Source of the DNA: a virus
Direction: 5' to 3' (one strand)
Length of the DNA: 19,248 nt
UHGV virus genome: UHGV-0135199
Shown here: positions 1 to 19,248 of the stretch, piece after piece
How positions within the stretch are numbered: the stretch's first letter is position 1
Layout: each line of letters opens with the position of its first letter
Program-made: the position numbers and the translations under genes
The notes under the pieces: generated by a model
Databases searched by the model: none
What the model saw: only the letters and a program-made list of their open reading frames with translations
What the model was told of the DNA's origin: nothing

Positions 1-468
1 TTATCTGAGGCATTGCTCACGAATGTATAGCTGTGCCCCTTCCAGTTGCTTCTGCATCGTCATCAATCGGTCTCTGAGGGTGAAATAATCCCGTTCAGCG
101 GTGTCTGCCAGTCGGGGGATGGTTGCATTATCCACGCTGGTGGGGCCGGTGGCTTCACGCACGGCTGCGGAGCAACTGGCATTGACCCGCAGGCGCTTAC
201 GACCAGCGGCAACATCAGCGCGCAGAGTTTCATTTTCAGCTTTCGCATTGGCTAATTCTCTCGAGTACTTTGCATCGAGCGCAGCAACATCACGCTGACG
301 CTGCTGCATGTCAGCGATGGTGGCGATCGCCTGCTTCAGCTCACTGACTTTTTTATCACGTTGTTCTTTGTAGGCGATGGCGTTATCACGGTAATGATTG
401 ACCGCCCACGACAGGCAGACGATAGTGCAGATAACCAGAGCATAAATAATTGCGGCGACTCTGCTCAC
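1..468 (-). CDS. Rz: Rz i-spanin
   Basis: Translation from GTG at 468 begins [14 protein letters not shown]..., closely matching lambda Rz as recalled; GTGA overlap with the endolysin stop; stop codon at 1..3. The ORF-track start at 483 is a TTG and probably not used. Confidence 0.85.
63..248 (-). CDS. Rz1: Rz1 o-spanin lipoprotein, embedded in the +1 frame of Rz
   Basis: [20 protein letters not shown]... with lipobox and proline-rich tail, matching lambda Rz1; fully nested in Rz. Confidence 0.8.
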
Positions 469-998
469 TGATCTATTCCCCAACAGGCTAATGCGCTTTC
501 CTGGTCACGACGAATAACCTGACCGTAACAGTTATTTGAACGAATGCGGCAATCACGGCCACCGTCCTTAATCCACCAGCGAATCGCCTCGCATGCACCT
601 TTACGATCACCAGCATTCAGCCGCTTATAAAACGTCGACGGGAAACACTTACCGGGGCCAATGTTATAGGGACAAAATGACGCTATACCCGCTTTCTGTG
701 GTTCGGTCAGTGGCACTTTAATATTGCGCTCCACCCATACCAGCGCCTTATCCCGTTCAATGGCGTTAACCTGGTCGCATTTTTCCTTCGACAGTTTCAT
801 ACCGGGAAAAACGGGTTTTCCATCCACCACCGTGGCACCCCGACAGATGGTCCAGATGCCGGAACCATCGCGGTATGCCGTTGTGTGGTTACCTTCTTTT
901 TCATCCAGAAACTGGTCGAGAATATCAGGCGCAGGCGCACCGACGGCAATCAGTGCCAGAACGGCAGCCGACAGGCCGTATCTGATTTTTGCGTTCAT
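465..998 (-). CDS. R: SAR endolysin (T4-lysozyme-like glycoside hydrolase)
   Basis: N-terminal hydrophobic signal-anchor-release segment ([17 protein letters not shown]) followed by an E-x8-D-x5-T lysozyme catalytic motif ([16 protein letters not shown]); resembles endolysins of 21/933W-type phages. Confidence 0.85.
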
Positions 999-1103
999 GG
1001 ATATTTATCAGGATTTATCGGTTTCTGAACCCTGGATATGTTTATCTGTCCCGGCCTGTTGAATCAGGCGGGGAAAAGGTAAAGACAATCAAGAGGATTA
1101 TTT

Positions 1104-1376
1104 ATGGACAATAACACCATTTCTCTACAGGAGTTGCTCGACTGCATTTCCAGGCTTCGGGATGATGTAAATGCCCTCACTGTTGCATTTTCATATCTGG
1201 CCTTATCAATTCCCAGAGAACAAATGCAACCAACACTGGCATCGCTCCTGCTTGAATCACGCAACCCCAAATGGTCCCAGGAACAACAAAATTCTTTCAA
1301 GTGGCTGGCGGCATTACTGGAAGAAAAATATGCTGGTAAAATTACCATTTCGGTGGATTCTTCAGAGAATCAGTAA
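1104..1376 (+). CDS. Hypothetical protein (90 aa), convergent with the lysis genes
   Basis: ATG at 1104 preceded by AAGAGGA with a 6-nt spacer; no family recognised; its 3' end overlaps the 3' end of the 1342..1686 gene by about 35 bp. Confidence 0.45.
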   Translation: MDNNTISLQELLDCISRLRDDVNALTVAFSYLALSIPREQMQPTLASLLLESRNPKWSQEQQNSFKWLAALLEEKYAGKITISVDSSENQ

Positions 1377-1686
1377 TTCTTCCTGGTAGCTTTCCTTTGT
1401 AGGTTATCCACACATTCTGCGCATCTAAAATTACGGGGCGCTTTTCCGGCGACTGCTCATCCCCTTCACATAACCCGGCAGCAACATCCAGGAAGACCTG
1501 TCTGATGCTCCTTCTGGCTGCTGCCTCATAAAACTCCAGCGCGGCACCTTCAACACGGTCCAGCGAGATGTCCAGGTCAAAAATTTCACCGTCAAAGCGT
1601 TTTTTGTCCCGTAACGCTAAAGTTACCGTAACTTTATTCTCAAAATTGCGGATCCCTTTCACAATCACTTCATAGTTTTGAGTCAT
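1342..1686 (-). CDS. Hypothetical protein (114 aa) between holin and endolysin; possibly YdfR-like
   Basis: ATG at 1686 with GGGAGAG SD lying over the holin stop (tight coupling); N-terminus MTQNYEVIVKGIRNFENKVTV recalls YdfR of the Qin prophage (unverified recollection). Confidence 0.55.
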   Translation of the reverse strand: MTQNYEVIVKGIRNFENKVTVTLALRDKKRFDGEIFDLDISLDRVEGAALEFYEAAARRSIRQVFLDVAAGLCEGDEQSPEKRPVILDAQNVWITYKGKLPGRITDSLKNPPKW

Positions 1687-1690
1687 TGAA

Positions 1691-1906
1691 TTACTCTCCC
1701 CGTGCAGCCTTACGCTTGTCTTCTCTTATTTTGAAATACAGATTCGTCAGATAAGTCAGGAAGCCCAGAACCAGACTCCCCAGTACACCAATCGCAGCCC
1801 ACTGTGACGGACTGACCTGATCAAGCCACTGTAAATACCAGTAGCCAGCACTGCCTGCGGAGGTGCCGTAGGCAATGCCCGTTGAAATTTTATCCATGGA
1901 TTTCAT
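1691..1906 (-). CDS. S: Class II holin (pinholin, phage 21 S family) with dual-start motif MKSMDK
   Basis: [71 protein letters not shown] matches S21 as recalled; GGGGGTGAGG SD upstream; the ORF-track N-terminal extension is rejected. Confidence 0.9.
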
Positions 1907-2009
1907 AGCCTCACCCCCGCAGATAACGGATGGCGTATTCAGTTCAGGAAGATCGAGGGATAAATGATGAGACCTATTCACCTGCGGTGAGGGATTCACA
2001 TTATACAAA

Positions 2010-2744
2010 TTAATAAGCCAGAGATTTTTCTGGTATATCTTTTGAAGAGTACTGATTTGGGGTCACGCCAAAATATTTTCTGAAAACAGAAATAAAATAA
2101 GACACATTTTCATAACCACAAATTCCTGCGACCTCACAGATTGAATAGCGGTGGGTATTTAACAAATTTTCTGCTACAACCATTCTTTCTTCAAGAATAA
2201 TTTTACTAAATGACACCCCTTCATCTTTTAACTTTTTCTTTAACAGGCTTTCACTCAAATACAATCTTGAGGATATATCTCTTAGTCTCCAGCATGCCGC
2301 AATATCCGTATGGATAATAGCCTTAACCTTTCCCCCAACACCATTCAGACATCCGAATAAAAAAGTCTGAAGCATTTTATCTGATGATAAAACCGCAAGA
2401 CATGCAAATGATATTGTACTCTTGATTAATGTCGTATTTGCGCCACTATGATTCAGGCAAATGATTAACTGGCTAAGCAATGAGAAATCAAAAGCACTGA
2501 CCATTAAGTATGCGGGATACCCTCTTCTGACGGAGTGATGTGCAAGAGTATTTATTTTGAAGTAATCGTTAACAGTTTTCTCATCAAAGTCAGCGATAAT
2601 CACATTATCAGGGCATGCAGAGAAAACATTTCTTAAACTATAATCTACAAGAATAGCATCCCCCCTTTCAAGAAAGTGCTCTCTCTTGCCAAACCGGACA
2701 TCAAATGAGTTCAATACCAGGATGACAGAACATATGACCGGCAT
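2010..2744 (-). CDS. AraC/XylS-family transcriptional regulator (accessory gene between Q and holin)
   Basis: C-terminal HTH signature ([31 protein letters not shown]) typical of AraC family; ATG at 2744 preceded by AGGTGGG; region visibly AT-rich relative to neighbours. Confidence 0.8.
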
Positions 2745-2887
2745 ATTACCCACCTGATATTATGAATATTTAAATTAAGTATACGCAGGAAATCACACTT
2801 TACCAAATATGCAATAACAAAATGCTGCGGGAAAAGCCTCACTACCTGTTATCAAGCGGTAGACATACAAATCCCATCATTGAGAAA

Positions 2888-2916
2888 ATCCTATCCATTT
2901 TTTTTGAAAAATGCAA
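2888..2916 (-). promoter_or_regulatory. Candidate late promoter pR' (-35 TTGCAT, 17 bp spacer, -10 TAGGAT) just downstream of Q
   Basis: Hexamers read on the minus strand at the position where lambda carries pR'/qut; AT-rich context makes chance matches likely. Confidence 0.25.
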
Positions 2917-2947
2917 GCATCATGTCGCCATCTTCGGCGAAAATCAT

Positions 2948-3700
2948 CTATCTCGTCACTTTTCTCAATTGCGCTTCTGCGTAAGCTTCTTCTTGCCAGC
3001 ACTTTGTAACAAGTTTATCAATAATGTCAGCATACCCCTTGTACCACTGATAATCCGTCAGGTCCGGTACCAGTTTCTGGACATGATGCCGCGCCAGTGT
3101 GGTTGGTAAACGACTAAACCGGTTTCCATTGCAACGCCCACAAATCTTATAAACAGGCGCGCCATGAAGCCGGGTCCTTTTTTCATCCAGGACAATACCT
3201 TTACCCTTACACCCTCTGCACGCTGTGCTGACTTCTCCCTTACCATGGCAATGCTGACATAGTTCCTTCCCCCACTCTTCCTTGATAACAGATTCCCCGC
3301 TTCTGGAGTGTTTCACCACTTCGCGCAATACATTATGAAATCCAGTACCAGCACAATGCTCACAGCGAGCCTTACTTGCCGCAGACCTGGAATAATCAGC
3401 AAAGGCAAAATTCACAAGGTAAGGGATAATCTGTAACCGGGTTTCTTCACTCAATTTATTCAATGTCGGGTTATCCAGTGCCATCGCGTAATTGAGCAGA
3501 CCTTCAATCGCAAACTGAGGATCCTGAACGCCAGCTTTTGCCAGGAATAAGGCAAACCCAAGCGGTGCTTTCGACTGCACCATCCCCTGCGCAGCCATCA
3601 CATCCGTAATTGATAAACCACCTGAGTCTGTCGCCGGTGCGTCATCGCTCAATTTTGGAGATTTTGGGGAGTAATATTTTGGTAATGCCTCAAGATTCAT
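2948..3700 (-). CDS. Q: Late-gene antiterminator Q (lambda Q family)
   Basis: MNLEALPKYYSPKSPKLSDD...TDVMAAQGM... aligns with lambda Q N-terminus and C-terminus (...KVTR); multiple CxxC zinc-binding motifs; GGAGAG SD upstream of ATG at 3700. Confidence 0.85.
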   Translation of the reverse strand: MNLEALPKYYSPKSPKLSDDAPATDSGGLSITDVMAAQGMVQSKAPLGFALFLAKAGVQDPQFAIEGLLNYAMALDNPTLNKLSEETRLQIIPYLVNFAFADYSRSAASKARCEHCAGTGFHNVLREVVKHSRSGESVIKEEWGKELCQHCHGKGEVSTACRGCKGKGIVLDEKRTRLHGAPVYKICGRCNGNRFSRLPTTLARHHVQKLVPDLTDYQWYKGYADIIDKLVTKCWQEEAYAEAQLRKVTR

Positions 3701-3780
3701 TCTCGCTCTCCATTTACACCAGCACGCCAATTGGCAGCAAAAAACAATAAAACGGCATCAACCGATCGTTATCTCTGGCT

Positions 3781-3918
3781 TCATACAATTGTCTCTGCCA
3801 GTGTTTTGGCGTAATTCTTCAGTATCCGGTAATCGGTCAAAACAGAACCGGGGAAACGATGTAAGCGCAGGCGCATCCAGCGGTGGCGAAGACGTTCTGC
3901 CACATAAAACTCAAACAT
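3781..3918 (-). CDS. ylcG: Small protein (45 aa), YlcG-like
   Basis: [45 protein letters not shown]; ATG overlaps the rusA stop (TGATG); not on the ORF track because below its size cutoff. Confidence 0.6.
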   Translation of the reverse strand: MFEFYVAERLRHRWMRLRLHRFPGSVLTDYRILKNYAKTLAETIV

Positions 3919-4280
3919 CATTCATTCCCCAGTTCGGTGATGGTCAGCTCCAGCTTCCCACCTTTGGTAACAGGCATCTTCACAACACGGTAATCAACGA
4001 CCTGAGCATCATCCAGCCAGAAACTTGCTTTAGTGAGTGCGTCAAAAGCGGCTTTTTGCAGATTATCCAGGTCACGGCGACGGCGATCCGGCATGTGGCA
4101 CTCAATACGGATTTTCACTGGCATAGCCAGGCCGATATCCAGCATTGCGTTTTTAATGATTCGGGTGACGTTATCGCGGTATGCCTGCCCCTCTGCGCTG
4201 ACGTGCGTGCGCCCGCGATTATGGCGGTAATAGCGATTATTGCTCGGAGGCCAGGGTAATATGATACTGTAGGTATTCAC
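3918..4280 (-). CDS. rusA: Holliday junction resolvase RusA
   Basis: [38 protein letters not shown]... matches RusA of DLP12-type prophages; starts with GTG overlapping the ybcO stop. Confidence 0.9.
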
Positions 4281-4567
4281 GCCTTAATAACCCCCTCTTT
4301 CAGCCAGATAACCTGTGTTCTCGCCATACCTTCCAGCGCGCATTCTTTTGCATATGCAGCATCGACAAAATGTGTGCGGCGGTCGATTTCGTCGTGGCAG
4401 GCAGAACATGCAATGGTGGCAATCAGGTCTGGCGGTTTGGTACCGGTGCCGCACAATCCAGCCAGCCGGATATGTGCCAGTACAGACGTTTCAGGGTTGC
4501 CATTACATACGCCAGGGATTCTTACCTGGCATTCCCGACCACGCGCTGCTTTTCTCAAATCAGCCAT
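4277..4567 (-). CDS. ybcO: YbcO-like nin-region protein (DUF1364, putative nuclease)
   Basis: [35 protein letters not shown]... matches DLP12 YbcO as recalled; AGGAGG SD upstream of ATG at 4567. Confidence 0.8.
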
Positions 4568-4730
4568 GATTCCTCCTTGCTGCCAGTCGCAACCATTTTT
4601 TATCAACCAGGCTGGCGGTATACCCGAGCAGTGTTGGTATTTCGGATGGCTTCAGCTCAGGTTTACGCTTACGACGATTTGGTACTTTGTAGATGTGTCC
4701 GTTCATGACACGAATAAGCGGTGTAGCCAT
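4560..4730 (-). CDS. ninE: NinE
   Basis: Hand-translated 56-aa [59 protein letters not shown]; start overlaps ybcN stop, stop overlaps ybcO start. Confidence 0.75.
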   Translation of the reverse strand: MATPLIRVMNGHIYKVPNRRKRKPELKPSEIPTLLGYTASLVDKKWLRLAARRNHG

Positions 4731-5185
4731 TACGCCTCCTGCTTGTCGCGCAGCAGCTGGAACTCGCAGCGCTGCGGAATAGTCAGGTGGCAGCCAATAT
4801 TCATCGCCCAGGCTTCAACCTTACACAGGAAGACATACATCTCTCCGGTATCAAGATCGGAGGTATGGCGTAACGACTGGATAGTAGTGATTTCGCCGGT
4901 TACGACATCAACCAGGTCCTTGGTTTCATAACCGAGGTATGTGTGTTTGAGAGCATCTTTTACCCATGCTGCGGTAGCGAACGATTTCCCCCTGCTGATG
5001 AGGTATTCACTGATTTCGCTGTACCACATATGGCTGAGTGCATTCTGGGAAAGACTGCGTTTCTCACGCCACGGTTTAAGCACCATGCGAAAGCATTTTC
5101 CGTCCTCCAGATAAGGCTGGATCTGCTTACCGATAGCGGTGAAGTTACCGCGATGTAATTTGATGCCGTCTTGTGGGAGGTTCAC
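4730..5185 (-). CDS. ybcN: NinB/YbcN-family protein
   Basis: [58 protein letters not shown]... matches DLP12 YbcN as recalled; GTG start at 5185 with GGAGGTGA SD. Confidence 0.8.
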
Positions 5186-5431
5186 GCTTCACCTCCGCAG
5201 AGGTCAAACGTTGGATGCAAAAAATCGCAGGTGCATTTCTGCATCTGTGACTGGTTGAAAGGTGTTCTGATTGTCGTTTGCACTTTGAGTCCCCTCAAAG
5301 CGCAGAAGTCACCGGAGTTTTTTAGGCTCCGATGACAATATTATGGCTTTTTTATTTCTAAATTCAAAACTTGAAAATATTAAGATTCGCTTTTAAATCA
5401 ACCCTAAACAACTGAAGATAACATCTGATAG

Positions 5432-6391
5432 TCAGCTAATTGCAAAGATATTAAAAATAACTTTAGGGAGTGCGAAAGATGAAATAAAAAGCACAACCAT
5501 AAAAATGGCATGCTTAATAAATGATGAGCTTGTAAAAAAAGCTCCTCCCTTGCTAATTCCTGCCATAAAAACAAAGATAAAGCTAATTAAGCACGACCAT
5601 ATCACTAACAAAACTGAGATTGACATGCTTAAAGACATATCGCGAGAAAATACGTTTACTGAAATAGAAATAAAGGTAAAGAAAGAAGCAAATAAAGCAA
5701 TGACACCCAGCATTGAGTTCCTTGCTGTAATTACTTCCGATTCAAAGCTTTTAACTTTCTCATGTATATCTTTTTCAGCATTTGATAATGTTGCATCAAA
5801 TTGCTCAATCTTTGCAGTTTGCTGAGATAATGAAGACATTACCTTACCTATTTTTCTTTTAGTATCATTAATATTCTTTTTGCTCTTATTCAACTCTTGC
5901 GAAAAATTGGTTAGTTGATCATTGATATTTTTCCAGAGGATGTTATCAATATCACTTTTTGTATATTTTTTTACATTCTCTTTATTAAAAGAAATTGTAG
6001 ATTCAGAATTATTATTAACAAAGTAATTAGATAAAATGGCATTAGAGACAGTATTATCCATCACCGGCACAGTTGCTTTTGAACTGTATTTTATAGCTTC
6101 ATGCGACATTTCTTTTTCATTAACAAAAAGAGAGGTTTTTATTAAGTTTTGTGGTGCCGCGTCTTTGATAGATATACTTTCCCGCTCTTTATTTGAAGCT
6201 GTTGCAGTTTTATTATCTATCTGCAAATTACTAATTTTTTGTACCCCTCCTGTATACGTAGATGTACTATTCGATACTTGTGAATTAGAATAAAGTGAAT
6301 GATGCGCAGTTCTTTTTGCCATGTCATCGTTGACTATAGCATTATTTTTTGCAGTTCTTTTTATATCCTTTTTATTATCATCCTTATTCAT
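5432..6391 (-). CDS. Hypothetical membrane protein (319 aa): N-terminal low-complexity Asn/Ser/Thr/Lys-rich region, central probable coiled coil, three C-terminal hydrophobic helices
   Basis: Hydrophobic stretches at about residues 228-248, 257-279 and 293-316 (hand counted); ATG at 6391 lies 14 bp after the upstream gene's stop with GAGGTGG SD in the gap; strongly AT-rich; no family recognised. Confidence 0.7.
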   Translation of the reverse strand: MNKDDNKKDIKRTAKNNAIVNDDMAKRTAHHSLYSNSQVSNSTSTYTGGVQKISNLQIDNKTATASNKERESISIKDAAPQNLIKTSLFVNEKEMSHEAIKYSSKATVPVMDNTVSNAILSNYFVNNNSESTISFNKENVKKYTKSDIDNILWKNINDQLTNFSQELNKSKKNINDTKRKIGKVMSSLSQQTAKIEQFDATLSNAEKDIHEKVKSFESEVITARNSMLGVIALFASFFTFISISVNVFSRDMSLSMSISVLLVIWSCLISFIFVFMAGISKGGAFFTSSSFIKHAIFMVVLFISSFALPKVIFNIFAIS

Positions 6392-6405
6392 TCAGCCACC
6401 TCACA

Positions 6406-7071
6406 TTACTGAATTTCATTCACTTTACTTAAAAAGGCTTTTTTTGTTTTTTCTGCGGTATATTTATCTTTAAATATAAAACTCTCGATTGTATTCACAT
6501 CGATCTGTTTCACTAGCATTGGTTGTTCTCTGACAATATCATATCCTGGCATAATCGACAAATGACAATTAAATATGGACTGCTCAAACTCGAATTTTTT
6601 ATTATACATTAAATTAATATCTTCAATTATTTCGCTATCATTCTGCATGTTGTTACTAAGATAGTTTTTAACAATCTCTTTGTTTGGGTTGTTGTTTAAT
6701 TCCGCCTTAACGGCCACCAAGCCTATTCTGATAATATCCTTATTGAGTTCTTTATGGATACCAACCACACTATCGAAAACTTCTTGAAACAAATGTAAGT
6801 CTACCTCTTGCTCAGAATCCATACGTTCAAAAAACAAATCACATCTCTGCAGTGAGCATTGAACTCTAAATTTATTATCTATAGAAAACAATTGGAGACG
6901 AGGAATCTCTGGTGGGGTATCCATAGGTAAAACGCCCAACATCATATTGTTTGTTAATTCAATACCTGCCTTCTTTTTAAAAGTTTGCCTAATAAAATAC
7001 GACATTCCATCGAAATCGACAGTCGTTGATGAATCGTAAAAAAATACCATTTGTAACTGTATGATTTTCAT
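6406..7071 (-). CDS. Hypothetical soluble protein (221 aa), first gene of the two-gene AT-rich cassette
   Basis: Long ORF in very AT-rich DNA, translationally coupled to the downstream membrane protein; no recognisable motif; start codon choice uncertain (weak SD at 7071). Confidence 0.65.
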   Translation of the reverse strand: MKIIQLQMVFFYDSSTTVDFDGMSYFIRQTFKKKAGIELTNNMMLGVLPMDTPPEIPRLQLFSIDNKFRVQCSLQRCDLFFERMDSEQEVDLHLFQEVFDSVVGIHKELNKDIIRIGLVAVKAELNNNPNKEIVKNYLSNNMQNDSEIIEDINLMYNKKFEFEQSIFNCHLSIMPGYDIVREQPMLVKQIDVNTIESFIFKDKYTAEKTKKAFLSKVNEIQ

Positions 7072-7223
7072 CCTATATTCCAGGTTTCAGCAATGTAAAT
7101 TTGGCGCATTATTCTAGCTTACAACAGCAACATTTTTGAAGGGCTTTGCTAAAACTTTTATTCTCAGTGGCATTAATTTCAACCAATAGGACCCGAACAG
7201 AAAAAAACATAAAAATCAATGCA

Positions 7224-7946
7224 TTATTTCGAAATCTTTTTATATAATGCTTTTCCCCCTTTCAGCCCAAACTTAGCTTTGATTTCTGCGATCTTCGCCA
7301 GAGCCTGTGCACGATTTAGAGGTCTACCGCCCATGACAGGAAGTTGTTTTACTGGTTCAGGGATCGCCTCACCACGGTTAATTCTCGCAGTCATATGGAC
7401 AAGCTCATCTGCGGCCTTACGGCGTAATTCCGCATCAGTAAGCGCATTGGCCCGCATGTTCTGATACAGGTTGGTAACCAGCCAGTAGTGCGCGTTTGAT
7501 TTCCACGGATAAGACTCCGCATCCGGATACAGGCCTCGCTTCCGGCAATACTCGTAAACCATATCAACCAGATCGCTGACGTTTGGCAGTCCGGCGATAA
7601 CGGATGCTTCTTCCCGGCACCATGCAACAAACTGCCCGGGTGATGGCAGAAATGGTCGATTCTGCCGACGGGCTACGCGCATTCCTGCGTTAACCTGTTC
7701 CATTGTGGTGATCCCGTTTTCCCGGAAAGCCAGAACCCACTGGCGGCGGATTTCGTTCAGTTCGTTCTGGTCACGGTTAGCCAGACTCGCCGGGAAAGTT
7801 GCCAGTAACTGGCTGAACACACCGTTGATGATCTGCGCTACCTGCTGTACCTGCGGCTTTTCGTCGTACTGTTCCGGCATGTTGTTGGCGATCCGACGCA
7901 TCTGCTCACGGTCAAAGTTAACCATCTGTGCGGCGATGTTTTTCAT
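7224..7946 (-). CDS. P: Replication protein P (DnaB helicase loader)
   Basis: MKNIAAQMVNFDREQMRRIANNMPEQYDEKPQVQQVAQIINGVF... near-identical to lambda P as recalled; ATGA overlap with O stop; C-terminal residues differ from lambda where the downstream insertion begins. Confidence 0.95.
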   Translation of the reverse strand: MKNIAAQMVNFDREQMRRIANNMPEQYDEKPQVQQVAQIINGVFSQLLATFPASLANRDQNELNEIRRQWVLAFRENGITTMEQVNAGMRVARRQNRPFLPSPGQFVAWCREEASVIAGLPNVSDLVDMVYEYCRKRGLYPDAESYPWKSNAHYWLVTNLYQNMRANALTDAELRRKAADELVHMTARINRGEAIPEPVKQLPVMGGRPLNRAQALAKIAEIKAKFGLKGGKALYKKISK

Positions 7947-8842
7947 AAATCCACCCCGTAAATCCAGTCAGTGTTTGTCAGGTCGAGTTTTGGTTTGCTG
8001 GCTATCATGCCTGCCTGTTGCTTGTTACGGTTGATTTCGAGCTGGGTCCACTTGTCGCGGAGTTTGGCCGGACTCAGCACGTTACCGGACCAGAAGTTGT
8101 CCTGGCATGCCCAGCGGAACAGTACACACATATCGCGGTGGTTACGTCCGTCACGTTCACGCATCAGGCGGATATCGTTAGCCCACCCAGCAAAATTCGG
8201 TTTTCTGGCTGATGGTGCGATAGTCTTCACCATGTCAAACATCCACTCTGCGGCGGTCAGGTCTTCTGCTGTCCCCCACTTGCTGCCGCTCTGAATTGCA
8301 GCATCCGGTTTAACCACAGAAAGATCGTTTTCTGGCTGGTCAGAGGATTCGCCAGAATTCTCGGACGAATAATCTTTTCTTTTTTCTTTTGTAATAGTGT
8401 CTTTTGTGTCCCCCTGTTTTGAGGGATAGCAATCCCTCAATTTGAGGGATGTTTTATCCCTCGTTTTAGGGGATTTTCCCTCGTTTTGAGGGATACACCA
8501 TTCTGAGATGTTTTTATTTGGTCCAAACATGCCGCCTTGCTGCTTGATAATATTCATTCTGACGAGTTCTAACTTGGCTTCATTGCACCGTTTGACAGGT
8601 AACTTTGTAATCTCGCTAAGTTGAGAATCGGTGATTCTGTCCATTGGTTTATTCCACCCATAGGTTTTACGCAGAATGGCAAGCAGCACTTTAAACTGTC
8701 GCTTGGTCAGATCTGCGCCTGAATAAGCCTCAAGCAGCATATTTGATAGTCTGGCGTAACCATCATCGAGATCTGCCACATTACGCTCCTGTCCGGCAAA
8801 GTTACCTCTGCCGAAGTTGAGTATTTTTGCTGTATTTGTCAT
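7943..8842 (-). CDS. O: Replication initiator O
   Basis: From ATG at 8842: MTNTAKILNFGRGNFAGQERNVADLDDGYARL... matches lambda O; AGGAG SD upstream; contains the ori iterons. Confidence 0.95.
   Translation of the reverse strand: MTNTAKILNFGRGNFAGQERNVADLDDGYARLSNMLLEAYSGADLTKRQFKVLLAILRKTYGWNKPMDRITDSQLSEITKLPVKRCNEAKLELVRMNIIKQQGGMFGPNKNISEWCIPQNEGKSPKTRDKTSLKLRDCYPSKQGDTKDTITKEKRKDYSSENSGESSDQPENDLSVVKPDAAIQSGSKWGTAEDLTAAEWMFDMVKTIAPSARKPNFAGWANDIRLMRERDGRNHRDMCVLFRWACQDNFWSGNVLSPAKLRDKWTQLEINRNKQQAGMIASKPKLDLTNTDWIYGVDL
8375..8494. repeat. Replication origin (ori-lambda type): four iterons plus adjacent AT-rich region inside O
   Basis: Four ~18-19 bp inverted-repeat iterons (tcccctgttttgagggat, atccctcaatttgagggat, atccctcgttttaggggat, ttccctcgttttgagggat) at 8410..8494 with ~23 bp periodicity, flanked by a T-rich tract at 8375..8400. 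Confidence 0.85.
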
Positions 8843-8851
8843 AATGACTCC

Positions 8852-8919
8852 TGTGGATTGATCCAGTCTTTCTACATCAGGCCTCAAAACTGTTGCAGCA
8901 GTCTTGAGGCTTTTCTTTT
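8852..8919 (+). ncRNA. oop: OOP-like antisense RNA overlapping the 3' end of cII
   Basis: Plus-strand promoter-like hexamers (TTGAGT 8817-8822, CATAAT 8840-8845) followed by a strong intrinsic terminator (gcctcaa...ttgaggc + TTTTCTTTT, 8881..8919), at the position of lambda OOP RNA; transcript start is estimated. Confidence 0.45.
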
Positions 8920-9155
8920 GTCAGCACCATGGCTACTTTCTTTGCTAGCTTTGCTAATTCCTCGTCTTCAACACCCCACTCCAGCACAGCCAGAAGCATG
9001 GCCATCTTTGGGATAAAGCTGTCTTTCCATCGCGAAATTTGCGATTCATTAATCCCTAATGCATCAGCAACCTTTCGCTGACCACGTACAGCAATTCGAT
9101 TCAGGATGTTGCTTGTGATTGCATTCGCTTTCTTGCGAGTACTTGTAAGTTGCAT
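8877..9155 (-). CDS. cII: Transcriptional activator cII (P22 c1-like)
   Basis: From ATG at 9155: MQLTSTRKKANAITSNILNRIAVRGQRKVADALGINESQISRWK... with HTH; position between cro and O; ORF-track N-terminal extension rejected. Confidence 0.85.
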   Translation of the reverse strand: MQLTSTRKKANAITSNILNRIAVRGQRKVADALGINESQISRWKDSFIPKMAMLLAVLEWGVEDEELAKLAKKVAMVLTKEKPQDCCNSFEA

Positions 9156-9213
9156 ATGTAAGTATTTCCTTAACAAATAAGAAGTTATACGCACCAACTG
9201 ATGCGCGTTGTAT

Positions 9214-9257
9214 TCCCGCATTTCGGCGGGAATAAGGACCATGACTGTTAAAGAGCA
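9214..9257 (-). promoter_or_regulatory. nutR site (boxA GCTCTTTAACA + boxB hairpin)
   Basis: On the minus strand, boxA-like TGCTCTTTAACAG followed after ~13 nt by hairpin tcccgc-cgaaat-gcggga; boxB is identical to the nutL copy. Confidence 0.7.
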
Positions 9258-9263
9258 ATTTGC

Positions 9264-9449
9264 TTATGCTGCTTTGCGATAAGCACTTTCTTGATACTTC
9301 AGGGCGCCAGCTGTAACGACTTCCAGTCGATAGGCGTCTTTCTCTGGGATGACTTCCTTCCACTGAGAGACTGCTGCATCGCTAATGCCTAACGCTTTAG
9401 CTACCGCACGCTGGGTTCCGAAGTGGTCGATAACATCTTTCTTGTACAT
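9264..9449 (-). CDS. cro: Cro repressor (P22-type)
   Basis: MYKKDVIDHFGTQRAVAKALGISDAAVSQWKEVIPEKDAYRLEVVTAGALKYQESAYRKAA matches P22 Cro as recalled. Confidence 0.9.
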   Translation of the reverse strand: MYKKDVIDHFGTQRAVAKALGISDAAVSQWKEVIPEKDAYRLEVVTAGALKYQESAYRKAA

Positions 9450-9463
9450 AGACTCGCTCCGAA

Positions 9464-9529
9464 ATTAAAGAACACTTAAATTATCTATCAAAGGAATCTT
9501 AAGTCAAGTTTATTTAAGATGTCTTAACT
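9464..9529. promoter_or_regulatory. Right operator region: three 18-bp P22-type operators with divergent pR (minus) and pRM (plus)
   Basis: Operators ATTAAAGAACACTTAAAT (9464-9481), ATCAAAGGAATCTTAAGT (9487-9504), ATTTAAGATGTCTTAACT (9512-9529), all with AAG at positions 5-7 and CTT at 12-14; pR hexamers on minus strand: -35 TTGACT (9507..9502), 17 bp spacer, -10 ATAATT (9484..9479). Confidence 0.75.
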
Positions 9530-10180
9530 ATGAATACACAACTGATGGGTGAGCGTATTCGCGCTCGCAGAAAAGAACTTAAGATTAGGCAGGCTGCCCT
9601 TGGCAAGATGGTTGGCGTGTCTAATGTTGCTATTTCCCAATGGGAGCGTTCTGAAACTGAGCCCAATGGCGAAAACCTATTGGCTTTAGCCAAGGCTTTA
9701 CAGTGCTCCCCTGATTACTTGTTGAAAGGAGAAGATAGTCTTTCAAACATTGCCTATCACAGCAGGCATGATCCAAGAGGTTCGTATCCTCTAATTAGTT
9801 GGGTAAGCGCAGGATGTTGGATGGAAGCTGTAGAGCCATATCATAAGCGTGCAATAGATAACTGGTACGATACAACCGTAGATTGTTCAGAAGATTCGTT
9901 TTGGCTGGACGTAAAGGGTGATTCGATGACGGCTCCAGCCGGTCTTAGCATCCCGGAAGGGATGATAATACTAGTCGATCCTGAAGTAGAACCTCGTAAT
10001 GGGAAGCTGGTAGTGGCAAAGCTCGAAGGAGAAAACGAGGCAACTTTCAAGAAGTTAGTTATTGATGCTGGCAGAAGGTTTCTAAAACCACTTAACCCAC
10101 AATATCCGATGATTGAGATCAACGGGAACTGCAAAATCATCGGTGTAGTTGTCGATGCAAAAATAGCAAACCTTCCATAA
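9530..10180 (+). CDS. c2: Prophage repressor, P22 c2-type (HTH plus LexA-like S24 autocleavage domain)
   Basis: MNTQLMGERIRARRKELKIRQAALGKMVGVSNVAISQWERSE... through ...GNCKIIGVVVDAKIANLP matches P22 C2 as recalled. Confidence 0.95.
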   Translation: MNTQLMGERIRARRKELKIRQAALGKMVGVSNVAISQWERSETEPNGENLLALAKALQCSPDYLLKGEDSLSNIAYHSRHDPRGSYPLISWVSAGCWMEAVEPYHKRAIDNWYDTTVDCSEDSFWLDVKGDSMTAPAGLSIPEGMIILVDPEVEPRNGKLVVAKLEGENEATFKKLVIDAGRRFLKPLNPQYPMIEINGNCKIIGVVVDAKIANLP

Positions 10181-10200
10181 GGGGCATTCGCCCCTTTTTT
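10181..10200 (+). terminator. Intrinsic terminator after the repressor gene
   Basis: ggggc-attc-gcccc hairpin immediately followed by TTTTTTT. Confidence 0.7.
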
Positions 10201-10244
10201 TCTTTCCTTTAAAAATCAAAGCAAAACTTAAACTTCGCAATAAA

Positions 10245-10298
10245 ATTTAAGTTTTCTTCAAAAATACCCTTGACCAATAATTAAAGAAATCTTAAATT
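10245..10298. promoter_or_regulatory. Left operator region and pL promoter
   Basis: Operators ATTTAAGTTTTCTTCAAA (10245-10262) and ATTAAAGAAATCTTAAAT (10280-10297); pL -35 TTGACC (10270-10275), 17 bp spacer, -10 TAAATT (10293-10298) on the plus strand toward N. Confidence 0.65.
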
Positions 10299-10343
10299 TA
10301 AGTCATCAGCAGGACGCTGGTAGCCAAACGGAACAGATTGGCA

Positions 10344-10385
10344 GGCTCTTTAACATTGATGGGATTGTCCCGCCGAAATGCGGGA
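10344..10385 (+). promoter_or_regulatory. nutL site (boxA GGCTCTTTAACA + boxB hairpin)
   Basis: boxA-like motif at 10344-10355; hairpin tcccgc-cgaaat-gcggga at 10368-10385, identical to the nutR boxB. Confidence 0.7.
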
Positions 10386-10492
10386 ACCAAAGAGTAGTTG
10401 GCTTTGGGGTGACGTGAAGTGCAGCTGCACGACGGCAACCGGAAGATAAGCACCCGGCGCGTCACCGCCAAAGTCAATCATCGGAGGTCAAC

Positions 10493-10765
10493 ATGGCAGT
10501 AGTCATTACATATCTGGCTGACGATAACGCCAGAAATCGCCGCAGAGCACGCAGACAGGCTCAACGTGAGCAGGCAATGCAAGAACAGCGACTGGCGCGA
10601 AAAATTGCGCTAAAGCTCTCTGGTTGCGTCAGAGCAGACAAAGCAGCATCACTCGGAAGCCTTCGCTGCAAGAAGGCAGATGAATGCAGTGGAAGTATTT
10701 GCCTGCCAAACGTAGCCATTTACGCGGCAGGCTACCGGAAATCAAAACAACTGACGGCGAGATGA
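10493..10765 (+). CDS. N: N-like transcription antiterminator (P22 gene 24 type)
   Basis: Arginine-rich motif NARNRRRARRQAQREQA near the N-terminus; C-terminus ...LPNVAIYAAGYRKSKQLTAR matches P22 gp24 as recalled; GGAGG SD; located just downstream of pL/nutL. Confidence 0.8.
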   Translation: MAVVITYLADDNARNRRRARRQAQREQAMQEQRLARKIALKLSGCVRADKAASLGSLRCKKADECSGSICLPNVAIYAAGYRKSKQLTAR

Positions 10766-10781
10766 TAAATTCATTTGCTAA

Positions 10782-11363
10782 TTACTTGTTTTTGCCATGC
10801 TTATCCTGAGCGATAAGTTCATCCATAAGGCTGTCTGCCTTCCCGGCAAACCTAATGTAGCACTCATGTCTATAGCTTTCAGGGATAACGAAACGGTCGG
10901 TATCAGGATATCCAACAGCAGGAGGCCTTCGAACGAGGAGTCCTTTTTTGAGCAATGAAATTGATTCATGAGCTCCCTTTTCCGTTTGTAGCTGGTTATT
11001 AGCGGCTACAGCGAATGCCAAATACGCTCTTTCTCCAAGAGTTAATGAATCAAACAAATCTTGCACATATTTTTCTTCTTTAGATTTGCGCTTCTGAGCA
11101 GCGGATACCTCAATTCTTTCAGTCACAGCGTGATAAGCGGAATTAACAACGCCGTTAAGCACATAGCTAACGCAAAACAACAGGATGTAATACATCCAGT
11201 AATGAGGAAGGATTTCTGGATTATGCAGGTTTATCCATTCTTTTACGCTTACCGGCATAACAATAATCAATATGATCAGGATGATTAGCATATGAATCAA
11301 CTGTTTAAGTGTCATTCCTTGCAGGAAAAAATGCATTAGTTCCTGCCACCATGAGTTGTTCAT
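10782..11363 (-). CDS. sieB: Superinfection exclusion protein B
   Basis: MNNSWWQELMHFFLQGMTLKQLIHMLIILIILIIVMPVSVKEWINLHNPEILPHYWMYYILLFCVSYVL... matches lambda/P22 SieB as recalled; hydrophobic N-terminal segments. Confidence 0.85.
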   Translation of the reverse strand: MNNSWWQELMHFFLQGMTLKQLIHMLIILIILIIVMPVSVKEWINLHNPEILPHYWMYYILLFCVSYVLNGVVNSAYHAVTERIEVSAAQKRKSKEEKYVQDLFDSLTLGERAYLAFAVAANNQLQTEKGAHESISLLKKGLLVRRPPAVGYPDTDRFVIPESYRHECYIRFAGKADSLMDELIAQDKHGKNK

Positions 11364-11506
11364 CGGCGTTTCTCTTTTGCTCTCTGTAGGGGTGAATAGA
11401 GTTTATCCGATTTCTCGCTGTAGGGGTACATGAGAACCACCGAGCCTGATGTGGTTAAAAGACAGGCACAATCTTTACTACCACAATCCACTATTTAAGG
11501 TGATAT

Positions 11507-11593
11507 ATGGAAGAAGAATTTGAAGAGTTCGAAGAGCATCCTCAGGATGTGATGGAACAATACCAGGACTATCCGTATGACTACGACTATTGA
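11507..11593 (+). CDS. Small acidic peptide (28 aa), probably the lambda orf28 equivalent
   Basis: Hand-translated MEEEFEEFEEHPQDVMEQYQDYPYDYDY; AGGTGA SD 5 nt upstream; 3' end overlaps the ral start. Confidence 0.4.
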   Translation: MEEEFEEFEEHPQDVMEQYQDYPYDYDY

Positions 11594-11777
11594 TACAAAT
11601 CAATGGTGTGGACAATTCAAACGATGCAATGGATGCAAGCTGCAATCGGAATGCATGGTTAAGCCTGAAGAAATGTTTCCTGTAATGGAAGATGGGAAAT
11701 ATGTCGATAAATGGGCAATACGAACGACGGCAATGATTGCCAGAGAATTTGACAAACAGAACAACAAGGCTGCCTGA
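11577..11777 (+). CDS. ral: Restriction alleviation protein Ral
   Basis: MTTTIDTNQWCGQFKRCNGCKLQSECMVKPEEMFPVMEDGKYVDKWAIRTTAMIAREFDKQNNKAA matches lambda Ral as recalled. Confidence 0.9.
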   Translation: MTTTIDTNQWCGQFKRCNGCKLQSECMVKPEEMFPVMEDGKYVDKWAIRTTAMIAREFDKQNNKAA

Positions 11778-11913
11778 TGGTAGCCTTTATCTTTGGCATA
11801 AACAACAGAATAAACACTGCACTGTGTATTCATTCCAACGAGTGAATACACGGAGCAATGTCGCTCGTAACTAAACAGGAGCCGACTTGTTCTGATTATT
11901 GGAAATCTTCTTT

Positions 11914-11940
11914 GCCCTCTAATGTGAGGGCGATTTTTTA
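11914..11940 (+). terminator. Intrinsic terminator in the pL operon (tL1-like)
   Basis: gccctc-taatgt-gagggc hairpin followed by GATTTTTTA. Confidence 0.6.
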
Positions 11941-11959
11941 TCTGTGAGGATATGAACAG

Positions 11960-12328
11960 ATGTCAAACATCAAAAAATACATCATTGATTACGACTGGAA
12001 AGCATCAATAGAAATTGAAATCGACCATGACGTAATGACAGAGGAAAAACTTCACCAGATTAATAATTTCTGGTCAGACTCTGAATACCGACTAAATAAA
12101 CACGGTTCTTTATTAAATGCTGTATTAATCATGCTGGCGCAACATGCTCTGCTTATAGCAATTTCGAAAGACTTAAATGCATATGGTGTTGTGTGTGAGT
12201 TCGACTGGAATGATGGAAATGGTCAGGAAGGATGGCCTCCAATGGATGGTAGCGAAGGAATAAGAATTACCGATATCGATACATCAGGAATATTTGATTC
12301 AGATGATATGACTATCAAAGCCGCCTGA
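11960..12328 (+). CDS. ea10: Ea10-like protein
   Basis: MSNIKKYIIDYDWKASIEIEIDHDVMTEEKLHQINNFWSDSEYRL... matches lambda Ea10 as recalled; position between ral and cIII. Confidence 0.8.
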   Translation: MSNIKKYIIDYDWKASIEIEIDHDVMTEEKLHQINNFWSDSEYRLNKHGSLLNAVLIMLAQHALLIAISKDLNAYGVVCEFDWNDGNGQEGWPPMDGSEGIRITDIDTSGIFDSDDMTIKAA

Positions 12329-12400
12329 GCGCGGCGTTACCGCATACCAATTACGCTTCACTCGAGGCGTTTTTCGTTATGTATAAATAAGGAGCACACC

Positions 12401-12565
12401 ATGCAATATGCCATTGCAGGGTGGCCTGTTGCTGGCTGCCCTTCCGAATCTTTACTTGAACGAATCACCCGTAAATTACGTGACGGATGGAAACGCCTTA
12501 TCGACATACTTAATCAGCCAGGAGTCCCGAAAAATGGATCAAACAATTATGGCTATCCAGACTAA
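12401..12565 (+). CDS. cIII: cIII (inhibitor of FtsH-mediated cII degradation)
   Basis: Hand-translated [54 protein letters not shown]; AAGGAG SD; not on the ORF track (54 aa). Confidence 0.9.
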   Translation: MQYAIAGWPVAGCPSESLLERITRKLRDGWKRLIDILNQPGVPKNGSNNYGYPD

Positions 12566-12677
12566 ATTCACTATCGCCACTTTTATTGGCGATGAAAAGA
12601 TGTTTCGTGAGGCCGTCGACGCTTATAAAAAATGGATATTAATACAGAAACTGAGATCAAGCAAAAGCATTCACTAA
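12534..12677 (+). CDS. kil: Kil (host-killing, FtsZ-inhibiting protein)
   Basis: [47 protein letters not shown] matches lambda Kil; the ORF-track 89-aa extension is rejected; overlaps cIII 3' end as in lambda. Confidence 0.85.
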
Positions 12678-13048
12678 CCCCCTTTCCTGTTTTCCTAATC
12701 AGCCCGGCATTTCGCGGGCGATATTTTCACAGCTATTTCAGGAGTTCAGCCATGAACGCTTATTACATTCAGGATCGTCTTGAGGCTCAGAGCTGGACGC
12801 GTCACTACCAGCAGATCGCCCGTGAAGAGAAAGAGGCAGAACTGGCAGACGACATGGAAAAAGGTCTGCCCCAGCACCTGTTTGAATCACTCTGCATCGA
12901 TCATTTACAACGCCACGGGGCCAGCAAAAAAGCCATTACCCGTGCGTTTGATGACGATGTTGAGTTTCAGGAGCGCATGGCAGAACACATCCGGTACATG
13001 GTTGAAACCATTGCTCACCACCAGGTTGATATTGATTCAGAGGTATAA
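12632..13048 (+). CDS. gam: Gam (RecBCD inhibitor); long form, with the shorter form starting at MNAYYIQD (12752)
   Basis: [55 protein letters not shown]... near-identical to lambda Gam as recalled. Confidence 0.95.
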
Positions 13049-13053
13049 AACGG

Positions 13054-13839
13054 ATGAGTACAGCACTCGCAACGCTGGCTGGGAAGCTGGCTGAACGTGT
13101 CGGCATGGATTCTGTCGACCCACAGGAACTGATCACCACTCTTCGCCAGACGGCATTTAAAGGTGATGCCAGCGATGCGCAGTTCATCGCATTGCTGATC
13201 GTCGCCAACCAGTACGGCCTTAATCCGTGGACGAAAGAAATTTACGCCTTCCCTGATAAGCAGAACGGCATCGTTCCGGTGGTGGGCGTTGATGGCTGGT
13301 CCCGCATCATCAACGAAAACCAGCAGTTTGACGGCATGGACTTTGAACAGGACAACGAATCCTGCACATGCCGGATTTACCGCAAAGACCGCAATCATCC
13401 GATCTGCGTTACCGAGTGGATGGATGAATGCCGCCGCGAACCATTCAAAACCCGCGAAGGCAGAGAAATCACCGGACCGTGGCAGTCGCATCCCAAACGG
13501 ATGTTACGGCATAAAGCCATGATTCAGTGTGCCCGTCTGGCCTTCGGATTTGCTGGTATCTATGACAAGGATGAAGCCGAGCGCATTGTCGAAAATACTG
13601 CATACACTGCAGAACGTCAGCCGGAACGCGACATCACTCCGGTTAACGATGAAACCATGCAGGAGATTAACACTCTGCTGATCGCCCTGGATAAAACATG
13701 GGATGACGACTTATTGCCGCTCTGTTCCCAGATATTTCGCCGCGACATTCGCGCATCGTCAGAACTGACACAGGCCGAAGCAGTGAAAGCTCTTGGATTC
13801 CTGAAACAGAAAGCCACTGAGCAGAAGGTGGCAGCATGA
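13054..13839 (+). CDS. bet: Bet (Red-beta single-strand annealing protein)
   Basis: [59 protein letters not shown]... matches lambda Bet. Confidence 0.95.
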
Positions 13840-14516
13840 CACCGGACATTATCCTGCAGCGTACCGGGATCGACGTGAGAGCTGTCGAACAGGGGGATGA
13901 TGCATGGCACAAATTACGGCTCGGCGTCATCACCGCTTCAGAAGTTCACAACGTGATAGCAAAGCCCCGATCAGGAAAGAAGTGGCCTGACATGAAAATG
14001 TCCTACTTCCACACCCTGCTAGCTGAGGTTTGCACCGGTGTGGCTCCGGAAGTTAACGCTAAAGCGCTGGCCTGGGGAAAACAGTACGAGAACGACGCCA
14101 GAACCCTGTTTGAGTTCACTTCCGGCGTAAATGTTATTGAATCCCCGATCATCTATCGCGACGAAAGTATGCGCACCGCCTGCTCTCCCGATGGTTTATG
14201 CAGTGACGGCAATGGCCTTGAGCTGAAATGCCCGTTTACCTCCCGGGATTTCATGAAATTCCGGCTCGGTGGTTTCGAGGCCATAAAGTCGGCTTACATG
14301 GCCCAGGTGCAGTACAGCATGTGGGTGACGCGAAAAGATGCCTGGTACTTTGCCAACTATGACCCGCGTATGAAGCGTGAAGGCCTGCATTATGTCGTGA
14401 TTGAGCGGAATGAAAAGTATATAGCGAGTTTTGACGAGATGGTGCCGGAGTTCATCGAAAAAATGGACGAGGCACTGGCTGAAATTGGTTTTGTATTTGG
14501 GGAGCAATGGCGATGA
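13836..14516 (+). CDS. exo: Exo (Red-alpha 5'-3' exonuclease)
   Basis: [65 protein letters not shown]... matches lambda exonuclease. Confidence 0.95.
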
Positions 14517-14695
14517 AACATCCTCACGATAATATCCGCGTAGGCACGATCACTTTCGTCTACTCCGTTACGAAGCGAGGCTGGGTATTTCCCGGCCTTT
14601 CTGTTATCAGAAATCCACTGAAAGCACAGCGGCTGGCTGAGGAGATAAATAATAAACGGGGGGCTGTATGCACAAAGCATCTCCTGTTGAGTTAA
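14507..14695 (+). CDS. Lambda orf61-like hypothetical protein
   Basis: [62 protein letters not shown]; start overlaps the exo stop. Confidence 0.7.
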
Positions 14696-14859
14696 GAACG
14701 AGTATCGAGATGGCACATAGCCTCGCTCAAATTGGAGTCAGGTTTGTGCCAATACCAGCAGAAACAGACGAAGAATTTCATACGTTAGCCACATCCCTTT
14801 CACAAAAGCTGGAAATGATGGTGGCGAAAGCAGAAGCAGATGAGAGAGACCAGGTATGA
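14668..14859 (+). CDS. Lambda orf63-like hypothetical protein
   Basis: [63 protein letters not shown]; overlaps neighbours on both sides. Confidence 0.7.
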   Translation: MHKASPVELRTSIEMAHSLAQIGVRFVPIPAETDEEFHTLATSLSQKLEMMVAKAEADERDQV

Positions 14860-14936
14860 CAACCACTGAATGCATTTTTCTGGCAGCGGGCTTCATATTC
14901 TGTGTGCTTATGCTTGCCGACATGGGGCTTGTTTAA
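14856..14936 (+). CDS. Possible 26-aa hydrophobic peptide coupled between orf63 and orf60a
   Basis: Hand-translated MTTTECIFLAAGFIFCVLMLADMGLV; ATG overlaps orf63 stop (ATGA), stop overlaps orf60a start (TAATG). Confidence 0.35.
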   Translation: MTTTECIFLAAGFIFCVLMLADMGLV

Positions 14937-15151
14937 TGACACCTCAGCAAGAAAACGCCCTTCGCAGCATTGCCCGTCAGGCTAATTCTGAAATCAAAAA
15001 AGCCAGACAGCAGTTTCCGGATAAAAACGTCGATGACATTTGCCGTAGCGTACTGAAGAAGCACCGCGAAACGGTAACGCTGATGGGATTCACACCGACT
15101 CATTTAAGCCTGGCGATCGGCATGTTAAACGGCGTTTTTAAGGAACGGTGA
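14936..15151 (+). CDS. Lambda orf60a-like hypothetical protein
   Basis: From ATG at 14936: MTPQQENALRSIARQANSEIKKARQQFPDKNVDDICRSVLKKHRETVTLMGFTPTHLSLAIGMLNGVFKER; an in-frame ATG at 14870 would give a longer product. Confidence 0.7.
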   Translation: MTPQQENALRSIARQANSEIKKARQQFPDKNVDDICRSVLKKHRETVTLMGFTPTHLSLAIGMLNGVFKER

Positions 15152-15173
15152 ACATGAAAAGCAAAATTATCAG

Positions 15174-15197
15174 GGAGCTACAGGCTCCTTTTTTATT
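15174..15197 (+). terminator. Intrinsic terminator downstream of orf60a
   Basis: ggagc-tacag-gctcc hairpin followed by TTTTTTATTATT. Confidence 0.5.
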
Positions 15198-15249
15198 ATT
15201 CGCATTTACCCTCAAGCGTATTAACCAACAATTCAGGGATTAATGAAAG

Positions 15250-15471
15250 ATGGCAGACATCATTGATTCAGCATCAGAAATCGAAGAATTACAGCGCAAT
15301 ACAGCAATAAAAATGCGTCGTCTGAACCACCAGGCTATATCTGCCACTCATTGTTGTGAGTGTGGCGATCCCATAGATGAACGAAGACGCCTGGTCGTTC
15401 AGGGTTGTCGGACTTGTGCAAGTTGCCAGGAAGATCTGGAGCTTATCAGTAAACAGAGAGGTTCGAAGTGA
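15250..15471 (+). CDS. TraR/DksA-family C4 zinc-finger protein (lambda orf73-like)
   Basis: MADIIDSASEIEELQRNTAIKMRRLNHQAISATHCCECGDPIDERRRLVVQGCRTCASCQEDLE...; CxxC-x17-CxxC zinc finger typical of TraR. Confidence 0.8.
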   Translation: MADIIDSASEIEELQRNTAIKMRRLNHQAISATHCCECGDPIDERRRLVVQGCRTCASCQEDLELISKQRGSK

Positions 15472-15719
15472 GCGTAATTCACTCTCAGGCACTGCGTGAA
15501 GCGGCAGAGCAGGCAATGCATGACAACTGGGGATTTGACGCGGACCTTTTCCATGAGCTGGTAACACCATCGATTGTGCTGACACTGCTGGATGAACGGG
15601 AAAGAAACCAGCAATACATCAAACGCCGCGACCAGGAGAACGAGGATATTGCGCTAACGGTGGGGAAACTGCGTGTTGAGCTGGAGACAGCAAAAATCAA
15701 AACTCAACGAGCAGCGTGA
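15468..15719 (+). CDS. Ea22-like protein, 83 codons ending at an in-frame TGA (possibly truncated)
   Basis: GTG start overlapping the orf73 stop; MSVIHSQALREAAEQAMHDNWGFDADLFHELVTPSIVLTLLDERERNQQYIKRRDQENEDIALTVGKLRVELETAKIKTQRAA; recalled as resembling the lambda Ea22 N-terminus. Confidence 0.55.
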   Translation: MSVIHSQALREAAEQAMHDNWGFDADLFHELVTPSIVLTLLDERERNQQYIKRRDQENEDIALTVGKLRVELETAKIKTQRAA

Positions 15720-15881
15720 GTAGAAGGTGTTATCTCGGATGGAAGTAAGCGTATTGCTGAACTGGAGGCCTGGGTTGAATACACAAGAGCTGCATACGTA
15801 AGAGCAAAAGACAAGGGAGATTTGATCAGAGTTATTACCAGCCAACCAACGGGATTTTACGCTTACGTACCATGTAATTAG
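15720..15881 (+). pseudogene. In-frame continuation of the Ea22-like reading frame after the TGA stop (53 codons, no start codon)
   Basis: Same frame as 15468..15719; translates VEGVISDGSKRIAELEAWVEYTRAAYVRAKDKGDLIRVITSQPTGFYAYVPCN; no in-frame ATG or GTG. Confidence 0.35.
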
Positions 15882-16017
15882 GAATCCTTGAAGTGGCAGC
15901 CTAACTGCGGATACACTGAAATGGCGATTTGGTAACATGTTTCGCACAAGGGTGTTACTACGCTTAGAGATAATCAGCCATGATTAAACGCTTTGTAAAA
16001 AGTAAAAGGAAATTACA

Positions 16018-16632
16018 ATGAAAAAATCAATACTAATTTTAGGGCTTACGTTAATTGTCTCATCTCAAATACCATCGGCAATGGCAAAAAATGAATCAAA
16101 ACTATGGGTTGTTGTTGATCGAACGGAAAGACATACCTGCCCTTCAAGTAAATGTGGAGTGGCTGGAAAACTATTTTTCAGGGAAGGCGTAGATTTTCTA
16201 GAAAAAAAAGGTGAATGGGTTCGTATAACTGAGCCATATTCAGCCTCATGTGTTGGAGGGGAAAGCGAATATATTAAAGAAGGTAATAAATCCTGCACAA
16301 GAAAAAATGGAATCGTTAATGGCAAGTTTTCAGAATGGGTTAAACTTAGTGATCTTAGCAGTGAAAGGCCATCAGATCCTGCTGAAAATGCGAGCGGAGA
16401 TGATACTTTAATCAAAGGATCTGATGACTACCGTATATACAAAAAAGAGTTTTCTTCGGCAGCTAGGAAGTTAATAAATGAAGGGGTCTGCACGGAAAGC
16501 GATTTTAAGGAAATCGGAGGGTGGATGGCATCAAGCAATAAGGGTGAAAACATCTATTTCACATATTGCGGAGGAATGACGTTGTCGAACAGAATATACC
16601 TAGATGTTAAAAGTGGAAAGACTTTTAGATAA
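16018..16632 (+). CDS. Hypothetical secreted protein (204 aa) with N-terminal signal peptide
   Basis: MKKSILILGLTLIVSSQIPSAMA followed by KNE (probable signal peptidase I site); eight Cys in the mature part; AAAAGGA SD; AT-rich; no family recognised. Confidence 0.7.
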   Translation: MKKSILILGLTLIVSSQIPSAMAKNESKLWVVVDRTERHTCPSSKCGVAGKLFFREGVDFLEKKGEWVRITEPYSASCVGGESEYIKEGNKSCTRKNGIVNGKFSEWVKLSDLSSERPSDPAENASGDDTLIKGSDDYRIYKKEFSSAARKLINEGVCTESDFKEIGGWMASSNKGENIYFTYCGGMTLSNRIYLDVKSGKTFR

Positions 16633-16704
16633 TATGATATTACCAATGACAGTATTGATTTAATGCCTCCATAGAATTATCTCTAGGAAGTAGGTATAAG
16701 AAAA

Positions 16705-16740
16705 GCCCGCACAATGAGCTGCTGCGGGCTTTGTGTTATT
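16705..16740 (+). terminator. Intrinsic terminator after the secreted-protein gene
   Basis: 7-bp stem gcccgca/tgcgggc with 11-nt loop followed by TTTGTGTTATT. Confidence 0.55.
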
Positions 16741-16782
16741 CGCCATATTTTATGAAGCAAATACGACACTATAGATAATTAA

Positions 16783-16928
16783 GCGTTGCTGGTTGTCGAT
16801 TCCTCAATCACTCCTGTGGATGGCTCTCTTCTTGTATGTGCCATTGAAGGGGAATATCGCGTAAAAAGATACCGGAAGTATCCGCGCCGCCATTATTGTC
16901 TTTCTCCTGATGCAGGAAAAGCAGAATG
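16783..16928 (+). pseudogene. C-terminal fragment of an S24 (LexA/UmuD-like) peptidase; no N-terminal domain or start codon
   Basis: Translates ALLVVDSSITPVDGSLLVCAIEGEYRVKRYRKYPRRHYCLSPDAGKAE; resembles the UmuD/LexA segment around the catalytic Lys (...[29 protein letters not shown]...) from recollection. Confidence 0.4.
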
Positions 16929-17259
16929 ATCCTACCCACGTAATATGGACACAGGCCTAAGCGAGGTTCTGGTTTTCAAATTGTTCCGGACTGAGGCCGC
17001 CACACCAACTGTGCCACGCGTCGCTTCAGGCGTGCGCCTTGCGAGTTTGGTGAGTACATCGCGTTACTGAGCCGCCAGGATGATGCACGTGTGCGCTGGC
17101 GTATAAAATCGATCAGCAGAAAACGTTGCGGTAAGTGCGGCGAGAGAGTTCCTGTTAATTCATGCCCGTGTAATGGTGACTCACAATGCTGGGTGACCAA
17201 AGGCTGGCACGAAACAAAATTAATGATATAAATCTCTGTGACATGTCACGGAGGCGGCA

Positions 17260-17688
17260 ATGAAATTAGACCAGCAATATCTAAAAGATCTACTTATCGC
17301 ATTCGAAAAAACTCGTGGCCCTGACACGATGCTTAGTGAACTAGAGGATAATGGCTTTAATAGATATGACCAAGATTTTATTTTCCATATGCGATTATTA
17401 TGTGACTACGAATTAATAGTCAGGGTTGATGGAAAACCTGGATTCGGTCATATAATGTCCAAAGCGTTAGGGGAAGGTGTTGGATATAGTTGGATCGAAG
17501 TACCACTGAGGTTGACAGCAAGAGGGCATGATTTTATTGCTGACTTACGTCAAAAGGATGTCTGGCAAGCTATAAAAACAAACTTTAAGGATGAGGGAAT
17601 TAGTACACTTATGAGTGTTTCAAAATCACTAGCAAAAGGCTTTGCAAGGAAAAAGATAAAAGATATTACAGGAATAGATATTGAATAA
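17260..17688 (+). CDS. Hypothetical protein (142 aa), AT-rich accessory gene upstream of orf55/xis
   Basis: ATG at 17260 preceded by GGAGG; MKLDQQYLKDLLIAFEKTRGPDTMLSELEDNGFNRYDQDFIFHMRLL...; no family confidently recognised. Confidence 0.7.
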   Translation: MKLDQQYLKDLLIAFEKTRGPDTMLSELEDNGFNRYDQDFIFHMRLLCDYELIVRVDGKPGFGHIMSKALGEGVGYSWIEVPLRLTARGHDFIADLRQKDVWQAIKTNFKDEGISTLMSVSKSLAKGFARKKIKDITGIDIE

Positions 17689-17771
17689 TTCTTAGCATCA
17701 AGCAACTACTGCCTTTGGTGGAAATTATATCTGAACTCGCTACGGCGAGTTTTGTTTTATGGAGATGATAA

Positions 17772-17939
17772 ATGCACTTCCGAGTCACAGGTGAATGGAA
17801 TGGAGAGCCATTCAACAGGGTTATCGAAGCAGAGAACATCAACGACTGCTATAACCACTGGATGATATGGGCGCAGATAGCGCATGCAGACGTAACCAAT
17901 ATTCGAATTGAAGAACTGAAAGAACACCAAGCCGCCTGA
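17772..17939 (+). CDS. Lambda orf55-like small protein
   Basis: Hand-translated MHFRVTGEWNGEPFNRVIEAENINDCYNHWMIWAQIAHADVTNIRIEELKEHQAA; GGAG SD; immediately upstream of xis. Confidence 0.65.
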   Translation: MHFRVTGEWNGEPFNRVIEAENINDCYNHWMIWAQIAHADVTNIRIEELKEHQAA

Positions 17940-17952
17940 TGGCGGTTTTTTC
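17932..17952 (+). terminator. Possible intrinsic terminator overlapping the orf55 stop
   Basis: ccgcc-tgat-ggcgg hairpin followed by TTTTTTC. Confidence 0.4.
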
Positions 17953-17978
17953 TTGCGTGTAATTGCGGAGACTTTGCG

Positions 17979-18197
17979 ATGTACTTGACACTTCAGGAGT
18001 GGAACGCACGCCAGCGACGCCCAAGAAGCCTTGAAACAGTTCGTCGATGGGTTCGCGAATGCAGGATATTCCCACCTCCGGTTAAGGATGGAAGAGAGTA
18101 TCTGTTCCACGAATCAGCGGTAAAGGTTGACTTAAATCGACCAGTAACAGGTAGCCTTTTGAAGAGGATCAGAAATGGGAAGAAGGCGAAGTCATGA
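17979..18197 (+). CDS. xis: Excisionase
   Basis: MYLTLQEWNARQRRPRSLETVRRWVRECRIFPPPVKDGREYLFHESAVKVDLNRPVTGSLLKRIRNGKKAKS is essentially lambda Xis. Confidence 0.95.
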   Translation: MYLTLQEWNARQRRPRSLETVRRWVRECRIFPPPVKDGREYLFHESAVKVDLNRPVTGSLLKRIRNGKKAKS

Positions 18198-19248
18198 GCG
18201 CCGGGATTTACCCCCTAACCTTTATATAAGAAACAATGGATATTACTGCTACAGGGACCCAAGGACGGGTAAAGAGTTTGGATTAGGCCGAGACAGGAGG
18301 ATAGCAATCACTGAAGCAATACAGGCCAATATTGAGTTACTCTCAGACAGCGGACGCAAATCACTGATAGACAGAATTAAAGGCGGTGACGCAATCACTC
18401 TTCATGTGTGGCTTGACCGATATGAAAGAATCCTCACCGAAAGGGGGATCAGGCCGAAAACTCTACTCGACTACGCCAGCAAAATCAGGGCAATCCGAAG
18501 AAAATTGCCGGACAAACCGCTCACTGACATATCAACGAAAGAAGTGGCAGCAATGCTAAACACCTACGTAGCAGAAGGTAAAGCAGCTTCCGCAAAATTA
18601 ATCAGGTCAACCCTTGTTGACGTTTTTCGTGAAGCAATAGCCGAGGGGCATGTGGCAACGAATCCGGTAACAGCAACCCGTACAGCAAAGTCAGAAGTAA
18701 GGCGCTCAAGGCTGACAGCTAATGAGTATGTCGAGATTTACCATGCAGCCGAACCTCTCCCTATCTGGCTAAGGCTGGCGATGGATTTGGCCGTCGTTAC
18801 AGGGCAGAGAGTCGGCGATTTGTGCAGAATGAAATGGTCAGACATAAACGACAACCATCTTCACATTGAACAGAGTAAAACAGGGGCTAAACTCGCCATT
18901 CCGCTAACGCTAACGATTGACGCGCTCAATATCTCATTGGCTGATACACTACAGAAATGCAGGGAGGCCAGCAGCAGTGAAACTATAATCGCATCAAAGC
19001 ATCACGATCCTCTTTCCCCGAAAACAGTATCAAAGTATTTTACAAAGGCGAGAAATGCATCTGGACTCTCATTTGATGGAAACCCGCCAACATTCCATGA
19101 ACTGCGTAGCCTGTCAGCGAGGCTATACCGGAACCAGATTGGCGATAAATTTGCTCAACGTCTTCTCGGGCATAAATCAGATTCAATGGCGGCGCGGTAT
19201 AGGGACAGCCGTGGACGGGAATGGGACAAAATTGAAATCGACAAATGA
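18175..19248 (+). CDS. int: Tyrosine integrase (lambda Int family)
   Basis: MGRRRSHERRDLPPNLYIRNNGYYCYRDPRTGKEFGLGRDRRIAITEAIQANIEL... through ...HELRSLSARLY...GHKSDSMAARYRDSRGREWDKIEIDK, including conserved catalytic-domain segments; overlaps xis by 23 bp as in lambda. Confidence 0.95.
   Translation: MGRRRSHERRDLPPNLYIRNNGYYCYRDPRTGKEFGLGRDRRIAITEAIQANIELLSDSGRKSLIDRIKGGDAITLHVWLDRYERILTERGIRPKTLLDYASKIRAIRRKLPDKPLTDISTKEVAAMLNTYVAEGKAASAKLIRSTLVDVFREAIAEGHVATNPVTATRTAKSEVRRSRLTANEYVEIYHAAEPLPIWLRLAMDLAVVTGQRVGDLCRMKWSDINDNHLHIEQSKTGAKLAIPLTLTIDALNISLADTLQKCREASSSETIIASKHHDPLSPKTVSKYFTKARNASGLSFDGNPPTFHELRSLSARLYRNQIGDKFAQRLLGHKSDSMAARYRDSRGREWDKIEIDK

What the first reader, a model, noticed from the sequence alone, without database searches (positions are those of the whole stretch)
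1104..1686. Two extra genes interrupt the holin-endolysin pair
In canonical lambda and 21 lysis cassettes the holin is directly followed by the endolysin. Here a 114-aa gene is tightly coupled to the holin stop, and a convergent 90-aa gene with a good RBS sits between it and the SAR endolysin, overlapping it at the 3' end. Genes placed here are co-expressed with lysis functions and could modulate lysis timing or be cargo. The coupled gene may be YdfR-like; that assignment is from memory.
Basis: partly seen in the sequence, partly recalled or inferred. Interest (0 to 1): 0.42.

Follow-up and report, generated by a model that had tools for sequence, protein, structure and literature searches.

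The report
YdfR gene plus antisense moron
Between the hole-forming and wall-degrading lysis genes of this E. coli prophage sit a known YdfR-family gene and a backwards-facing 90-codon "moron" (cargo) gene; both are real and common, and neither looks like part of the lysis machinery.

Summary
On the minus strand the order is S21-type pinholin (1691-1906), a 114-aa gene 4 nt after its stop (1342-1686), then lysozyme (465-998). A convergent 90-aa ORF (1104-1376, +) overlaps the 114-aa gene by 35 nt.

The 114-aa gene is a YdfR/DUF1327 member. Residues 1-74 are 80% identical to K-12 YdfR, whose first 72 residues bind the catalytic half of RNase E.

The 90-aa ORF is a real gene. It stays intact in relatives of 28-98% identity, while the antisense ORF 1064-1348 does not. 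dN/dS between paralogues is 0.14-0.38.

It is a replaceable ~300-bp cassette, present in 1221 of 5426 complete E. coli genomes. Paralogues lie beside iha, beside plasmid autotransporters and within phage tail operons.

Its upstream region is a degenerate copy of a conserved promoter-like, structured leader that precedes the annotated moron gp23 of HK022 and many unrelated small genes, those examined reading antisense to late operons. Phage Perceval carries a complete copy at the same site.

Verdict: an annotated, widespread arrangement. YdfR is probably an RNA-metabolism accessory and ORF90 is cargo. A role in lysis timing is unsupported. The shared leader, absent from Rfam, is the most interesting by-product.

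The parts
1691..1906 (-). S21-type class II holin (pinholin), 71 aa, with dual start MKSM
   Evidence: PF04971 at 4.9e-35. Annotated 'class II holin family protein' or essD in near-identical RefSeq loci. One strongly hydrophobic stretch.
1342..1686 (-). YdfR-family (DUF1327) gene, 114 aa plus stop. The ATG lies 4 nt after the holin stop.
   Evidence: PF07041 at 3.9e-42. PHROG 406 and 2091. RefSeq annotation 'YdfR family protein'.
1465..1686 (-). Conserved YdfR N-terminal domain (aa 1-74), predicted three beta strands followed by two helices
   Evidence: 80% identical to K-12 YdfR over aa 1-74, with no similarity after that. AlphaFold2 gives strands 5-14, 18-27 and 34-43 and helices 50-60 and 62-73. 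In K-12, residues 1-72 suffice for the RNase E interaction (PMC13232886).
1345..1464 (-). Variant-specific YdfR tail (aa 75-114), predicted disordered. Aa 75-112 are shared with the 116-, 176- and 183-aa YdfR forms; the last two codons (KW) are specific to this cassette.
   Evidence: pLDDT below 50 for residues 73-90 and 98-114. Alignment of C-terminal variants. DNA breakpoint at window 1347-1350.
1104..1376 (+). ORF90: a 90-aa acidic (pI 4.6), soluble, four-helix protein of an uncharacterised family (PHROG 2411)
   Evidence: PHROG 2411 at 3.6e-57 over full length. No Pfam, NCBIfam or PADLOC match. Homologues listed. ORF integrity. dN/dS 0.14-0.38. AlphaFold2 gives four helices with mean pLDDT 71.
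1055..1346 (.). Replaceable cassette of about 300 bp carrying ORF90 codons 1-81 and about 50 nt of leader. The left edge is 1043-1055 and the right edge 1346-1349, depending on the comparison.
   Evidence: Replaced by about 20 nt in loci with the 116-aa ydfR (L087) and by about 470 nt in loci with the 176-aa ydfR (L085). GC 0.438 against 0.519 for R and 0.495 for the holin. Present in 1221 of 5426 complete E. coli genomes.
1342..1376 (.). 35-nt convergent overlap. The last codons of ORF90 (from about codon 82/83, depending on the junction at 1347-1350) and its stop are read from the antisense of ydfR sequence shared with other cassette variants.
   Evidence: Coordinates. Junction. The ORF90 tail (residues 80-90) has pLDDT below 50 and is not conserved in the family.
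1011..1042 (+). Promoter-like 5' part of the moron leader (GGATTTATCGGTTTCTGAACCCTGGATATGTT), with a -35-like TTTATC at 1014-1019 and a -10-like TATGTT at 1037-1042. It lies antisense within the 5' UTR of the lysozyme gene.
   Evidence: 21 of 21 nt identical to the leader 5' end in L120 and L179. It aligns to model positions 2-40. The covariance model match over window 1010-1102 scores 19.1 bits, E 0.056. It scores only 7 of 12 against the sigma-70 consensus and was not reported by the promoter scan. Promoter function is inferred.
1049..1073 (+). Leader hairpin CCCGGCCUG-UUGAAU-CAGGCGGGG at the position of helix P2 of the conserved moron leader. It would be at or near the 5' end of the ORF90 mRNA.
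   Evidence: Fold of 1047-1112 gives -19 kcal/mol, z = -2.75. The covariance model aligns it to P2. P2 shows compensatory changes at 7 of 8 pairs across 64 leaders.
1091..1097 (+). Shine-Dalgarno sequence AAGAGGA of ORF90, 6 nt before the ATG
   Evidence: Read from the sequence. Its GAGGA core is invariant in 37 haplotypes. Similarity to the paralogues beside iha and the plasmid autotransporter starts here, at window 1087-1091.
465..998 (-). Lysozyme-type endolysin, 177 aa, with an N-terminal weakly hydrophobic (SAR-like) segment. It now lies 345 nt downstream of the ydfR stop.
   Evidence: PF00959 at 4.3e-24. Maximum 19-residue hydropathy 1.87 at residue 9. In K-12 the ydfR stop overlaps the rrrQ start.
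1..483 (-). Rz spanin gene with embedded Rz1 lipoprotein ORF (63-248, -)
   Evidence: PF03245 at 1.2e-47. The embedded 61-aa ORF carries a lipobox-like LVVSAC.
2017..2034 (.). Bidirectional terminator-like hairpin between the AraC-type gene and the holin. It is the first terminator-like site downstream of ORF90 on the plus strand.
   Evidence: Scan hits on both strands. No terminator-like site lies between 1376 and 2017.

Best explanation
The two 'extra genes' have different natures.

(1) The 114-aa gene is a YdfR/DUF1327 late gene. It is transcribed with the lysis genes from the Q-dependent late promoter and starts 4 nt after the pinholin stop. It encodes a soluble cytoplasmic protein made of a conserved 74-residue beta-beta-beta-alpha-alpha domain and a disordered tail. 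In K-12 that domain binds the catalytic N-terminal half of RNase E and co-purifies with RNA. The most likely role is therefore an accessory acting on RNase E or RNA during late growth, not a membrane component of lysis. This role is inferred.

(2) The 90-aa gene is a moron: a self-contained cargo cassette of about 300 bp recombined into the ydfR/endolysin junction and reading against the late operon. It has its own Shine-Dalgarno sequence, a promoter-like element and a 5' hairpin. These are a degenerate copy of a conserved leader that precedes HK022 moron gene 23 and many unrelated small genes. Its product is an acidic, soluble four-helix protein under purifying selection, presumably acting by binding another macromolecule. 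Expression from the repressed prophage, and silencing by converging late transcription, are inferred from the moron paradigm and were not shown here.
For: YdfR:
- Pfam, PHROG and RefSeq names agree.
- 80% identity to K-12 YdfR over aa 1-74.
- RNase E binding by two-hybrid and pull-down, and RNA co-purification, in PMC13232886.
- S-ydfR-R synteny in K-12 Qin, BP-4795, mEp460, Perceval and Chlobot.
- No membrane segment. N-domain fold and disordered tail.

ORF90 is a real gene:
- ORF intact in 36 of 37 haplotypes and in 12 of 12 relatives of 28-98% identity, while the antisense frame is broken.
- dN/dS 0.14-0.38.
- Conserved motif in distant relatives.

ORF90 is a cassette and cargo:
- Sharp boundaries against the 116-aa and 176-aa ydfR loci.
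- Absent from K-12, mEp460 and BP-4795.
- Relatives lie between tail genes L and M, near the terminase, beside iha, beside autotransporters and between dinI and bssS.

Leader:
- 64 leaders show compensatory changes at 7 of 8 P2 pairs and 3 of 6 P3 pairs, with 0 of 500 shuffles reaching the observed values.
- The model scores HK022 gene 23 ('moron gene product') at E 4e-23 and the ydfR/R junction of Perceval at E 1e-11. It scores L085 at 0.0027, L001 at 0.019 and the window at 0.056.
Against: - No expression data for this locus were available.
- The promoter-like element is weak against the sigma-70 consensus (7 of 12) and was not reported by the scan. The window's model match is borderline (E 0.056, rough calibration) and lacks the UCAGCC/GGCUGA pairing and helix P3.
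- No terminator follows ORF90 before 2017, which departs from the classical moron definition.
- Frameshifted or truncated ORF90 variants exist in some genomes.
- The YdfR-RNase E link comes from overexpression of the K-12 protein, had little effect on the transcriptome, and was not tested for this 114-aa variant.
- The strict position of ydfR between S and R leaves a lysis-related role open.
- Fold searches gave no specific match for either protein.
Confidence: 0.6

Rival explanations
1. YdfR is a lysis regulator. It would be a cytoplasmic factor made in fixed ratio with the pinholin that tunes pinholin triggering, or the release and activation of the SAR endolysin, and so sets lysis time.
For: ydfR always sits directly after an S21-type holin with a 4-nt gap and before the lysozyme, in every locus examined, including plaque-forming phages. 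A screen cited in PMC13232886 linked ydfR to envelope integrity.
Against: It has no membrane or signal segment. It matches no known antiholin or lysis-regulator family. The only direct data are RNase E binding and RNA co-purification. From general knowledge, the phage 21 cassette S21-R21-Rz/Rz1 works without such a gene.
Confidence: 0.2
2. The ORF90 unit acts mainly at the RNA level. Transcription from its promoter runs antisense through the ydfR 3' end, and possibly through ydfR and the holin gene up to the terminator-like site at 2017-2034. This would damp leaky late or lysis expression in the lysogen by antisense pairing or transcriptional interference. The protein would be secondary.
For: The unit is convergent with a 35-nt overlap. 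No terminator-like site lies between 1376 and 2017. Leader-linked small genes were antisense to late genes in every locus whose gene layout was examined (L093, L124, L207, HK022, Perceval) and often overlap a convergent gene.
Against: The protein is under purifying selection, and its relatives occur in non-phage contexts where there is nothing to silence. No transcript data exist. Cassette-free phages manage without it.
Confidence: 0.12
3. The 90-aa ORF is not a gene. Either the antisense ORF 1064-1348 is the real gene, or the region is a non-coding spacer of the late mRNA.
For: Third codon positions of the two frames coincide. Among close haplotypes the antisense frame gives a slightly lower pN/pS, 0.27-0.29 against 0.39. 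Some genomes carry frameshifted or truncated ORF90.
Against: The antisense ORF has stops in 19 of 37 haplotypes, with two internal stops in one clade, and is broken in every distant relative. The sense ORF is intact in all of them. The antisense product matches no PHROG, Pfam or NCBIfam family. The sense product has distant homologues of the same length with a conserved motif.
Confidence: 0.04

Closest known systems
E. coli K-12 Qin prophage essQ-ydfR-rrrQ, and YdfR (P76160, Pfam DUF1327)
   Same: The order is the same: S21-type holin, then ydfR 4 nt later, then lysozyme, then Rz/Rz1. The YdfR N-terminal domain is 80% identical over aa 1-74.
   Different: K-12 YdfR is 103 aa with an unrelated C-terminal helix, and its stop overlaps the rrrQ start. 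Here the tail differs, the protein is 114 aa, and 345 nt containing ORF90 separate ydfR from the lysozyme gene.
HK022 gene 23 ('moron gene product; gp23'), the moron concept of Juhala et al. 2000 as summarised in PMC3594210
   Same: Both are small genes inserted antisense into a late operon and convergent with or overlapping a neighbouring gene. Both are preceded by the same type of promoter-like sequence and leader hairpin. Both are extra DNA compared with related phages.
   Different: The window's leader lacks the UCAGCC/GGCUGA pairing and helix P3. No terminator follows ORF90. ORF90 is not demonstrably homologous to gp23: HHalign gives probability 11%, E 0.0026. The insertion site is the lysis cassette, not the tail operon.
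Phage Perceval, junction between ydfR (104 aa) and the endolysin gene
   Same: The site and the antisense orientation are exactly the same. A complete leader (64 bits, E 1e-11) is followed by an unannotated 79-aa ORF that overlaps the ydfR stop.
   Different: The cargo differs (a gp23-like protein rather than ORF90) and the leader is intact.
Other genes interrupting lambdoid lysis cassettes (ant between R and Rz in BP-4795; bor next to Rz)
   Same: They show that lysis cassettes tolerate inserted accessory genes.
   Different: Those insertions lie downstream of R and are unrelated in sequence. ant is co-oriented with the late operon.
Phage-encoded modulators of RNase E (T7 gp0.7, phiKZ Dip; recalled from general knowledge, not tested here)
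   Same: This is a possible functional analogy for YdfR: a phage protein that contacts RNase E during infection.
   Different: No sequence or fold relationship was found. For YdfR only binding has been shown, not an effect on RNase E activity.

Membership tests
YdfR / DUF1327 (PF07041) | Profile match above the curated threshold | tested here: met
   142.8 bits against a cut-off of 25, E 3.9e-42, covering residues 1-112.
YdfR / DUF1327 (PF07041) | Position directly after an S21-type holin and before the lysozyme gene | tested here: met
   Window, K-12 Qin, BP-4795, mEp460, Chlobot and Perceval.
YdfR / DUF1327 (PF07041) | Binding to the N-terminal catalytic half of RNase E, as shown for K-12 YdfR | not testable with these tools
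   Only sequence conservation of the binding region (aa 1-72, 80% identity) could be shown.
Moron (Juhala et al. 2000, as summarised in PMC3594210) | Extra DNA relative to closely related phages, with sharp boundaries | tested here: met
   The cassette at about 1055-1346 is absent or replaced in L087, L085, K-12, BP-4795 and mEp460.
Moron (Juhala et al. 2000, as summarised in PMC3594210) | Own promoter | tested here: inconclusive
   The promoter-like block 1011-1042 is homologous to the 5' part of the HK022 gp23-type leader. It matches the sigma-70 consensus at only 7 of 12 positions and was not found by the scan. No transcript data exist.
Moron (Juhala et al. 2000, as summarised in PMC3594210) | Own factor-independent terminator | tested here: not met
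   No terminator-like site lies between 1376 and 2017 on the plus strand. ORF90 runs into ydfR instead.
Moron (Juhala et al. 2000, as summarised in PMC3594210) | Base composition different from the neighbours | tested here: inconclusive
   GC is 0.438 against 0.519 (R), 0.495 (holin) and 0.467 (ydfR). The difference is modest.
Moron (Juhala et al. 2000, as summarised in PMC3594210) | Expression from the repressed prophage | not testable with these tools
   This needs RNA-seq or reporter assays.
HK022 gp23-type moron leader (defined here: alignment A6, model R1) | Conserved 5' block CCCTGG(T/A)TAWGKT followed by hairpin P2 | tested here: met
   Window 1022-1042 is identical to L120 and L179. 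The hairpin at 1049-1073 aligns to P2.
HK022 gp23-type moron leader (defined here: alignment A6, model R1) | UCAGCC paired with the GGCUGA loop of helix P3 (GAGG/CCUC) | tested here: not met
   The motif GGRATGGCTGATTAMC is not found near ORF90 even with 3 mismatches allowed. The covariance model alignment deletes 31 model positions.
HK022 gp23-type moron leader (defined here: alignment A6, model R1) | Significant score against the covariance model | tested here: inconclusive
   Window 19.1 bits, E 0.056. A near-identical locus, L001, gives 21.2 bits, E 0.019. Calibration is rough.
PHROG 2411 (ORF90 family) | Full-length profile match | tested here: met
   E 3.6e-57, covering 1-90 of 90. The family has no assigned function.
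Antiholins and membrane lysis regulators (lambda S107, S21-71, T4 RI, P2 LysA/LysB; features recalled from general knowledge) | A membrane-spanning or periplasmic segment that lets the protein act on the holin | tested here: not met
   Maximum 19-residue hydropathy is 0.93 for ORF90 and 0.71 for YdfR, against 1.72 for the holin. There is no family match.
Known anti-phage defence proteins (PADLOC) | Profile match | tested here: not met
   No hit for ORF90, for YdfR or for their relatives.

The most novel reading that the evidence does not exclude
The conserved ~100-nt element found while tracing ORF90 may be a new class of cis-regulatory leader. It consists of a promoter-like block, the P2 hairpin, and a UCAGCC/GGCUGA loop pairing next to the ribosome-binding site. 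It would govern a large, hypervariable set of small genes inserted antisense into late operons of lambdoid and HK97-like prophages. ORF90 would be a decayed member of that set. Its unterminated transcript, running antisense through ydfR and the pinholin gene, would link cargo expression to suppression of leaky lysis-gene expression in the lysogen.
Probability: 0.15. Interest if true: 0.65.

Novelty: new member of a known kind. Interest (0 to 1): 0.33.

Why it matters
The finding as stated adds little. S-ydfR-R is the K-12 Qin order, and the 90-aa gene is already annotated as hypothetical in more than a thousand genomes.

Three points are useful:
- The 90-aa ORF is settled as a genuine, selected protein family with relatives beside iha, beside autotransporters and in tail operons. 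It is therefore a candidate lysogenic-conversion or anti-phage factor present in about 22% of complete E. coli genomes, including CFT073 and S88.
- The ydfR/endolysin junction is shown to be a recurrent insertion site for antisense morons.
- Those morons share a structured leader, supported by covariation and absent from Rfam. It could serve as a search handle for accessory genes in lambdoid prophages.

For YdfR, the position in the late operon together with the published RNase E interaction gives a testable idea: that it modulates RNA decay late in infection.

Tried and rejected
- Family searches: Pfam, NCBIfam and PADLOC gave nothing for ORF90, and NCBIfam and PADLOC gave nothing for YdfR.
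- PDB sequence profiles: no hit for either family.
- Rfam: no family over window 400-3000 apart from a chance RsmY hit far below threshold, and none over three loci with full leaders.
- The sigma-70 scan found no promoter in 999-1103.
- Codon-position periodicity and pN/pS among close haplotypes could not separate ORF90 from its antisense ORF, because their third positions coincide. ORF integrity and distant homologues were used instead.
- Homology between the ORF90 family and the HK022 gp23 family is not established: HHalign probability 11%.
- Convergent partner genes and the C-terminal extensions of 161-183-aa YdfR forms share only a weak coiled-coil resemblance, E 0.007-0.3.
- The prophage sRNAs Pas, AgvB, AsxR and STnc100 were considered for the leader. 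They are Rfam families or lie between Q and S, so they are not this element.
- A partial leader motif at window 15963-15981 has no leader context and is probably chance.
- The 16-mer scan of the viral collection is by itself near chance expectation by my own rough estimate, which assumes a collection size that was not measured. It became informative only because about 85% of hits share the extended context.
Full report
**Anatomy.** The lysis cassette lies on the minus strand. Its order is as follows:
- a Q antiterminator gene (2948-3730);
- an AT-rich AraC-type regulator gene (2010-2753);
- an S21-type holin gene (1691-1906; PF04971; dual start MKSM);
- a 114-aa gene starting 4 nt after the holin stop (1342-1686);
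- a lysozyme gene with an N-terminal weakly hydrophobic segment (465-998; PF00959);
- Rz (1-483) with an embedded Rz1 ORF (63-248).

On the plus strand, a 90-aa ORF (1104-1376) with the Shine-Dalgarno sequence AAGAGGA 6 nt before its ATG converges on the 114-aa gene and overlaps it by 35 nt. NCBI's pipeline calls the same four genes in near-identical RefSeq loci: class II holin, YdfR family protein, hypothetical protein on the opposite strand, and lysozyme.

**The 114-aa gene.** It matches Pfam DUF1327 far above threshold. Over residues 1-74 it is 80% identical to E. coli K-12 YdfR, and similarity stops there. In K-12 Qin the order is essQ-ydfR-rrrQ, with the ydfR stop overlapping the rrrQ start and no gene on the other strand.

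The family combines a constant N-terminal domain with interchangeable C-termini. These are the 103-aa K-12 form, the 114-aa form seen here, a 116-aa form, 104- and 161-aa forms, and 176- and 183-aa forms. The last two share the window's sequence up to ...KTPP and then continue into a 64-71-residue helical extension.

The one experimental study found in the library (RNA Biol 2026, PMC13232886) reports the following for K-12 YdfR:
- It binds the catalytic N-terminal half of RNase E in two-hybrid and co-purification assays.
- Residues 1-72 suffice for the interaction.
- RNA co-purifies with it.
- Overproduction barely changes the transcriptome.

The gene sits between S and R in plaque-forming phages BP-4795, mEp460, Perceval and Chlobot.

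**Is the 90-aa ORF a gene?** It has no Pfam, NCBIfam or PADLOC match, but it matches PHROG 2411 over its full length. The word-indexed search found only Escherichia and Shigella relatives of 72-98% identity.

Across 37 distinct haplotypes of the region, variable sites are enriched at third codon positions (21, 10 and 10). However, the third positions of ORF90 and of the antisense ORF 1064-1348 coincide, so periodicity and pN/pS (0.39 sense, 0.27-0.29 antisense) cannot separate the two frames. Three other lines of evidence do:
- **ORF integrity.** ORF90 is open in 36 of 37 haplotypes. The antisense ORF carries stops in 19 of 37, including two internal stops in one clade.
- **Distant homologues.** An exhaustive profile search found relatives of 81-97 aa and 28-57% identity that share the motif ELL..I..LR..VN.L..AFSYLAFS...E....I.AL.FES.N. 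In all 12 family members examined the sense ORF is intact and the antisense frames are broken.
- **Selection.** dN/dS between paralogues is 0.14-0.38 at dS of about 1.

AlphaFold2 predicts four helices with mean pLDDT 71. The protein is acidic and soluble. Fold searches return nothing specific.

**ORF90 is a cassette.** Compared with loci that carry the 116-aa or 176-aa ydfR, similarity runs from the holin through ydfR codon 112 (window about 1347-1350) and resumes at window 1042-1054, continuing through the lysozyme gene. Between those points, about 300 bp carrying ORF90 is replaced by about 20 nt in one case. In the other it is replaced by about 470 nt holding the YdfR extension and a different convergent 86-aa ORF. 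The last ORF90 codons (from about codon 82-83) and its stop are read from the antisense of shared ydfR sequence.

The cassette occurs in 1221 of 5426 complete E. coli genomes, including CFT073 and S88, but in only 3 of 50,697 phage records. Some genomes carry frameshifted or truncated copies.

Family members also occur in other settings:
- beside the iha adhesin gene in an IS-rich island, and beside an autotransporter gene on a plasmid;
- between dinI and bssS, and elsewhere on a chromosome;
- in phage late regions, between tail genes L and M and near the terminase gene, on the strand opposite to the late genes.

This distribution is that of cargo, not of a lysis function.

**A shared leader.** Three distant relatives carry a hairpin with the loop GGRATGGCTGATTAMC just upstream of the ribosome-binding site. 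A scan of the viral collection returned at least 120 contigs with this 16-mer. Such a count is near chance by my rough estimate, which assumes a collection size I did not measure. However, about 85% of the hits share a context of about 100 nt. In order, the context contains:
- a promoter-like block CCCTGG(T/A)TAWGKT;
- UCAGCC;
- an 8-bp hairpin, P2;
- a CA-rich linker;
- a GAGG/CCUC hairpin, P3, whose loop GAUGGCUGAUUA is complementary to the upstream UCAGCC;
- AAGGA followed by an ATG.

On 64 distinct leaders, 93% of cells pair. Seven of 8 P2 pairs and 3 of 6 P3 pairs show compensatory changes, and no shuffle out of 500 and none of the six shifted-register controls reaches the observed values. 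The UCAGCC/GGCUGA helix is invariant, but my selection of sequences required both halves, so this says nothing.

The downstream ORFs fall into at least 17 unrelated clusters of 63-100 aa. They lie antisense to late genes in every locus whose layout was examined (L093, L124, L207, HK022, Perceval), often overlapping a convergent small gene. No Rfam family matches.

A covariance model built from the alignment scores the leader of HK022 gene 23 at 116.8 bits, E 4e-23. That gene is annotated 'moron gene product' and lies antisense between tail genes I and J. These elements are therefore morons in the sense of Juhala et al. 2000, as summarised in PMC3594210.

**Link back to the window.** Window 1011-1042 (GGATTTATCGGTTTCTGAACCCTGGATATGTT) is the 5' block of this leader, and 21 nt of it are identical to two full elements. 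It is followed at 1049-1073 by a stable hairpin at the P2 position. The UCAGCC/GGCUGA pairing and P3 are missing.

Model scores at this site and in relatives are as follows:

| Locus | Score | E-value | Note |
|---|---|---|---|
| Window 1010-1102 | 19.1 bits | 0.056 | P2 aligned, P3 deleted |
| L001 (near-identical E. coli locus) | 21.2 bits | 0.019 | ORF90 cassette |
| L085 (176-aa ydfR locus) | 25.2 bits | 0.0027 | leader before the 86-aa ORF |
| BP-4795 | 21.1 bits | 0.02 | truncated remnant, no ORF |
| Phage Perceval | 64 bits | 1e-11 | complete leader plus an unannotated 79-aa gp23-like ORF, same site and orientation |

The ydfR/endolysin junction is therefore a recurrent moron site, and ORF90 is one occupant with a decayed leader.

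Promoter activity is inferred, not shown. The -35/-10 match is only 7 of 12, and the consensus scan reported nothing there. No terminator-like site follows ORF90 until the bidirectional hairpin at 2017-2034, so the classical moron criterion of an own terminator is not met.

**Mechanism.** Three things are shown:
- the gene identities;
- the reality of ORF90 as a coding gene, and selection on it;
- the cassette boundaries and the relatedness of the leader.

Three things are inferred:
- YdfR acts on RNase E or RNA late in infection rather than on the envelope.
- ORF90 is transcribed from its own promoter in the lysogen and is opposed by late transcription.
- The ORF90 product acts by binding a partner.

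The rivals are a lysis-regulator role for YdfR, an RNA-level antisense role for the ORF90 unit, and ORF90 not being a gene. They are given in the rivals section with their tests.

**Novelty and score.** The arrangement is annotated and widespread, and YdfR has a published interaction. As stated, the finding is a new member of known kinds: the YdfR family and the morons. The covariation-supported leader shared by many antisense morons and absent from Rfam is the most interesting result, but it lies mostly outside the window, and I could not check whether it has been described in the subscription literature. Interest is 0.33.

Noticed in passing
L093, L096, L105-L224, L226 (HK022 13980-14086) and L227 (Perceval); degenerate copy at window 1010-1102: A conserved leader of about 100 nt precedes at least 17 unrelated families of small genes. 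It has a promoter-like block, hairpin P2, and hairpin P3 whose loop GAUGGCUGAUUA complements an upstream UCAGCC. The small genes lie antisense to late operons in the HK97-like and lambdoid loci examined, and include the annotated moron gene 23 of HK022. The structure is supported by covariation and has no Rfam match.
   Followed up: partly
window 2010-2753 (-): An AraC-type helix-turn-helix regulator gene with GC 0.367 sits between the Q antiterminator and the holin, the classic moron site downstream of the late promoter where stx genes lie in Stx phages. It is followed by a bidirectional terminator-like hairpin at 2017-2034. The same gene occurs at this place in E. coli KOr019. It may resemble prophage-encoded AraC-like regulators of EHEC; that comparison is from memory and was not tested.
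   Followed up: no
L085 2501-3031 and proteins P0089, P0093, P0161: YdfR exists in 161-183-aa forms whose C-terminal extension begins exactly at the cassette junction (...KTPP|). The extension weakly resembles (E 0.007-0.3) the small coiled-coil genes that lie convergent to leader-linked morons elsewhere. This suggests that a moron partner gene became fused in frame to ydfR.
   Followed up: partly
L227 (phage Perceval) 1606-1845 (+); L085 2979-3239 (-): Small convergent ORFs of 79 aa and 86 aa lie between ydfR and the endolysin gene. They are unannotated or only sometimes called in public records. Each is preceded by a complete or partial moron leader.
   Followed up: partly
L100 (plasmid pBCE049-1) 3514-3783; L101 (E. 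coli TUM1886) 3517-3789; L092: Paralogues of ORF90, about 74% identical at the nucleotide level over the ORF only, lie directly downstream of an AIDA-type autotransporter gene and next to the iha siderophore-receptor/adhesin gene in IS-rich islands. Similarity starts at the Shine-Dalgarno sequence, so these copies do not share the prophage leader.
   Followed up: partly
window 996-1020 (-): The endolysin start codon is preceded by an A/U-rich stretch (…CGAUAAAUCCUGAUAAAUAUCC AUG) with no obvious Shine-Dalgarno sequence. This 5' region is conserved across all cassette variants (L085, L087, BP-4795). In K-12 the gene is instead coupled to the ydfR stop.
   Followed up: no
proteins P0041, P0045, P0048, P0051 (94 aa) and P0047, P0055, P0058 (50-56 aa): A subset of genomes carries ORF90 copies that are frameshifted after about residue 58 or truncated. 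This indicates decay of the gene in some, probably defective, prophages.
   Followed up: no
window 15963-15981 (-): An isolated partial match to the leader loop motif (ATGGCTGATTATCTCT) has no hairpin, ribosome-binding site or small ORF context. It is probably chance.
   Followed up: yes

Follow-up and report, generated by a model that had tools for sequence, protein, structure and literature searches.

The gene at positions 2010–2744 (minus strand) of the phage DNA analyzed here (the window, a 19,248-nucleotide stretch of UHGV virus genome UHGV-0135199) is probably a functional cargo gene for a two-domain AraC/XylS activator with its own promoter, and its product likely serves as a lysogenic-conversion activator of host acid-resistance genes. 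It is an intact cargo (or "moron") gene, with foreign base composition, conserved flanking phage genes and a location, between the antiterminator gene Q and the holin gene S, that is a cargo-bearing site. It is already established that prophage AraC-like regulators (AppY, PatE and PsrA/B) tie into the acid-resistance and virulence networks of Escherichia coli. What goes beyond the first-pass annotation of this DNA is the cassette's predicted promoter of its own, the recurrence of the regulator's subfamily in the Q-S slot, and the loss of both terminators that would be expected to flank the gene. We found nothing specific on an AraC-type gene in the Q-S slot in the open-access literature, and both the recurrence of the subfamily there (including beside stx2k) and the terminator-less layout seem to be undescribed in its searchable part.

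The regulator open reading frame begins with ATG and encodes 244 amino acids, the coordinates above including the stop codon; an alternative GTG start lies 3 codons further 5′ and would give a protein of 247 amino acids. A predicted Shine-Dalgarno sequence, AGGTGG (2750–2755, minus strand; read from the sequence), is separated by 5 nt from the ATG, and the same hexamer is found in six of the 11 family loci examined, the remainder having variant sequences or nothing clearly similar. The gene upstream, which has the same orientation, encodes a 250-amino-acid Q antiterminator of the lambda/82/Qin type with a zinc-finger insertion (2948–3700, minus strand; PF03589 Antiterm, E = 3.7e-53; lambda Q structure 7ubm, E = 4.7e-38), which is called at the same length in 8/8 related loci. 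The first lysis gene downstream encodes a phage-21-type class II holin (pinholin) with the dual start MKSM (1691–1906, minus strand; PF04971, E = 1.6e-34), and is followed by a DUF1327/YdfR gene, lysozyme and Rz. The remaining window covers the half of a lambdoid prophage that runs from int to Rz, with integrase, RecT/YqaJ, Gam, cIII with its thermosensor RNA, N, cI, cro, cII, O, P and the nin region.

The regulator frame has a GC content of 36.6%, below that of Q (47.5%) and of the lysis region (49.5%). It forms most of a cargo cassette of about 0.9 kb (1938–2848), whose edges are set by breaks in homology: on the Q side megablast homology to Q-linked DNA ends at position 2849, and on the holin side homology to holin-linked DNA begins at about 1937. 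At 36.8% GC against 47–50%, this cassette is AT-rich as the first-pass annotation had said. An Rfam scan of positions 1900–3000 found no RNA family, and PADLOC gave no defense-system match for the regulator.

The frame had been read at first pass as a 244-amino-acid AraC/XylS-type regulator, with a profile search for the AraC-type dual helix-turn-helix domain proposed as a check. That reading of 2010–2744 stands, as two Pfam models match residues 161–236 above their cut-offs, HTH_18 with 53.2 bits (against 33.6) and HTH_AraC with 52.5 bits (against 26.6). The top NCBIfam match is the YdeO model (residues 1–234, 138.5 bits), followed by GadX (102.4 bits); both scores lie far under the equivalog cut-offs of 348 and 500 bits, respectively, which rules out the regulator as a YdeO or GadX ortholog. 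PHROG 1450, a phage protein family of unknown function, matches it from end to end (E = 3e-87), and its closest relatives outside its own lineage are 243-amino-acid PHROG 1450 proteins encoded by Lambda_ev203, 1H12 and IdasGreatGrand (62–65% identity). Full-length BLASTP identities are 55% to ECs_0287 of the Sakai prophage Sp1, 36% to GadW, 34% to YdeO and 32% to AppY, and a partial alignment with GadX gives 34%. Since ECs_0287 is the sole AraC-type gene in prophage Sp1 at thrW, and since we take Sp1 to be O-island 8, we presume that ECs_0287 is PatE (z0321), which reviews place on O-island 8; with that identification PatE is the closest characterized member found by the homology search that the first-pass annotation had suggested. 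In a neighbor-joining tree the regulator stands alone on its own branch, sister to the ev203/Idas clade and with the PatE clade adjacent, in the company of prophage proteins like PatE and that of Lambda_ev203, and this branch falls within the GadW/AppY/YdeO group. On these sequence comparisons we classify the regulator as an AraC/XylS family protein of the GadW/YdeO/AppY/PatE subfamily.

An AlphaFold (AF2) model built from 26 homologs (pLDDT 86, pTM 0.78) predicts a β-rich N-terminal domain and a seven-helix C-terminal domain. Residues 1–135 are modeled as a β-rich domain plus helices, with pLDDT mostly 87–91, and would form the companion domain that serves dimerization or signal sensing in AraC/XylS proteins; residues 136–234 are modeled as seven helices and constitute the predicted DNA-binding domain. 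The best full-length Foldseek matches to the model are the virulence regulators Rns, CsvR and ToxT (E about 1e-10 to 1e-8), which have what the model predicts to be the same two-domain architecture, although they share only 17–19% identity with the regulator and differ in relative domain orientation (TM 0.43). The C-terminal domain of the model superimposes on the GadX structure 3mkl with a target-normalized TM of 0.89–0.93 and an rmsd of 1.1–1.4 Å at 45% identity. The first recognition helix is 69–85% identical across the subfamily, and within it (recognition helix 3) residues S164, S166, L167, L168, K169, L172 and E175 are unchanged in 26 sequences; K169 aligns with AppY K170, whose mutation to glutamate (K170E) abolishes DNA binding by AppY. 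Subfamily homology extends to the N-terminus, MxxxCSV(I/V), with Cys5 unchanged in 26 sequences. N-terminal domain identity is 46% to PatE (ECs_0287) and 21–24% to GadW, YdeO and AppY.

Could the frame nonetheless be a decaying pseudogene, or a chance open reading frame in AT-rich DNA? Its atypical composition, and nothing beyond that, speaks for such an origin, and we regard the idea as already refuted by the full-length domain matches, the confident two-domain model, a dN/dS of 0.16–0.19 against the 62–65%-identical relatives, and the fact that the frame is intact in every copy seen. The last observation also disposes of degradation in related genomes, which the first-pass annotation had raised as grounds for doubt, and the low dN/dS indicates that the regulator is under purifying selection.

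The exact protein occurs in 127 indexed blocks of a public assembly collection and on 67 contigs, and its NCBI label is "MULTISPECIES: Escherichia." At all eight places examined, Q, regulator and holin follow one another in that order, and the regulator gene differs by only 0–2 nt in 735 across eight prophages whose early and morphogenesis regions differ. In one of the loci, L010 (CP099886.1), the flanking fimbrial DNA shares only about 81% identity with some E. coli. The lineage is rare: a megablast search of 5426 complete RefSeq E. coli genomes did not find it, the exact junction sequence was not found in IMG/VR, where a protein search yields only relatives of 38–40% identity, and a scan of species-representative genomes returned only distant AraC domains in unrelated phyla.

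The Q-to-holin interval was described at first pass as a variable accessory-gene site, and phages with the same Q type as the window agree with this. In the Q-S slot PhiR47_1 carries small open reading frames and four tRNAs, 2H10 and PhiR42_1 carry cold-shock (csp) genes, and mEp460 carries a DNA methyltransferase and other genes. The slot's unrelated contents in these sister phages suggest a simple reading that we nevertheless judge distinctly unlikely, in which the regulator is a passenger that affects the host little or not at all, kept because the slot tolerates insertions, silenced by H-NS, and transcribed late only as a by-product. A GC content of 36.6% is typical of H-NS-silenced DNA, and a regulator produced minutes before lysis would bring no obvious benefit. 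Purifying selection and the intactness of every copy argue against a mere passenger, as do a promoter motif that is conserved among homologs down to 38% identity (below) and the clear phenotypes of the characterized relatives.

Homologs of the subfamily follow a Q gene in seven lineages that between them have four different Q families. In addition to the window lineage these are, with identities to the regulator, ev203/Idas (62–65%), P0012 (56%), P0021 (46%), P0026 (42%), P0029 (41%) and P0028 (39%). A holin gene of one of at least two types is seen downstream in six of the seven, and the P0021 contig stops directly after the homolog. The PatE clade proper is the only clade outside the slot; its members lie after tail-fiber genes and beside an IS fragment. 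Such recurrence near Q and the holin gene would be explained if the regulator acted chiefly on the phage itself, on late or lysis gene expression or on the balance between lysis and lysogeny, and the lack of anything strong between the regulator and the holin gene in the window lineage is in keeping with this. We consider it highly improbable all the same, as the PatE clade is sited elsewhere, the characterized members act on host promoters, and in other loci the gene is cut off from the phage operon by strong terminators; moreover, we know of no AraC-type protein in lambdoid late regulation.

The comparison of this position with the one that holds stx in Stx phages proves apt. In phiSTEC1575-Stx2k and at loci L061 and L062 a P0028-type homolog (39%) lies directly upstream of the stx2 A and B genes, so that the slot of phiSTEC1575-Stx2k holds both an AraC homolog and stx2; the record of that phage has three tRNA genes between the AraC homolog and stx2k, and an IraM-like anti-adaptor gene lies just 3′ of stx. 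Thus, toxin and stress-regulator cargo share one transcription unit in some phages. In Stx phages generally, stx is likewise cargo between Q/pR′ and the holin gene, and Q-modified polymerase transcribes it on induction. The systems differ in product, a toxin that is freed by lysis as opposed to a regulator, and in that Stx phages have the terminator tR′ between pR′ and the cargo, while the window lineage is missing it.

The cassette appears to have a promoter of its own, predicted from a positionally conserved motif. A promoter scan (9/12) picks out a −35 element TTGGTA (2806–2801), a 17-nt spacer and a −10 element TATACT (2783–2778), spanning 2778–2806 on the minus strand, from which transcription is predicted to start near 2771. 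TATACTT is unchanged upstream of five homologs in otherwise diverged DNA, and a −10-like TATACT, TATAAT or TATATT lies 32–36 nt 5′ of the ATG in 11/11 family loci; this position is conserved down to 38% protein identity. The sequence TATACTTAA resembles the extended −10 favored by σS, a likeness that would be in line with reports that patE and appY are expressed in stationary phase. A GAD box (GadE site) was also considered at 2812–2825, upstream of this promoter, and rejected: 0.35 matches as good are expected per window, 137 of 2000 local shuffles score equally well, and relatives do not conserve it. The true box was confirmed upstream of gadA in K-12.

The first-pass annotation held that the regulator would be induced along with the lysis genes if pR′ lies upstream of it, and a lambda-pR′-homologous promoter with its pause element is found at 2916–2876. 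Directly after Q, in a block that is conserved in four phages of the same Q type, a −35 element TTGCAT (2916–2911), a 17-nt spacer and a −10 element TAGGAT (2893–2888) form the predicted pR′ (2888–2916, minus strand), which is a modest consensus match (7/12) with a start predicted at about 2881 ± 2. Aligned to lambda pR′, this promoter matches at the −10, over part of its spacer and in the initial transcribed region; at the −35 the aligner left a 10-column gap, and we paired TTGCAT with lambda TTGACT by eye. Downstream of the −10 comes TTTCTCAATGATGGG. In lambda a −10-like element in the initial transcribed region of pR′ has a pause-inducing role; here its predicted counterpart is AATGAT (2876–2881, minus strand; lambda AACGAT), identified by aligning CAATGATGGG with lambda CAACGATGGG. 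Lambdoid pR′ promoters carry a Q-binding element between the −35 and −10 and a pause element in the first ~25 transcribed bases, and by homology the regions of both are kept upstream of the regulator.

The pR′ promoter is constitutive in lambda and Stx phages, and its transcripts are normally halted at tR′. All four same-Q phages have a tR′, a strong intrinsic terminator of −12.6 to −14.8 kcal/mol located 108–132 nt past the Q stop codon, with fold z-scores of −2.7 and −4.2. It is missing in 8/8 members of the window lineage; in the window a terminator scan from 2881 to 2744 found no intrinsic terminator, and the pR′ leader, considered as an alternative terminator, folds no better than its shuffles (z = 0.0 and −0.6). 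Homology to the same-Q phages ends at about 2849 (about +33), and is followed by a short lambda-like GGTAGTGAG and then by cassette sequence. By contrast, each of the nine further Q-S loci that carry a family member has a strong terminator 34–130 nt after Q.

The terminator that follows the gene in its relatives also appears to have been lost. The 103-nt stretch that separates the regulator stop codon from the start of the holin gene (1907–2009, minus strand), aligned with ev203 and IdasGreatGrand, has diverged, non-pairing sequence where those phages have a −11.3 kcal/mol terminator; it folds no better than its shuffles, and we interpret it as holding a decayed copy of the relatives' post-gene terminator. 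Post-gene terminators of −10.6 to −14.9 kcal/mol are present about 85 nt or less past the stop codon in ev203, Idas, L064, L059/L060 and L065; the stx-linked loci L061 and L063 have one of −14.2 about 290 nt downstream of the regulator homolog and before stx, and in L066 the first terminator (−16.7) lies about 335 nt past the homolog. From pR′ to the holin gene the window offers a single terminator-like hairpin, a weak one with a 5-bp stem (2018–2033, minus strand; −6.1 kcal/mol) within the last eight codons of the regulator. With tR′ and the post-gene terminator both missing, the stretch from pR′ to the holin gene in the window lineage is free of strong intrinsic terminators, a layout shown by none of the other nine Q-S loci examined, which all have both terminators.

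If pR′ is constitutive here and tR′ absent, transcripts should cross the regulator gene and reach the holin gene. This terminator-free run into the lysis genes is difficult to square with stable lysogeny; pR′ may be weak, the stop-codon hairpin may be better than it looks, or Rho or H-NS may intervene. One possible, though rather unlikely, interpretation is that the regulator lies in the leader of a constitutively transcribed late operon, the loss of tR′ having made pR′ its main promoter in the lysogen. The intact pR′ and Q-loading elements, the end of same-Q homology at about +33, the contrast between tR′ in 4/4 same-Q phages and its absence in 8/8 lineage members, the strong post-Q terminators of 9/9 other family loci in the slot, and the constitutive nature of pR′ in lambda and Stx phages all lend it weight. 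Against it are the modest consensus match of pR′ (TTGCAT/TAGGAT), the cassette's positionally conserved predicted promoter, which would suffice for lysogenic expression, and the expectation that an unterminated pR′ should express holin and endolysin, yet the prophages that carry the module are apparently complete. To meet the last point the lysis genes might be shielded by non-canonical means (a weak translation-coupled terminator at the stop codon, formed by the 2033–2018 hairpin; Rho; or H-NS on the cassette), a proposal that we hold with the same reserve; just as doubtful is the variant in which regulator expression is tied on purpose to leaky lysis-gene transcription.

We favor a cargo gene that is driven in the lysogen by its own promoter, and for the function of its product the best guide is PatE. 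PatE of EHEC O157:H7 (CP-933H/Sakai Sp1, taken as ECs_0287) is likewise a prophage AraC-like protein of about 245 amino acids; its 55% full-length identity to the regulator rises to 69% in the DNA-binding domain, and a TATACT −10 motif like that of the window lies 33 nt before its ATG. PatE differs in its site, after tail-fiber genes next to an IS fragment and so outside the Q-S slot. According to reviews it activates gadE, gadBC and hdeAB and represses LEE genes. The 55% identity to PatE (46% in the N-terminal domain) gives no guarantee of the same regulon or signal. The three ev203-type phages (Lambda_ev203, 1H12 and IdasGreatGrand) have their homolog in the same Q-to-holin slot, with the same promoter motif as the window; their loci differ in having another Q type, Blc lipocalin and YbgA-like cargo genes upstream, a tR′, and the terminator after the gene.

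AppY of the DLP12 prophage of E. coli K-12 belongs to the same subfamily, is also prophage-borne and keeps the DNA-binding lysine, but is more distant (21% N-terminal identity), lies at the tail-fiber end of DLP12, and has a regulon that also includes hya and appCBA. It acts directly on gadE and gadY as an activator and increases acid resistance, and its own expression depends on RpoS and H-NS. PatE, PsrB and AppY all activate gadE/hdeA and acid resistance, and AppY, PatE and PsrA/B, as activators of the acid-fitness island, also have indirect effects on motility, on biofilm and on type III secretion. The potB-adjacent prophage of Sakai and EDL933, where reviews place psrA, has no AraC-family CDS annotated. 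The chromosomal AR2 regulators GadW, GadX and YdeO (36%, 34% and 34% identity) belong to the same subfamily and are likewise known to activate acid-fitness-island promoters (gadE, hdeAB, gadY); the regulator differs from these three in being mobile, AT-rich and prophage-borne. For the rewiring of host gene expression suggested at first pass, the basis is homology to PatE and AppY; by analogy with the characterized proteins, activation of host acid-resistance genes is the most likely role of the regulator.

The events that we envisage are as follows. The cassette would have been inserted about 35–55 nt past the pR′ start, just beyond the Q-loading elements and at the place where relatives have tR′. 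In the lysogen the regulator would be transcribed from the cassette's own promoter, with expression that, as with appY and patE, is probably highest in stationary phase and subject to H-NS, and, because tR′ is missing, constitutive pR′ may also transcribe it there. After induction, Q-modified RNA polymerase would transcribe the regulator and lysis genes at a high level. The two helix-turn-helix motifs would bind AT-rich promoter DNA, and the protein would then activate the AR2 regulon (gadE, hdeAB and gadBC) as PatE, PsrB and AppY do, and so alter how well the lysogen resists stress; where the host is LEE-positive, an indirect effect on type III secretion is also conceivable.

The window gene represents an uncharacterized, rare lineage of prophage AraC-like regulators. 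The terminator-less arrangement around it is a simple natural test case of how lambdoid prophages silence their lysis genes, and also of the use of pR′ for expression in the lysogen. If the regulator does raise acid resistance, it would be a lysogenic-conversion factor relevant to the passage of Escherichia through the gut.

The Q protein of this prophage (2948..3700, minus strand) matches lambda Q in two stretches, which are split by an inserted CxxCxGxG zinc-finger-like segment; the Pfam DnaJ_CXXCXGXG score of this insert is 32.1 bits, slightly below the cut-off of 32.7. The lambda cIII thermoregulator RNA element (Rfam RF01804, 88.5 bits) lies on the plus strand at 12388..12446. The holin-endolysin interval (1104..1686) contains a DUF1327/YdfR gene (1342..1686, minus strand), the 3′ end of which is overlapped by a 90-aa ORF on the plus strand (1104..1376; PHROG 2411), and this opposite-strand pair is seen again in many related loci (L005–L011, Chlobot, and the Stx2k phage discussed below). 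Where the AraC/XylS-family regulator gene ends, its weak hairpin looks like a slightly better terminator when read on the opposite, plus strand (2017..2034, with the tail ATATCTTTTG), where it could stop antisense transcription leaving the lysis region.

A second AT-rich insert (5432..7071, minus strand; 29–34% GC) has the P replication gene on one side and a NinB-like gene on the other, and encodes two products of 221 and 319 aa. By eye, the C-terminal part of the 319-aa sequence looks hydrophobic. Pfam gives no match for either protein and PADLOC no credible one, and each matches a PHROG of unknown function (24110 and 25335). Among the eight loci that share the Q, regulator, holin order, only L005 carries this insert, which could be nin-region cargo or a defence module.

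In one complete genome, L010 (CP099886.1, positions 1..9000), the Q-regulator-holin module is part of a prophage remnant that starts with an IS element and adjoins a folD-fimbrial operon-fimZ-like region. Because this flank is just ~81% identical to some E. coli, the prophage may reside in an Escherichia other than E. coli.

Reviews place psrA (z1789), which encodes another AraC-like regulator, on O-island 50. We checked Sakai 1545001–1595000 (L083) and EDL933 NZ_CP008957 1630001–1680000 (L084), and in neither does the potB-adjacent prophage, which bears nleL, espN, and espK, have an annotated AraC-family CDS. No AraC-family ORF was found in the Q-to-nanS gap of Sakai.

In phage phiSTEC1575-Stx2k (L063, 4001..6835) and two related contigs (L061 and L062, 5001..7840), a 237-aa homologue of the regulator (39% identity) lies immediately upstream of stx2 A/B, with three tRNA genes annotated between them in the phage record, and an IraM/PmrD-like anti-adaptor gene directly follows stx. 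Thus, a single Q-to-holin interval carries the toxin together with two stress-network regulators.

Follow-up and report, generated by a model that had tools for sequence, protein, structure and literature searches.

Two adjacent genes, here called A and B, form one mobile two-gene unit whose proteins diverge together, and they lie in an AT-rich cassette of a lambdoid prophage within the 19,248-nt stretch of viral DNA analysed here (UHGV virus genome UHGV-0135199; hereafter the window). We tentatively read the cassette as a self-contained accessory "moron" module whose most likely role is anti-phage exclusion or abortive infection, in which A would act as a cytoplasmic regulator and B as a membrane-permeabilising effector.

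An AT-rich gene pair in the ren slot of a lambdoid prophage

Both genes are on the minus strand. Their reading frames and 14-nt spacer with its GAGGTGG, as well as their placement between P and NinB, had been described in an earlier note on this DNA and were confirmed by ORF calls, flanking gene calls and direct reading of the sequence.

4730..5185, minus strand: NinB, same strand as A and B
5369..7257, minus strand: whole imported cassette (3′ tail of P, promoter region, A, B and a short 3′ tail), from homology breaks and GC
5432..6391, minus strand: gene B, 319 aa, ATG start, predicted inner-membrane protein
6396..6402, minus strand: GAGGTGG in the 14 nt between A and B, Shine-Dalgarno sequence of B, from direct sequence reading
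6406..7071, minus strand: gene A, 221 aa, ATG start, soluble; founding member of an unannotated superfamily of ~220-aa proteins
7111..7140, minus strand: promoter-like site TTCAAA-18-TAGAAT upstream of A, from consensus scan and conservation
7224..7257, minus strand: AT-rich swap of the last ~11 P codons (...GKALYKKISK), recombination junction, from megablast
7224..7946, minus strand: P replication gene (PF06992, E 9.5e-62)

The GAGGTGG ends 4 nt upstream of the ATG of B, and the short spacer suggests that the two genes are translationally coupled, a property that the earlier note had stated outright. Bracketed by P and NinB on the same strand, the pair is co-oriented with the pR operon. SieB is also encoded in the window, and cI (9530-10180) is followed there by N (10493-10765). 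The pair has a GC content of 31.4% versus 46.3% in the remainder of the window, and its third-position GC (0.34 for A, 0.26 for B) is lower than that of P (0.56) and NinB (0.61); the composition is thus not uniform with the neighbours, as the earlier note had observed, and the module is AT-rich in every host.

The cassette as a whole covers ~1.9 kb at ~31% GC, with values of ~0.30-0.35 inside and 0.50-0.55 outside. On the right, homology with P of cassette-free prophages ends at window position 7258, 35 nt before the gene is complete (megablast of P, 3564 genomes, with matches spanning only query 187-875, that is, window 7258-7946), and on the left the DNA common to HK639, phi80 and other lambdoid nin regions stops at ~5368. 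At the same position, a prophage with a 99.4% identical P gene has ren. Together with the homology break in P, this supports the separate acquisition proposed earlier, with the cassette replacing ren as cargo in the ren slot. The cassette was recovered from 21 of 5426 complete E. coli genomes at ~98.5% identity, and P from 3564; in one strain the cassette is cut by IS1.

Upstream of A, a block of the form CTTyAA-N17/18-TAnAAT aligns in five contexts (the window, Klebsiella, Scandinavium, Leclercia and Citrobacter). It travels with the cassette, and its consensus match and conservation suggest a promoter, in a scan that overall found 12 sites where 9.5 were expected and so did not exceed chance. 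With its two genes and own predicted promoter in 1.9 kb, the system should be quick to dissect. A terminator scan found no intrinsic terminator immediately after B, so transcripts from pR must read through the pair.

Occupying the position of ren within the early-right operon, ahead of the nin genes and Q, the pair could instead serve the lytic cycle of the phage itself or its takeover of the host, for instance through membrane remodelling, lysis timing or ren-like protection, with expression from pR together with O and P. The distribution of the pair argues otherwise: it is found outside a phage replication context, on small plasmids, in an islet next to icd and on a mobilizable element; it is rare among near-identical prophages, and where IS1 inserted the pair is lost while the prophage remains; and cassette DNA, A and B are all absent from 50,697 sequenced phage records. 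We therefore judge a lytic-cycle role very improbable.

Gene A belongs to a large unannotated superfamily

Protein A lacks a hydrophobic segment (highest 19-residue Kyte-Doolittle mean 0.69), in agreement with its first description as soluble. A profile search recovered 928 cluster representatives at E<=0.001, which form a superfamily without annotation; among the best 150 of these 928, nearly all are 200-260 aa long. The family is characterised by the motifs Q..(A)FF, P...P.E.P, R.D, R.G, N and D.N in a protein of ~215-240 aa, a description that gene A fits. Residues R76, D191 and N193 are invariant, and Q7, F11, P49, P53, P57, D78, R115, G117 and N168 nearly so. The family comprises at least 900 clusters, with members seen on prophages and miniature plasmids of enterobacteria, on metagenomic mobile elements and in a temperate phage of Gram-positive type. 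Look-ups of family clusters returned no informative names, a degenerate DNA pattern for GIxIQRDINN had no match in viral contigs, and a BFVD fold search yielded only an unnamed 202-aa viral protein. The 326-aa member P0075 was rejected as a true N-terminal fusion, its extension resembling a mis-called start.

A confident structure model suggests that A adopts a duplicated alpha/beta fold of the AdoMetDC-prozyme/TBP-like kind, without a functional relative. The match has a TM-score of 0.41 and 6-9% identity over about half of A, and the best hits are non-catalytic paralogues, so that the likeness describes a fold and assigns no function. An AdoMetDC-type enzyme was rejected on the basis of this score and the catalytically dead top matches; in addition, Ser63 falls short of the 90% threshold for conserved columns of the superfamily. 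A was found to lack a DNA-binding domain, and neither protein contains a sensor, nuclease, NTPase or effector domain of known type.

Gene B combines a hypervariable head with a near-invariant membrane domain

The layout first read from the translation of B, an N-terminal low-complexity region followed by a probable coiled coil and three C-terminal helices, is backed by hydropathy, an AlphaFold model and a heptad count.

5972..6391, minus strand: B residues 1-140, hypervariable Ser/Asn/Thr/Lys-rich region, predicted disordered (pLDDT <50)
5714..5959, minus strand: B residues 145-226, predicted long heptad-repeat helix running into TM1, from model and heptad count
5435..5713, minus strand: B residues 227-319, near-invariant three-helix membrane domain, from hydropathy and alignment

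Three hydrophobic segments are located at residues ~227-247, 254-280 and 290-318. The model places helices at 145-248 (continuous), 254-281 and 289-315, after residues 1-140 modelled as disordered. Within residues 146-226, 67% of heptad a/d positions are hydrophobic versus 31% overall. Among 16 homologues, residues 1-140 contain no conserved columns (mean pairwise distance 0.73; pN 0.43-0.58), whereas the membrane domain contains ~55 invariant columns, including the motif ARNS..IALFASFFTFISISVN.FSRDMSL...FMAGISKGG, and is the best-conserved part of the system, with a mean distance of 0.28 versus 0.59 for A. It can still be recognised in the partner protein of a Yersinia prophage, and BLASTP links it to a remote metagenomic partner (E 2e-5). 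The domain is also rich in polar residues, which would suit an effector better than a simple anchor, and the contrast between a near-frozen membrane domain and a hypervariable disordered head may offer a handle on phage recognition or on escape from phage inhibitors.

High conservation of the membrane domain, as if it contacted a conserved host membrane component, would also suit non-abortive exclusion at the envelope, in which B, in the inner membrane, would keep out phage genomes at injection or plasmids at transfer while the cell survives, and A would serve as a cytoplasmic accessory or chaperone. Inner-membrane exclusion proteins are common in prophages, SieB in this window being one, and excluding competitors would pay on the mobilizable plasmids that carry the pair. 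However, positive-inside reasoning predicts that the bulk of B (~225 residues) is cytoplasmic and not periplasmic. To our knowledge, the described injection blockers act alone, and envelope exclusion therefore leaves the ever-present soluble partner, with its conserved polar residues, unexplained. We regard it as improbable.

The pair is inherited as a unit on diverse mobile elements

Comparison of homologues shows saturation at synonymous sites (pS 0.7-0.85), with a non-synonymous proportion (pN) of 0.07-0.23 in the membrane domain of B and 0.20-0.45 in A; both are real genes under purifying selection. In each of the 18 readable related loci of the close family (7 + 11), A is directly followed by B, which makes the soluble-plus-membrane arrangement a conserved unit; across the family the two genes overlap or are separated by 0-20 nt. 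Pairwise distances in A track those in the B helix (Mantel r=0.93) and in the B membrane domain (r=0.85; p<=0.0005).

In lambdoid prophages the pair occupies the P-nin or the nin-Q slot; it also lies at a prophage end beside the integrase and in a chromosomal islet next to icd. Other A-family pairs were found in the slot between lysin and integrase in a temperate phage of Gram-positive type, on a Mob_Pre/TnpV element, where an Eco47II-type restriction-modification pair lies immediately upstream, and on seven small plasmids of 2.6-6.8 kb; some carrier plasmids are mobilizable, and on those of 2.6-4 kb the pair is nearly the sole cargo. Apart from the islet, such habitats are typical of defence cargo. 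One distant pair inside a grpE-dnaK heat-shock operon, a non-defence context, counts against a defensive role.

Distant A-family members have a small membrane partner downstream on the same strand in every locus read (the seven plasmids and loci L018, L022, L023, L025 and L027). These partners begin with a polar stretch, in most cases rich in Ser/Thr/Asn; many continue with a helical or coiled-coil segment, and a hydropathy scan gives them 1-3 hydrophobic (TM) segments. Homology of B with the small plasmid partners was rejected at a profile-profile probability of 1.4%, which indicates two partner classes sharing one architecture.

Strict co-divergence of A and B, with no partner swapping, is likewise consistent with an addiction or toxin-antitoxin module, in which A would act as a protein antitoxin against a membrane toxin, B, and post-segregational killing would stabilise the carrier with no dedicated anti-phage function. 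Many such operons place a soluble gene first and a membrane gene second with stop and start overlapping or nearly so, and the tiny-plasmid habitat, where the pair is almost alone as cargo, fits equally well. On the other hand, no Pfam or NCBIfam toxin or antitoxin domain was found in A or B, A lacks a DNA-binding domain for autoregulation, high-copy ColE1-type plasmids need little killing of plasmid-free segregants, and the prophage moron slots and the restriction-modification neighbour point to conflict with phage. Addiction is thus unlikely as the principal function, and since many toxin-antitoxin systems also defend against phage, it overlaps with the exclusion reading. Even as an addiction module, the pair would define a new family of membrane toxins countered by a protein.

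A possible route to phage exclusion

If the pair serves exclusion or abortive infection, the cassette's own predicted promoter would drive A and B in the lysogen, and pR would do so in lytic growth. B would insert in the inner membrane, its N-terminus remaining cytoplasmic, and might oligomerise through its ~80-residue heptad helix, allowing the Ser/Thr/Asn-rich TM helices to form a pore or ion channel. A, through its predicted duplicated alpha/beta fold and a polar cluster of R76, D78, D191 and N193, would bind the cytoplasmic part of B and either keep it closed or open it on an infection cue. Opening of B would collapse the membrane potential and stop the infecting phage. The lack of a sensor, nuclease, NTPase or effector domain, the absence from 50,697 phage genomes and the lack of a PADLOC model speak against a defence function.

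There is also some chance, which we rate lower, that the superfamily as a whole (at least 900 clusters) represents a widespread undescribed two-gene immune family, in which a duplicated TBP/AdoMetDC-like cytoplasmic protein gates a coiled-coil-assembled membrane pore in parallel to, and unrelated to, RexAB. Protection against phage would make the pair a new defence family missed by homology tools (PADLOC, Pfam, NCBIfam), with a sensor fold and a membrane effector both new to immunity, and would account for what many cryptic 3-kb plasmids of enterobacteria, and the ren slot of lambdoid prophages, carry.

Comparison with named systems and predicted defence genes

Searches of A and B against Pfam, NCBIfam, PADLOC and PDB sequences returned only sub-threshold noise. 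Matches to zf-C2H2_aberr, spectrin/DUF1664 and paramyxovirus F0 heptad repeats were treated as coiled-coil or low-complexity artefacts; those to MobQ (16 bits versus a cutoff of 200) and, over the low-complexity and coiled-coil part of B, to PDC-M26A (E 7e-4, 16 bits) were likewise set aside as artefacts. The PADLOC comparison that the earlier note had proposed gave no model fitting either protein; among the 5027 models of PADLOC-DB v2 none represents A, and neither 50 A-family members nor 9 partner proteins gave a consistent match. Models for Rex, Kiwi, AbiZ, holins and toxin-antitoxin systems matched neither protein, and homology to ordinary replication or nin proteins, which had been named as the outcome that would speak against a novel system, was looked for and not found. 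The claim that neither product matches a recognised family therefore holds for Pfam, NCBIfam and PADLOC, but PHROGs contains both as families of unknown function and A falls in its superfamily of 928 clusters. The RefSeq accessions of the proteins are not mentioned in the searchable full-text literature.

In its layout the pair resembles RexA/RexB of lambda, another two-gene lambdoid-prophage module with a soluble gene first and a polytopic inner-membrane gene second. In the textbook model of RexAB, a cytoplasmic sensor opens a membrane channel and aborts infection, so that membrane depolarisation shuts out T4 rII and other phages. rexAB is absent between cI and N of this prophage, and A/B could therefore fill its role. 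The parallel drawn in the earlier note extends to layout and not to family or position: A does not match the RexA-family Pfam or PADLOC model, B has three C-terminal helices after a predicted 225-residue cytoplasmic part unlike the four-helix RexB family, and RexAB adjoins cI in the immunity region, where it is co-transcribed, whereas A/B lie between P and ninB.

Kiwi (KwaA/KwaB) and similar systems also pair one membrane and one soluble protein, with chemistry unknown, but they belong to unrelated families and have another gene order, and PADLOC gave no such match for A, B, the 50 family members or the 9 partners. Unlike holins, B has no holin Pfam match, and the pair is in the early region, ~3.4 kb from the lysis genes. 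AbiZ-like DUF6161 proteins are prophage-encoded and place a cytoplasmic coiled coil ahead of their transmembrane helices, as is predicted for B, and one of them, DS-34B, was validated as protecting against phage in the DefensePredictor study (Science 2026, PMC13092281). Pfam scans, however, found no DUF6161 match in B or its Yersinia and metagenomic homologues, and DS-34 pairs the DUF6161 protein with a CI-like repressor rather than an A-family protein.

Gene A corresponds to WP_224204944.1 (221 aa; NZ_CP083585.1, 3764650-3765315), from one of the 21 cassette-bearing E. coli genomes. In Table S10 of the DefensePredictor study, cluster WP_021526100.1 is labelled "Predicted novel defense gene", with a mean log-odds of 4.99 and a minimum of 4.23 at a cutoff of 4, and without an HHblits or Foldseek match to a known defence protein (PMC13092281). 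A log-odds near 5 is at the low end of these predictions and, as DefensePredictor draws on genomic context, overlaps in part with the argument from the moron slot. Among the supplementary tables searched, which included S6 and S7 with the units that were cloned and tested, gene A appears in S10 alone, where the entry consists of a score, without the partner gene, family, structure or distribution described here. The overall validation rate of DefensePredictor is 45% (PMC13092281). The candidate defence system put forward in the earlier note is thus matched, as a prediction, by a separate machine-learning screen that scores gene A as defensive (4.99).

An imported cassette in the ren slot

The window is a lambdoid prophage in which A, encoding a 221-aa soluble protein, and B, encoding a 319-aa membrane protein, lie between P and NinB.

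Features of the window (coordinates, strand, feature)
18175-19248, plus, integrase
plus strand, exo/bet/gam
10493-10765, plus, N
9530-10180, plus, cI repressor
minus strand, cII
7943-8887, minus, O
7224-7946, minus, P
6406-7071, minus, A, 221 aa, ORF between P and NinB
6396-6402, minus, GAGGTGG, inside the 14-nt A-B spacer
5432-6391, minus, B, 319 aa, ORF between P and NinB
4730-5185, minus, NinB
minus strand, YbcO and RusA
2948-3730, minus, Q
minus strand, lysis genes
2010-2753, minus, AraC-family regulator, 247 aa (PF12833/PF00165)

The GC content of the A+B pair is 31.4%, against 46.3% in the remaining window, and third-position GC is 0.34 in A and 0.26 in B compared with 0.56 in P and 0.61 in NinB. 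Of 5426 complete E. coli genomes, 3564 have P and 21 have the full cassette (the imported A+B DNA), the latter at about 98.5% identity. At its right edge, the match to cassette-free prophages ends at position 7258, 35 nt within the 3′ end of P; on the left, the DNA from about 5368 is common to HK639, phi80, and >1000 E. coli prophages. In a prophage with a 99.4% identical P, ren stands at this position. The cassette is therefore imported cargo occupying the ren slot, and the separate acquisition suspected in an earlier note on this DNA is upheld by composition, sharp homology edges, and ren in the same slot elsewhere. The left recombination boundary is the stretch at 5215-5368, ~150 nt of non-coding DNA upstream of ninB common to >1200 E. 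coli prophages, HK639, HK225, and phi80 (where it is annotated IR4); it contains a 10-bp GC-rich hairpin on the minus strand, GCGCTTTGAG-GGGA-CTCAAAGTGC. In E. coli AHB18 (locus L013, 3288-4244), which carries an IS1B insertion, A is cut to about 82 codons and B is gone, yet the remaining prophage early region is intact.

A block of the form CTTyAA-N17/18-TAnAAT is shared upstream of A in 5/7 aligned loci, at a distance of some 35-45 nt from the start codon, and coincides with a scanner site (TTCAAA-18-TAGAAT, 7140-7111); it is a putative promoter of the cassette's own. The scanner found no intrinsic terminator directly after B.

A and B form one unit under selection

Loci fetched via B homologues or cassette DNA (E. 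coli L9, Klebsiella, Leclercia, Citrobacter, Kosakonia, Erwinia, and Scandinavium) carry an A homologue of 220-221 aa directly upstream of B in 7/7 cases. Scanning IMG/VR added 13 prophage loci, 9 of them directly after P, and B comes next in all 11 that reach past A. Pairwise A distances are correlated with B-helix distances (Mantel r=0.93) and with B membrane-domain distances (r=0.85; p<=0.0005 for both), the membrane domain being much better conserved (mean distance 0.28 vs 0.59 for A). A and B are thus one unit.

Both are real genes under selection: synonymous divergence between homologues is saturated (pS 0.7-0.85), while pN is 0.20-0.45 in A, 0.07-0.23 in the B membrane domain, and 0.43-0.58 in the first ~140 residues of B. 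Across 16 homologues the N-terminal region of B is unalignable, whereas its membrane domain is near-invariant (ARNS..IALFASFFTFISISVN.FSRDMSL...W.C..SFIF.FMAGI.KGG..FTS..F.KH). An AlphaFold model from the 16-sequence alignment leaves residues 1-140 of B disordered, followed by an unbroken helix (145-248) that extends into the first membrane span and by helices 254-281 and 289-315. Hydrophobic segments fall at about 227-247, 254-280, and 290-318, and residues 146-226 show a clear heptad pattern (67% hydrophobic a/d positions vs 31% overall); A contains no hydrophobic segment. Since ORFs, spacer, composition, and protein features agree, the earlier description of an AT-rich pair between P and NinB, with a GAGGTGG-bearing spacer, a soluble first product, and a second with a low-complexity N-terminus, probable coiled coil, and three C-terminal helices, is correct, except that it left the minus strand unstated.

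A superfamily with membrane partners

An exhaustive search using a profile of 13 A sequences recovered representatives of 928 clusters at E<=0.001, of which 280 reach E<=1e-10, and nearly all of the best 150 of the 928 are 200-260 aa long. R76, D191, and N193 are invariant in the superfamily; Q7, F11, P49, P53, P57, D78, R115, G117, and N168 are near-invariant. Every distant member with readable context is directly followed by a gene for a small membrane protein.

Settings of distant pairs
seven 2.6-6.8 kb plasmids, ColE1-type or mobilizable, in Shigella, Klebsiella, E. coli, Enterobacter, and Rahnella
L018-L021 (related loci), 2941-6091, directly downstream of restriction-modification genes (C5-methyltransferase and Eco47II-type endonuclease)
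a resolvase/ANT-bearing element
a 40-kb temperate phage of Gram-positive type, lysin-integrase slot
a lambdoid prophage of Yersinia, in the DUF968-Q interval
L022 (metagenomic contig), 4188-8483, between grpE/DUF3467 and dnaK, a heat-shock operon

Plasmid partners (121-163 aa) combine a head rich in Ser/Thr/Asn, a charged helix, and, by hydropathy scan, one long or two hydrophobic membrane segments; in the Enterobacter plasmid L017 the 121-aa partner gene (about 665-1030) is present in the DNA and absent from the record annotation. Such tiny plasmids would suit a primarily addictive toxin-antitoxin role, which we judge unlikely. The 6.8-kb Klebsiella plasmid pYTF44-1-6k (L012) also has, at 3689-5035, an unrelated cluster of three hypothetical soluble proteins (74/214/158 aa) adjoining a duplicated Rop/HTH replication region.

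In two of L018-L021, a Mob_Pre/TnpV mobilizable element carries the restriction-modification genes together with the pair, and the L020 copy of the partner gene has decayed to 51 codons. The Yersinia partner retains the B membrane domain almost unchanged, yet the A beside it is related only remotely (profile E 4e-22). The L022 pair has a GC of 0.29 against 0.38 for its contig, and its partner is B-type (BLASTP E 2e-5 against B); the setting is unlike every other context. As the small partners have no detectable sequence homology to B (hhalign probability 1.4%), we describe two partner classes sharing an architecture.

Resemblances and possible role

No above-threshold Pfam or PADLOC (known defence-system models) hit was obtained for A, B, 50 A-family members, or nine partner proteins, and NCBIfam likewise gave none for the two proteins and the 50 members; PDB sequences gave no match to A or B. 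Neither protein thus matches a family in these libraries, in line with the earlier note. The A model is confident (pLDDT 90.2, pTM 0.87) and has a duplicated beta-alpha-beta(4)-alpha topology; a BFVD search returned only an unnamed 202-aa viral protein. The predicted fold names a class and gives no function.

The sole literature trace found is DefensePredictor, a machine-learning defence-gene screen (Science 2026, PMC13092281). There, Table S10 gives WP_224204944.1 (NZ_CP083585.1 3764650-3765315, cluster WP_021526100.1), the A protein of one of the 21 genomes with the cassette, as a "Predicted novel defense gene" (mean log-odds 4.99, minimum 4.23, cutoff 4) with no HHblits or Foldseek match to known defence proteins. 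The cluster accession is absent from the other tables examined, including S6 and S7 (94 cloned units). The overall validation rate given there is 45%, and the validated DS-34 uses an AbiZ-like coiled-coil/TM protein unrelated to B.

We tentatively favour a defence module with B as effector and A as regulator or sensor, a reading that falls somewhat short of an even chance. The mobile-element habitat, AT-richness in every host, promoter-like block, sporadic distribution, dispensability, and one member beside a restriction-modification system all match known defence cargo, and an independent classifier agrees. B looks like an effector, its putative oligomerising helix leading straight into polar, extremely conserved membrane helices, and A like a regulator or sensor acting on it from the cytoplasm. 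Exclusion at the membrane of a non-abortive kind and a function within the phage's own cycle are each improbable. The proposed RexA/RexB likeness holds for the soluble/membrane arrangement and is an analogy of layout only: every RexAB membership feature open to testing failed. Neither rexA nor rexB is present between cI and N (9530-10765, plus). Just past N, on the opposite strand, lies a homologue of the superinfection-exclusion protein SieB (10782-11363, minus; PF14163, E 2.5e-22).

A soluble partner with a membrane effector on a prophage is already known as a general design; undescribed so far are both protein families, the A fold in such a role, and a superfamily of this breadth. Well defined and easy to test, the pair is one candidate among the many systems that have been predicted.

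Other possible cargo in the window

The AraC-family gene (2010-2753) lies in a second low-GC patch (0.34-0.39), with antiterminator Q just upstream and the lysis genes downstream; it resembles an independent moron occupying the slot used by Stx phages for toxin genes. Between exo and int, two ORFs of low GC content (about 0.38-0.39) and strongly positive GC skew (16018-16632 and 17260-17688, both plus), one product being a 204-aa protein without a Pfam match and the other a DUF2513 protein, may be further accessory cargo.

Follow-up and report, generated by a model that had tools for sequence, protein, structure and literature searches.

The DNA analysed here (the window) is the whole 19,248-nucleotide stretch of the virus genome UHGV-0135199, read as one strand from 5' to 3'. 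On its + strand runs a lambda-like early leftward (pL) operon, an orientation confirmed by a match to the cIII thermoregulator; lambda is the reference temperate phage, and in Shiga-toxin phages the exo-xis block influences the lysis-lysogeny decision and prophage induction. The genes follow each other in the order exo, orf60a, orf63, small ORF, orf61, and orf73. The features used in this study are collated below:

12388-12446, + strand: Rfam Lambda_thermo (cIII thermoregulator), full-length match, 88.5 bits
13054-13839, + strand: bet
13836-14516, + strand: exo
14513-14695, + strand: orf60a, 60 aa, DUF1317, upstream of the small ORF
14668..14859, + strand: orf63, 63 aa, Pfam DUF1382 (E=5e-30), its stop overlapping the small-ORF start
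14840..14849, + strand: weak Shine-Dalgarno-like purine-rich run ATGAGAGAGA 5' of the small-ORF ATG
14856..14859, + strand: ATGA overlap of the orf63 stop and the small-ORF start, the ATG being invariant in 210 loci
14856..14936, + strand: small ORF, 26 codons plus TAA, encoding MTTTECIFLAAGFIFCVLMLADMGLV, with codon-level constraint and hydrophobicity
14867..14869, + strand: TGA that closes the frame of the annotated lambda orf61 (ATG 14840); lambda has GGA
14870..14872, + strand: in-frame ATG of the 93-aa "extended orf61" of the 933W and phi24B annotations, judged not to be a real start
14934..14938, + strand: TAATG overlap of the small-ORF stop and the start of the 71-aa orf61 (one shared base)
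14936..15151, + strand: orf61 homologue, 71 codons (WP_000188870.1 has the same start; PHROG 303), probably coupled to the small ORF
15148-15243, + strand: 31-codon ORF MNMKSKIIRELQAPFLLFAFTLKRINQQFRD, its GTG start overlapping the orf61 stop (GTGA)
15250-15471, + strand: orf73, TraR/DksA zinc-finger protein

The small ORF shares bases with both of its neighbours. Its ATG (14856-14858) overlaps the TGA of orf63 (14857-14859), and the final A of its TAA (14934-14936) doubles as the first base of the ATG at 14936. Both overlaps had been described in an earlier reading that was made from the letters of the window (the sequence-only reading), together with an ATG at 14870 in frame with the downstream gene, and all three were confirmed, the last giving a protein of 93 aa. 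The same reading had wedged the small ORF between orf63 and orf60a, of which the first neighbour stands and the second does not: annotated relatives (434, mEp332, 933W, and lambda) show a homologue of orf61 at the downstream position, and the label "orf60a" for that gene was therefore wrong. The TAATG end of the window is a minority allele caused by a C>T exchange at 14934 (Q27*), which is present in 2 of the 210 loci compared. The usual allele, found in lambda, 434, mEp332, and most others, has 27 codons, ending with ...LVQ followed by TGA, and in these relatives the end (CAATGA) forms a second four-nucleotide ATGA overlap, between the small ORF and orf61. The junction at the end of the small ORF is thus ATGA, GTGA, or TAATG among relatives, and the one at its start is ATGA in 210/210 loci, in both of the upstream contexts described below. 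ATGA junctions were also located at bet/exo (13836-13839) and at exo/orf60a (14513-14516).

Some observations concern the genes downstream. In RefSeq, the 71-aa protein (14936-15151) is often named "cell division protein ZapA"; this name is poorly founded because its Pfam ZapA match (E=0.014, 16.1 bits) is far under the cut-off of 23.8 bits. A hairpin resembling an intrinsic terminator (15172-15190, followed by the T-run TTTTTTATTATT), probably lambda tL3, lies inside the 31-codon ORF, and the latter (15148-15243) is presumably the 31-aa "orf2313". The review PMC8614690 attributes the 31-aa "orf2313" to ribosome profiling and, for the lambda data of Liu et al. (2013), gives a 7-aa and a 31-aa frame as the sole extra ORFs of the region.

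The peptide encoded by the small ORF ranks first by GRAVY (1.82) when all window ORFs of 20-40 aa that begin with ATG (92) are compared, and its best 19-residue Kyte-Doolittle mean is 2.33. The description as a hydrophobic peptide was borne out in this way. The hydrophobic stretch (C6-A21), bounded by E5 and D22, runs for 16 residues without interruption, which is little for a membrane span. Lys and Arg are both absent, so the peptide would be missed by tryptic proteomics, which helps to explain why it has been overlooked. No family match for the peptide was obtained in Pfam, PHROGs, or NCBIfam, a tblastn search against phages gave no hit outside the E. coli lambdoid phages (best other match E=5), and a full-text literature search with the peptide sequence yielded no paper. 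Both the 27-aa and the 26-aa form already have identical entries in GenBank and UniRef, labelled "hypothetical protein". In the 90% cluster of the peptide, two 428-aa proteins (P0006 and P0007) were rejected as unrelated; they were placed there by a clustering artefact in the protein collection.

The frame is widely kept among lambda-like phages, as the sequence-only reading had proposed to check. Lambda J02459 has the ORF intact in its 27-aa form (complement(30925..31008), the peptide at 30928-31008, within the annotated orf61 and in a different frame), and matches to the peptide were found in 176 phage records, with at least 99% identity in 138 of them. Among 5426 complete E. coli genomes, 3142 (~58%) contain the DNA of the small ORF, at 4247 places in total, and the body of orf61 is found at 4400 places; the small ORF is kept in ~96% of orf61 copies and missing from ~3.5%. 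Given this retention and the top hydrophobicity in the window, the small ORF is more than a chance feature. Among the loci compared, it was never found without orf61 downstream.

The surroundings of the small ORF are mosaic. At 24 loci, a phage N-6-adenine (Dam) methyltransferase gene takes the place of orf63; homology to the window then begins at the small-ORF ATG, which is preceded by GGGAGG and again forms an ATGA overlap (for example in L107). At the other end, the locus L111 (which stands for a protein cluster of 344 members) lacks the small ORF. An unrelated gene of 250 aa precedes orf61 there at a distance of 7 nt, and orf61 begins at the ATG of the 71-aa reading, 7 nt downstream of a GAGG of its own. 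Joints at both ends of the small ORF imply that the conserved orf61 unit is 71 aa long. The small ORF is also dispensable, since copies exist in which it is absent, deleted, or disrupted: in L087 (Escherichia sp. E1V33), a 14-nt deletion joins the Shine-Dalgarno-preceded ATG to the orf61 frame (93 aa), and in a decaying prophage of E. coli EC13 an IS3-family element is inserted in it (L238:601-1250).

Further observations were made on these loci. The L087 region that holds the fused frame (371-1438 and 1435-1716) also encodes a 355-aa protein with a DGQHR motif, judged by eye to be DndB-like, in place of the upstream orf60a and orf63. Another IS3-family insertion lies in orf61 of the decaying prophage GCA_026134875.1 (L110:740-2010). 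The search for distant orf61 homologues revealed no deep divergence, all matches below 80% identity being error-ridden or disrupted (numerous frameshifts in L108 and L109, the IS insertion in L110). A scan of genome contigs yielded mostly lambda DNA in unrelated "genomes", and L087 was the sole informative divergent locus. The loci L088-L101 are contigs of ~48.4-48.5 kb, or fragments, with the seven-A allele of lambda (see below), from assemblies of Shewanella, Pseudomonas, Bradyrhizobium, Paenibacillus, Kitasatospora, and others; they are almost certainly lambda DNA contamination or spike-in and not real prophages.

Codon-level variation was determined on the pooled loci that carry the segment (viral contigs, genomes, and annotated records). 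The 210 loci represent 110 distinct 484-nt haplotypes and 26 small-ORF haplotypes, and the following counts were obtained:

Small-ORF frame: 13 synonymous, 9 non-synonymous, 1 stop (last codon); P=0.0065; pN/pS 0.23
93-aa / lambda-orf61 frame: 4 synonymous, 18 non-synonymous, 1 stop; P=0.9
orf61 (71 aa): 22 synonymous, 25 non-synonymous, 1 stop; P=0.012; pN/pS 0.33
orf63 (179 loci): 11 synonymous, 28 non-synonymous, 0 stop; P=0.52; pN/pS 0.70

From the types of mutation seen, a synonymous fraction of 0.30 would be expected in the small frame. The 23 variants within the small ORF fall on third (14), first (6), and second (3) codon positions; the small frame and the 93-aa frame differ by Fisher's test (P=0.013), and the signal is at least equal in strength to that of the neighbouring orf61. 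The synonymous-site comparison suggested by the sequence-only reading thus found coding constraint, and this purifying selection is specific to the small frame. Among the variants present in at least nine loci, seven of eight are silent in the small frame (at 14864, 14867 (two), 14888, 14921, 14927, and 14936) and in the 93-aa frame each of them replaces a residue or introduces a stop; the only non-silent one is T3A at 14862 (9 loci). At 14867, G>T in 69/210 loci changes ACG to ACT, and at 14936, A>G (9 loci) converts the orf61 ATG into GTG, still a start codon; both exchanges are silent in the small ORF. The non-synonymous variants are mostly rare and conservative (T3A, T3I, F8L, F15L, V26I, and V26A), and the less conservative E5K, G12V, and D22N occur in one or two loci each, as does T3I. 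Variant density is not lower in the small ORF (23 in 84 nt) than in the flanking genes (39 in 192 and 48 in 216), so that constraint at the nucleotide level is not indicated. No more than 23 variants, some of which were seen once in metagenome or draft contigs, underlie the test, because divergence is shallow (relatives at least ~94% identical) and homologues are confined to E. coli-type lambdoid phages; its noise can be judged from the bona fide gene orf63, which shows no synonymous excess, and from an antisense frame that shares wobble positions with the small ORF and reaches P=0.05. The lack of a synonymous excess in orf63, although its product is a structurally characterised protein, could be due to relaxed selection, diversifying alleles, or draft-contig noise.

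The strength of Shine-Dalgarno (SD) sequences was expressed as the duplex energy with the 16S rRNA tail. That of the small ORF (-5.6 kcal/mol, ending 6 nt before the ATG) is comparable to those of orf73 (-4.9 kcal/mol) and orf61 (-4.7 kcal/mol), and the GGGAGG of the Dam context reaches -10.3 kcal/mol. The ATG at 14870 has the weakest and worst-spaced SD of those compared (-3.8 kcal/mol).

With moderate confidence, the segment is read as a translated, selected, and translationally coupled gene for a small membrane peptide within the pL operon, one that has gone essentially unrecognised. The suggestion of a translated micro-protein made in the sequence-only reading is favoured, and the extension of the downstream gene to 14870 disfavoured, by the frame-resolved variation and by the start/stop overlaps, which are kept in an unrelated upstream context. 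As far as comparative sequence data can tell, the small gene is very probably real and coding, with a narrow distribution and with its product already deposited as an uncharacterised entry. Ribosomes that end orf63 at the UGA would restart on the overlapping AUG (AUGA), aided by the modest purine-rich SD; where the Dam methylase replaces orf63, the strong GGAGG would aid the restart instead. They would then make the peptide of 26-27 residues and stop over the AUG (or GUG) of the 71-aa orf61. As the SD of orf61 is weak, this gene may be translated largely by re-initiation, so that peptide synthesis and orf61 expression would be chained in the manner of the ATGA junctions at bet/exo and exo/orf60a. 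Since the peptide sequence is under selection, the peptide probably acts on its own; it most likely inserts into the inner membrane and may belong to the small accessory or host-modulating factors encoded in the exo-xis region.

The segment might instead be an untranslated spacer or a 5' leader of orf61, in which the open frame, the hydrophobicity, and the overlaps would be coincidences of a T-rich stretch passed on among close relatives. With relatives as similar as those compared here, intactness alone says little, ~3.5% of orf61 loci do without the ORF, its deletion or disruption is tolerated, and RefSeq/PGAP leaves the 76-nt stretch without annotation and calls the 71-aa orf61. An untranslated spacer is nevertheless unlikely, as the variants cluster at third positions and are silent in the small frame, their density is not reduced, an ATGA start overlap is found again after another gene, together with a strong SD, and the mosaic joints coincide with the ends of the ORF. 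An RNA element is not indicated either: the predicted fold of the 14836-14960 RNA was no better than those of shuffled sequences (z=+1.19), and no Rfam match was obtained over 14600-15300 at E<=1. Two further candidates were tried and rejected. A leader peptide with attenuator was discarded because the fold does not rise above the shuffled level and because the nearest terminator-like hairpin (15172-15190) lies downstream of orf61; the toxin of a type I toxin-antitoxin pair was discarded because the ORF is embedded by codon overlaps, because no antisense promoter lies opposite, and because neither the fold (z=+1.19) nor Rfam gave support.

Translation of the ORF is also part of another explanation, according to which it would be a pure coupling device that delivers ribosomes to orf61 while the peptide itself has no function. 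The stop/start overlaps at both ends fit such a role, as does the orf61 SD, which is weak (-4.7) where the ORF is present and replaced by an own GAGG (-5.6, a small difference) where it is absent. A pure coupling ORF should, however, not conserve amino acids, whereas a pN/pS of 0.23 was found; moreover, the replacements are mostly conservative (T>A, F>L, V>I, V>A) with E5K, D22N, G12V, and T3I rare, and strong hydrophobicity is retained in every allele. We therefore regard a functionless relay as rather improbable.

Distinctly improbable is the explanation implied by the published annotations, namely that the segment is the N-terminal part of orf61, starting either at ATG 14870 (93 aa) or at the lambda ATG 14840, and that the small ORF is accidental. 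It has the entries for 933W (L0070), phi24B (vb_24B_7c), and lambda as well as the review PMC8614690 on its side; the alternative frame is open in the consensus, gene callers often pick the 93-aa form, and in L087 the 14-nt deletion does place an SD-preceded ATG in the orf61 frame. The variants are not distributed as this explanation would require. A synonymous excess in the orf61 frame was looked for across 14856-14935 and was not found: few variants lie at its wobble positions, and the 4/18/1 split (P=0.9) tells against the extended reading from ATG 14870 that the sequence-only reading had offered. Nor does the extension accompany the orf61 core everywhere, as L111-type loci start orf61 at the 71-aa ATG and TGA at 14867 shuts the lambda-type start in 69/210 loci. 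RefSeq, too, calls the 71-aa form, and of the SDs compared that of ATG 14870 is the poorest. AlphaFold2 modelling of the 93-aa form from a single sequence, which is weak evidence, gave residues 1-20 a pLDDT of 41-53 compared with 74-93 for the helical core; phi24B Orf61 has likewise been modelled as residues 24-93, with residues 1-23 left out (PMC8614690).

The sequence of lambda orf61 itself also tells against this explanation. In J02459, the A-run corresponding to 14990-15000 of the window contains seven A's, as compared with six in the window and most relatives, and owing to the seventh A the annotated lambda orf61 (61 aa; 30839-31024, L235:385-570) is a frameshifted truncation of the 71-aa protein. 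It consists of MRETRYDNHG, then the alternative frame, and then the frameshifted part; that it is a truncated remnant was likewise noted in PMC8614690. Judged from these comparisons, the published start of orf61 is probably wrong.

Finally, a minus-strand gene (a 61-codon ORF, 14923-14738, that shares wobble positions with the small ORF) is very improbable as the source of the periodic variation. In the window this ORF is uninterrupted, and its variants divide into 10 synonymous and 13 non-synonymous (P=0.05), but some reflection of the sense signal is to be expected in any antisense frame with the same wobble positions. The ORF would run against both orf63 and the pL transcript, promoter-like sites are missing opposite the small ORF and nearby (the sole minus-strand site is at 15224-15195), its ATG becomes ATA in the 9 loci with C>T at 14921, and past the mosaic joint its sequence is wholly different (44 aa in the Dam context).

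If the coupled small gene is real, the reference starts of orf61 in lambda, 933W, and phi24B would be wrong, the functional unit would have 71 aa, and lambda would possess a frameshifted orf61 remnant next to an intact small ORF. The mutants described in the literature would be affected as well. In the Delta-orf61 mutants of lambda and phi24B, the whole annotated orf61 was replaced, and altered lysogenisation, prophage induction, and phi24B adsorption were reported (PMC6213356). Because the whole annotated gene was replaced, the small ORF was removed too, and the phenotypes of these mutants would need re-attribution. We tentatively propose that the peptide is a functional membrane micro-protein hidden in orf61 of lambda and of Stx phages, a possibility that we consider doubtful at this stage; if it holds, some or all of the "orf61" phenotypes would belong to the peptide. 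Over-produced "Orf61" was found to be insoluble (PMC6213356), and a spurious Cys-rich N-terminus of 22 residues, which the construct used for purification would have carried, may explain this aggregation. (The "Orf61" of PMC9239242 is a protein of the Vibrio phage VP882 and irrelevant to lambda orf61.) With a real gene at this place, the early host-takeover set of a very widespread prophage family would gain a further small membrane peptide.

Among known systems, the annotated orf61 (lambda complement 30839..31024, 933W L0070, phi24B vb_24B_7c; PHROG 303 and PHROG 26061) is the closest and occupies the same DNA, with the small ORF wholly inside it. It is read in another frame, and the 93-aa and 61-aa database proteins include the stretch; the small ORF is at odds with this annotation and not a part of it, as the extension lacks comparative support, whereas the small frame has it. 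Type I toxin peptides, often encoded on prophages, are short and hydrophobic, and their lengths (DinQ 27 aa, ShoB 26 aa, IbsC 19 aa; also Hok/Ldr/TisB) span that of the small ORF, which differs from them by having no promoter or leader of its own, no antisense RNA gene, no structured RNA, and no basic residues. Closer in type are very small E. coli proteins with a single span in the inner membrane, such as KdpF (29 aa) and AcrZ (49 aa), of which KdpF is not known to contain Lys or Arg either. Like these, the small ORF encodes fewer than 50 aa and lies within an operon, and its one hydrophobic stretch may be of comparable, helix-like length, although its peptide has no sequence similarity to any family in Pfam, PHROGs, or NCBIfam. 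Within the phage itself, the bet/exo and exo/orf60a junctions possess the identical four-base overlap. The small ORF differs from those genes by its presumed coupling at both ends, and, short as it is, it could in this way serve as a relay from orf63 to orf61.

Follow-up and report, generated by a model that had tools for sequence, protein, structure and literature searches.

The window, i.e., the whole stretch of 19,248 nt that was analysed (UHGV virus genome UHGV-0135199), is a lambda-like Escherichia coli prophage. Over the stretch that was compared, it shares 99.8% identity with a prophage of strain LH10-b-1, which is integrated between torT and torS, and its right 7.9 kb is about 94% identical to the isolated Escherichia phage Chlobot. 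In a blastn comparison with lambda, the window is collinear at 12501-15766 (96.8% identity) and at 17724-19248 (79%), with no match between the two blocks. The left block runs from cIII to approximately codon 100 of ea22, while the right block starts just upstream of xis. The interval between them (15767-17723, plus strand) is a low-GC mosaic segment of 1957 bp that replaces the 3' end of lambda ea22 and all of ea8.5, and contains the gene studied here, a remnant of a UmuD-like (S24) gene and a DUF2513 gene. The target gene (16018-16632, plus strand) starts with ATG and encodes a protein of 204 amino acids followed by a stop codon; it is also carried by Chlobot. Among 5426 complete E. coli genomes, 132 contain the gene, with the same module present in the three copies inspected, whereas the surrounding 1.8 kb is matched in part in about 4900. 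The first-pass annotation of the locus as an AT-rich accessory gene in the int-proximal region thus agrees with its patchy occurrence inside a replacement near xis-int.

The target gene shares its genomic slot and strand with lambda ea22 and ea8.5, but its product is unrelated in sequence to the cytoplasmic Ea22 and Ea8.5 proteins and, unlike these, is predicted to be exported. Both lambda proteins take part in the decision of phage development (PMC7093339, PMC8614690). In the window, ea22 (15468-15766, plus strand) is cut at about codon 100 by the mosaic junction, and the RefSeq copies are annotated as a frameshifted or partial ead/Ea22-like pseudogene. As a result of this truncation and replacement, the prophage lacks the pro-lysogenic C-terminal domain of Ea22 as well as ea8.5.

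The encoded protein corresponds to RefSeq entry WP_000748282.1, labelled 'hypothetical protein', and is a full-length member of PHROG 8310 (family HMM E-value 1.8e-136, with all 204 residues aligned to the 204 positions of the profile), a family to which PHROG assigns no named function. A word-indexed search returned 83 close homologs, including a 90% identical protein in E. fergusonii and proteins in Pseudomonas and Aeromonas with 60-69% identity, and in an exhaustive profile search the cluster representatives numbered 1478 (E≤1e-3), 594 (E≤1e-10) and 173 (E≤1e-30). The alleles within E. coli are almost without variation (97-100% identical), with a dN/dS of 0.12 (Nei-Gojobori), and comparison with the E. 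fergusonii copy by the same method yields 0.08-0.10 at a dS of 0.73. The number of homologs and cluster representatives together with these ratios places the ORF beyond chance: the gene is genuine and under strong purifying selection (dN/dS about 0.1), which rules out a spurious or neutral ORF. All database entries for the family read 'hypothetical protein' and none of the homologs is characterised, so there is no housekeeping periplasmic relative of known unrelated function that would contradict the first-pass annotation. In addition, a literature search for WP_000748282/WP_000748281, PHROG 8310 or phage Chlobot found no published mention. These anonymous labels and the lack of a known phenotype are what could be cited for a miscalled ORF or a selfish passenger without a role. 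This is scarcely credible in view of the purifying selection over such synonymous divergence, the identity retained between E. coli and Pseudomonas, the high-confidence predicted fold, the covarying disulfide pairs described below and the hundreds of cluster representatives.

The gene is preceded by its own ribosome-binding site, AAGGA, located 7 nt 5' of the ATG (16006-16010, plus strand) and, as read from the sequence, kept in the P1/P7-like E. fergusonii phage that carries the 90% identical copy (locus L092) and in a further locus (L091). Upstream lies a conserved leader of 142 nt (15876-16017, plus strand) that travels with the gene, as the homology to L092 begins exactly 142 nt before the ATG and ends at the stop codon (15876-16634). 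The leader contains a promoter-like pair, TTGAAG (15888-15893) and TACACT (15912-15917), separated by 18 nt and matching 8 of 12 consensus positions, which is below the threshold of the scan. Both hexamers are invariant between the window and L092 while their spacer varies, and the leader is 80% identical despite the high dS of the coding sequence, in which synonymous sites are about half saturated. The pair may therefore act as a promoter, although this is inferred from sequence only: the scan detected no sigma-70 consensus promoter upstream of the gene on the plus strand, and the promoter candidates in the Pseudomonas, Aeromonas and P1-like loci are mutually inconsistent. No Rfam element matches in 15000-17900, and the predicted fold of the leader RNA is not significant (z -1.5).

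Downstream of the gene, an A-tract, a GC-rich hairpin and a U-tract (AAAA-GCCCGCA...UGCGGGC-UUUGUGUU, 16701-16737) form a hairpin resembling a bidirectional intrinsic terminator. The predicted folding energy of the 61 nt that include it is -22 kcal/mol (z -3.3), and none of 200 shuffled sequences is as stable. A simple terminator scan flagged only the minus-strand version, since the plus-strand loop exceeds the limit of the scan. An equivalent hairpin is found 3' of the gene in L092 (4933-4949). The gene has a GC content of 0.379 (GC3 0.29), compared to 0.52-0.53 for bet/exo and 0.449 for the whole window, and the same tendency is seen across the family, with 62 of 75 loci having a gene of lower GC content than its surroundings (median -0.043, p 9e-10). 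The ribosome-binding site, the downstream terminator and the lower GC content relative to the neighbouring recombination genes (38% vs 52%), all of which had been noted from the first reading of the sequence, are thus borne out. With its presence or absence between conserved flanks, its deviant composition and its own terminator, the target gene is an uncharacterised, ordinary-looking moron.

The family is mobile and associated with phages and other mobile elements. The copy in L092 adjoins hot- and humD-like genes, and as leader and ORF are shared with this phage and a similar terminator follows, the unit moves as leader, ORF and terminator. In five loci in Pseudomonas, a family member is found directly 3' of a tyrosine integrase in small islands. 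An Aeromonas prophage carries a copy between an antiterminator gene and a holin gene, and one further copy is located in an IS-rich region. Furthermore, 51 viral contigs of IMG/VR encode a family member, and genes for spanin, holin, endolysin and terminase are among those surrounding the 14 diverged copies that were inspected. In Agrobacterium and Rhizobium, proteins consisting of the C-terminal domain alone (see below) are encoded among consecutive small ORFs that resemble prophage DNA. A distant branch in Vibrio appears to be chromosomal and native, showing synteny with c-di-GMP enzymes and a SecDF paralog and no GC offset; this synteny is uninformative as a functional clue, but such native-looking branches suggest that the core role of the family may be unrelated to phages. 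When the neighbours were clustered (81 loci) and scanned against Pfam, no partner gene was found to be conserved beyond the genus level, and none was shared throughout 77 genome loci.

Several recurrent neighbours were observed in the course of these comparisons. The Pseudomonas islands (L002 8806-12411; L006 3267-6065) share KilA-N-type regulators, a DUF6971-like protein of ~130 amino acids and a protein of ~337 amino acids without known function, which raises the possibility that they are a small integrative element or satellite of an undescribed kind. The DUF2513 gene lies 3' of the family member in the window (17260-17688, plus strand), and in Marinobacter litoralis a DUF2513 gene directly follows a gene for a stand-alone C-terminal domain lipoprotein (L066 8347-8709; blastp 28% identity, E 2e-4; Pfam DUF2513 match); with two cases, this adjacency could be coincidence or a loose linkage. 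A UmuD/S24 gene is found next to the family member in three settings, i.e., as a degraded remnant in the window (16786-16929, plus strand), as an intact 'UmuD-like protein' in Chlobot (L011 17009-17326) and as a humD-like gene upstream in L092 (3681-4073), an arrangement that hints at a P1-like phage as the source of the lambda-type cassette.

The exo-xis region, in which the gene lies on the pL strand, is expressed early once the phage infects or is induced, and its transcription is believed to start at pL (PMC4195576, PMC8614690). Early lytic transcription from pL (PMC4195576) suits a role in the lytic cycle as well as protection of the lysogen. The protein might accordingly be a lytic-cycle helper that is made early from pL, or beside the lysis cassette, and acts on the wall of the producing cell through endolysin access, lysis timing or remodelling. 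The diverged relatives among lysis and terminase genes in viral contigs and in the Aeromonas prophage, the wall-binding type of its SH3b domain (see below) and the lack of a consensus promoter of its own are in line with such a function. Position, however, is not specific evidence here, since the gap between lysis and terminase genes is a classic moron site, as exemplified by lambda bor. Moreover, the cassette retains its own conserved leader and terminator in each new location, as morons with independent expression typically do, the Pseudomonas islands with the gene next to an integrase show no lysis genes in the stretches examined, and apparently non-phage chromosomal contexts carry the family as well, rendering the lytic-cycle role rather unlikely.

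The N-terminus of the protein, MKK-SILILGLTLIVSS-QIPSAMA followed by KNE, has the n/h/c layout of a Sec signal peptide with a positively charged n-region, a hydrophobic h-region and A-x-A at positions -3/-1 for signal peptidase I (SPase I). The predicted signal peptide comprises residues 1-23 (MKKSILILGLTLIVSSQIPSAMA; 16018-16086, plus strand), with cleavage before K24. In the AlphaFold model of the protein (40-sequence alignment, pLDDT 89.9, pTM 0.72), residues 1-24 are the sole low-confidence stretch (pLDDT 45-67), and the mature part is predicted to fold without them. In relatives, the equivalent place is occupied by a signal peptide, a lipobox or a transmembrane anchor; some of the transmembrane anchors are combined with a zinc ribbon on the cytoplasmic side, and in one relative ankyrin repeats are present in the periplasmic part. 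A Sec-type signal peptide, as proposed at first sight, is therefore well supported at the level of the sequence. The same reading had counted eight cysteines in the mature part, but there are six: C41, C46, C78, C93, C158 and C184. Across 303 aligned relatives, these residues are retained or lost as pairs. Both C41 and C46 are present in 197 and absent in 64 sequences, with no sequence having only one of them; for C78/C93 these numbers are 207, 67 and 3, and for C158/C184 they are 274, 0 and 3, respectively. This covariation is strong indirect evidence that the six cysteines form three disulfides, which in turn points to an oxidising, extracytoplasmic compartment.

Having an SPase I site but no lipobox, outer-membrane β-barrel or anchor, the E. 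coli protein should stay in the periplasm. This bears on whether it serves as a host-interaction or virulence factor, for instance as an adhesin or in serum resistance or immune modulation, comparable to lambda Bor or Lom. Such a role could be imagined for an exported prophage moron that is carried by E. coli isolated from humans, poultry, pigs and the environment, but is very improbable, as a periplasmic location fits it poorly, free-living bacteria of the sea and soil, as well as their phages, commonly encode relatives, and the gene occurs in scattered genomes only, with no enrichment in pathotypes. The cassette does resemble the known envelope morons, i.e., the lambda-type morons bor and lom and the cor/llp lipoproteins of phi80, N15 and T5, in being compositionally distinct, having its own terminator, lying between conserved phage genes at several hot spots and encoding a probable envelope product. 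However, it shares no homology with any of them, and its product is predicted to be a soluble periplasmic protein in E. coli rather than an outer-membrane protein or lipoprotein.

The mature protein is modelled as two domains connected by a structured linker. Residues 27-110 (16096-16347, plus strand) form an SH3-like β-barrel in the model that can be superposed on solved bacterial SH3 (SH3b) domains, and a search of a viral structure library with this half returned SH3b proteins only. The sequence of the window protein itself scores 16.2 bits against Pfam PF08239 (SH3_3; E 0.012), which is under the gathering cut-off of 27 bits, but 38 of 40 relatives match this family at E≤5 (best 5.9e-8), and some of them have a precomputed PF08239 match. 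The predicted fold is thus shared with the wall-binding domains of lysostaphin, of the endolysins Psm, PlyPSA and LysPBC5 and of NlpC/P60 endopeptidases. In contrast to these systems, the protein has no recognisable catalytic domain, would function in a Gram-negative periplasm and contains an additional insert bridged by C78-C93 as well as the C41-C46 disulfide. SH3b domains are targeting modules for peptidoglycan or other wall polymers, and by analogy this half probably docks the protein on peptidoglycan. The linker (residues 111-128; 16348-16401, plus strand) is modelled with high confidence (pLDDT 93-96) and contains a conserved R117-P118-x-D-P motif, of which P118 is invariant and R117 almost so among relatives.

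The C-terminal domain (residues 129-204, 75 residues; 16402-16629, plus strand) has a predicted α-α-β-β-β topology with the C158-C184 disulfide and, when modelled alone, consists of two long helices and three strands (pLDDT 93). Its motifs S135-D-D, G167-G-W, S172, Y180-F-T-Y-C-G-G and N191-[RK]-x-Y-L are 77-100% conserved in 277 sequences, and the near-invariant polar and aromatic residues (S135, D136, D137, W169, S172, Y180, Y183 and N191) are grouped in loops. Sequence searches of Pfam, NCBIfam, PADLOC and the PDB gave no match to this domain. Two apparent matches were discarded: a 'Bubble protein' hit (5 members, E 0.022) was taken as Cys-rich noise, and the de novo designed TIM barrels found in a PDB profile search (E 1e-6) reflect summed matches to one helix motif (SDDWR...) repeated four times, not homology. 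The first-pass annotation, which recognised no family, therefore holds for the C-terminal domain, but not for the protein as a whole, given its PHROG membership and its SH3b half. The C-terminal domain also exists alone in exported proteins or lipoproteins of ~100 amino acids, as a tandem pair, or behind other N-terminal modules. This versatility identifies it as the autonomous core of the family, with SH3b being an add-on. The novelty here is modest and consists in a widespread, undescribed periplasmic domain that is joined to SH3b. For annotation purposes, 'hypothetical protein' can usefully be replaced by SH3b-domain periplasmic protein in the exo-xis slot. Some relatives (P0094, P0118, P0126 and P0133) have an extra exported N-terminal domain of ~170 residues with a conserved P-K-[DE]-x-C...LGYP motif joined to SH3b and the C-terminal domain; this extra domain, a further undescribed periplasmic module, has no match in Pfam or the PDB.

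As catalytic domains are the commonest partners of SH3b domains, and the top structural neighbours of the SH3b half are nearly all wall-binding modules joined to such domains, the C-terminal domain could itself be catalytic, very small and of an undescribed type, acting on peptidoglycan by modification or cleavage and targeted by SH3b as in endolysins and NlpC/P60 hydrolases. The near-invariant polar and aromatic loop residues would also be compatible with an active site, yet we consider an enzyme improbable. The weak fold neighbours of the domain are α+β rolls of the binding or inhibitor type, namely an extracellular subdomain of MapZ, cystatins, BLIP-like proteins and PepSY; as the matches to the cystatin, BLIP-like and PepSY folds are all below significance, any likeness of the modelled domain to these inhibitors is tentative. 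Together with its tiny size and its occurrence alone, in tandem or variously anchored, this resemblance favours a binder or inhibitor. The protein has no match to the family models or folds of the lysozyme inhibitors Ivy, PliC/MliC and PliG, and Pfam returned no match to these or to the cystatin, BLIP-like and PepSY inhibitor families.

Taken together, the reading that we favour, with a probability of roughly 55%, is that the product is an exported, wall-associated, non-enzymatic accessory protein. In this model, a self-contained moron cassette of leader, ribosome-binding site, ORF and terminator has entered the exo-xis region of a prophage of the lambda type. The encoded protein would be exported by Sec, lose its signal peptide of 23 residues and acquire its three disulfides in the periplasm, resulting in a mature protein of about 20 kDa that behaves as one rigid unit. 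The SH3b domain would dock this unit on peptidoglycan, and the C-terminal domain would bind, and probably block or shield, a conserved envelope target, possibly the glycan or peptide, or else an enzyme that acts on the wall. The absence of a conserved partner gene combined with very high conservation across phyla argues that this target is a universal component of the envelope and not one particular protein of phages. The likely benefit would be an altered susceptibility of the sacculus to attack, for example by the wall-degrading enzymes of incoming virions.

A role in superinfection exclusion or host interaction, to which the first-pass annotation pointed for exported prophage proteins at such positions, is at present a guess. 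The analogy used for the proposed mechanism is T4 Spackle (Sp), which acts in the periplasm and excludes superinfecting phages by inhibiting the gp5 tail lysozyme. Like Spackle, the protein would be small, Sec-exported, phage-encoded and periplasmic, and may act alone at the peptidoglycan layer. However, Spackle is all-helical and has no SH3b domain, and there is no sequence or fold relationship between the two (no PDB match). Searches of PADLOC (0 families at E≤10), PHROG and the PDB (by sequence) revealed no homology to described exclusion or defence proteins, and nothing relevant on SH3 proteins in superinfection exclusion was found in the literature. Many receptor-masking exclusion proteins are caught in arms races; the near-invariant alleles and the low dN/dS of the target gene differ from this pattern and argue against exclusion. 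Protection of the lysogen by the protein, for example at the wall-penetration step in the manner of Spackle, is plausible and the most appealing concrete form of the model, but on its own rather unlikely. A broader proposal is that the C-terminal domain defines a widespread family of periplasmic effectors of phages and mobile elements, attached to the wall through SH3b, or in other members by lipid or a transmembrane segment, that block the wall-degrading enzymes of incoming phages, the T6SS or lysozyme, i.e., a Spackle-like defence across Proteobacteria; we regard this as unlikely and speculative. Exported prophage morons are one of the main means for temperate phages to alter the host envelope, for instance in exclusion, serum resistance and adhesion, and most of them are unannotated. 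If the C-terminal domain were a peptidoglycan-level inhibitor or shield, it would constitute a new periplasmic defence or immunity domain, with members in several hundred protein clusters. Since its two domains are modelled with confidence and an isolated phage, Chlobot, carries the gene, the protein offers a handle for genetics.

Two other low-GC regions were observed in the window. A two-gene block at 5432-7071 (minus strand, GC 0.29-0.33), encoding ORFs of 319 and 221 amino acids, adjoins the replication protein P gene and is covered for at least 80% in only 21 of the 5426 E. coli genomes. Its genes are annotated as hypothetical and have no meaningful PDB sequence match, and the block looks like another moron or a candidate defence cassette in the nin/ren slot. 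Finally, an ORF of 247 amino acids with a GC content of about 0.35 is located at 2010-2753 (minus strand) in the late, lysis-proximal part.

Follow-up and report, generated by a model that had tools for sequence, protein, structure and literature searches.

A DUF2513-family winged-helix gene carried as single-gene cargo in the ea8.5 slot of a lambda-like prophage

Results

Genes and signals at the locus

The window analyzed here, i.e., the whole stretch of 19,248 nucleotides from a virus genome (UHGV-0135199), includes the early pL (left) operon of a prophage related to lambda, as recognized by a cIII thermoregulator RNA (12388-12446), by homologs of kil, gam, bet and exo and by the lambda-like orf55-xis-int block at the right end. 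The gene under study, which encodes a protein of 142 amino acids (aa), is preceded by the 3' remnant of a second gene and followed by a hairpin and by the genes orf55, xis and int. The features of this part of the window are as follows (position 1 is the first base of the window).

16928-17010, no strand assigned: IS3 fragment of 83 bp, in place of the first ~38 codons of phrog_536 (100% identity to "IS3 family transposase" ends)
17007-17231, + strand: 3' remnant of the "transcriptional regulator" gene phrog_536, codons 39-112, with a Cys-rich C-terminus (100% identity over residues 39-112 by tblastn; DNA alignment)
17224-17232, + strand: extended -10-like sequence TGaTATAAA overlapping the phrog_536 stop codon, a candidate weak promoter (sequence reading)
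17238-17249, no strand assigned: perfect palindrome GTGACATGTCAC, located after the phrog_536 stop codon and directly before the Shine-Dalgarno sequence
17250-17254, + strand: Shine-Dalgarno (SD) sequence GGAGG, with the ATG 5 nt further on (direct sequence reading)
17260-17688, + strand: coding sequence of the DUF2513 / PHROG 585 winged-helix protein, 142 aa, ATG start, stop codon included (open reading frame, Pfam, PHROG, AlphaFold and selection)
17733-17762, + strand: intrinsic terminator-like hairpin GAACTCGC-TACG-GCGAGTTT followed by a T tract, 45 nt past the DUF2513 stop codon and within lambda-homologous DNA
17772-17939, + strand: orf55 homolog, 55 aa, PHROG 676, which opens the lambda-homologous orf55-xis-int block
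17979-18197: xis, downstream of orf55
18175-19248: int, downstream of xis

The open reading frame (ORF) at 17260-17688, its SD sequence and its base composition (GC content of 0.37-0.38, as compared to 0.46-0.53, or about 0.48, in the flanks) bear out the first-pass annotation of this DNA, made from the sequence alone, which had described a well-formed and AT-rich gene with a GGAGG SD. Comparison of orthologous loci showed that GGAG or AGGAG occupies the equivalent spot, and the start codon is confirmed by the fact that MK(L/I)(D/N) opens every ortholog. When the gene was compared with five orthologs (from Enterobacter, Citrobacter, Serratia, Cronobacter and Yersinia), nonsynonymous differences amounted to 0.13-0.26 per site, while synonymous differences were saturated (0.76-0.88 per site). 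These sequence comparisons clearly point to a genuine protein-coding gene under purifying selection.

TATAAA, as found within the extended -10-like TGaTATAAA, or TATAGT is present in every DUF2513-linked version of the locus and absent from phrog_536 3' ends without DUF2513. A consensus scan of the + strand, in which a -35 element was required, called no -35/-10 promoter and did not pick up this sequence; TGaTATAAA may nevertheless act as a weak promoter that adds transcription, and we treat it as a candidate only. Downstream of the gene, the hairpin at 17733-17752 that separates it from orf55 is one of 6 terminator-like sites found, as compared to 1.7 expected in shuffled sequences, and a hairpin followed by a T run also lies downstream of the DUF2513 genes at other loci (L003, L005, L050, L056-59 and L060-63). 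A search of Rfam gave no RNA family within or near the DUF2513 gene.

Family membership

In a Pfam scan (E <= 1), the protein matched DUF2513 (PF10711) with 42.7 bits (E = 7.7e-11; residues 2-115 on positions 1-100 of the 100-position model), the curated gathering cut-off of this model being 29.6 bits; the only other match was a weak one to wHTH-PRTase_assc, and no MarR or PadR model was matched. The protein also matched PHROG 585 ("unknown function"; E = 2.2e-34; residues 1-135 on profile positions 1-127 of 128). No NCBIfam model matched it, and PADLOC-DB 2.0 yielded 0 defense families at E <= 1. The protein had initially been described as unrecognized and matching no family; this description is overturned by the DUF2513 score relative to the cut-off, by the PHROG 585 match and by the name that the gene carries in RefSeq ("DUF2513 domain-containing protein").

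The family is large: a sequence 97% identical to the window protein is the representative of a database cluster of 509 entries, and an exhaustive profile search delineated 1425 representatives at 50% identity, nearly all of them stand-alone proteins of ~135 aa. The conserved residues Y7, L12, F42-H43, D49, R84-L85-T86, G89-H90 and F92 are all present in the window protein; across 115 diverse representatives, conservation at each of these positions reaches 84% or more, and 34 close homologs show little or no variation there. The window protein thus shares with PF10711 / PHROG 585 the motifs FH, RLT and GH.F, the size and the stand-alone architecture, and nothing distinguishes it from other members. 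Its C-terminal helix (residues 114-137) lies outside the 100-position Pfam model and is common to the proteobacterial subgroup. Some relatives also score on the model of a related Pfam family, YjcQ (PF09639).

The gene is thus already catalogued and widely annotated; judged as sequence, nothing about it is new. Our literature search found no paper on the function of DUF2513 or PHROG 585, and no mention of the DUF2513 family was found in integron-cassette screening papers.

Predicted structure and surface

The protein has no hydrophobic segment and its AlphaFold model (34 homologs; pLDDT 93.5, pTM 0.84) is compact and globular, in keeping with the first-pass annotation, which had taken the protein to be soluble and had proposed structure prediction as a check. 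The model confidently places the protein among MarR/PadR-like winged helix-turn-helix folds: three helices and a four-stranded wing form a winged helix-turn-helix of ~100 residues, in which the wing holds an unusually long insertion of ~25 residues, and there are three extra C-terminal helices (residues 87-97, 99-108 and 114-137), the last of which is basic and amphipathic. According to the model, the protein has no catalytic domain and is a small non-enzymatic winged-helix protein.

Foldseek searches against BFVD and the PDB gave no significant full-length match, and no characterized protein matched the protein as a whole. One weak sequence match of the wing region, to PDB entry 9e5e ("Bacteriocin"; E = 0.62), was taken to be due to chance, as the family profiles miss it and 9e5e is in fact the structure of an encapsulin shell protein. 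While the winged helix-turn-helix fold is common to the window protein and to the regulators of the MarR, PadR and HxlR families, the window protein differs from these in that it lacks a sequence-profile match to them, shows Foldseek TM scores of 0.3-0.45 over the whole protein, carries the ~25-residue wing insertion, has a net acidic domain and has no associated operator that we could find. The DUF2513 core also contains an "LT..G" wing motif (RLT at residues 84-86, GH.F at 89-92) of the kind that characterizes MarR-type domains.

The net charge of the winged-helix part is -4 in the window protein and averages -5.9 in the 34 homologs, whereas the C-terminal 44 residues are basic. Most residues of the "recognition" helix, DFIFHMRLLCDY, are hydrophobic or acidic. 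An acidic domain with a recognition helix of this kind is atypical for a sequence-specific DNA binder, which is unfavorable to such a role and not decisive.

The ea8.5 slot

From position 17724 on, i.e., over the orf55-xis-int block, the window is 97.7% identical to lambda. This homology resumes 36 nt past the DUF2513 stop codon in the window and 41 nt past the ea8.5 stop codon in lambda; the DUF2513 gene therefore lies exactly in the ea8.5 slot. The two genes have in common their position directly upstream of the terminator and orf55-xis-int, and both are small non-essential accessory genes of the pL operon, but their products are unrelated in sequence (BLASTP gave no meaningful alignment, with a best E of 9.0). 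Ea8.5 has been described as a homeodomain/zinc-finger hybrid, whereas the window protein is predicted to be a winged helix and has no Cys cluster. The comparison with Ea8.5 thus brought to light no homology to a characterized protein of the lambda b region.

The proposal of the first-pass annotation that the int-proximal region is a variable cargo site is supported. The gene is optional, being missing from lambda and from most lambdoid phages, and is covered by 1 of the 214 phage records that match the region; together with its deviant GC content and the terminator downstream, these are features of a moron. An identical gene was found in 183 of 5426 complete E. coli genomes, and the temperate phage Chlobot also carries the same gene. 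A second AT-rich cargo gene in the window (16018-16632) encodes a 204-aa protein with a signal peptide (PHROG 8310), and a fragment of a UmuD-like gene (16786-16929) is likewise found further upstream.

The upstream gene phrog_536

In E. coli strain PK8568 and phage Chlobot, phrog_536 is intact (112 aa) and ends 28 nt before the DUF2513 start codon. The intact protein matches PHROG 536 with E = 7e-48, and the 46-aa ORF that is left in the window does so with E = 8e-19. Both the intact phrog_536 as the usual upstream gene and its breakage by IS3 in the window had been overlooked initially. The IS3 fragment occurs in 13,548 places across 3990 E. coli genomes; the exact scar was found in none of the 5426 complete E. 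coli genomes, in which the best matches cover 93% in two pieces.

The palindrome GTGACATGTCAC is kept upstream of DUF2513 in E. coli, Enterobacter, Yersinia and Cronobacter and, with 1 mismatch, in Citrobacter and Serratia, while its flanks vary. We considered whether it could represent an autoregulatory operator of the DUF2513 gene, and this was ruled out, as phrog_536 genes without DUF2513 downstream carry the same palindrome at their stop codon (epsilon15 gp49, TL-2011b, ZF40 gp22 and a Citrobacter prophage, L006). Judged by this sequence distribution, the palindrome is a feature of phrog_536 3' ends rather than of DUF2513.

Within the close DUF2513 subgroup, ~30 nt or more of the phrog_536 3' end are always retained, and the full gene is kept only in E. 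coli, Yersinia and Cronobacter. On the simplest reading, this linkage reflects history, i.e., DUF2513 would have inserted behind phrog_536, and the block would later have been moved and trimmed by recombination. The insertion site was probably in an epsilon15-like phage, between phrog_536 and the terminase genes, an arrangement still found in Cronobacter.

Genomic contexts of DUF2513 homologs

Close orthologs occupy at least four prophage positions, i.e., the ea8.5 slot before xis/int in E. coli, the nin region before DinI/RusA/Q in Citrobacter, a site directly before exonuclease and integrase genes in Serratia, and a site directly before the small terminase gene in Cronobacter and in a Klebsiella phage. 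A second DUF2513 subgroup (45-50% identity) is located at the Rz/terminase junction, behind a conserved element of ~50 nt in which an inverted repeat is combined with a TGnGATAAT motif. When viral contigs were scanned, this element turned up in at least 120 loci; of 95 ORFs downstream of it, only 3 were DUF2513, and the genes that it precedes include dozens of small ones unrelated to each other. The element was thus ruled out as a DUF2513 operator and is a generic cargo-expression element.

In Vibrio, the homolog is a single-gene cassette with VCR-like repeats (ATAACAAA...GGCGTTA) on both sides at all four loci examined (L011, L016, L018 and L026), and L018 contains 11 GCGTTA[TG] core motifs within 7.6 kb. 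By their likeness to the VCR consensus, we take these repeats to be VCR-type attC sites; since they stand on both sides of the genes, the Vibrio homologs belong to a chromosomal integron array.

Distant members of the family are found next to type I restriction-modification (R-M) genes at some loci, i.e., hsdR at L024 and apparently at L025 (same protein cluster) and hsdM at L030 and L033; many others adjoin housekeeping genes, e.g., pheS and the pyruvate kinase gene. All-against-all clustering of neighbors found no conserved partner gene in 47 genome loci. Comparison of 90 neighbors with Pfam and PADLOC gave scattered matches only (HsdM three times, small terminase twice and M78 peptidase twice), and an ImmA/ImmR-like pairing with the M78 peptidase was rejected, as it had support from only 2 of the 47 loci. 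N-terminal extensions of four homologs (L040, L027, L041 and L022), considered as possible extra domains, contain no recognizable domain and are probably over-called ORFs.

Three independent representatives (P0128, P0238 and P0197) carry a TIR or TIR-like domain C-terminal to the DUF2513 module; the matches are to the CAP12/Pycsar-type TIR and TIR_2 and, in P0197, to the weakly matched TIR-like DUF4062. These fusions are rare (3 among the top 150 representatives). The contigs that bear them are ~2 kb long. As in sensor-TIR effectors, the DUF2513 module of the fusions takes the N-terminal place usual for a sensor domain; the window protein differs in that it has no TIR or other effector domain, with three short helices there instead. 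Overall, the family is common on bacterial chromosomes outside prophages, while tblastn detected a homolog in 3 of 50,697 sequenced records of phage isolates and gave no match in virulent phages.

Discussion

We tentatively favor the hypothesis that the DUF2513 protein is a self-contained binding protein which is carried as mobile cargo and acts in conflict between phage and host or between phages; as a composite, this reading is somewhat more apt to be wrong than right. As single-gene mobile cargo, the gene has come to occupy the ea8.5 slot of the prophage and lies at the distal end of the pL operon, between exo and orf55-xis-int. From this distal position, we infer that the N-antiterminated early-left transcript would include it upon induction or infection. 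As its relatives relocate singly and into unrelated contexts, the protein would have to act alone, presumably by stoichiometric binding of a target through its winged-helix surface. In view of the fold and of the "RLT..G" wing motif, which resembles that of MarR, the default and most likely target would be nucleic acid, bound in the manner of MarR and PadR proteins, and a protein target would be less likely; the acidic surface and the hydrophobic recognition helix leave room for a protein or small-molecule target. The acidic winged helix and the failure of both candidate operators count against the reading favored here. The payoff of such binding may lie in exclusion or defense, or in control of the gene expression of a competitor or of the host.

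A role in conflict would fit the contexts in which the family occurs, i.e., integron cassettes, hsdR and hsdM neighbors, TIR fusions and several prophage cargo sites. On the other hand, the orientation of the genes in pL, nin and late operons suggests lytic expression, whereas classical prophage defense genes are expressed in the lysogen; the TIR fusions are rare, many distant members stand beside housekeeping genes, and PADLOC has no model for the protein. Chromosomal integron cassettes are reported to be rich in small single-gene anti-phage systems. One of these, Lugos, is reported to be a stand-alone protein with a distant relationship to helix-turn-helix (HTH) DNA-binding proteins; upon infection it brings about lysis of the culture, a precedent for an HTH-like cassette protein that aborts phage infection (Darracq et al., bioRxiv 10.1101/2024.07.02.601686). 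The Vibrio DUF2513 homologs resemble the published description of Lugos in being HTH-like and encoded in single-gene integron cassettes, but differ from the integron anti-phage cassettes in that no report of a defense phenotype was found for DUF2513 proteins and PADLOC 2.0 contains no matching model. A bolder proposal holds that stand-alone DUF2513 proteins are a widespread and so far unrecognized class of single-gene conflict modules, winged-helix proteins of ~140 residues which would sense an invader-derived molecule and block infection on their own, with the same module wired to TIR effectors in some bacteria; they would spread as prophage cargo and integron cassettes, and the ea8.5 slot of the prophage studied here would hold one of them. 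We consider this unlikely, if conceivable.

Much of the same evidence bears on whether the protein could instead be an ordinary transcription factor, i.e., a dimeric MarR/PadR-like repressor or activator that tunes a few phage or host promoters, serving lysogenic conversion or the takeover of the host and not conflict. Almost all fold matches are MarR, PadR or HxlR regulators, some of them solved on operator DNA, the C-terminal helices of the model could make a PadR-style dimer interface, and some distant members are divergent beside hsdM in the manner of controller proteins. Nevertheless, the winged-helix surface is acidic, no operator travels with the gene, no MarR or PadR model of Pfam is matched at E <= 1, and a lone gene that hops among unrelated genomes and integron arrays would rarely meet its target; we thus regard an ordinary transcription factor as an unlikely solution. 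Counter-defense appears quite unlikely as well. Here an early phage protein would block a component of host immunity, e.g., as a decoy or dominant-negative form of the DUF2513 sensor of TIR effectors or as an acidic mimic of nucleic acid, and the acidic N-terminal domain and the TIR-fused homologous modules of bacteria would suit such a function, as would the co-orientation of the gene within early operons of E. coli, Citrobacter, Serratia and Cronobacter prophages, the operons of ral and gam. It is difficult to reconcile with the abundance of the family on non-prophage chromosomes and in Vibrio cassettes, where anti-defense makes less sense, and with its scarcity in phages (3 of 50,697 records, and none among the virulent ones).

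The recurrent neighbor raises the question of a two-gene module with the Zn-ribbon protein encoded by phrog_536, of a regulator/effector or toxin/antitoxin-like kind, which the IS3 scar in the window would disable or deregulate. The direct upstream position and the 28-nt gap are maintained in E. coli, Yersinia and Cronobacter in spite of 47-62% divergence and different flanks, and all close orthologs keep at least the last ~30 nt of phrog_536 together with the palindrome. However, phrog_536 and the palindrome regularly occur without DUF2513 in epsilon15-like and other phages, only a stub of the gene is left in Citrobacter, Serratia and Enterobacter, it never accompanies the more distant DUF2513 genes, and in the window it is destroyed while DUF2513 is intact, all of which makes such a module very unlikely. 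An accessory role in site-specific recombination or packaging, in which the protein would assist Xis/Int or the small terminase, could be imagined from the location of the gene next to xis/int in the window and next to small-terminase genes elsewhere, and Xis is itself a winged-helix protein. Yet the neighbors change from locus to locus, lambda recombines and packages without the gene, and both positions are known variable cargo sites, the Rz/terminase slot holding dozens of unrelated genes; a helper function of this type is therefore highly improbable.

The analysis presented here adds to the description of an already catalogued gene a sharper picture of the DUF2513 family as self-sufficient single-gene mobile cargo. 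As the contexts in which DUF2513 genes are found have recently been sources of small anti-phage and counter-defense genes, the family is a reasonable and inexpensive candidate for phenotype screens in E. coli. If stand-alone DUF2513 proteins do act in defense or anti-defense, they would be among the smaller proteins known to do so, and a function would be gained for more than a thousand protein clusters.

Genomic context of DUF2513 homologues

DUF2513 homologues were found in settings other than temperate phages. In four Vibrio genomes (L011, L016, L018 and L026), the homologue is a single-gene integron cassette located between attC repeats of the VCR type. The L018 locus is a cassette array, as 11 core motifs occur within 7.6 kb. 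Distant DUF2513 genes also directly adjoin restriction-modification genes, namely in L024 (hsdR), L025 (a neighbor assigned as hsdR through a shared protein cluster only), L046 (an Eco57I-like methylase gene), and L030 and L033, where the DUF2513 gene and hsdM are divergent with almost no spacer, a layout that resembles that of a controller protein. In addition, three metagenomic proteins (P0128, P0238 and P0197; loci L067 and L068) carry the DUF2513 module at the N-terminus, with either a TIR domain (of the CAP12/Pycsar type or TIR_2) or a DUF4062 domain, which is TIR-like, on its C-terminal side.

Features surrounding the DUF2513 gene

The following features were identified in the window in addition to the DUF2513 gene itself (17260-17688, + strand):

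12388-12446, + strand, lambda cIII thermoregulator RNA element (Rfam RF01804, 88.5 bits)
16018-16632, + strand, second AT-rich cargo gene (GC 0.36-0.39), 204-aa product
16704-16720, terminator-like hairpin, 3' of the 204-aa cargo gene
16786-16929, + strand, 47-codon ORF
16928-17010, IS3 fragment of 83 bp, from identity to the end of this insertion sequence
17238-17249, perfect palindrome GTGACATGTCAC, just past the stop codon of the phrog_536 gene

The presence of the cIII thermoregulator RNA identifies the pL operon as lambda-type. The 204-aa protein shows a signal or lipoprotein-like peptide at its N-terminus and belongs to PHROG 8310 (annotated as unknown function), with a weak match to SH3_3. 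The 47-codon ORF is a gene fragment between the two cargo genes; relatives carry it under the annotation of a truncated protein, either "UmuD-like" or "DNA repair". In the phrog_536 gene (PHROG family "transcriptional regulator"), directly upstream of DUF2513, the IS3 fragment has replaced the first ~38 codons; both E. coli PK8568 and phage Chlobot carry this gene intact, and the exact scar was found in none of the 5426 complete E. coli genomes in the collection.

The palindrome is also present in epsilon15 (L064), TL-2011b (L065), ZF40 (L066), L006 (position 2243) and L062/L063 (position 8253), and in many enterobacterial phages it lies at or right behind the phrog_536 stop codon regardless of the gene that follows. 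GTGACATGTCAC could be a binding site of phrog_536 itself or a recombination boundary.

In eight loci (L006, L008, L009, L012, L014, L015, L017 and L050), a conserved element of ~50 nt (GCATTACAG..GGCATTCACTGAGTGCCTGTGATAATGCTAAATTA) precedes the DUF2513 start by about 40-90 nt. Within it, an extended -10-like motif accompanies an inverted repeat that is imperfect; in the annotated phage L050, the element lies between the lysis and terminase genes. The element also occurs in L069-L188 (at least 120 viral contigs), ahead of dozens of unrelated small cargo genes, including those for lipoproteins, HNH endonucleases and membrane proteins. It has the appearance of a generic signal by which temperate phages of enterobacteria express their cargo.
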